Shown: piece by piece, positions 1 through 26,367 of the stretch
Layout of the letters: every line of letters starts with the position of its first letter
Position numbering within the stretch: position 1 is the first letter of the stretch
Virus record (IMG/VR): IMGVR_UViG_3300017754_002918
Location: 1-26,367 of that record
Direction: 5' to 3' (one strand)
Origin: a virus
Lineage: Duplodnaviria; Caudoviricetes
DNA: 26,367 nt
Translations under genes and position numbers: made by a program
Notes under the pieces: model-generated
What the model was told of the DNA's origin: nothing
The model's input: only the letters and a program-made list of their open reading frames with translations
Database searches by the model: none

Positions 1-184
1 GGAGAGCACCAATATCAGCAGCATTATATATACTTGATGACCAACTATAATCATACAAACCATACATAGGAGTCAGTGGTGTTGTTTGAGCATTACCATA
101 AGTACCATCCGATATCGTCACACATGTCTGTGAAGCACAAACAAAAGATATCAACATTAAAATAAAAAGTATAAACCTTCCCAT
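1..184 (-). CDS. Secreted protein, N-terminal part only (runs off window start)
   Basis: Not in the ORF track. ATG at 184, open to base 1: MGRFILFILMLISFVCASQTCVTISDGTYGNAQTTPLTPMYGLYDYSWSSSIYNAADIGAL. Signal-peptide-like N-terminus; the P-x-YG-x-Y-x-YSWS-x-x-IY-x-AA-x-IG pattern recalls N-terminal domains of Bacteroidota surface proteins. Confidence 0.7.
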   Translation of the reverse strand, partial: MGRFILFILMLISFVCASQTCVTISDGTYGNAQTTPLTPMYGLYDYSWSSSIYNAADIGAL

Positions 185-185
185 A

Positions 186-842
186 TCACATAAATATTTC
201 CTTCTTCCATAAATCATACGGATAAAATGCTTCCATATATTTTACATACCCCATTTGTCCGTTTTTAATGTTTCGTTCCCAATTATTATATTTAATAGTA
301 TAATACCATAGTTCCTTTCTTGACCAACCTAAATTATCTTGTAAATACTTAGCAACCTGATAACCAGTTCTATCTGCACCGTGTGTACAATGTATTAAAG
401 CATTTCCACCCTTAAGATAAGGTTGGATACTATCCAATGATGTAACATACCCCTTCCCTTTTTGATACCCCATATGAGCATTAAACCATACATATTTCTT
501 ACCCATACTCTGAACCAATTCCATTTCTTGTTCTGGTGTAACGTTGGTTGATTCCTTCGCATTCATTCGTATAACAACTTGGATGTTATATGCTTTTATT
601 ATTTCTTCCAATTGTTTTAAACTTGGTTGACTTGAACGATATAAGTTATTACCTCCCGGTATTGTATCAAAATTACTTGGTAAGTTCGGTATCCTTACAA
701 AATTAATGGTGTCTTTTTTAACCTCCACAGAATCCTTAATTTTATGATTTTGTGCAATCACACGATTAGTTGGTCTAGATGTTGTTAAAATCATTAATAT
801 CAACACACCCATAATAATAAAAACACTCTTAACATTCCTCAT
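186..842 (-). CDS. Cys-based protein tyrosine/dual-specificity phosphatase family protein with N-terminal signal/anchor
   Basis: CX5R P-loop IHCTHGADRTG, upstream LYRSSQP motif, hydrophobic N-terminus. Confidence 0.85.
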   Translation of the reverse strand: MRNVKSVFIIMGVLILMILTTSRPTNRVIAQNHKIKDSVEVKKDTINFVRIPNLPSNFDTIPGGNNLYRSSQPSLKQLEEIIKAYNIQVVIRMNAKESTNVTPEQEMELVQSMGKKYVWFNAHMGYQKGKGYVTSLDSIQPYLKGGNALIHCTHGADRTGYQVAKYLQDNLGWSRKELWYYTIKYNNWERNIKNGQMGYVKYMEAFYPYDLWKKEIFM

Positions 843-844
843 TT

Positions 845-1120
845 CTACTTATGTTTATCACAATTATAATTTAATATTGTATCATTAATTTTATATTTAT
901 TTTTTGAAATAATGACATCTTTACATTCTGTACCATACATATATCTATTACCAACCTCATCATCAATCACAACCGAAGGGTATATTTTTTTTACAATACA
1001 CTTAACGGGTGTTGTTTGCCTAATCACATTAGTGTTTGGTATAATATTCCTATTTATACTTTTGTTATCACAATTAAACAAAAATAAAACAAAAAATAAT
1101 ATGAATATGTATTTAATCAT
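845..1120 (-). CDS. Hypothetical lipoprotein-like protein
   Basis: Hydrophobic N-terminus ending LFNC; tightly packed with neighbours. Confidence 0.6.
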   Translation of the reverse strand: MIKYIFILFFVLFLFNCDNKSINRNIIPNTNVIRQTTPVKCIVKKIYPSVVIDDEVGNRYMYGTECKDVIISKNKYKINDTILNYNCDKHK

Positions 1121-1140
1121 TTTTTTAAATAAATGGTTTC

Positions 1141-1338
1141 TTAAAAAAGCAAACCAACCAACAATCCAATCCCAAAACCAGTCATTATTAATAATGCTGA
1201 CATAATAATAATTAACTTCTTTAATCGTTTAAAATCAAAACCATAAGGACTAATATTTTTTTTAATCTTTGGGTAATCATCAAACATCATCTTCTGAAGT
1301 TTTAAAATCAAATTTGTTGAATCAATATCGTTCTTCAT
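1141..1338 (-). CDS. Hypothetical membrane protein
   Basis: C-terminal hydrophobic helix; 4-bp overlap with the upstream gene. Confidence 0.6.
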   Translation of the reverse strand: MKNDIDSTNLILKLQKMMFDDYPKIKKNISPYGFDFKRLKKLIIIMSALLIMTGFGIGLLVGLLF

Positions 1339-1871
1339 TTTAATTTATTTTTTAATATGTTTATTTCTTCTCTTATCCTTTTTAATTCACCATCCACAGC
1401 ACCCCTATAGTTTATATCTCTTGTTATCTTTAAAAGTTTACTATAATAATCAGTCATACTATCAAGTGACTTTTTTATTTGTTCTTGTGTCTTATTTTTA
1501 TTGTAAGTTAAATTATCCTCAATACCACATACCTCACATTGTGTTGATTTTTTATCACCCACAAAATCTAACTTACAATCACCACACACCAACATATGAT
1601 ATCCAGGTAAAAAACCACCCATAGGGTATTTGTTTTTATCATAACGTGATGTAGCTATAGACACACCTTCAAGATGTGTACCAAATGTATAATCATAAAG
1701 TGTTAATATTTTAACATCATCATCATTACTAAATTCAACCCAAACAGGCAGATCCAACGATAACCTATCCAATACGACATTATAATACGCATTGTTTTTT
1801 TGTAATATATGATTCCCTTGTGGTGATAATACAACCACCATTTCATTCTCTATAATAACCTTACCAACCAT
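1335..1871 (-). CDS. Hypothetical protein with Zn-ribbon-like CxxC...CxxC
   Basis: CGDC...CEVC pair, C-terminal coiled coil. Confidence 0.7.
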   Translation of the reverse strand: MVGKVIIENEMVVVLSPQGNHILQKNNAYYNVVLDRLSLDLPVWVEFSNDDDVKILTLYDYTFGTHLEGVSIATSRYDKNKYPMGGFLPGYHMLVCGDCKLDFVGDKKSTQCEVCGIEDNLTYNKNKTQEQIKKSLDSMTDYYSKLLKITRDINYRGAVDGELKRIREEINILKNKLK

Positions 1872-1873
1872 TA

Positions 1874-2119
1874 CTAATTATTAAATATAGATTTACAATC
1901 CTCAACCAAATATCTTTTTTTGACTTCAATGTTATAATCCAAACTACTTAATAGGGGTTGTTGCAACATAATATCATAATCTTGTTTAATTAATTGGTTT
2001 TTAAAATTATAAACCAATCGCTCAGCAACTGATATTTGATCCCACGTATTACAAGAGTTTATAACACCATCAATCCATTTTTTTATTTGGTAATTATTCA
2101 TCATTTTAAAAAGATACAA
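1874..2119 (-). CDS. Hypothetical protein (true start probably MMNNYQ at about 2104)
   Basis: ORF in the co-oriented gene run. Confidence 0.65.
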   Translation of the reverse strand: MYLFKMMNNYQIKKWIDGVINSCNTWDQISVAERLVYNFKNQLIKQDYDIMLQQPLLSSLDYNIEVKKRYLVEDCKSIFNN

Positions 2120-2415
2120 TGATCCAATTCATAGTTATGTTTACTCTTTGATGATACTACACATACCTGTAATCTATATGTGTTATCTTCATTATTATAA
2201 ACTTCTTTTATCGTGATATCTTCAACAATATCCACCCAATTTGAGACCCCGTATTTACTATCATATTTAAACACCTTACCAATTAACTTATCTAAATTAA
2301 TAAATGTCGGTTGGTAGTTTTGTTGTATTTCATAAGGGTTTTTTTGTCCTGTTAATTCCTCATAATATGGATTTAATTCACCCGTATATGGATCATATTT
2401 TGGTATCTGGTTCAT
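2101..2415 (-). CDS. Hypothetical protein
   Basis: ORF with internal short repeat DPYTGELNPY/ELTGQKNPY. Confidence 0.7.
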   Translation of the reverse strand: MNQIPKYDPYTGELNPYYEELTGQKNPYEIQQNYQPTFINLDKLIGKVFKYDSKYGVSNWVDIVEDITIKEVYNNEDNTYRLQVCVVSSKSKHNYELDHCIFLK

Positions 2416-2416
2416 A

Positions 2417-2593
2417 TTAAAATAATCGTTTCATTTGTTCCATTATTCCAATTAATTTTAACTCCAAAAATCTTATTTTTTGTTTTTGTTCATCGTTTAA
2501 GTCAAAACTATCGGCTTTTATATCTGATATCTGATTAGTTATGATTCTATGTTCATTCAACAATCGCTCATATTCTTCTTTTTTACTTGTCAT
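2417..2593 (-). CDS. Hypothetical coiled-coil protein, 58 aa
   Basis: Not in the ORF track. MTSKKEEYERLLNEHRIITNQISDIKADSFDLNDEQKQKIRFLELKLIGIMEQMKRLF; fills the gap exactly. Confidence 0.7.
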   Translation of the reverse strand: MTSKKEEYERLLNEHRIITNQISDIKADSFDLNDEQKQKIRFLELKLIGIMEQMKRLF

Positions 2594-2840
2594 TTTTTAC
2601 AATATGTTTAGTTAACGTGTTTATTAACCCCTGTAGTTCAAAAAAATTGGTGAATCTTACATATGGATCGGTATCAAAAAAATCAACACACCATTTATTA
2701 CCTGTGGTTTCTTTATTTGTCTGTGTTATTAAAGTTAAACCATTCACAATGTCTAACGTATAGTAATACTCATCATCACCCTCATAGGAATCAATGTACT
2801 CTTTTGTAAACCCTAACGATACTAGTTCTTTCTCTGTCAT
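2583..2840 (-). CDS. Hypothetical protein
   Basis: ORF in the co-oriented run. Confidence 0.7.
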   Translation of the reverse strand: MTEKELVSLGFTKEYIDSYEGDDEYYYTLDIVNGLTLITQTNKETTGNKWCVDFFDTDPYVRFTNFFELQGLINTLTKHIVKNDK

Positions 2841-3034
2841 AATTTTTTGTTTAATTCGTTTATAAATATATTATTTTTTGGGTCATATTTCCCAAGATTA
2901 TAAGTTGTATATGTCCCGTCTAAATTATCCAATTTTATCATCAAAAAGTCAAGTGGTGAAACATATATTTCACATATAACACCATTTATTTTAGAAGTTT
3001 GAATAGCCAGAACGTTTTTTTGTGATTTTGTCAT
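2837..3034 (-). CDS. Hypothetical protein
   Basis: ORF in the co-oriented run, 4-bp overlap. Confidence 0.6.
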   Translation of the reverse strand: MTKSQKNVLAIQTSKINGVICEIYVSPLDFLMIKLDNLDGTYTTYNLGKYDPKNNIFINELNKKL

Positions 3035-3440
3035 AAATCTTATGTAATGTATTTGTTATTTGTGATTTTATTTGTTCTTCATATTCAAGTCGTTGTCCTT
3101 CAACCTTCCTATCAAAATGTCCCTGTAACTTACTAATATCCCTATCACCCAAATAAATTACATAATGATAAACGTGATTGGTTATTTCAACCTTGTTATC
3201 TTCCATAATCACAAAAATATCCAATGATTTATTGATGATATATCGTTTACCTGATAACGGAGCTATCGTAAACTTTGAATCCACATGATTAATCATCTTT
3301 CTGACTATAGCACAAGATATCTTCTCATAACCAGTCACTTCTTCTGTGGTCTTAAACCATTTAGACCCACGTTCCCACTTATAGATTTTTACTTTTAAAC
3401 GTTTGATGATTCGTTTAATAAACCTTTCTAATTTTGACAT
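2991..3440 (-). CDS. Hypothetical protein (start re-assigned to MSKLERF)
   Basis: The track start at 3458 lies inside a promoter -7 element; the ATG at 3440 is downstream of it. Confidence 0.7.
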   Translation of the reverse strand: MSKLERFIKRIIKRLKVKIYKWERGSKWFKTTEEVTGYEKISCAIVRKMINHVDSKFTIAPLSGKRYIINKSLDIFVIMEDNKVEITNHVYHYVIYLGDRDISKLQGHFDRKVEGQRLEYEEQIKSQITNTLHKIYDKITKKRSGYSNF

Positions 3441-3455
3441 ACTAATACTTTTATA

Positions 3456-3486
3456 CAAAAGTAGTAAAAAATATTAGTAAAACAAA
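3456..3486 (-). promoter_or_regulatory. Bacteroidota sigma-ABfr-type promoter
   Basis: TTTG (3483-3486), 19 nt, TACTTTTG (3456-3463) on the minus strand. Confidence 0.75.
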
Positions 3487-3490
3487 TCTA

Positions 3491-4135
3491 TTAATAAAAT
3501 TTTTTGATTTTTTGTTTTTTTACCATTCTACCAGCATAATCCATCCATTGATTTTTAACAACAGGCCATTCATGCTTAAAATCATTAAACATTTTTTTGT
3601 TCTCGTCCGCCCATTGTTCCATAGCAGAATCTAAAGAAACCTTTTTTGTTTTAGCCCTTTTAATTAAACCCCTAACATATGCTGGTATTTCAACTGGGGA
3701 TATTAAATACTTAAAATATTCTGTACTATCTATATTATTATAAACATACATATCCTCAAAGTTTTGTTGTTCTACATGCTCCAATTCATGATCAATAGTT
3801 TCTTTTACTTCAGAAACTAAATCATTCATACTTTTAGGAAATTCATTTGGATTAAATGTTATTGTTAGTGATATATCCTCCATATCGGCATAGGCACTTA
3901 TTGAATATGGTTCTTCTAAAGATTCATCTTCTTCAAATTTACAGGTAAAGTCAAAAACAGCATATTCATCTCCACGTTCAAGATATAAACCTTCAATAAA
4001 AAGTGGTTCACCTTTTTTAAATGCATGAATTACCTTTCTTGAAAGTTCTAAAGAAATTTGATCAGTCTTACGTTCCAATAATATATTTTTTTGAATGGAA
4101 CTGATTATTTCTTTGATATATGGTTTTTTTATCAT
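3491..4135 (-). CDS. Hypothetical protein with HExxH (zincin-like) motif
   Basis: TIDHELEHVEQ followed by YL...E-x-PAY, a metallopeptidase-like pattern. Confidence 0.6.
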   Translation of the reverse strand: MIKKPYIKEIISSIQKNILLERKTDQISLELSRKVIHAFKKGEPLFIEGLYLERGDEYAVFDFTCKFEEDESLEEPYSISAYADMEDISLTITFNPNEFPKSMNDLVSEVKETIDHELEHVEQQNFEDMYVYNNIDSTEYFKYLISPVEIPAYVRGLIKRAKTKKVSLDSAMEQWADENKKMFNDFKHEWPVVKNQWMDYAGRMVKKQKIKKFY

Positions 4136-4743
4136 TTCTCTAAATGCGTCATTAATACACCACCAAGTGAAGTTGCGTCAACCATTAGGTGATTTAAATC
4201 TTCATCATCAAGTCTAGTTCTTTTTTTAGTAAAATCAACACCTAACACACCAATAAATTTATCTTCAATTGTTTTTATTGCAAATAAATAACTTGATTTA
4301 CTATTTGATTCCTCAGCAGCATATTTTAAACCAAAAGTAGCAACTTCATCATCTTTATAATCATATATTTTGATGACATCATGTTTTAATAATTCGTTAA
4401 TTGATTTTGAAAATAAATTAACAGGAATATTATGGAAGTTACTTTGAATTGAATTCACACCAAGGTTTACCACTTCATAAATTACAGAAAATTTAGCCAT
4501 TGACTTTCCAGTTGGATAGAAGTTACCCCCGTTATGGAATTGTGTTACCCACACTCTATCAGCATGATATTCCTCACGTATATCTTCTATTTTTTGATTA
4601 ACCAATTCAGACACCTTTAAAGTTTCACGAACCATATCAGGTTTCTTTTTATTTTTATCTAAATAGTTTTTAACTGTTAAAATTACAACAGGACCCAAAA
4701 TACCTGTAATAAACGCTATAATTATACTTGTAAGATTATCCAT
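4132..4743 (-). CDS. Putative holin or lysis-associated membrane protein (N-terminal TM plus GAF-like domain)
   Basis: One N-terminal TM helix; ADRVWVTQFHNGG...FIGVLGVDF GAF-like pattern; next to the endolysin; architecture like T4 holin T (inference). Confidence 0.55.
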   Translation of the reverse strand: MDNLTSIIIAFITGILGPVVILTVKNYLDKNKKKPDMVRETLKVSELVNQKIEDIREEYHADRVWVTQFHNGGNFYPTGKSMAKFSVIYEVVNLGVNSIQSNFHNIPVNLFSKSINELLKHDVIKIYDYKDDEVATFGLKYAAEESNSKSSYLFAIKTIEDKFIGVLGVDFTKKRTRLDDEDLNHLMVDATSLGGVLMTHLEK

Positions 4744-4769
4744 ATTAATTATAAATATTAAAAAATGTT

Positions 4770-4800
4770 AAAAGCCTCCATATTTTTTTATGAAGGCTTT
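4770..4800. terminator. Rho-independent terminator
   Basis: AAAAGCCT...AGGCTTTT inverted repeat after the 4808-4978 gene. Confidence 0.6.
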
Positions 4801-4807
4801 ATTTAAA

Positions 4808-4978
4808 TTATTTGTTCTTCTCAATCACCGACCAAATTGCACCAATTAATGTCATAACAGCACCAATAACTTCAGTCACTGTAGCATCTGTCGCAATACC
4901 TTTAGATATTACCACACCACCAATAAAGGTTAATGTGTGACGTATTACACCCAACACTTGTTCTCTTTTTAACTTCAT
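4808..4978 (-). CDS. Small two-TM putative holin, 56 aa
   Basis: Not in the ORF track. MKLKREQVLGVIRHTLTFIGGVVISKGIATDATVTEVIGAVMTLIGAIWSVIEKNK; RHxLT..GG and G..WS..K motifs of small phage holins; directly downstream of the endolysin. Confidence 0.75.
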   Translation of the reverse strand: MKLKREQVLGVIRHTLTFIGGVVISKGIATDATVTEVIGAVMTLIGAIWSVIEKNK

Positions 4979-5016
4979 TTTGTTGTTTTTTTTAGTTTAT
5001 GTTTATTATATAAATA

Positions 5017-5868
5017 TCATTTAAGTAAATTAAAGTACACTTTAAACTTTTTTTGTCTATCTTCTATACCATTCAATCCACCATTCACACGTTTTGTTAG
5101 TTTTTTAACATCTTCCTCATCAGAACCACCATCACAAATATCCCATAACTTATTGTTGTTAAAAAAGAAAGCGGCAGACGCCAATGGATATTTTGTTGCA
5201 ACCAAATCAGGATTTGATATACAATCTTCACCAATAAAATCGGAGAATTTTTTATAGTTTGATCTACCCGTTAATTGAATATAACCACGACCTCTAAAAT
5301 TCCACCCATCACCAGATGCTTCATTACCATTACCATTTTGATTTGCATATACAAAATTCCCAATTTCTTCAGGTTTACGTGCAATTAACTTTGCCCTTCT
5401 GCGCTCAATTTCAGATATAACCTTATCTTTATTCACATCAAAATCACTTTTAAATGTTTTTAATAACAATTCCTCAGAATAATTTAAATTCTCCCGTATT
5501 GATTTAAACCCACCCGATTCATGTGAACATTGTGATAAAAAGTGAGCCAACCTTAAATTGGTTGTGATATTAAACTTCTTTGCAGTATCAGGTATTTGCA
5601 AAATAACTTCATCAGGAATCACACCTTTTAGTTTATGAATATTCAATCCAACAACTTCCTTAATTGGTTGTTCCACCTTTGTTATAACCTCAAACATTTT
5701 AGCCCATGTTTTATCACCAACAATACCATCAGCAGTTAAACCATTTTTTGCTTGCCAAGACTTAACAGCCTTATCAGTTGCCGGACCAAAATCACCATCA
5801 GCTTTTAAACCCAATTTTGTTTGCAACTTTTTAACATCGTCGCCCTTACTTCCCAATTTTAATAACAT
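5017..5868 (-). CDS. Endolysin: N-terminal peptidoglycan-binding domain plus GH19 (chitinase-like) muramidase
   Basis: PG_binding_1 pattern (GSKGDDVKKLQ...ADGDFGPAT...WQ...GL-ADGIVG); GH19 motifs AHFLSQCSHESGGF, FRGRGYIQLTGRSNY, TKRVNGGLNG. Confidence 0.92.
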   Translation of the reverse strand: MLLKLGSKGDDVKKLQTKLGLKADGDFGPATDKAVKSWQAKNGLTADGIVGDKTWAKMFEVITKVEQPIKEVVGLNIHKLKGVIPDEVILQIPDTAKKFNITTNLRLAHFLSQCSHESGGFKSIRENLNYSEELLLKTFKSDFDVNKDKVISEIERRRAKLIARKPEEIGNFVYANQNGNGNEASGDGWNFRGRGYIQLTGRSNYKKFSDFIGEDCISNPDLVATKYPLASAAFFFNNNKLWDICDGGSDEEDVKKLTKRVNGGLNGIEDRQKKFKVYFNLLK

Positions 5869-5913
5869 AATTATCTATTTTTTATACTGATAAATATTTA
5901 TAAAATAAAAATT

Positions 5914-6525
5914 ATGAACTTTACACAAAAACAAATTGAAGATGCTGTAAAAGCAAAAGGTTATGTCTGGTTTGATGACAAATCAAATAAAGGTTATGAT
6001 GTTAATATCGTTGGTGTTAGAAACAACAACCCATCTATAGCCGATAAAGTAACAAATGTCTTTGATGATATGTTAACCATATCATTTAAAGATGAAACAG
6101 GGACTTGGCAATTCTATAGTTGGTTAGCAACAACAGATCCAGGAAAGAAAGGAGTTCAGCAATTCCAAAACAAAAAAGGTGTTGCAAGACTTGTACCGGG
6201 ACAATATAGAAGTGTTTGGAAGGTAGATAAACACCAAGGTAAATATGAAGCACTTTGTCAACGTAATGGTAATGTAACCGTATACAGGGATTCAAATAAA
6301 GACCTCGTTTTTGAAGAACGTGTAACAGATACAGGTATGTTTGGAATCAATATCCATAAAGCAGGACAAGACTCAACCTGGGTGGAAAATTGGTCGGAAG
6401 GATGTCAGGTGTTTAAACGTGTGAAAGATTTTGACGTTTTTATGAAGATTTGTAAAAGAGCAGCAAAAATACACGGAAACTCATTTAGTTATACCCTATT
6501 AGAATCAACAGATATACAACAATAA
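5914..6525 (+). CDS. L,D-transpeptidase-like (YkuD fold) cell-wall enzyme
   Basis: GINIH...NWSEGCQV catalytic His/Cys pattern; the only convincing plus-strand gene, divergent from the endolysin. Confidence 0.65.
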   Translation: MNFTQKQIEDAVKAKGYVWFDDKSNKGYDVNIVGVRNNNPSIADKVTNVFDDMLTISFKDETGTWQFYSWLATTDPGKKGVQQFQNKKGVARLVPGQYRSVWKVDKHQGKYEALCQRNGNVTVYRDSNKDLVFEERVTDTGMFGINIHKAGQDSTWVENWSEGCQVFKRVKDFDVFMKICKRAAKIHGNSFSYTLLESTDIQQ

Positions 6526-6552
6526 AAAACGGGGGTCACTGACCCCCATTTT
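6524..6552. terminator. Bidirectional Rho-independent terminator
   Basis: AAAAAAC-GGGGGTC-ACT-GACCCCC-ATTTT between convergent genes. Confidence 0.85.
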
Positions 6553-7283
6553 TATACGATTGATAATAACATATCACCAGTACCCTCCCAAACTTTTATT
6601 TGTGATTTTGGAACCCAAACCTCCATTTCACCAATTTCTTCCACTCGTTTTAAATAATCAAGTCTGAACGTTTCAGCTTGTGATGAATCAGTAATGTAAG
6701 GTACACCAATTTTAGTTGCACATATCTTACCCAATCCCGTTAACATTGAAAACTCATCAGTTAACGTTTTCATACAACAAGTACAAACTTTACCTCGTTT
6801 GATGGTTAATTTTACCAAAAACTTAACAGCCTTTGGTGACATTGAAATAACTTTTTTAACATCCAAAAGGATTGGGTTAAAATTTAAGTTATATGTGGTT
6901 TTTAATTGTTCACCAATCTTTCTACCAACCTTAATAGTATCACCCTCAATAGGTATGTTTAAATTAATTGTCTTTGATCTATCTTCCTCCTTTTGAATCT
7001 GATTAATTGCAGCCTCCTCTTGTTTAACAGATAACTTACCAAATTCTTTTAACTTTGACTGGATATCCAATACAAAAGAATTTTTACCAACATATTCTGC
7101 GATTTTTTTAAGTTCAGGTGTCATTTCAATCTTCTTCACTTCATTAACTGACATAAAAATCTTAGACACCGCACCTTTTTGCTTTTCAGTTAATCTACCA
7201 TACTTTTTAATAACATCCTGCATTTTAAGGATGAAATTGTTATTACCTTTGTAATTCGTTACTTGTTCGTTGATAGTTGACAT
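6552..7283 (-). CDS. Hypothetical protein with DUF6011-like Zn-binding motif
   Basis: CTCCMKTLTDEFSMLTGLGKICA matches CxxC..LT...S...G.G..C; duplicated N-terminal unit (NNFI...GRLTEKQ / NSFV...GKLSVKQ). Confidence 0.65.
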   Translation of the reverse strand: MSTINEQVTNYKGNNNFILKMQDVIKKYGRLTEKQKGAVSKIFMSVNEVKKIEMTPELKKIAEYVGKNSFVLDIQSKLKEFGKLSVKQEEAAINQIQKEEDRSKTINLNIPIEGDTIKVGRKIGEQLKTTYNLNFNPILLDVKKVISMSPKAVKFLVKLTIKRGKVCTCCMKTLTDEFSMLTGLGKICATKIGVPYITDSSQAETFRLDYLKRVEEIGEMEVWVPKSQIKVWEGTGDMLLSIV

Positions 7284-7307
7284 AATACCTTCGTTTTTGA
7301 TTCATTA

Positions 7308-7337
7308 CAAAGATACATCATTTTTTTAAATAAACAA
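7308..7337 (-). promoter_or_regulatory. Bacteroidota-type promoter
   Basis: TTG (7335-7337), 19 nt, TATCTTTG (7308-7315). Confidence 0.7.
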
Positions 7338-7341
7338 TTTT

Positions 7342-7548
7342 TTAATCCTCAAATTTGAATAATTTTTTAAACCTATCAAACCATTCATTATAAGCCGGTC
7401 TAATAAGTATAAAAAATCCAAGCATACCCATAAAAAATTTAAAGATGGTGATATCACCAATAATAAACACGTTGAATAACGCTAAACCTACTATCAAAAC
7501 AATGATTGTTAATACATAACAAACCAAACCTTTTAGTAAATTCTTCAT
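7342..7548 (-). CDS. Small two-TM membrane protein, 68 aa (start re-assigned)
   Basis: The track ORF extends through two tRNA elements; the likely start is MKNLLKG at 7548. Confidence 0.7.
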   Translation of the reverse strand: MKNLLKGLVCYVLTIIVLIVGLALFNVFIIGDITIFKFFMGMLGFFILIRPAYNEWFDRFKKLFKFED

Positions 7549-7569
7549 ATTAAAATTTTTAAAATTCAG

Positions 7570-7656
7570 AGGAGGGGGTGGGATTCGAACCCACGGAACT
7601 CTTGCAAGTTCATCAGATTTCAAGTCTGACCTAATCGACCACTCTAGCACCCTTCC
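7570..7656 (-). tRNA. tRNA-Ser(UGA)
   Basis: Acceptor GGAAGGG/CCCCTCC (one mismatch), anticodon arm TCAGA-CTTGAAA-TCTGA, long variable arm GAACTT..GAGTTC, T arm GTGGG-TTCGAAT-CCCAC; no encoded CCA. Confidence 0.9.
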
Positions 7657-7657
7657 A

Positions 7658-7732
7658 AAATGGGGTGGGATTCGAACCCACGGCACGAGGAACTTTACGT
7701 TACCTTTGCTCTACCCCCTGAGCTACCCACAT
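7658..7732 (-). pseudogene. Atypical or degenerate tRNA
   Basis: Good D arm (TAGCTCAGGGGGTAGAGC) and T arm, weak acceptor stem, non-canonical anticodon arm (AGG-T-AAC GTAAA GTT-CCT). Confidence 0.65.
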
Positions 7733-7767
7733 ATATAAATATACACATATTTAATTATTTTGTAAAG

Positions 7768-8109
7768 TTATTTCCAAAATAATTGTATTAGTAAAATTAA
7801 AATAGATAATGAAATACAAATAATTGTTTTTAAACTAAATGATTCATTAAACAAAAAATACGAAAGTGAAGCAAAAACAATTGTACCTATGGCAAATCCA
7901 ATAATACGTCCAGGCCATATTTCACCATTAAAATAACCAGCACAATATTTTGTAAATAATATAAACAAATAACCAATAGGAAACCCAAATAACGCAACAA
8001 TAATTGGGTTGTTCTTCGCCCATTCAGATACAAATTGGGCTTGCATTTGGAAGAACGTTAACGTATGTGCCAAAATCAACAAACCCAATGATAATAAAAA
8101 TAATTTCAC
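7768..8109 (-). CDS. Four-TM small membrane protein (DMT/SMR-like)
   Basis: 113 aa, four hydrophobic segments, LSYFLFNES-x-SLK pattern typical of DMT-family C-termini. Confidence 0.6.
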   Translation of the reverse strand: MKLFLLSLGLLILAHTLTFFQMQAQFVSEWAKNNPIIVALFGFPIGYLFILFTKYCAGYFNGEIWPGRIIGFAIGTIVFASLSYFLFNESFSLKTIICISLSILILLIQLFWK

Positions 8110-8113
8110 CTTA

Positions 8114-9601
8114 CTAATATATTACATAATCCATGTCACCACCCTGAATTATTTTAATTGGGAATCCCCATAAATAATGAATGTGATCCACAATGTCATC
8201 AATTTTATCCATACTTAATTCTTTACCATTAATAGATGTATAATCTAATGTTAATGTTCTGTCACCATAAATATCAACATCAAATACCTGAATGTCAGGG
8301 ACATATCTACTTCTATTATAATTCTCTGATAAAGCCATTCTTATACTTTTATAACCCTCATCATTATGTATTGCATTTATTTCATAATGATCATCATCAT
8401 AATCATCACGTACTTCAAATAACTTCATATCACGAATAACTTTTGGTGATAAATATTGTAATACAAATGATTCATCCCTAAAGTTCTCAACTATATATAA
8501 AAATTGTTCCTTCCAATTACCCTTACCTGCAATGTCGGGGAACCATCTATAATCTTCCTCTGTTGGTTCAAGGGACATCCTTTTAATGTCCTTGAATATA
8601 TTGAACCCTAATGTGTATGGATTCAAACCAGAATAATACTTTGAATCAAATTCTGGTTGGTATATCACATTTGAATGGTGGTGATAAAATTCAGTCATAA
8701 ATCCCTCATCCAAATACCCTTCTTCGTACATCTTATTAATGATCTCAAAGTGGGTAAATGTTGCGGTTCCTTCATTTATTGTTTTAGTTTGTGCTTGTGG
8801 ATAGAAATATTGTGCGGTCTTTCTAACAATCCTAACCAATTCACGTTCCCAAGTTTTTAAGTTTGGTGAGTTCTTCTCAATAAAATAAAGTATATTCTCC
8901 TCCGGTTGTTCGGGAAATCTTTTAATACGTTTTTTTGTTGGTTCGTCCGTCGGTAATGTTCTCCAAATATCATCAACCAATATACGATCATCTTCAATCT
9001 TCTTCTTTAATCTTTCCGCTTCCTCGGATGCTGATAACTTGCTTGGTTTTTTATATTTATCAACACCATAATTCATTAATACGTGACACGAATCCAATAA
9101 TGATTCAACTTCATCATAACCATATTTCTCCTCACATTTCTTAACAAACTTCCTTGCAAAATCCATATAATCAATTATGGAATCAGCATGTGTCCATTGT
9201 TTAAATAAATAATTATTCTTAAAGAAATGGTTATGACCCTGAACATGAGCATAAACCAATAACATCAGACAGGTGTCATTATCTTCTAAATTATATGAAA
9301 TACAAGGATTTGAATTAATTACCATTTCATACGATAACCCCATTCTTCCTTTTTTATAATTATTAGAATTAATAACATAATCCTTCCCAAACTTCCAGTG
9401 ATTATATGATATTGGAAGCCCAATTAATGAATATGCATCCAATAATTGTTCTGATGAAACTATTTCAAATTGATTCGGGTACACATCCAAGTTTAAATGT
9501 TCAACGGATAATCTATCAATTATTTCTGAAAATACTTCAATCGTATCTACATTCCATTCAGACTTTGAAAATAACTTTTTTATTTCTTCCTTAGTTCTCA
9601 T
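8114..9601 (-). CDS. spoVR: SpoVR/YcgB family protein
   Basis: GLPISYNHWKFGK, LSYEMVINSNPCI, AHVQGHNHFFKNN, QYFYPQAQTKTINEGTATF, NPYTLGF. Confidence 0.95.
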   Translation of the reverse strand: MRTKEEIKKLFSKSEWNVDTIEVFSEIIDRLSVEHLNLDVYPNQFEIVSSEQLLDAYSLIGLPISYNHWKFGKDYVINSNNYKKGRMGLSYEMVINSNPCISYNLEDNDTCLMLLVYAHVQGHNHFFKNNYLFKQWTHADSIIDYMDFARKFVKKCEEKYGYDEVESLLDSCHVLMNYGVDKYKKPSKLSASEEAERLKKKIEDDRILVDDIWRTLPTDEPTKKRIKRFPEQPEENILYFIEKNSPNLKTWERELVRIVRKTAQYFYPQAQTKTINEGTATFTHFEIINKMYEEGYLDEGFMTEFYHHHSNVIYQPEFDSKYYSGLNPYTLGFNIFKDIKRMSLEPTEEDYRWFPDIAGKGNWKEQFLYIVENFRDESFVLQYLSPKVIRDMKLFEVRDDYDDDHYEINAIHNDEGYKSIRMALSENYNRSRYVPDIQVFDVDIYGDRTLTLDYTSINGKELSMDKIDDIVDHIHYLWGFPIKIIQGGDMDYVIY

Positions 9602-10865
9602 TCGTTACATTTTTTTTAAAGAAGTCCCTAAATACTTCCCATATTTGATTCACTTCACCAATCTTACCAATTCTAAAGTTCTTATGTTCATTGGCTATCT
9701 TTTTATATGTCTGCCATAAATCACCGTCACTACGTCTTGCTATTTCAATATAAATCATATATTGGATTTTATCAAGTAAGTTCTTTTTTAATATTTCACC
9801 ACATTCTAACGCATCGGTTTGATCCCATACATCACCATCAGACGCTTGTGCTGCATAAATATTCCAATCCTTAGAATAACGCTCTTTAATAATTTTATCC
9901 ATAAGTGCCAATGCATCAAATACAATAGTTCCACCTGTTTCTCTTGAATTAAAAAATTCATCTTCAGATACCTCTTTTGCAACTGTGTGGTGTCTAATAA
10001 ATACGATTTCAATATTTTCATATTGTTTTGATAAAAACATATATAATAACATAAAAAATCGTTTTGCAATGTCCTTCTCCTTCTCCCCCATAGAACCCGA
10101 TATGTCCATTATACAAAACATAACCGCAGATGTTGTTGGAACCGCAACTTTCTCAAAATTATTATATTGCAAATCCACTTCTTCCATAAAAGAAATGGTT
10201 AACTTCATTTTTTTTAGTTTATCAATTTCTTTTAATATTTCAGCAATTTCATCATCACTTAAATCTTCATTATCCAATTTATTTTGAAGTTCTTTTATCT
10301 TCTTATCATAATATAAACCTGAAGCCATCTTCCTTGTTAAGGAATTTTTAAATGATTTTACAACATTCAACCTATTAGGTGATCCGGCATTAGTATAACC
10401 GGCACGTTTTTGTTTGAAGTTAACAATTGAATTCAAATGTTTTTTAACCATATCAGGAAGTTCAAGATCATTGAAGAAGAACTCCATAAATTCATCCTTT
10501 GAAATTGTGATAGTAAAATCATCTTCACCTATTGTCGGATCGTTTGAACCTTTATTACCTTTACCCTTACCATTACCCCCTTGTGGTTTTTTAATTCTAT
10601 CACCAGGGCTATATTCTTTATTACCGGGATTTACTTGACGTTTGTTTCCTGATTCATGATCATAACCAAACTGCGGTTCATTAACCCCTTTAACCGGGAT
10701 TTTAACACCCTTATCTGAAGAAGTTAAATCCTTTACATTTGTATTTTTAATAATGTCAGGTAAAGCTTTTTTAATTTGATCTTCAACCCTTTTGATAAGT
10801 CGCTGACGATTCTCAGACGACTTACCTTTAGGATTATTTCTTCTATCAATAATATTAATTCCCAT
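9591..10865 (-). CDS. yeaH: YeaH/YhbH (UPF0229) vWA-like protein
   Basis: IIDRR-x-NPKGKS-x-ENRQR, AVMFCIMDISGSM (MIDAS DxSxS), VFIRHHT, ETGGT, WNIYAAQASDGD. Confidence 0.95.
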   Translation of the reverse strand: MGINIIDRRNNPKGKSSENRQRLIKRVEDQIKKALPDIIKNTNVKDLTSSDKGVKIPVKGVNEPQFGYDHESGNKRQVNPGNKEYSPGDRIKKPQGGNGKGKGNKGSNDPTIGEDDFTITISKDEFMEFFFNDLELPDMVKKHLNSIVNFKQKRAGYTNAGSPNRLNVVKSFKNSLTRKMASGLYYDKKIKELQNKLDNEDLSDDEIAEILKEIDKLKKMKLTISFMEEVDLQYNNFEKVAVPTTSAVMFCIMDISGSMGEKEKDIAKRFFMLLYMFLSKQYENIEIVFIRHHTVAKEVSEDEFFNSRETGGTIVFDALALMDKIIKERYSKDWNIYAAQASDGDVWDQTDALECGEILKKNLLDKIQYMIYIEIARRSDGDLWQTYKKIANEHKNFRIGKIGEVNQIWEVFRDFFKKNVTNEN

Positions 10866-10866
10866 A

Positions 10867-12789
10867 TTAATTGGATTTTCTAACTCTTAAATACCAGTCA
10901 GTTAATAATTTAATTTGTTTGTTAGTGTAACCACGTTCTTTCATACGTTCAATAAAGTCGGAATGTTTCTTCTCATCATCTTTTGATGTTTTAGTAGAGA
11001 ATGATATAACAGGAATCAAATCTTCAGTTTTAGAGAATATTCGTTTTTCAATTACATTTTTAATCTTCTCATATGAATCCCACTTCGGTGATTCACCATT
11101 CTTAGCTTTATGTCTCAAATAAAATTGAACCAAGTCATTTCTAAAATCTTTTGGATTGGCAATACCAGCCGGTTTCTCAATCTTCTCAAGCTCATCATTC
11201 AATGCACTTCTATCAAATTGTTGTCCCGTTTCAGGATCCCTAAAGTCATTATCTTGACACCAATGATCGGCATATGTAATATATCTTTCAAATAAATTTT
11301 GCCCATATTCTTGATATGAATCAACATATGCTTTTTGAATTTCATCACCAATAAAATCAGAATATTTATGACCCAATGTTGATTTTAAAAGATTTAAATA
11401 AAATTGTTCAACCTCTTTTGGTAACTGAGCCTTAATAATTTCTTGTTCCAACACATAAAATAAATGTACAGGATTCGCAGCAACTTCTTCTGAATCGTGG
11501 TTAAATACTTTGGATAACACCTTGAAAGCGAAACGTGTTGATATCCCATTCATTCCTTCTGTTACACCCGCATCGTCTTTATATTCTTGAAGTGATTTTG
11601 CTTTTGGATCCACCTCTTTTAAATTTTCACCATTATAAACCCTCATTTTTGAGTACATCAAGGAATTCTCAGGTTTTTTAATACGTGTCATTACACAAAA
11701 TTGTGATAACAATTCCAATGTTTGTGGTGCACAAGGCGCATCAGATAAAGATGAATTTTTTAATAATTTTTTATAGATTTCAACTTCTTCATCAACCCTT
11801 AAACAATACGGTACTCTTACAATATAAACACGATCCAAGAACGCTTCGTTCTTTTTATCATTTGAGAATGATTCCCATTCAGACTCATTTGAGTGTGCCA
11901 AAATAATACCTTGGAATGGAATTGCCGGTAAACTTTCAGTTCCATTAAAGTTACCTTCTTGTGTTGCTGTTAATAACGGGTGAAGAACCTTAATTGGTGC
12001 TTTAAACATTTCAACAAATTCCATTAACCCTTGATTTGCTCTACATAACGCCCCTGAATAATTATATGCATCGGCATCATTTTGTGGGAATTCCGCCAAT
12101 TTACGAATATCAACCTTACCAACAAGTGCTGAAATATCTTGGTTGTTCTCATCACCAGGTTCTGTTTTTGCAACCCCAATTTGTGAAGCAATTGACATTT
12201 TTAATTTCCTAACACTAAATTTAGTCACGTCACCACCAAATTCTTCCAATCTTTTGGTTGCCCAAGGTGAAGGACAAGAAGGGACATACATTTTTTGAAT
12301 CCCATATTCCTTCTCCAATTCTGAACGATAAGCAGAGAATAAACCCAATGGATTCTCCCAAACAGGTGATACCTCACCGTTTGCAACCAAAACATAAATA
12401 TAATTTTGTTCCATTAATTGTTTTAGTCGCTCAGCCAATGATGATTTACCACCACCAACAGGTCCCAATAGATAAAGGATTTGTTTCTTCTCCTCAAGTC
12501 CTTGTGCCGCATGTTTAAAAAACGATACAATTTGTTCAATGGTATCTTCCATACCATAAAATTCACTAAACGCAGGATAACGTTTAATAATCTTATTTGA
12601 ATGGATTCTACTCAAACGCTCATCGTGTTTTGTGTCAACAATTTCAGGTTCACCAATCGCCTTTAACATTCGCTCAGCAGGTGACGCATAAATCGTTTTA
12701 TCTTTTTTACAAAGCTTCAAGAATTCTTCAATTGTCATATCATCTTGAACTTGCGCAAAATCATTTTTGATAGTTTTTAATAGGCTCAT
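10867..12789 (-). CDS. prkA: PrkA/YeaG family AAA+ serine kinase/ATPase
   Basis: AAQGLEEKKQILYLLGPVGGGKSSLAE (Walker A), KTEPGDENNQDISALVGKVDIR, EFVEMFKAPIKVLHPLLTATQEG. Confidence 0.97.
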   Translation of the reverse strand: MSLLKTIKNDFAQVQDDMTIEEFLKLCKKDKTIYASPAERMLKAIGEPEIVDTKHDERLSRIHSNKIIKRYPAFSEFYGMEDTIEQIVSFFKHAAQGLEEKKQILYLLGPVGGGKSSLAERLKQLMEQNYIYVLVANGEVSPVWENPLGLFSAYRSELEKEYGIQKMYVPSCPSPWATKRLEEFGGDVTKFSVRKLKMSIASQIGVAKTEPGDENNQDISALVGKVDIRKLAEFPQNDADAYNYSGALCRANQGLMEFVEMFKAPIKVLHPLLTATQEGNFNGTESLPAIPFQGIILAHSNESEWESFSNDKKNEAFLDRVYIVRVPYCLRVDEEVEIYKKLLKNSSLSDAPCAPQTLELLSQFCVMTRIKKPENSLMYSKMRVYNGENLKEVDPKAKSLQEYKDDAGVTEGMNGISTRFAFKVLSKVFNHDSEEVAANPVHLFYVLEQEIIKAQLPKEVEQFYLNLLKSTLGHKYSDFIGDEIQKAYVDSYQEYGQNLFERYITYADHWCQDNDFRDPETGQQFDRSALNDELEKIEKPAGIANPKDFRNDLVQFYLRHKAKNGESPKWDSYEKIKNVIEKRIFSKTEDLIPVISFSTKTSKDDEKKHSDFIERMKERGYTNKQIKLLTDWYLRVRKSN

Positions 12790-12851
12790 AATTATATTGT
12801 ATTTAGTTTATTTCCTTTATTAGTTAAACATAATAATAGTTCTTTATTATA

Positions 12852-13166
12852 TCAATGGTTAGTTACCAATTCTAATTGATCTTCATTAAAAATATGTAGT
12901 AAACCATATCCATCCATTTCACCAACAACACGAACATTACCTTCAATCGTTTTAAAAACAGCAACAATAGTACAAGGAAATTCATATCCCTTAGTCTTTA
13001 TAGCCTTGTCACCAATCTTAAATTTAGTTTCTTCCATATTTGTCTTTTTTTTAATTAAATTTCCCATTTTTGGTACCCACACATTATCCATCCATTCATC
13101 ATAGCTTATTTTAGATTTGGGGTTGTCAGTTTTATATATCCAATACTGTGTCTTTAAAGTTGTCAT
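12852..13166 (-). CDS. Hypothetical protein with C-terminal SH3-like domain (DfrB/R67-like pattern); alternative start at 13037
   Basis: KFKIGDKAIKTKGYEFPCTIVAVFKT...VVGEMDGYGLLHIFNEDQLE. Confidence 0.55.
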   Translation of the reverse strand: MTTLKTQYWIYKTDNPKSKISYDEWMDNVWVPKMGNLIKKKTNMEETKFKIGDKAIKTKGYEFPCTIVAVFKTIEGNVRVVGEMDGYGLLHIFNEDQLELVTNH

Positions 13167-13619
13167 CTATTTAATTTTTTTATTTTTATAGGGATCCTCA
13201 TATATGAATAACTCAATCATATCCATATTATAGATGAAACATATTAAATAATCACCCTTATTATAATTATATCTACCTTCTTTTATGTTTCCAGTCCTAT
13301 AACCTTTTTTAATTTGTTTTACATCTATCTGGGATGATGTGGCGATAACCTTAGATGGTTTTGTAATATCCAAATCGTTTAATGTTAACACCTTAACCAA
13401 CTTGTTATATATCGTGTCAACCTCAACATCACCAATATCATTGTTAATATCATTAAACGAATAATGGTAGTCGTATGTTTTACTTAAATTATCATATACC
13501 AAACAAGGACAGTTACACAAAAACATCTCATAAAAACTTAAGGTGTCTTTTGTTTCAATACCTTTAACTTGAGTTAACCCCAAAAAAGGTAATAAAATAA
13601 ATAATATTAACTTCTTCAT
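13167..13619 (-). CDS. Hypothetical secreted protein
   Basis: MKKLILFILLPFLGLTQ is a Bacteroidota-style signal peptide ending in Q. Confidence 0.7.
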   Translation of the reverse strand: MKKLILFILLPFLGLTQVKGIETKDTLSFYEMFLCNCPCLVYDNLSKTYDYHYSFNDINNDIGDVEVDTIYNKLVKVLTLNDLDITKPSKVIATSSQIDVKQIKKGYRTGNIKEGRYNYNKGDYLICFIYNMDMIELFIYEDPYKNKKIK

Positions 13620-13624
13620 ATATA

Positions 13625-13768
13625 TTATTTTTTAATTGAGACATATATATCTCCGTACCACCCAAATATTTGGTCCTCAAACTCCCTCTCAGGTTTAAAT
13701 TGACTCATATCCATATCAATCTCCATGAAATAACTCTCGTTGGGGAATCTAACCAAAACTTTCTTCAT
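13625..13768 (-). CDS. Hypothetical protein, 47 aa
   Basis: Not in the ORF track. MKKVLVRFPNESYFMEIDMDMSQFKPEREFEDQIFGWYGDIYVSIKK fills the gap. Confidence 0.65.
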   Translation of the reverse strand: MKKVLVRFPNESYFMEIDMDMSQFKPEREFEDQIFGWYGDIYVSIKK

Positions 13769-13771
13769 AAC

Positions 13772-13978
13772 TCAAACAGCTTTAATTTCAACTACTATTT
13801 TTTTACCATCAACAAACAAAGGAATACTAATTGAGTCCTCTGTTGGGTGATACATTTTGGGAAATTGTTTGATTTCGTATTTCTGTTTTGTTTCTTGTGT
13901 TCCCCCAATTGTTTCCCACATTTGAAGTCCTTCTTGTATCTTTGTTGTGATACGTTCTACTTGTTTTGAGTTTTCCAT
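13772..13978 (-). CDS. Hypothetical protein
   Basis: ORF in the co-oriented run. Confidence 0.65.
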   Translation of the reverse strand: MENSKQVERITTKIQEGLQMWETIGGTQETKQKYEIKQFPKMYHPTEDSISIPLFVDGKKIVVEIKAV

Positions 13979-13983
13979 AATTT

Positions 13984-14532
13984 TTAACTTAAATAATTTG
14001 ACATATTTTTAGCAGCCTTAAAAGCCTCTTTCATATTTTCAATAATTTTTGAACCTCTTAACCTAAATGGGATAACATATGAAATTCCATCTTCATCCAT
14101 CCATTTTTTACCTAATTCATCTTCCGAATCATATAACTCATTAAATCTGGTTTCGTATTCATTCCATTGTTCTTCAGGATAATCTTCTTTAACAGGTTTG
14201 TATTTTGAATCGAACAATCTGTCACCAATTCTAAACATACTACCACCTCTATGCGTATACCCATACATTCCTTCAATCACGGGATTATCAGTTCCATATG
14301 TATCCTCAATAATAACCGCCGCGACACCATGTGGATGTCGTTCATCAATCATCATTTTATTATTTACATACCATCTAGCTTCATCAATACTACCAACATA
14401 TGTTCCATTTGGTGATAGGAATGAATTCTCTAGTGTATGTTCGTTGTTTGGTCCAAATGTGTGTGTCCCAATTTTACCTCCTGTTAATCTTTCAATCTCT
14501 TGGATTTCTTCTTGTGTGATTTCTTTTGTCAT
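13984..14532 (-). CDS. Hypothetical phage protein
   Basis: 182-aa ORF, YGYTHRG...FRIGD motif. Confidence 0.75.
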   Translation of the reverse strand: MTKEITQEEIQEIERLTGGKIGTHTFGPNNEHTLENSFLSPNGTYVGSIDEARWYVNNKMMIDERHPHGVAAVIIEDTYGTDNPVIEGMYGYTHRGGSMFRIGDRLFDSKYKPVKEDYPEEQWNEYETRFNELYDSEDELGKKWMDEDGISYVIPFRLRGSKIIENMKEAFKAAKNMSNYLS

Positions 14533-14584
14533 AACTTTAATTACTTTTTACATTTTTATGTGTTTTTGTCAAAACTATTTTATA

Positions 14585-14839
14585 TTAATAGAAATAACTA
14601 TAATATTCAAATGTGTAATAACTACCATATCTTTTACATATTCCGTGTCCTGTGTAGTTACTCAAAAGATATTGTTCGGCTTCATCATAACTACTATGTG
14701 TTACCTTAACGTGTTTAGGCCCTTCATTACGATATATTTGTCTCCAACCCCAAAACTTCTTTTGTTCTATCACCCATTCAACATTTCTTTCAGATGAATA
14801 AGCGTCGTGAAATAATTGTACTATTCTAAATTTTATCAT
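14585..14839 (-). CDS. Hypothetical protein
   Basis: ORF overlapping the thyA stop by 4 bp. Confidence 0.7.
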   Translation of the reverse strand: MIKFRIVQLFHDAYSSERNVEWVIEQKKFWGWRQIYRNEGPKHVKVTHSSYDEAEQYLLSNYTGHGICKRYGSYYTFEYYSYFY

Positions 14840-15669
14840 ATTGCCAATTCTAGTTTTGAACTTAACTTTGTTATCTTATCTATATTATACACTTTGAAGT
14901 CATCTATAGTATAATCATAAAAATTTTTATTATCAACCAATTCGATATATGGTAGATTAGTTTCCAATGGTGTTTTATTTAAAAGTTCAGTAACCGCATC
15001 AAAATGTCTATCATATATGTGTAGGTTCTGAACTAGGTGACAAAACCTACCTACTTTATAACCACAATGTCCAGCTATCATCATTTGTAAAGCCAGATAT
15101 TGGATTTTGTTAATAACTCCTGCAGTAATAAAATCATTTGATCTCTGAATTAAAGTCAAATCCAACACCTTATCTTCACCAACCTTTCTAACCGAGCAAA
15201 GGATTTCATAAGCACAAGGAAATAAACCACTTGTTTCCTCTAAATCAACATACTGATACATACTAATAATGTGTCTTCTACCAAATGGATCATTAACCAA
15301 ACCATTAAGTAATTTATTCATCAAGTCATATCTTTTGATTGTTGCCCCATATCTTTGTCCGATACTATCACCACCAATATTCCATTCATCCCACCAGTTA
15401 ATTCCCATTTCACGAGCCACTTCAAGTGATGATGTTTGTTTTTGGTATATCCAAAGTATTTCTTTGATGCCAGTTTTAATTGCCGTATTTCTTAATGTGG
15501 TGATTGGAAACTCACCTTTTGAAATATCATATTCCTCAAATACCTGTGTTATGAATCTAGAATAAGCTGGTGTTCCATCGGCGTATTTTGGTCTCGGATT
15601 CTCATCCCAAGAACCTTCTGACATAATCTTCGCTATGTTTAGAATATAATAATTGTCGGCTTTATTCAT
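14836..15669 (-). CDS. thyA: Thymidylate synthase ThyA
   Basis: FPITTLR, EILWIY, catalytic LFPCAY, QRSND, NLHIYDRH. Confidence 0.95.
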   Translation of the reverse strand: MNKADNYYILNIAKIMSEGSWDENPRPKYADGTPAYSRFITQVFEEYDISKGEFPITTLRNTAIKTGIKEILWIYQKQTSSLEVAREMGINWWDEWNIGGDSIGQRYGATIKRYDLMNKLLNGLVNDPFGRRHIISMYQYVDLEETSGLFPCAYEILCSVRKVGEDKVLDLTLIQRSNDFITAGVINKIQYLALQMMIAGHCGYKVGRFCHLVQNLHIYDRHFDAVTELLNKTPLETNLPYIELVDNKNFYDYTIDDFKVYNIDKITKLSSKLELAI

Positions 15670-16036
15670 AAACTTCTATTTTTGTTCCGTTATATTCAAG
15701 TGTTATTTGTTTAGTTGGTACATTTAGGATTTCACATTGTTCTACCCAACCTTCTTCACTTTGATTACCCAAAAATGTGTTTAATATGGGTAATATTTGT
15801 TTTGCCATCAATTTCCTATCTTCAAAACTCAACTCTCTTTCCTCAATCTTTAATCCCCACCTTTCAGAAAATTCATTATCGGTTTTACATCTATAAACAA
15901 ATTGTTCTTTTGAATGTTCCTTCACCTTAATAGGTTCAACACTATAAACACTACCATCATTTGGATATTTTTCAATAGTCCATTCGGTTTTAATACCATT
16001 CTCATAAATCGGTATTGAATATGATTCTTCACTCAT
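15662..16036 (-). CDS. Hypothetical protein (start re-assigned to MSEESY)
   Basis: The track's TTG start overlaps the upstream 59-aa gene. Confidence 0.65.
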   Translation of the reverse strand: MSEESYSIPIYENGIKTEWTIEKYPNDGSVYSVEPIKVKEHSKEQFVYRCKTDNEFSERWGLKIEERELSFEDRKLMAKQILPILNTFLGNQSEEGWVEQCEILNVPTKQITLEYNGTKIEVYE

Positions 16037-16046
16037 CTTTGTTTTG

Positions 16047-16226
16047 TTATTTAATACCAATTCCCTCTCCGTCAATGTATATTAACTTTACCGTTTCACC
16101 ATCACCTATAATTGTTAAAGTGGGATATTCATCATCTGGAACAGGATAGGTGGGTTTTATTTCATAACGATATTCATAACAAATTTTATCCACTTTATCA
16201 AGAAACTCTTTCATTTTATTTGTCAT
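16047..16226 (-). CDS. Hypothetical protein, 59 aa
   Basis: Not in the ORF track. MTNKMKEFLDKVDKICYEYRYEIKPTYPVPDDEYPTLTIIGDGETVKLIYIDGEGIGIK. Confidence 0.65.
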   Translation of the reverse strand: MTNKMKEFLDKVDKICYEYRYEIKPTYPVPDDEYPTLTIIGDGETVKLIYIDGEGIGIK

Positions 16227-16308
16227 CTTTTAAAATATGATTTAATTTTCATCCAAACTATTTCGGGATGATTCCGTAACCACCAAAAAAATATATAAAT
16301 TTTTTTCA

Positions 16309-16608
16309 TCAATCAATCATTTTATATGTTGTTGACTTAACTTCGTTGTCTTTTTCAACTTGGTGTCTATTCTTATGTCCTTCAATTACTTTTAGAGCAT
16401 CTTCTTCATTACCATACCTCACAGTAATTGTTTTTGACATACCAAATGAAACCCCAACCTTATGGATATTATACCAAACAATTTCTTGTGTTTGTCTGAA
16501 CAATTTTTTTTTAATTTCTAACTTACAAACTTGTGGTATATAAAGTTTTTCACCGTTATTTAGTTCTTCAATTTTAATTCTGTAGTGATTCATATTATAT
16601 TCTTTCAA
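16309..16608 (-). CDS. Hypothetical protein
   Basis: ORF in the co-oriented run. Confidence 0.7.
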   Translation of the reverse strand: MKEYNMNHYRIKIEELNNGEKLYIPQVCKLEIKKKLFRQTQEIVWYNIHKVGVSFGMSKTITVRYGNEEDALKVIEGHKNRHQVEKDNEVKSTTYKMID

Positions 16609-16855
16609 ATTCTTGTTTAACCAAATTTATTTCTTCATCTAACCTTTTGAGTTCACTAAAAATCATTTCTTTTATAACATCTTTATTATAAAAACTTACC
16701 TCATCTTTTCTTGGAAAAGGACCCCCTGTTGAAAATCCTATTGTAACCCCCAAACTACAAGAGTTTAACGCACTTTTTAACTTACGCTTCTGTATTTCTA
16801 ACCTATCAAGTTCTTGCTTGATTTTTTTTGCCTTTTCAAACTTTTCTATTTCCAT
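16595..16855 (-). CDS. Hypothetical coiled-coil protein
   Basis: ORF in the co-oriented run. Confidence 0.7.
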   Translation of the reverse strand: MEIEKFEKAKKIKQELDRLEIQKRKLKSALNSCSLGVTIGFSTGGPFPRKDEVSFYNKDVIKEMIFSELKRLDEEINLVKQEFERI

Positions 16856-16866
16856 TTTATTCTGTT

Positions 16867-17091
16867 TTAAAGATTAATGATTTCATCTTTTACTTGTTCC
16901 CAATATTCAAATTCTTCCTGAGTATCCCAATATGGTTTTGATTTTACTATTTCATCCACAGTGATTAATGCACATTGTTTAGCTTCATCATATCTAGATA
17001 CGATACTATTAATACCACTATAACTACCATTGTTTGGTAAACTATAATAGAACTTATCTACCAAGTTGTTTGCTCTTTCTTTTGGTTCCAT
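16867..17091 (-). CDS. Hypothetical phage protein
   Basis: MxPKERA..LV.KF...AKQCALI.VDEI...YW.QVK.EI pattern. Confidence 0.75.
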   Translation of the reverse strand: MEPKERANNLVDKFYYSLPNNGSYSGINSIVSRYDEAKQCALITVDEIVKSKPYWDTQEEFEYWEQVKDEIINL

Positions 17092-17098
17092 ATCAAAA

Positions 17099-17308
17099 TT
17101 ACAAATCCCATTTAATCATTCTATCGTCAGTAAGTTGTTCTATGATTGTGTTATCTTCAGATTTGTTATTAATTTTTTGAATAAATAACATCCATTCATG
17201 AATTAAATGTTCTTCACCAACACCAACATTTGCCAAATCATACCCCTTCATAAAAGAAGCCCTCATTTCTTCAAGGGTATATACGTTTCTTTCTCCCATA
17301 ATAAACAT
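17099..17308 (-). CDS. Hypothetical protein (start probably MGERN at 17299)
   Basis: ORF in the co-oriented run. Confidence 0.6.
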   Translation of the reverse strand: MFIMGERNVYTLEEMRASFMKGYDLANVGVGEEHLIHEWMLFIQKINNKSEDNTIIEQLTDDRMIKWDL

Positions 17309-17314
17309 TTTTTT

Positions 17315-17692
17315 TTAAATTATATCCCAACAAGGTTCCACAATAAATCTATTTCCACCATCCAACACCGTCCGAACAATTTCCCTCTTGTGTTGAATAT
17401 TAAATGTACTCCCATCTTCACTTGACCTAAACATCTTTGGTTGATCATAATGATTTAATTCACATATCCTAACCATTTCTTCATAATCTCTGTTTGGTAT
17501 GAACCCCCTTAATGGTGTTAACCTCATAAGACAAGTGGTTAACCTAACTGTCCTTCCATCATATAAACAATAATAATAATCCATATCATCTTCAACAAGA
17601 GCAATTAAACGATATACATTAAAATTGGAAATAACCAATTGACCTTTTAATTGTTCCAATTCATTTTTAAATATGGTTAAATTATCCATCAT
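17315..17692 (-). CDS. Hypothetical protein
   Basis: 125-aa ORF. Confidence 0.7.
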   Translation of the reverse strand: MMDNLTIFKNELEQLKGQLVISNFNVYRLIALVEDDMDYYYCLYDGRTVRLTTCLMRLTPLRGFIPNRDYEEMVRICELNHYDQPKMFRSSEDGSTFNIQHKREIVRTVLDGGNRFIVEPCWDII

Positions 17693-17829
17693 CCGATTAT
17701 TTTAAAATGTATTTCTGTTAAATCAAATACCTCACCTTCAATTACCTCATCATCAATATATGTTATCACATCTGTATATGTAATCATATCAATCTGGAAG
17801 ATAACCTTATCCCCCACCTTTGCCGTCAT
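17689..17829 (-). CDS. Hypothetical protein, 46 aa (alternative start 17847)
   Basis: Not in the ORF track. MTAKVGDKVIFQIDMITYTDVITYIDDEVIEGEVFDLTEIHFKIIG; ATGA-type overlap with the next gene. Confidence 0.6.
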   Translation of the reverse strand: MTAKVGDKVIFQIDMITYTDVITYIDDEVIEGEVFDLTEIHFKIIG

Positions 17830-17885
17830 TTTATTATTAACCAACATAACCCAAAAATTTATTTATTCAACCACCCAACAAAAGA

Positions 17886-17991
17886 TAAAAAATGTGATGC
17901 AGTAGTTGACAACTATACTCGTTTCACCATTATTTGTCAACAGGTCCATGTACTTTACGAGTTCACCTTTTCTTACCACCACATTTTTTTA
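17886..17991 (-). ncRNA. Unassigned structured RNA (three-way junction with possible kissing loop)
   Basis: 13-bp closing stem AAAAAATGTGGTG/CATCACATTTTTT, inner stems AGGT/ACCT and GTTGACAA/TTGTCAAC, complementary loops ACTCGT/ACGAGT; own promoter upstream. Confidence 0.6.
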
Positions 17992-18048
17992 CTTTCAAAG
18001 AACCTTTCTTAAACTTACCGGTTTCTTGTTCTCCCGTCGTTCATATAT

Positions 18049-18080
18049 CAAAGATAAGTAATCTTTTTTAATCCACCAAA
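18049..18080 (-). promoter_or_regulatory. Bacteroidota-type promoter
   Basis: TTTG (18077-18080), 20 nt, TATCTTTG (18049-18056). Confidence 0.7.
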
Positions 18081-18976
18081 ACTTTTTTTGAATTATTTCT
18101 TCTTTTTAATAACGCATCCTTCTTTGATAATAAAAACTTTACCTTTGGGTTTGGCGAATCTTCATTATATGGTATTAGTTCATTAACCCTTACCTTGGAC
18201 AATTCAACATATTCCTCATTTAAATCAATCCCAACAAAGTTTCTATTATTTAATTTCGCCATCTTTAATGTTGTACCACTACCACACATCGGATCCAATA
18301 TTAAATCACCTTCTTCTGACCACGATAAAATGTGATCTTCAGCCAATGATTCAGGAAAGATTGCTGGATGTTTAAAAGCAATATCATCCTTTGATGAAAA
18401 CCCCTTACCATTATTTATATACCAAACATTATATCTTGTCCCAAACTCAGATACAACAAACTTGTCAACTTTTTTTAAATTACCATCCTTCTCCCTTTTT
18501 GATGGATCACCAAAATTGCTATGTCCCGCCCATCTGTTTGGTTTATCTTTTAATAAGTTAACGGTTTTTGGTGTACCCTTTGATAAAATAAACATATACT
18601 CAAAAACTTGTGAATATCTACCCGTTTCAGGAAATGGTGCACCATTTTTGTGGTATATCATAGTATCATACAAAGTAAACCCAATTTCCATAAATTTTAA
18701 TGCCTGTCTGAATGAACTTCCAGTTTCACCACCATTTTTAACTTGATCATTCACAACCCAAACTACAACACCACCTTTTTTTGTGACACGATAAAGTTCC
18801 CTTGCCATTTCAACAAAAGGGAAACTAAAACCATCTTCATATACAACATCATCCTTAATCTTACCATTATATGTTCTAAGATTGTCATATGGTGGTGATG
18901 TTACAGTTAAGTCAAATGTGTTATCATCATACGTTTTTAACACCTCAACAGCATTTCCCAATATCACTTCATTCAT
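18068..18976 (-). CDS. Beta-class N4-cytosine/N6-adenine DNA methyltransferase (orphan)
   Basis: Motif IV TSPPY near the N-terminus, HPAIFP, motif I ILDPMCGSGTT near the C-terminus; no adjacent endonuclease. Confidence 0.92.
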   Translation of the reverse strand: MNEVILGNAVEVLKTYDDNTFDLTVTSPPYDNLRTYNGKIKDDVVYEDGFSFPFVEMARELYRVTKKGGVVVWVVNDQVKNGGETGSSFRQALKFMEIGFTLYDTMIYHKNGAPFPETGRYSQVFEYMFILSKGTPKTVNLLKDKPNRWAGHSNFGDPSKREKDGNLKKVDKFVVSEFGTRYNVWYINNGKGFSSKDDIAFKHPAIFPESLAEDHILSWSEEGDLILDPMCGSGTTLKMAKLNNRNFVGIDLNEEYVELSKVRVNELIPYNEDSPNPKVKFLLSKKDALLKRRNNSKKVLVD

Positions 18977-18992
18977 AATTAAAAAGTTTTTG

Positions 18993-19064
18993 CACGTCCA
19001 CTAGGACTTGAACCCAGACAAACGGATTTGGAATCCGTTATGCTACCAATTACATCATAGACGC
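18993..19064 (-). tRNA. tRNA-Trp(CCA)
   Basis: Acceptor GCGTCTA/TGGACGT, anticodon arm ACGGA-TTCCAAA-TCCGT, T arm CTGGG-TTCAAGT-CCTAG. Confidence 0.9.
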
Positions 19065-19141
19065 AGTTGCTCGTCTTTCCGAGCCGTACAACAAGGATAT
19101 TCTTATGCGCTATTAAGGACTCTCTTGTGCTTCCTTATTTG

Positions 19142-19214
19142 TAGTTCTATCAGGGTTCGAACCTGAACGATTTCTTTAGAAGAGAAATATGCTATCCAAT
19201 TACATCATAGAACC
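19142..19214 (-). tRNA. tRNA-Arg(UCU)
   Basis: Acceptor GGTTCTA/TAGAACT, anticodon arm TTTCT-CTTCTAA-AGAAA, T arm TCAGG-TTCGAAC-CCTGA. Confidence 0.9.
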
Positions 19215-19233
19215 TTTTACCGTTTCTGTCTTA

Positions 19234-19263
19234 CAAAGATAAACAATTAATTTTAATTGACAA
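19234..19263 (-). promoter_or_regulatory. Bacteroidota-type promoter for the tRNA cluster
   Basis: TTG (19261-19263), 19 nt, TATCTTTG (19234-19241). Confidence 0.75.
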
Positions 19264-19273
19264 GTACCAAAAA

Positions 19274-19304
19274 CAAAAAACCCACCTTTTTTGAAGATGG
19301 GTTT
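19274..19304 (-). terminator. Rho-independent terminator
   Basis: AAACCCATCTT-CAAAA-AAGGTGGGTTT followed by a T-run on the minus strand. Confidence 0.75.
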
Positions 19305-19326
19305 AAATTTTTTATGTAATATTTTT

Positions 19327-19575
19327 TTAATATTCATTATCACCGTTAATGATAAAATCATATATCACATCAACATATTCTTCATCCGACATTTCAGGTT
19401 CATAAAACCTTGAGTTTTCAAACTCCTCAAACCACCCTGAATATGGATGTAATCCATATTTACCAAGTTCATCCAATATGTAATCATAATCCCTTTCATA
19501 ATGATTATTTTCTTTAATCACTCGTTTAACAATCCTTGTTAAATCTGCTTCCGTTAGTTTAATAATTCTTTTCAT
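19327..19575 (-). CDS. Small acidic protein with N-terminal KRIIKLTE-x-DL motif
   Basis: Shares its N-terminal motif with 19581-19856, 24798-25097 and 25365-25919. Confidence 0.75.
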   Translation of the reverse strand: MKRIIKLTEADLTRIVKRVIKENNHYERDYDYILDELGKYGLHPYSGWFEEFENSRFYEPEMSDEEYVDVIYDFIINGDNEY

Positions 19576-19580
19576 ACTAA

Positions 19581-19856
19581 TTAAAATCCTTCTTTATTCA
19601 ATAATTCTTCCATTTCAGAAGCAATGTCATGATAACCTTCATCAAACAACACATCAACAATATCTTGTTCTGACATCAAGTTAATATCGTGAATATCATA
19701 ACCACATTCCATTTCCAAGATGTCTCTTGCTTCTTCAATAAGTTCTTTTAATCTTTCTTCACCCTTATCAACCATACCAACTGGTTCATCTTCTTTAATG
19801 ATTTTTTTGATAACTTTAATAAGTTGTGATTCTGTTAATCTTATAATTTTTGCCAT
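19581..19856 (-). CDS. Small acidic protein with N-terminal KIIRLTESQL motif
   Basis: Same motif; preceded by ATATTTATA. Confidence 0.75.
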   Translation of the reverse strand: MAKIIRLTESQLIKVIKKIIKEDEPVGMVDKGEERLKELIEEARDILEMECGYDIHDINLMSEQDIVDVLFDEGYHDIASEMEELLNKEGF

Positions 19857-19898
19857 AATGTTTTTTTTATATAAATATATGACATCACTAAAAAATCA

Positions 19899-20354
19899 TC
19901 ATCTACAATGATAATCAGCAGCCTTTGTTGCTATTTGGTTATTTGGTTTGATGTTTGTTTTGTAACCTAATGATGATGCCCAACCCACAGTTGCTTGAAC
20001 AAGTTTGGAACTAAAATGTCTATCATCACAATTATAATCTAAATCAATTTCTATTTTAACATTCATTTGTTTTGTTATCCATTCAGCCAGTTGAATTGAT
20101 TGTTCGGCTTCATTCCACAATCTTGTCCATTTATCTTTAATCTTTTTTGTTTTGTATTTGTGGTAAATATAATGGACACCTCTATTTCCATATCTATAGG
20201 CAATGGCAATAACATAAACAGTACTTCTTCTGTGATTTTGTGAATCAGTACCGATATGTATTTCAACCATTGGGTAGTCGTTAATTATATCCAATGTGTG
20301 TGTTATAACATCACTCACAACTTCTCCCGACACTTTCCTAAATAACTTCTTCAT
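19899..20354 (-). CDS. RNase H-like YkuK/DUF458 family protein (start re-assigned to MKKLFRK)
   Basis: IHIGTDSQNH, RLWNEA, EIDLDYN, IKP...ATKAAD motifs; the track start (TTG 20381) lies in the truncated repeat. Confidence 0.8.
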   Translation of the reverse strand: MKKLFRKVSGEVVSDVITHTLDIINDYPMVEIHIGTDSQNHRRSTVYVIAIAYRYGNRGVHYIYHKYKTKKIKDKWTRLWNEAEQSIQLAEWITKQMNVKIEIDLDYNCDDRHFSSKLVQATVGWASSLGYKTNIKPNNQIATKAADYHCR

Positions 20355-20359
20355 TTTTT

Positions 20360-20581
20360 TTAAATTGTATACCTCATCCAACTATCTGTAAAACAACAGT
20401 TGCTGTCAATTCGTTGTGACTCCCCTTAAATTGTATACCTCACCCAACGTGTGGTCATACCCAATGTAACAATAAATGGTTGTGACCCCTCTTAAATTGT
20501 ATACATCACCCAACTACCCAAGTAGTGTTTAACTCTGTTGTTTGAGTTGTGACCCCTCTTAAATTGTATACATCACCCAAC
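20360..20581. CRISPR. CRISPR-like mini-array 1: three full 36-bp repeats, one truncated repeat, three spacers
   Basis: Repeats at 20360-20382 (23-bp partial), 20413-20448 GTTGTGACTCCCCTTAAATTGTATACCTCACCCAAC, 20479-20514 and 20546-20581 GTTGTGACCCCTCTTAAATTGTATACATCACCCAAC. Unique spacers of 30, 30 and 31 bp (20383-20412, 20449-20478, 20515-20545). Confidence 0.85.
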
Positions 20582-20913
20582 CATTCCTTCGTTAAGTCTT
20601 GTATTTCTTTATGATATAGTCCAAAATTAGAACGTAAAAATGACCAAATATCATCATAATCTATGTTAACAATTTCATTTTTTGTATCGTAAATCATAAA
20701 ATTATAACCTTTTTTATAACGAAATAAAATCAAATGTCCTTTCTCTTTTGATTGAACTTGTTCCAAGTCATCAAATAAATGAAGAAAGTCCATCGGAGTT
20801 TCAATATTTAATAATTGACAAAATATATCAAAGTCACCTACCATACTTACAGTATCATTAACACCACTTTCTTTAATATTATCAATTAATGTTATTTCAA
20901 GTTGATTATTCAT
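20506..20913 (-). CDS. Array-associated hypothetical protein, paralog 1 (135 aa; start re-assigned to MNNQLE)
   Basis: 76/100 residues identical (hand count) to the 25995->26367 protein over MVGDF...RGVTT; its C-terminus is encoded by a repeat and a spacer. Confidence 0.85.
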   Translation of the reverse strand: MNNQLEITLIDNIKESGVNDTVSMVGDFDIFCQLLNIETPMDFLHLFDDLEQVQSKEKGHLILFRYKKGYNFMIYDTKNEIVNIDYDDIWSFLRSNFGLYHKEIQDLTKEWLGDVYNLRGVTTQTTELNTTWVVG

Positions 20914-20918
20914 AATAA

Positions 20919-20926
20919 CAAATATA
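20919..20926 (-). promoter_or_regulatory. Bacteroidota -7 promoter element for the gene-array module
   Basis: TATATTTG ending 5 nt before ATG 20913, so the transcript would be near-leaderless; overlaps the tail of the dnaK terminator. Confidence 0.6.
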
Positions 20927-20962
20927 CAAAAAACCCCCATAACAAAAAACAGTCTGGGGGTT
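20927..20962 (-). terminator. dnaK terminator
   Basis: AACCCCCA...TGGGGGTT followed by a T-run. Confidence 0.75.
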
Positions 20963-20971
20963 AATTTAAAA

Positions 20972-22819
20972 TTATTTTACTTCCTCATAGTCAACATCAT
21001 CACCCATCGGTTCTGTTGTTGTTGATTCATACATCTTTTGACTTATTTCATGGAATTTTGAATTCAATTCATCTGTTAAAATTTTAACTTGTTCAATATT
21101 TTTATTTGTGTGTTGTTCTTTTAATTTTTGAATTGATGTTTTTATTTCACCCTTTTGTTCATCAGTTAATTTATCATCCAAATCTTTTAAGTGTTTATCA
21201 GCATTAAACAATGCACTATCAGCTGAATTCATAATATCAGCATCTTCTCTTAATTTCTGATCAGCTTCAGCATTTGCTTCAGCTTCTTGTTTCATCTTCT
21301 CTATTTCTTCTTTTGATAAGCCCGAAGATGATTCAATTCTAATTGATTGTGCTTTATTTGTTCCCTTATCAAGAGCAGAAACATTAATAATACCATTCGC
21401 ATCAATATCAAACGTCACCTCAATTTGTGGAATCCCTCTTTGTGATGGTGGAATCCCATCCAAGTGAAATCTTCCAATCGTTTTATTATCTTTTGCCATT
21501 GCTCGTTCACCTTGTAAAACGTGTATTTCAACGGATGGTTGGTTATCAGATGCTGTTGAAAAGACCTGTGATTTTTTTGTTGGTATTGTTGTGTTTGCGT
21601 CAATTAATTTTGTAAATACACCACCCATTGTTTCAATACCCAATGATAATGGTGTCACATCCAATAATAATACATCTTTAACATCACCAGCCAATACACC
21701 ACCTTGAATTGCTGCCCCCAATGCAACAACTTCATCAGGATTCACACCTTTTGATGGTTCCTTACCAAAGAAGTTTTTAACCGCTTCTTGAATTGTGGGA
21801 ATTCTGGTTGTTCCACCAACCAAAATGATTTCATCAATATCTGTTGTTTTTAACCCAGCATTTTTTAATGCCGTTTTGCATGGTTCAATGGTTCTTTTAA
21901 CCAATTCATCAATAAGTTGTTCAAACTTTGCTCTTGTTAATGTTACAACCAAGTGTTTTGGTATACCATCAACAGGTAACAAATATGGTAAATTTATTTC
22001 AGTAGATGATGTTGATGATAACTCAATTTTTGCCTTCTCTGCAGCTTCCTTTAATCTTTGTAACGCCATTGGATCTTCACTCGGATCAATGTTGTTCTCT
22101 TTTTTAAATTCCTCAACCAAAAAGTTAATGATGGCTTGATCAAAATCATCACCACCCAAATGTGTATCACCATCGGTTGATAGCACCTCAAATACACCAT
22201 CACCCAGTTCCAATACCGAAACATCATGCGTTCCCCCACCGCAGTCAAACACAACCACTTTTGAATCCTTGTTCTTCTTATCTAACCCATATGCCAAAGC
22301 AGCAGCCGTTGGTTCATTGATAATACGTCTAACTTTAAGTCCCGCAATTTCACCAGCTTCTTTTGTTGCTTGTCGTTGCGCATCATTAAAATAAGCAGGT
22401 ACAGTAATAACAGCTTCGGTTACTTCAGACCCCAAATAATCTTCAGCAGTTTGTTTCATCTTTTGTAGAATAACTGCCGATATTTCTTGTGGTGAATATT
22501 CCCTATCATCAATTTTAACTCTTGGTGAATTGTTTTTACCTTTAATAACTGAATAAGGTACACGTTTTAATTCATCTTTTACATCATCATAACTTGAACC
22601 CATAAAACGTTTAACTGATGATATTGTTTTTGTTGGATTGGTAACCGCTTGTCGTTTTGCAGGATCACCAACCTTACGTTCACCTTCACTTATGTACCCA
22701 ACCACAGATGGTGTTGTACGTTTACCTTCCCCATTTGAAATAACCACAGGTTCGTTACCTTCCATTACGGCAACACACGAGTTAGTTGTTCCTAAATCAA
22801 TTCCGATTATTTTACCCAT
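20972..22819 (-). CDS. dnaK: Chaperone DnaK (Hsp70)
   Basis: [64 protein letters not shown]; Bacteroidota-style [10 protein letters not shown] segment. Confidence 0.98.
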
Positions 22820-22902
22820 ACTTTTAATTATTTATTTGTTTATTTAATATTAATGAATTTTAATTCAACACAAATAATAACAAAATCATACCAAAAGGTA
22901 AA

Positions 22903-22936
22903 TACTGACAAAATGTCAGGTTTACTGACAAAATGT
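22903..22936. promoter_or_regulatory. Tandem operator-like sites upstream of dnaK
   Basis: TACTGACAAAATGT at 22903-22916 and 22923-22936 (20-bp period); the first is part of the palindrome CTGACA-AAA-TGTCAG (22905-22919). Confidence 0.65.
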
Positions 22937-22943
22937 ATTAAAA

Positions 22944-22973
22944 ACAAAAAACCCCAAACAAAAGTCTGAGGTT
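22944..22973 (-). terminator. Rho-independent terminator
   Basis: AACCTCAGAC-TTTT-GTTTGGGGTT then TTTTG. Confidence 0.75.
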
Positions 22974-22994
22974 CACATAGTAATAATTATTTTT

Positions 22995-23921
22995 TTACAT
23001 TGCGATAAAATCTTCTAACTTGGTAACCCAATTAATAGTCACAAAATCAGATTCCATACCATTCGCTTGTCTTACTTCTTCTGACGTTAACTCTTTATAA
23101 TTATAATATCGTTGGCTATAAGTGAATCCATTATCTAATAGTTCATCTGATATTTCATCAAAATCATCCATATCAATAGATTCACCAACTTCACTAGATA
23201 TCTTATTACCTATGGTTATAATTTTTTGTGATGTAACATCATAGTATAATTCATCACTATCCACTTCACCATTACCACCACAATAATCACAAGCAAAGTC
23301 ACCAGCACCCTCACAATTATCACATTGTTGGTACCTCTTACCTTCACATTCTGAACATTCAAAATTTCCTATACCACCACACGATGTGCATCTTATGTTA
23401 CCTTCACCATCACAATCATCACAATCCACTTCAATTTGATCACCATCGTCATCATCTTCGGTTTGAGTACCTGAACCATTACAATGTCCACATGTTTCAG
23501 TACCATCACCATAACATTCATCACAATCTACATGTCCATTTCCATCACAACTTCTACAATCAATTTCACCATTATCACAATAATCACAAGAAACATAACC
23601 AGCACCACCACAATCACTACATTCCTCTTTTATATTAACTTCATCATTATACCAATCAATTTCTACAACATACAAATTATTAATATTTCTAATCATATCA
23701 TCTTGTGACATATTGGGATCACTAATAATAAAATAAATGATAAAAATTATTTGAATTCTAGGAACTCCAGAATCTACTTTTGTTAATAATAACTTAGCAT
23801 AATAATCACTATTACAAAATTGATTTATAAATCTAGTAGTAACAAGTGATTTATCAGGATATTCATCCTTTATAAAATCATCCAAAGTTTTTGCAATTGC
23901 ATATAATTTTTTAAATTCCAT
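22995..23921 (-). CDS. Acidic protein with ten DnaJ-type CxxCxGxG zinc-finger repeats, no J domain
   Basis: CSDCGGAG, CDYCDNG, CRSCDGNG, CDECYGDG, CGHCNGSG, CDDCDGEG, CTSCGGIG, CSECEGKR, CDNCEGAG, CDYCGGNG; no HPD motif. Confidence 0.85.
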   Translation of the reverse strand: MEFKKLYAIAKTLDDFIKDEYPDKSLVTTRFINQFCNSDYYAKLLLTKVDSGVPRIQIIFIIYFIISDPNMSQDDMIRNINNLYVVEIDWYNDEVNIKEECSDCGGAGYVSCDYCDNGEIDCRSCDGNGHVDCDECYGDGTETCGHCNGSGTQTEDDDDGDQIEVDCDDCDGEGNIRCTSCGGIGNFECSECEGKRYQQCDNCEGAGDFACDYCGGNGEVDSDELYYDVTSQKIITIGNKISSEVGESIDMDDFDEISDELLDNGFTYSQRYYNYKELTSEEVRQANGMESDFVTINWVTKLEDFIAM

Positions 23922-23946
23922 ATTTATAAATACATCAAAAAAAAGT

Positions 23947-24007
23947 AAACCATAACGGGATTCAAACCCGCACCTAAATTTGTGCTAACCAATTACACCA
24001 TATGGTT
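23947..24007 (-). ncRNA. tRNA-like RNA lacking an anticodon arm (61 nt)
   Basis: Perfect acceptor AACCATA/TATGGTT, D arm GTGT-AATTGGTTA-GCAC, T arm GCGGG-TTTGAAT-CCCGT, only AAATTTAGGT between the D and T arms. Confidence 0.7.
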
Positions 24008-24011
24008 TATC

Positions 24012-24090
24012 TTGTTATTCTTAACTACCGAGTTACTTTATCTTTTTTGCATTTACGGCCGTGTATTAGACAAAAGGGTTAAAATAACAA
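24012..24090 (-). ncRNA. Possible structured RNA immediately 5' of the tRNA-like element
   Basis: Closing stem TTGTTATTTTAAC/GTTAAGAATAACAA; no ORF; ATATTTATA motif at 24109-24117. Confidence 0.4.
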
Positions 24091-24123
24091 ATTCCCTAAG
24101 AGGTTATTTATAAATATCATAAA

Positions 24124-24423
24124 CTATATAATTGAATCCAAACTTTGCACCTCAATCATTAAAAAATTAACCTGTCCCGATGTTAAATGTCCAATTACAT
24201 CATTAGAAATTTCTGTATCATAACAAAGTTCCCAATTGTCGTTATTACCCTTCAATATCGCAACTTCCCATTCATCATCATTTGACGTATATGAACCATA
24301 ACCCCCATGTGATAGTTTAAACCTTACAATAGACACCCCATACCCATTTGGGAAGAAGATTATACCATGTATACCACTACCCGCAGGATGGGGTTTAAAT
24401 TCAACATCATCAATTGATTTCAT
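24124..24423 (-). CDS. Hypothetical phage protein
   Basis: FPNGYGVSIV...WEVAIL...YDTEI..DVIGHL pattern. Confidence 0.8.
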   Translation of the reverse strand: MKSIDDVEFKPHPAGSGIHGIIFFPNGYGVSIVRFKLSHGGYGSYTSNDDEWEVAILKGNNDNWELCYDTEISNDVIGHLTSGQVNFLMIEVQSLDSII

Positions 24424-24512
24424 CTTCTTTTTGTTCGTATTGATTTATATCATTAAGATACACAAAATAATCTTCACTTTGTATAAACTCATAATGTAAT
24501 TGTTCAAAAATA

Positions 24513-24704
24513 TCACACATTAATTCCTATTTTTTTTATTTGAAATGACGCATTACACCTTGAATTGGTTTCTAAATTCTCTTTAATTCTCTCAGCATCA
24601 TAATAATTGTCAAACTCCCAAACTTCATTCTCAACATTCAACAATACCACAGGTAAACTCTTTTTATTCACCCTTGTTTTTACATTTTTTACTATCACAA
24701 ACAT
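24513..24704 (-). CDS. Hypothetical protein
   Basis: 63-aa ORF downstream of a terminator. Confidence 0.65.
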   Translation of the reverse strand: MFVIVKNVKTRVNKKSLPVVLLNVENEVWEFDNYYDAERIKENLETNSRCNASFQIKKIGINV

Positions 24705-24730
24705 AACTCTTTATTTTTATGTAAAACTAA

Positions 24731-24773
24731 CAAAAAAAAGTCCCCCAAACAACTTTTTAAAGGACTTTTTTTG
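24731..24773. terminator. Rho-independent terminator
   Basis: AAAAAAAGTCC...GGACTTTTTTT inverted repeat. Confidence 0.65.
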
Positions 24774-24797
24774 AATTATATAAAAATATTAAGTTTT

Positions 24798-25097
24798 TTA
24801 TGTACCGATAATTAAACCACCCAAGTCAATTCCACCATTTTTATGTATTTGATCTTCAATTTCACCATACATAAAAGATTTAACAACACTAAGAACCATT
24901 TGTTCAGATTGTGCAATTTTTGTTTCCATCCAATCTTCAATCTGCTCACCTTCTTCCATCATTTCCCACATTTTATATGCTAGTGTTGCTATGGTAAATA
25001 ATTGTTGTTTCGCCATATATGATCCTTCTTCATGATCTTCTTTTAACAACTTTACCATTTCTTCAAGTTGTTGTTCTGTTATTAATATCTTCTTCAT
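24798..25097 (-). CDS. Hypothetical protein with N-terminal KKILITEQQL motif
   Basis: Motif shared with other small genes in the window. Confidence 0.75.
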   Translation of the reverse strand: MKKILITEQQLEEMVKLLKEDHEEGSYMAKQQLFTIATLAYKMWEMMEEGEQIEDWMETKIAQSEQMVLSVVKSFMYGEIEDQIHKNGGIDLGGLIIGT

Positions 25098-25363
25098 ATG
25101 AACTTTACTTTAATTTTAAAATCACCATTTCCCTTAATAACCCTATGGAAGGTGTCTTTTGGTATAAATATCACATCACCATCTTTTAAGTCAACAGGTA
25201 GTTTATTATCTTCTTGATATTTCCATCCGTTTGATTCAATAATGGTTATTTCCCTATCTTCACGATCACAGTGCCATTTAAGTTCAAACTCATCAATACT
25301 TCCTTCAAAAATCCTAATCTTTGAATAACCTTTTTTTATTTCTTTAAATGGATATTTTTGCAT
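25094..25363 (-). CDS. Cupin-fold protein (start re-assigned to MQKYPF)
   Basis: WHCDREDR...LKDGDVIFIPKDTFHRVIKG cupin motifs. Confidence 0.7.
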   Translation of the reverse strand: MQKYPFKEIKKGYSKIRIFEGSIDEFELKWHCDREDREITIIESNGWKYQEDNKLPVDLKDGDVIFIPKDTFHRVIKGNGDFKIKVKFI

Positions 25364-25364
25364 G

Positions 25365-25919
25365 TTACCAGTATCCTCCATATGTTTTACCACCCCATAA
25401 ATGCCCATAACGATTGATTCTACACGCCCAATACCCAGCAGTTAATCTATCTTTTTTATCCTTACAATTATGTCTTGATGCAAAATTCCTTCTTGCTTCA
25501 GGGTTAGAAACTTTAGCAGTTAACCCACCCTTTACATCACCAAAAGATATTTTTTTTACTTTACCTGTTGATGGATTTTTAACATAAACATAATATTTTT
25601 TACCTCCACCGGTATTTCTCATTGGTTTGCCCAATTCAACTTTTTTACCTTTATATTCCGCTTCATTAATATCTTCAACAATATATGGTACTTCAAGTCT
25701 AACCATTTCCCCATTTGATAATCTAATCTTTTTACCAAAATCAGATTCAATCAACCACATTTCATCTTCTTCAATATCAACATAACCTGACTTATATAAA
25801 GTTCTAGCTTCATTGATTAAATTAAAAAATTCATCAGAGAAAGGTCTAAAGACATTCTCCGTTAATTTGATACCATTATCTAAATGGTATTTCATTTCTT
25901 CTGTTATTAATATCTTCAT
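25365..25919 (-). CDS. Hypothetical phage protein (N-terminal KILITEE motif, basic C-terminal domain)
   Basis: KKYYVYVKNP...KKISFGD...RRNFASRHNC...AGYWACR basic domain. Confidence 0.75.
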   Translation of the reverse strand: MKILITEEMKYHLDNGIKLTENVFRPFSDEFFNLINEARTLYKSGYVDIEEDEMWLIESDFGKKIRLSNGEMVRLEVPYIVEDINEAEYKGKKVELGKPMRNTGGGKKYYVYVKNPSTGKVKKISFGDVKGGLTAKVSNPEARRNFASRHNCKDKKDRLTAGYWACRINRYGHLWGGKTYGGYW

Positions 25920-25928
25920 ATCTTTATT

Positions 25929-26082
25929 TTAATTTGTATACCTCATCCAACAGCATCTAATGAAACTGGAACCATAACATTGGTGTGATCCCCCTTAAAT
26001 TGTATACCTCATCCAACGTTGATTGAACAACCTGCATTGCGTTGGTGTTGTGACTCCCCTTAAATTGTATACCTCATCCAAC
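25929..26082. CRISPR. CRISPR-like mini-array 2: two full 36-bp repeats, one truncated repeat, two spacers
   Basis: Repeats at 25929-25951 (23-bp partial), 25982-26017 GGTGTGATCCCCCTTAAATTGTATACCTCATCCAAC, 26047-26082 GTTGTGACTCCCCTTAAATTGTATACCTCATCCAAC. Spacers of 30 bp (25952-25981) and 29 bp (26018-26046). Confidence 0.8.
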
Positions 26083-26367
26083 CATTTCTTCGTTAACCCT
26101 TGTGTTTCCTGAAGATTCAAACCAAAATTAGAACGTAAAAATGTCCATATTTCATAATAATTTATATAAACATATTTATTTTTTGTATCGTAAACCATAA
26201 AGTTATGGTTTGGTTTATACCTGAATAAAATCAAGTCTTTATACTCTTTTGATTGAACTTGTTCCAAGTCATCAAATAAATGAAGGAAGTCCATCGGACT
26301 ATTTATATTTAATAATTGACAAAATATGTCAAAGTCGCCAACCATAGATATGGTATCTTTAACACCA
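25995..26367 (-). CDS. Array-associated hypothetical protein, paralog 2 (5' end beyond the window)
   Basis: Frame open to the window edge (GVKDTISMVGDF..., matching GVNDTVSMVGDF of paralog 1); C-terminus encoded by repeat, spacer and part of the next repeat. Confidence 0.85.
   Translation of the reverse strand, partial: GVKDTISMVGDFDIFCQLLNINSPMDFLHLFDDLEQVQSKEYKDLILFRYKPNHNFMVYDTKNKYVYINYYEIWTFLRSNFGLNLQETQGLTKKWLDEVYNLRGVTTPTQCRLFNQRWMRYTI

Follow-up and report, generated by a model that had tools for sequence, protein, structure and literature searches.

The window analyzed here, a 26,367-nucleotide stretch of DNA from a giant freshwater phage, carries two modules of the same architecture on its minus strand, at positions 20360–20913 and 25929–26367 (Table 1). 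We confirmed both by re-reading the sequence, in the places given by an earlier reading made without database searches (the sequence-only reading). Each comprises a small gene and a short array of repeats and spacers, and both recur across a family of ~300-kb T4-like phages, in which the module 1 gene belongs to a large paralogous family. The sequence-only reading described a gene followed by repeats. This order holds, but the gene extends into the array: its reading frame takes in repeat 1 and continues through the first spacer, and the stop codon falls in repeat 2. The suggestion that gene and array form one unit is borne out, repeat 1 being the coding end of the gene. The complete copy is preceded by a TAnnTTTG match (the Bacteroidota −7 consensus), which we take to be the host-type −7 element noted before. 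From MVGDF to the end of repeat 1, the proteins of the two modules share 76 of 100 residues, the identity noted before, and the five spacers of the window are mutually unrelated.

Table 1. Positions of the module genes, A-tracts, repeats and spacers within the window
Feature	Position	Strand	Remarks
TAnnTTTG match	20919..20926	-	5 nt upstream of start codon; sequence match
Module 1 gene, 135 aa	20506..20913	-	Runs through repeat 1 and spacer 1; stop in repeat 2
Module 1 A-tract	20636..20640	+	+55..59 from gene/repeat junction; coding strand reads as Ser-Phe-Leu codons
Module 1 repeat 1, 36 bp	20546..20581	-	Growing end of array; encodes (W)LGDVYNLRGVT(T)
Spacer S1, 31 bp	20515..20545	-	Newest; in frame as QTTELNTTWV
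Module 1 repeat 2	20479..20514	-	Holds the gene's stop codon
Spacer S2, 30 bp	20449..20478	-	Same as first spacer in relative L093
Module 1 repeat 3	20413..20448	-	Full 36 bp
Spacer S3, 30 bp	20383..20412	-	Matches antisense strand of a DegT-family aminotransferase gene
Module 1 cut last repeat (~23 nt)	20360..20382	-	Directly upstream of next gene (RNase H-like, PF04308)
Module 2 gene	25995..26367	-	5' end lost at contig end; reading frame crosses repeat 1 and S4; stop in repeat 2
Module 2 A-tract	26137..26141	+	+55..59 from junction; seen in sequence
Module 2 repeat 1	26047..26082	-	Encodes (W)LDEVYNLRGVT(T); 25/36 identical to Cas13b-linked repeat of L418
Spacer S4, 29 bp	26018..26046	-	
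Module 2 repeat 2	25982..26017	-	Last 13 nt (3' end) degenerate
Spacer S5, 30 bp	25952..25981	-	One genome gives a weak match (24/30), in an Nfu/NifU-type gene
Module 2 cut last repeat	25929..25951	-	10 nt upstream of next gene

The small protein found no match in Pfam, PHROGs or PADLOC, none by tblastn in INPHARED, and none in the PDB at E 0.001. Its matches in Atlas are confined to unnamed viral clusters (<0.9) and those in BFVD to uncharacterized phage proteins (E 0.003 or worse), while the best VIA-align Z of either model was 3.7, with an rmsd of 4.5 for one (69 residues aligned) and 3.9 for the other (80 residues). Across these searches a remote relationship to a known family may have escaped notice. 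Most copies of the paralogous family carry a leader peptide, and the proteins may be packed into the capsid.

The sequence-only reading had allowed that homologs might mostly lack arrays and that spacers might be conserved between phages. Across the family, 53 of 69 homologous modules carry arrays, and their spacers differ between phages. Repeats are 36 bp long and 129 of 143 unique spacers measure 29–31 bp, the generic geometry of a CRISPR array; no CRISPR family in Rfam was matched. Growth is polarized at the gene-proximal repeat: where arrays are nested, they have their distal spacers in common and the differences lie beside the gene (L065, L043 and L059; L093 and the window; L205 and L209). 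Parts of the arrays are also covered, with 0–3 differences, by contigs from other public runs, and we therefore rejected an assembly artefact. Tandem duplication of the gene's end without foreign DNA was also rejected, as the spacers are unrelated to one another and match bacterial genes.

A search of spacers against Bacteroidota genomes, proposed by the sequence-only reading, matched 10 of the 23 spacers searched to genes in host-family genomes (for example 29/30, 29/31 and 28/29), two of the six arrays having been chosen for it after host-like peptides were recognized by eye. The remaining 13 had no good match in the genomes searched; among the window's spacers, S1, S2 and S4 had no source there, and S1 is also absent from relatives L093 and P0005. 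With no spacer identical to a host sequence, the host assignment is provisional. Matches to S3, at best 25/26 in the core and 25/30 overall, occur in nine of the 54 genomes from the likely host genus. The matches fall on both strands of bacterial genes, and the idea that all are sense proved wrong, three of the ten being antisense. No PAM or PFS, which the sequence-only reading had hoped to see shared, emerged from these ten imperfect matches to non-host relatives, and what looked like a preference for A at position −7 relative to the spacer did not hold up. In 1.47 Mb of related phage DNA, none of the 143 spacers has a full-length match outside arrays; a comparison of spacers with phage DNA gave 18 rows, namely five own arrays and 13 partial matches of 18–26 nt. 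An exact scan of 185,579 genomes with one spacer returned no match.

Profiles, which divergent proteins could escape, detected no Cas1, Cas2, Cas9, Cas13b or reverse transcriptase in two phage genomes, G062 (100% complete) and G063 (96%). Across five phage records profiles likewise turned up no cas gene; neither PF00078 (reverse transcriptase) nor NF038190 (Cas13b) found a match there, the latter being a profile that does find Cas13b in host-family genomes, and Pfam searches of 300 of the 365 ORFs of G062 yielded no Cas protein, integrase or reverse transcriptase. Cas9-profile rows in the phage were dismissed as weak, covering 40–60 positions in frames of 134–185 aa and falling below the cut-off. 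A retroelement was rejected for want of a reverse transcriptase in these searches; moreover, the spacers are unrelated and lack a positional consensus, so there is no adenine-mutated template copy of the kind a diversity-generating retroelement makes.

Cas1 is present in 73 of 401 host-family genomes, and host type II-C arrays have 30-bp spacers, with 36-bp repeats in 10 of 54. An A-tract ending at +52..63 occurs in 48 of 54 host type II-C leaders versus all 42 multi-spacer modules (24.1 expected from codon usage), a class that itself selects for integration-competent sites; it is found in 39 of 44 single-spacer modules and in 9 of 18 array-less copies (7.7 expected), counts that are not independent since the modules are related. 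The sequence-only reading had held that the gene body stands where an AT-rich leader would be and that no separate leader exists; the first part stands, whereas a leader signal does exist, embedded in the coding sequence. Two features expected of a type II-C Cas1-Cas2 substrate are present, an A-tract in the host register and a GTTGT-like leader-distal repeat end. The L418 repeat is linked to Cas13b and comes from the likely host family; the window's repeats agree with it at 22–25 of 36 positions and the commonest form in the phage family at 27 of 36. All 16 sites in 577 kb of phage DNA that reach at least 24/36 in this comparison are module repeats. The value of 27 was the best in the genomes searched, which may not include the true host and in which no near-identical repeat was found; 36-bp host type II-C repeats resemble the phage repeat at only 13–15 of 36 positions.

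The leader register and the repeat alike mirror elements of host CRISPR arrays, which speaks against a phage-encoded, unrecognized integrase that builds the arrays, with the small protein as a mini-effector binding repeat RNA and carrying its own guides. The failure to find cas or reverse transcriptase genes in the two near-complete or complete genomes, and the many array-less members of the phage family, count against it too. In its favor, most phage ORFs have no Pfam family, 65 of the 365 in G062 fell outside the scan, and Cas1 is rare in the best-matching genus (1 of 54 genomes, with a 47-bp repeat) though acquisition is frequent. We regard this explanation as highly improbable, and the mini-effector with its own guides, one of three options in the sequence-only reading, gained no positive support.

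Only in the read-through frame, and only in spacer codons 1–4, are stop codons nearly absent. There, 4 of 143 spacers contain one, against 160 of 715 for the other five frames taken together (p = 8e-10), S3 of the window being among the four; in codons 5–8 the counts are 26 of 143 and 161 of 715 (p = 0.27), so that stops after codon 4 are at the background rate. Early stops are low in first (2 of 78) and later spacers (2 of 65) alike, as expected if each later spacer was once first. In two AlphaFold models with unrelated tails, three spacer-coded residues lie in the last beta-strand, and spacer codons 1–4 are predicted to encode the residues that finish this strand. We propose that insertions with an early stop are purged because the first spacer-coded residues complete it. 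In mixture models, frame-only beats strand-only (log-likelihood gains of 9.1 and 7.9 versus 4.0 and 3.0). Native-frame enrichment of ~0.4 exceeds the 0.23–0.24 obtained from simulated stop avoidance, an excess not accounted for.

The stop-codon pattern shows that the protein must survive insertion; it does not show that the phage profits. Changes in long-kept tails are mostly non-synonymous (20 versus 6), which fits drift as well as diversifying selection. The tails could be tolerated noise, either because many Cas1-Cas2 landing pads divert host adaptation or because an old captured type VI-B repeat attracts insertions. One genome does hold nine arrays, stops return to background after codon 4, and tail residue composition has no clear positional bias and is close to that of control frames; off-target integration can also spawn new arrays (Nivala et al. 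2018, as cited in 10.1101/148544). Yet a sink need not sit inside a gene, about one-fifth of random insertions would truncate the strand, and a useless site should vanish by silent changes. Instead, rare codons are fixed in repeat 1 across lineages less than 55% identical (TTG 40/40, TAC 40/40, GTC 30/32 and AGG 39/41), and array-less copies lose the motif on long branches of a quick tree. The repeat is kept at the DNA level, with a third-position identity of 0.85 versus 0.66 in the gene body (608 pairs below 55% protein identity, themselves related and hence not independent). Weighing these points, we find a sink or accident quite unlikely.

A product made of RNA is also unlikely in our judgment, although several features invite it. 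The arrays might yield Cas13b-type crRNA mimics antisense to the gene, acting as decoys that engage host Cas13b or Cas9, or as guides directed at host mRNAs, while the protein tolerates the insertions. Cas13b-type crRNAs have a spacer-then-repeat architecture, and the arrays read antisense fit it: the cut repeat comes first and a full repeat follows each spacer. In this orientation ~0.7–0.76 of spacers would be complementary to host mRNA (7 of the 10 matched), the repeat agrees at 22–27 of 36 positions with an equally long Cas13b-linked repeat, and up to six spacers per array persist. Set against this, the 5' arm of the inner stem is replaced and the stem broken (−0.4 to −3.9 versus −9.2 kcal/mol for the L419 repeat), and strand bias adds a gain of only 0.9 and 0.5 on top of the read-through frame. 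The arrays lie between co-oriented genes without a terminator, antisense promoter motifs show no enrichment (4 of 42 versus a 9% background), and Cas13b occurs in only 2–3 of 301 host-family genomes, with no PAM apparent. Sigma-70 promoter counts at module 1 equal those of shuffles. No RNA data set was among the sequencing runs listed as carrying the sequence, a result that does not bear on expression.

We consider it probable that host Cas1-Cas2 inserts host DNA in trans and that selection acts on a variable protein tail rather than on a guide RNA. The rarity of Cas1 in the best-matching genus, the low likeness of 36-bp type II-C repeats to the phage repeat and the lack of a PAM count against this reading. 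Of the options offered by the sequence-only reading, diversification of tails by spacer insertion is the best supported, by the stop depletion and the AlphaFold models; a cassette relying on host Cas proteins agrees with the A-tract register and repeat likeness as far as acquisition goes, and not clearly for guides or decoys. Under the tail-diversification reading, the gene's 3' end would also serve as the leader and first repeat of a CRISPR-like array. Host Cas1-Cas2, likely of type II-C, would capture fragments of the host chromosome in the course of lytic infection and integrate 30-bp pieces, likely of host DNA, at the phage site. It would recognize the A-tract of the leader together with the ends of the repeat, as it does in type VI-B arrays that lack cas1. 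With every insertion the protein is predicted to gain a new C-terminal tail, whose first three or four residues would complete the last beta-strand and whose remainder would hang loose. Older spacers would be pushed downstream and lost by recombination between repeats. Retention of the site within a paralogous family may reflect an occasional benefit from new tails, and copies losing it would freeze with one tail and then diverge. More tentatively, and with somewhat less than even confidence, we suggest that jumbo phages have turned host CRISPR memory writing into a peptide-library generator, in which the leader and a crippled Cas13b repeat are encoded within a family of capsid-delivered scaffold proteins, host Cas1-Cas2 adds pieces of host genes to these, and tails able to inhibit defence or to retune binding are favored by selection.

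The accepted role of CRISPR adaptation is the writing of RNA guides; if our reading is true, a virus uses the same enzymes to evolve proteins and diversifies them by a route other than retroelements or inversions. A leader-repeat junction could then be encoded in codons, the spacers, which point to a host family, would form a natural record of the hosts a phage lineage has infected, and these sites could help establish the requirements of type II-C Cas1-Cas2 at a foreign site. A route to in vivo peptide libraries would be suggested as well. The stop-codon comparison (codons 1–4 only, one frame only) offers a cheap test of the same idea in other gene-fused arrays.

We found no description of such arrays in the literature searched, whose supplements could list them. 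Diversity-generating retroelements and shufflons likewise join a constant protein body to a hypervariable C-terminus. Here there is no reverse transcriptase, no template/variable repeat pair and no inverted cassettes; the new tails come from foreign DNA by insertion. The mini-arrays of the viruses SPV1 and SPV2 are also short, lack cas genes and turn over spacers, with acquisition attributed to host Cas1-Cas2 (PMC6858448; review PMC11656645). Such arrays lie between genes, with a separate leader or without one; their repeats resemble or equal those of the host, and related viruses are their main targets. In our modules, by contrast, leader signal and repeat 1 are gene codons, the spacer is in frame and passes a protein-level filter, the repeat is without an inner stem, and the matched spacers correspond to bacterial genes. 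Type VI-B arrays of Flavobacterium columnare, which are cas1-less with 36-bp repeats, gain spacers in trans from type II-C Cas1-Cas2 (PMC8092290). They share with ours the 36-bp repeat, ~30-bp spacers, a leader-distal GTTGT, an A-rich leader motif and the lack of their own cas1 and cas2; ours are phage-borne and gene-fused, with no cas13b, a broken stem-loop and no PAM found, and probably grow at the opposite end, if L418 is organized like L419. Huge phages (>200 kb) carry compact CRISPR arrays, some without cas genes and some with spacers matching host genes, as ours do; these were interpreted as guides, and fusion to a reading frame is not described in the parts of that paper used here (PMC7162821). 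Finally, neo-CRISPR arrays arise by off-target Cas1-Cas2 integration, reported as laboratory events in Escherichia coli (Nivala et al. 2018, as summarized in 10.1101/148544). They have in common with our modules the writing by Cas1-Cas2 outside a native array, whereas our site is conserved throughout a family of phages, within coding sequence.

The 26-kb fragment derives from a large AT-rich phage and carries nearly all of its genes on the minus strand. Re-examination of the sequence bore out the position and architecture of the two gene-array modules reported from sequence alone, together with the 76/100 identity between their proteins. Array pieces are covered, with 0–3 differences, by contigs of other public runs, and contigs of such runs also hold other spacers at the same array sites. 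Unstated by the sequence-only reading, the first repeat is coding: it reads W-L-G/D-D/E-V-Y-N-L-R-G-V-T-T, and in both modules the frame runs on through spacer 1 to a stop codon inside repeat 2.

Features of the window, with the two modules first
Feature	Position	Strand	Description
Module 1 gene	20506-20913	minus	135 aa
Module 1 array		minus	3 full 36-bp repeats; spacers S1–S3 of 31, 30 and 30 bp; last repeat cut after ~23 nt
Module 2		minus	5' end cut by contig; 2 full repeats; spacers S4–S5 of 29 and 30 bp; last repeat cut
tRNA	7657-7732	minus	Called with four-base anticodon (gtaa), immediately after tRNA-Ser
PrkA, DUF444, SpoVR trio	8114-12789	minus	On phage, order host-like
Tad6-like gene	13984-14532	minus	Pfam match to Thoeris inhibitor Tad6 (PF25188, E 1e-12)
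CxxCxGxG protein	22995-23921	minus	308 aa, many CxxCxGxG repeats, upstream of dnaK; DnaJ zinc-finger scores weak
tRNA-like element	23947-24007	minus	61 nt, anticodon arm nearly absent (Rfam 45 bits); no ARAGORN call

The gene-fused arrays behave as CRISPR arrays. Spacer length is 29–31 bp in 129/143 unique spacers, and related arrays have gene-distal spacers in common and differ in gene-proximal ones. One phage locus (L065) has a single spacer, another (L043) has that spacer plus one, and a third (L059) has two further added; L093 holds window spacers S2 and S3 without S1, and four distal spacers are common to L205 and L209. Loss of the first spacer would produce the same pairwise nesting; the stop-codon pattern in later spacers, described below, argues that every spacer once stood first. 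A metagenome scan for repeat-spacer-repeat structures, from which the two loci representing the window's own contig were excluded, yielded additional arrays of up to six spacers. At three loci (L003:6300–6460, L029 and L091), a shared 102-bp unit between repeats contains partial copies of a repeat and of the spacer, as in slipped integration, and a 41-bp spacer at L249:3327–3510 consists of a 10-bp unit in tandem.

A protein search returned 427 homologs of the module protein. Among the 120 listed, near-identical bodies carry unrelated tails beyond a shared motif, and certain tails recur unchanged on different bodies; where the bodies differ at their N-termini (P0018, P0019, P0028 and P0055–P0057; P0013, P0044, P0113 and P0119), this points to recombination between paralogs. 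Profile searching gave 755 representatives at 50% clustering, of which remote ones retain W-x-x-x-x-Y-x-L without the rest of the repeat-1 motif. Two longer proteins, P0183 and P0250, match the family profile's C-terminal half five and three times, respectively. The expectation that homologs are always followed by arrays held for 53 of 69 gene copies on viral contigs, which have at least one spacer, and failed for the 16 that have none (71 distinct copies parsed, two at contig ends left out), a count that is not fully unbiased since the motif was part of one of the three seed patterns. In a quick tree of 184 bodies, many of whose forks are unresolved, copies that lack an array and have a decayed motif branch from within array-bearing groups, frequently on long branches, which suggests an old array state that was lost more than once.

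The phages that carry these genes are T4-like (gp23 capsid, S77 prohead protease, portal, sheath) and ~300 kb in size; the near-complete genome G062 has nine arrays. Most family members have an N-terminal leader peptide (77/97 starts parsed), linked in G062 to the motif TATTTAT. MK(I/K)IIT(E)-like leaders open 38 of the 365 ORFs of this genome (loci L263–L277), with TATTTAT at most 45 nt upstream in 24/38 versus 73/327 others; motif and leader are possibly a late promoter and a capsid-targeting signal. T4 internal proteins carry capsid-targeting signals, which the family leader recalls, so many family members may be delivered with phage DNA. The module 1 protein itself lacks this leader and is preceded by a host-type -7 match, which suggests that it may be expressed early.

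Evidence that the spacers are translated comes from their stop codons. When the reading frame of the gene is continued through repeat 1, stops in spacer codons 1–4 occur in 4/143 cases, versus 160/715 in the five remaining frames (p 8e-10); for codons 5–8 the values are 26/143 and 161/715 (p 0.27). Early stops are alike in first (2/78) and later (2/65) spacers, and addition of 77 protein-only tails gives 3/220 for codons 1–3. In each of two AlphaFold models (mean pLDDT 90), whose tails are unrelated, the chain ends in a strand predicted to take in the final two residues encoded by the repeat and the initial three encoded by the spacer; the rest of the tail is disordered in the second. A filter limited to one frame and four codons argues that translation passes through the spacer and that the protein needs the first residues encoded there. 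Such a filter is hard to obtain from a PAM or RNA pairing. We regard as unlikely the alternative that the arrays are read opposite to the gene, yielding decoy or guide RNAs.

Under a codon model, ~0.4 of spacers sit in their native frame at the read-through position, and a frame-only model gives a better fit than a strand-only one, with strand contributing little on top (comparison run with 8 identified spacers removed). The level of stop avoidance that we observe accounts for a native-frame fraction of just 0.23–0.24, which leaves part of the enrichment unexplained. The repeat is conserved beyond the needs of the protein, as judged from fixed rare codons in repeat 1 and third-position identity of 0.85 in the repeat versus 0.66 in the body over 608 distant pairs, which are not independent and come from a set chosen for activity.

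Some of the spacers have counterparts in bacterial genes. Across 1.47 Mb of DNA from related phages, 0/143 had a full-length match outside arrays (13 partial rows, 18–26 nt). When one spacer of a close relative was scanned in degenerate form against 185,579 genomes, there were 21 Bacteroidota hits, headed by a 29/30 match in MAG M0103, whose family we take to be Crocinitomicaceae. Searching 23 spacers from six arrays, two of them picked after host-like peptides were recognized by eye, against the genus and family of M0103 produced good matches for 10. These fall in genes for a dioxygenase (29/30), aspartyl-tRNA synthetase (29/31), Wzt (29/31), an E1 dehydrogenase (27/30), an ATPase that is presumably UvrA-like (28/30), SAICAR synthetase (29/31) and a photolyase-related protein (28/32) and, antisense, ribosomal L16 (28/29), an OmpA/PD40 protein (27/30) and, for window S3, a DegT-family aminotransferase (25/26 core, in 9/54 genomes). 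Within the same genomes, S1, S2 and S4 had no source and S5 matched best at just 24/30. None of the 23 spacers matched the host-family genomes exactly, which indicates that the host species is absent from this set. Of the earlier proposal to seek protospacers with a shared PAM in phage and Bacteroidota genomes, the bacterial part gave matches; the related phage DNA gave no full-length one, and no PAM was readable from the 10 imperfect matches.

What inserts these fragments is presumably not phage encoded. In five phage records, two of them rated 96–100% complete, no match to profiles for Cas1, Cas2, Cas9, Cas13b or reverse transcriptase exceeded the cut-off, and Pfam annotation of 300/365 G062 ORFs likewise gave no Cas protein or reverse transcriptase, in keeping with the initial description of the modules as lacking cas genes. 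We consider it very improbable that a phage integrase builds the arrays, with the small protein as an effector, given the features that the modules share with host CRISPR loci. Cas1 is found in 73/401 host-family genomes, and the family yielded 54 leaders of type II-C arrays, 44 next to repeats of 46–50 bp and 10 next to repeats of 36 bp. Host type II-C arrays have spacers all of ~30 bp and GTTGTG at the leader-distal repeat end; the gene-distal end of the phage repeat is GTTGTG or GGTGTG. An A-tract ends 52–63 nt from the junction in 48/54 host leaders, and, going outward from repeat 1 into the phage gene body, one occurs at this register in 42/42 multi-spacer modules (24.1 expected under codon resampling), 39/44 single-spacer modules and 9/18 array-less copies (7.7 expected).

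Cas13b was found in three of 301 host-family genomes, in two of them over the cut-off. A Cas13b-linked 36-bp repeat of this family (L418) shares 27/36 positions with the most frequent phage form and 22–25/36 with the window repeats; the L418-phage differences cluster at positions 8–15, which form the inner stem's 5' arm and where the phage has E-V-Y codons. In 577 kb of phage DNA, all 16 sites of at least 24/36 are module repeats (query off by one base). One published study shows that a type VI-B array which has 36-bp repeats but no cas1 gains spacers in trans from a type II-C system; the two have in common a GTTGT end and poly(A)/poly(T) motifs in the leader (PMC8092290). By analogy, the phage arrays probably use the same route. 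Against this stand the rarity of Cas1 in the best-matching genus (1/54), the lack of a PAM, the low identity of host 36-bp II-C repeats to the phage repeat (just 13–15/36) and the probable inversion of the phage array relative to the growing end of arrays like L419. L419 is a Cas13b array whose repeats measure 36 bp and whose leader has an A-tract at +53..57. Its bacterial genome (G129) also carries a type II-C locus, L396, in which the repeat is 47 bp, which suggests that Cas1-Cas2 of the 47-bp class can act on an array of 36-bp repeats.

On balance we favor a model in which host type II-C Cas1-Cas2 inserts host fragments at the gene end, giving the protein new tails. The enzyme would take the gene end for a leader and repeat and, during infection, insert fragments of the host chromosome there, each creating a new strand end and tail. 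Harmful insertions would be purged, recombination between repeats would delete old spacers, and copies losing the insertion site would freeze and then diverge. Because a costly site persists, we infer that the spacer-coded tails are useful to the phage; that the sites are instead a sink for insertions or a tolerated accident strikes us as quite unlikely.

Known systems resemble these modules in part. A retroelement was rejected, as no reverse transcriptase profile matched in the five phage records, and a type VI-B system is not matched either, the phage lacking cas13b and its repeat a stem. Virus-borne mini-arrays, as described in PMC6858448 and PMC11656645, likewise lack cas genes and use host adaptation, but they are intergenic and mostly aimed at related viruses, whereas the phage modules are not intergenic and, judged against 1.47 Mb of related phage DNA, not mostly virus-targeting. 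Huge-phage arrays with host-gene matches are treated as guides in PMC7162821. Searches of freely accessible full-text articles brought up no account of spacers being translated. We rate the gene-fused array with a spacer in the reading frame as a new arrangement, with a function that we infer; new here are the probable host origin of the spacers, the homology to a Cas13b-linked repeat, a leader register held within codons and the filter on spacer codons 1–4.

Follow-up and report, generated by a model that had tools for sequence, protein, structure and literature searches.

The window, by which we mean the whole stretch of DNA analysed (26,367 nt, positions 1 to 26,367 of the viral record IMGVR_UViG_3300017754_002918), represents a fragment, 7% complete as a virus record, of a large freshwater phage and carries endolysin-like genes and tRNAs. 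It contains two paralogous genes on the minus strand, A and B, each of which runs into a repeat-spacer array. In the list of ORFs of the window, the neighbors of both arrays are DnaK-like, RNase H-like and short genes, and no ORF of the size of cas13b is found near either array. The parts of the two loci are as follows:

20506..20913, minus strand: gene A, 135 aa counted from the start common to the homologs (the ORF is open from 20940)
20546..20581, minus strand: repeat A1, VI-B-like and 36 nt long, in frame from the third base of W111 to T123, the putative integration site
20515..20545, minus strand: spacer A1, 31 nt, reads as tail
20479..20514, minus strand: repeat A2, identical to A1, contains the stop codon of gene A
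20449..20478, minus strand: spacer A2, 30 nt, no stop in frame
20413..20448, minus strand: repeat A3, 3 mismatches with respect to A1
20383..20412, minus strand: spacer A3, 30 nt, stop in the repeat frame
20360..20382, minus strand: terminal repeat A4, first 23 nt only (ATG of the next gene at 20354)
25995..26367, minus strand: gene B, a paralog that matches A at 83% over 300 nt and loses its 5' end at the window edge
26047..26082, minus strand: repeat B1, 36 nt, in frame
26018..26046, minus strand: spacer B1, 29 nt, reads as tail
25982..26017, minus strand: repeat B2, 3 mismatches at the 3' end, contains the stop codon of gene B
25952..25981, minus strand: spacer B2, 30 nt, stop in the repeat frame
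25929..25951, minus strand: terminal repeat B3, first 23 nt only

In gene A, the in-frame repeat A1 encodes the end of WLGDVYNLRGVTT and is followed by the tail QTTELNTTWVVG and a stop codon at 20506-20508, tail and stop together corresponding to the 31-nt spacer plus the first 9 nt of the second repeat; in gene B the repeat (26047-26082) gives WLDEVYNLRGVTT, with the tail PTQCRLFNQRWMRYTI. The reading frames of the window thus agree with an earlier note on this DNA, made from the sequence alone, according to which the first repeat is translated in both paralogs and the tails are composed of the spacer and the start of the next repeat. The gene-proximal spacers are 31 and 29 nt long, as the note had it (complete lists: 31, 30, 30 for A and 29, 30 for B), the RG, D/E and V/I differences between the repeat copies were described correctly, and the stops it had placed in two 30-nt spacers are found in the repeat frame of two of the three spacers of this length, the third one being free of them. 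Sequences within 3 mismatches of the repeat occur at 3 places in the window, compared to 0 in 100 shuffles, and the terminal repeat of both arrays breaks off at nt 23, only a few bases away from the next gene. In array A this stub (window 20354-20382) shares its frame with the RNase H-like gene downstream (PF04308), and because no stop codon lies between the two, a stop-free in-frame version of array A would fuse gene A to that gene. As a separate observation, P0276, a relative, looks like a read-through fusion of an array gene with its downstream gene.

The arrays exhibit near-identical repeats of fixed length and unique spacers of near-fixed length, as is typical of CRISPR, while in place of a non-coding leader a conserved ORF runs into the first repeat. 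An ordinary coding tandem repeat (a false CRISPR) was rejected, as the spacers are unrelated, shift the frame and carry stops. A Racr or solitary repeat unit was also rejected, as the repeats of the window possess spacers and partner repeats.

The remainder of the window contains a three-gene run (8114-12789, minus strand), which we take to resemble the bacterial PrkA/YeaH/SpoVR operon, and, between the two paralogs (20972-23921, minus strand), a full-length gene that is presumably DnaK-like, together with a cysteine-repeat protein with a DnaJ zinc-finger-like match below the cut-off. Two head-to-head genes with endolysin-family matches are located at 5017-6525, one of them being the sole long plus-strand gene, and at 7657-7732 (minus strand) ARAGORN predicts a tRNA with a four-base anticodon, which adjoins a tRNA-Ser with a near-identical 25-nt end. 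Read in another frame, the region of spacer A2 (20449-20480, minus strand) gives FIVTLGMTT, which we assume to resemble a sugar ABC-permease motif; no genome match confirmed this resemblance.

The gene A protein matched no family in Pfam, PHROG or NCBIfam, and for its family no homologs were found among GenBank phages. Structure-based searches with the family protein were similarly uninformative (Foldseek against PDB: nothing at E<=0.001; Foldseek viral set: one match, to an uncharacterized phage protein; VIA structure comparison: best Z 4.0; Atlas: no usable match). The model of the gene A protein has a mean pLDDT of 89.5; the peptide WLGDVY, encoded by the repeat, lies at the end of a helix (residues 101-116, confidence 95) and is followed by a short strand (122-126) with falling confidence. 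Structure prediction, proposed earlier as a way to find out if this peptide is part of the fold, therefore places it at the end of a predicted helix.

A scan of 185,579 prokaryotic genomes with the pattern of the phage repeat returned only 2 matches, in Sphingobacterium hungaricum and in a Chryseobacterium, both being arrays behind Cas13b in Bacteroidota with the same orientation as in the phage gene. The window repeat and the Chryseobacterium repeat are identical at 21-23 of 36 positions; among 301 genomes of the order of the VI-B seed the pattern was found in one, the seed genome itself. By sequence, the repeat is a member of the type VI-B (Cas13b) repeat family of Bacteroidota, in agreement with the claim that it belongs to a true CRISPR repeat family, and from the repeat alone the host would probably be a member of the Bacteroidota. 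A close known relative is the VI-B array of F. columnare, for which PMC8092290 reports 36-bp repeats, transcription from the leader, a repeat with only the leader-distal end in common with the II-C repeat, and the gain of 28-32-bp spacers of phage and host origin via the II-C Cas1-Cas2 acting in trans. Since the geometry and orientation are the same as in this array, the phage gene would occupy the position of the leader.

Three related phages (L004, 8367-10141; L050, 3437-5154; L191, 744-2464) encode a 415-aa TnpB-like protein next to a non-coding array with repeats of the same family. The protein scores above the cut-off of NF040570 and below those of Cas12f2 and C2c8. Visual inspection reveals the acidic residues of RuvC; the gene is followed by about 110 nt of conserved intergenic DNA and then by 6-7 repeats of the VI-B type, which are separated by 30 nt of spacer and end in a stub of 23-24 nt. 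The locus looks like a compact phage system, in which TnpB is paired with a repeat of the Cas13b family. The window repeats share 22-25 of 36 positions with the TnpB-linked repeat, including 9-11 of the last 13 nt, and in L050 two gene-end arrays are located directly upstream of the TnpB-like gene. Such genes occur in 1 of 5 and in 1 of 25 records in two samples of fragments that are 5-64% complete (G001, G801 and L050 have one), and there is none within the 26-kb window (7% complete).

A protein search identified 427 homologs of gene A. A 13-residue motif is present in 119 of the 120 homologs listed, and the sequence behind it is hypervariable. For the nucleotide-level analysis we used 122 fetched loci and the window, with matches above E 1e-6 or without a placed W excluded, which gave 123 distinct motif genes. 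At least one spacer follows the motif gene in 86 of them; in the remaining 37 the array is lost or absent. Merging of arrays whose first spacers share a 12-mer reduced the 86 arrays to 78 with unrelated first spacers, of which 74 have a first spacer of 28-32 nt. The last repeat is truncated after nt 23 in 68/78, the identity dropping from 0.97 at nt 23 to 0.16 at nt 24. Several copies of the gene-end repeat are found per phage.

The array-less members are scattered on a quick tree of 118 gene bodies and many of them look decayed. The root of this tree is not resolved, and therefore we do not pick a direction between a helix end that became a repeat and a repeat that was captured into the gene. 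A profile search extended the family to 713 cluster representatives, with the helix-end motif in 118 of the 149 inspected; most of the distant ones have no visible second repeat. Two far homologs, P0295 and P0366, contain units of 12+10 residues with quite different repeats. They are long proteins, with tandem domain copies and then several such units with different repeat peptides. Array-less paralogs of L094 and L027, as well as L032, L077 and L112, have tails of 22-28 residues that look like fossil repeat-spacer-stub units, which suggests that spacers can become fixed coding sequence.

In a sister type of genes the whole array is in frame: all 10 units of one gene of L111 (region 13833-17250, minus strand) and all 15 units of the L174 gene (4217-5543, minus strand) comprise 22 codons and no stop. 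The array of L164 (9755-10550, minus strand) is in frame as well, each 22-residue unit consisting of 12 fixed and 10 variable residues. The L111 type has 2270 homologs, and of 465 short units 335 are 22 residues long. The translated L111 array is predicted as a low-confidence fold (pLDDT about 55). The predicted order of strands and helices is alike in the gene A family and in the head of the L111-type proteins, while profile comparison gave a probability of homology of only 0.2-0.3%.

The translated first spacers are depleted of stop codons. In-frame stops occur in 16 of the 78 first spacers, compared to 38.0+-4.2 expected from 2000 shuffles, and the protein set agrees (17/87). The depletion stems from the single-spacer arrays (7/58 in frame versus 105/290 in the other five frames, p=2e-4); multi-spacer arrays, which we take as recent, contain stops at the neutral rate (9/20). 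The direct comparison of first and later spacers (16/78 versus 10/26) is not significant (p=0.11). The earlier assertion that the spacers do not look protein-selected is thus accurate within the window; across the family it does not apply to the translated ones. Single-spacer arrays favor first spacers of 29 and 31 nt, lengths at which the reading frame closes within the next repeat, and only 17/58 have 30 nt, a length found in 27/30 spacers of the VI-B and TnpB-linked arrays. The composition of the tails revealed neither a hydrophobic nor a positional bias, so that selection may act on read-through rather than on the tail sequence. What is selected may be the reaching of the next repeat, for the sake of some tail length or of a coupling to the next gene. 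In 29 of the 39 single-spacer arrays without a stop, 4-11 nt separate the terminal repeat from the start of the next ORF, and the next ATG is likewise close in 3 of 7 arrays with a stop. There is no excess of promoters in the array (8 versus 9.3).

The repeat itself carries a double constraint. In 76 genes, repeat codons differ less than the gene body both in amino acids (0.284 versus 0.487) and at synonymous sites (0.219 versus 0.347), and they are rare codons with a GC3 of 0.47 versus 0.23; the most frequent codon ends in G or C in 6/10 repeat columns and in 7/75 columns of the gene body. With changes polarized by the family majority, third positions account for 31 of 46 changes in the coding copy and 34 of 80 in the terminal copy (p=0.009). 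All these counts of repeat constraint are inflated by shared ancestry, the rows being not independent. The gene-end repeats do not fold (mean z +0.5), and only the outer four pairs are kept, without covariation, while the repeat of L004 folds (z -2.6); it has to be kept in mind that folding energy alone gives weak values for two true VI-B repeats as well (z -0.1 and -0.7). The DNA ends GTTG and CA(A/C)C are conserved and the hairpin is not, hence the constraint on the repeat at the DNA level is not that of an RNA hairpin. Of the two signals that were to be compared, codon-position bias and RNA covariation, only the former is found, on the coding copy. Together with the peptide in the predicted helix and the nucleotide-level constraint, this bias upholds the idea of a dual-use sequence. 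The codon-conservative differences among copies, noted earlier as if each copy were selected as a peptide, are explained mainly by the duplication of inner copies from the coding copy; the bias belongs to the coding copy and was passed on by duplication.

This conservation bears on one rival explanation of the arrays, namely that they are neutral accidents, in which off-target integration at a repeat-like gene end creates a neo-CRISPR array and no selection is involved. Arrays are known to arise by off-target integration in E. coli (Nivala 2018, cited in 10.1101/148544), and the scattered loss or absence of the array in 37/123 genes would fit such a scenario. Neutrality does not, however, account for rare codons kept across genes that differ at 49% of their residues, for the depletion of stops in first spacers, or for the same 12+10 unit in the far homologs P0295 and P0366, and we regard it as very improbable.

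The presence of TnpB-like genes raises another question, whether the arrays are mainly a source of guide RNAs on the end of the mRNA, for the phage TnpB-like nuclease (repeat, then guide) or for Cas13b of the host, with the tail as an incidental product. The repeat family and the 23-24-nt stub shared with the TnpB-linked arrays, the similarity of the window repeats to the TnpB-linked one, the gene-end arrays directly upstream of the TnpB-like gene in L050 and the nucleotide-level constraint all speak for it. We nevertheless consider this function unlikely: the gene-end repeats do not fold and that of L004 does; the repeat behind the guide is truncated in 68/78, whereas Cas13b requires it whole, as reported in PMC13187072; TnpB-like genes are as rare in the fragmentary records as stated above; no target of the spacers was found in the DNA of related phages; and the depletion of stops is left unexplained.

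A gene-end repeat might also serve as a decoy, which absorbs Cas1-Cas2 together with prespacers or yields an RNA that occupies Cas13b, stop-free spacers being kept only for ribosomes that have to reach the next start. The proximity of the next ORF in 29/39 stop-free arrays fits the latter part, although arrays with stops are also close to the next ATG in 3/7; the several repeat copies per phage, the conservation of the DNA ends without the hairpin, the unbiased tails and the finding (PMC13187072) that extraneous guides reduce the Cas13b defense are compatible with it too. Against this stand our consideration that a sink would shield future rather than current infections, and only weakly, and the fully translated arrays of 10-15 units in the sister genes, which need selection on the protein. 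Furthermore, the known RNA decoys (Racrs) are solitary intergenic repeats, and the ORF-masked search described in PMC10651486 found none for type VI. We assign a low likelihood to a decoy function.

The arrays look, from the comparison of repeats, as if they were written by target duplication at the gene end. In 26 arrays, the average distance between the second repeat and the first one of the same gene is 1.4 nt, compared to 7.5 for repeats of other genes, and 20 of 36 inner repeats reproduce their own first repeat exactly, also where the latter is a local variant. Spacer A1 is missing in the relative L017 and in one contig of run X7, where spacer A2 serves as the tail (the older state), while runs X1-X3 contain pieces that cover spacer A1. 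Spacer A2 is the translated first spacer in L017, P0003 and P0333, and altogether 4 of 28 later spacers correspond to translated first spacers of other genes (212 tails compared). The swapping of tails envisaged in the earlier note is therefore borne out by these 4 of 28 spacers and by the contig without the first spacer. Extra gene-proximal units are seen in L016/L017, L045/L075 and L164/L174 (in the last two pairs the distal spacers are common and the proximal ones differ), and L022/L029 and L031/L039 have the extra unit at the distal end; three pairs thus speak for growth on the gene side and two against it, the latter being perhaps explained by distal loss. The GC content of the spacers (0.38, versus 0.28 in the genes) is suggestive of foreign DNA.

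Recombination also acts on the arrays, as the same tail is found on gene bodies whose last 60 residues are only 63-67% alike (P0051/P0077, P0012/P0044). We therefore asked if it could suffice, i.e. if no Cas enzyme is involved now and ordinary recombination between repeats reshuffles an old pool of 30-nt cassettes. The shared tails, the two pairs with extra distal spacers and the lack of both cas1 and protospacers in our searches would be expected in this case; a closed pool is difficult to reconcile with just 4/28 later spacers recurring among 212 tails and with 78 unrelated first spacers from 86 arrays, and new inner repeats copy the local first repeat exactly instead of being hybrids. The neutral stop rate of multi-spacer arrays is moreover that expected of fresh inserts. 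Recombination alone, a rather remote prospect to us, is ranked below writing by Cas1-Cas2.

Searches for the source of the spacers were negative. Local BLAST of 123 spacers against the fetched loci detected no protospacers, and neither did scans of IMG/VR for exact copies of 4 of the 5 window spacers. At the peptide level 13 non-self matches (7-8 of 9 residues) were obtained, compared to 9.2 in codon shuffles. The best match among GenBank phages (E 0.06, an Enterococcus phage) was taken as chance, and in 401 + 401 Bacteroidota genomes the best ungapped matches had 4 mismatches (L174 spacer) and 8 mismatches (window spacer). The cas1 gene was found in none of the 4 phage fragments searched and in neither of the two VI-B genomes searched.

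Our preferred explanation, to which we assign a probability of roughly 55%, is that the host Cas1-Cas2 inserts DNA of ~30 nt directly behind the last 12 codons, which double as the VI-B-like repeat, so that the newest spacer would become the new C-terminal tail. In an infected Bacteroidota cell, the II-C adaptation complex, acting in trans as on the VI-B array of F. columnare, would take the gene end for a leader-repeat junction, the gene body standing in for the leader. A prespacer would be inserted and 36 nt duplicated, and the protein would gain a 10-residue piece plus a cap set by the spacer length. Inserts that read through to the next repeat would persist by selection, and recombination between repeats would delete or move units and trim the arrays towards one spacer and a stub. 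The phage would probably benefit from a small protein whose variable tail can be renewed. Weighing against this explanation are the failure to find either a protospacer or Cas1, the need for a tolerant integrase, as the repeats of sister families differ widely, and the two pairs with a distal extra spacer.

Compared with known systems, the gene-end arrays resemble the VI-B arrays of F. columnare (PMC8092290) in the 36-nt repeat family and its orientation, in spacers of 28-32 nt, in leader-side growth and in the lack of their own cas1/cas2. They differ in being phage-borne, with coding sequence in the place of the leader and a translated first repeat and spacer, and in having no Cas13b, no repeat hairpin, a last repeat truncated at nt 23, no complete repeat behind each guide, and first spacers often of 29 or 31 nt. 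With the compact cas-less arrays of huge phages (PMC7162821) and the virus-borne mini-arrays (PMC6858448), they share shortness, host-like repeats and the absence of acquisition genes; unlike these, which are non-coding guide arrays with matched targets, they overlap a gene that is under protein selection, and our searches turned up no target. As in the neo-CRISPR arrays (Nivala 2018, cited in 10.1101/148544), an integrase would duplicate a repeat-like site off the canonical array, but those are laboratory accidents in E. coli, whereas here hundreds of genes share the conserved site, and both repeat and frame show signs of selection. Racrs and solitary repeat units are phage mimics of the host repeat too; according to PMC10651486 they are solitary, intergenic and non-coding, while the gene-end repeats lie in ORFs and gain spacers.

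Variation of the C-terminus of a phage protein is also a feature common to the gene-end arrays and diversity-generating retroelements (DGRs). In DGRs a reverse transcriptase mutates adenines copied from a template, whereas here unrelated DNA takes the place of the entire tail and 36 nt are duplicated, and a DGR was rejected since the tails share no template. In engineered acquisition reporters, spacer insertion is reportedly read out via the reading frame. Such frameshift reporters are synthetic constructs (PMC5583386, PMC3737337), unlike the phage loci, which are natural genes. Altogether, the gene-end arrays work like CRISPR adaptation, with a gene for a leader, and on the tested features do not belong with VI-B arrays, Racrs or DGRs. 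The overlap of gene and array is real and its mechanism is our interpretation; in the open-access full-text literature we found no description of such arrays and no natural array translated under selection.

More tentatively, at somewhat less than even odds, we speculate that these phages have domesticated the CRISPR integrase of the host as a protein diversifier, its target being the coding repeat at the end of a domain superfamily, so that captured DNA is turned into 10-residue peptides that are then selected, and some arrays have developed into repeat proteins. If true, this would be a case of natural CRISPR spacer acquisition writing into a selected reading frame, and a source of protein variation distinct from retroelements, inversion and slippage, in which the enzymes of adaptive immunity of the victim make new coding sequence for the virus. 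The loci would test the minimal requirement of the Bacteroidota integrase for leader and repeat, a question that PMC8092290 leaves unanswered. They show how arrays could arise from, or merge with, genes, and they point to a blind spot, as programs that mask ORFs or drop coding matches miss such loci. Finally, if the spacers are derived from the hosts, they name the hosts of these uncultured phages.
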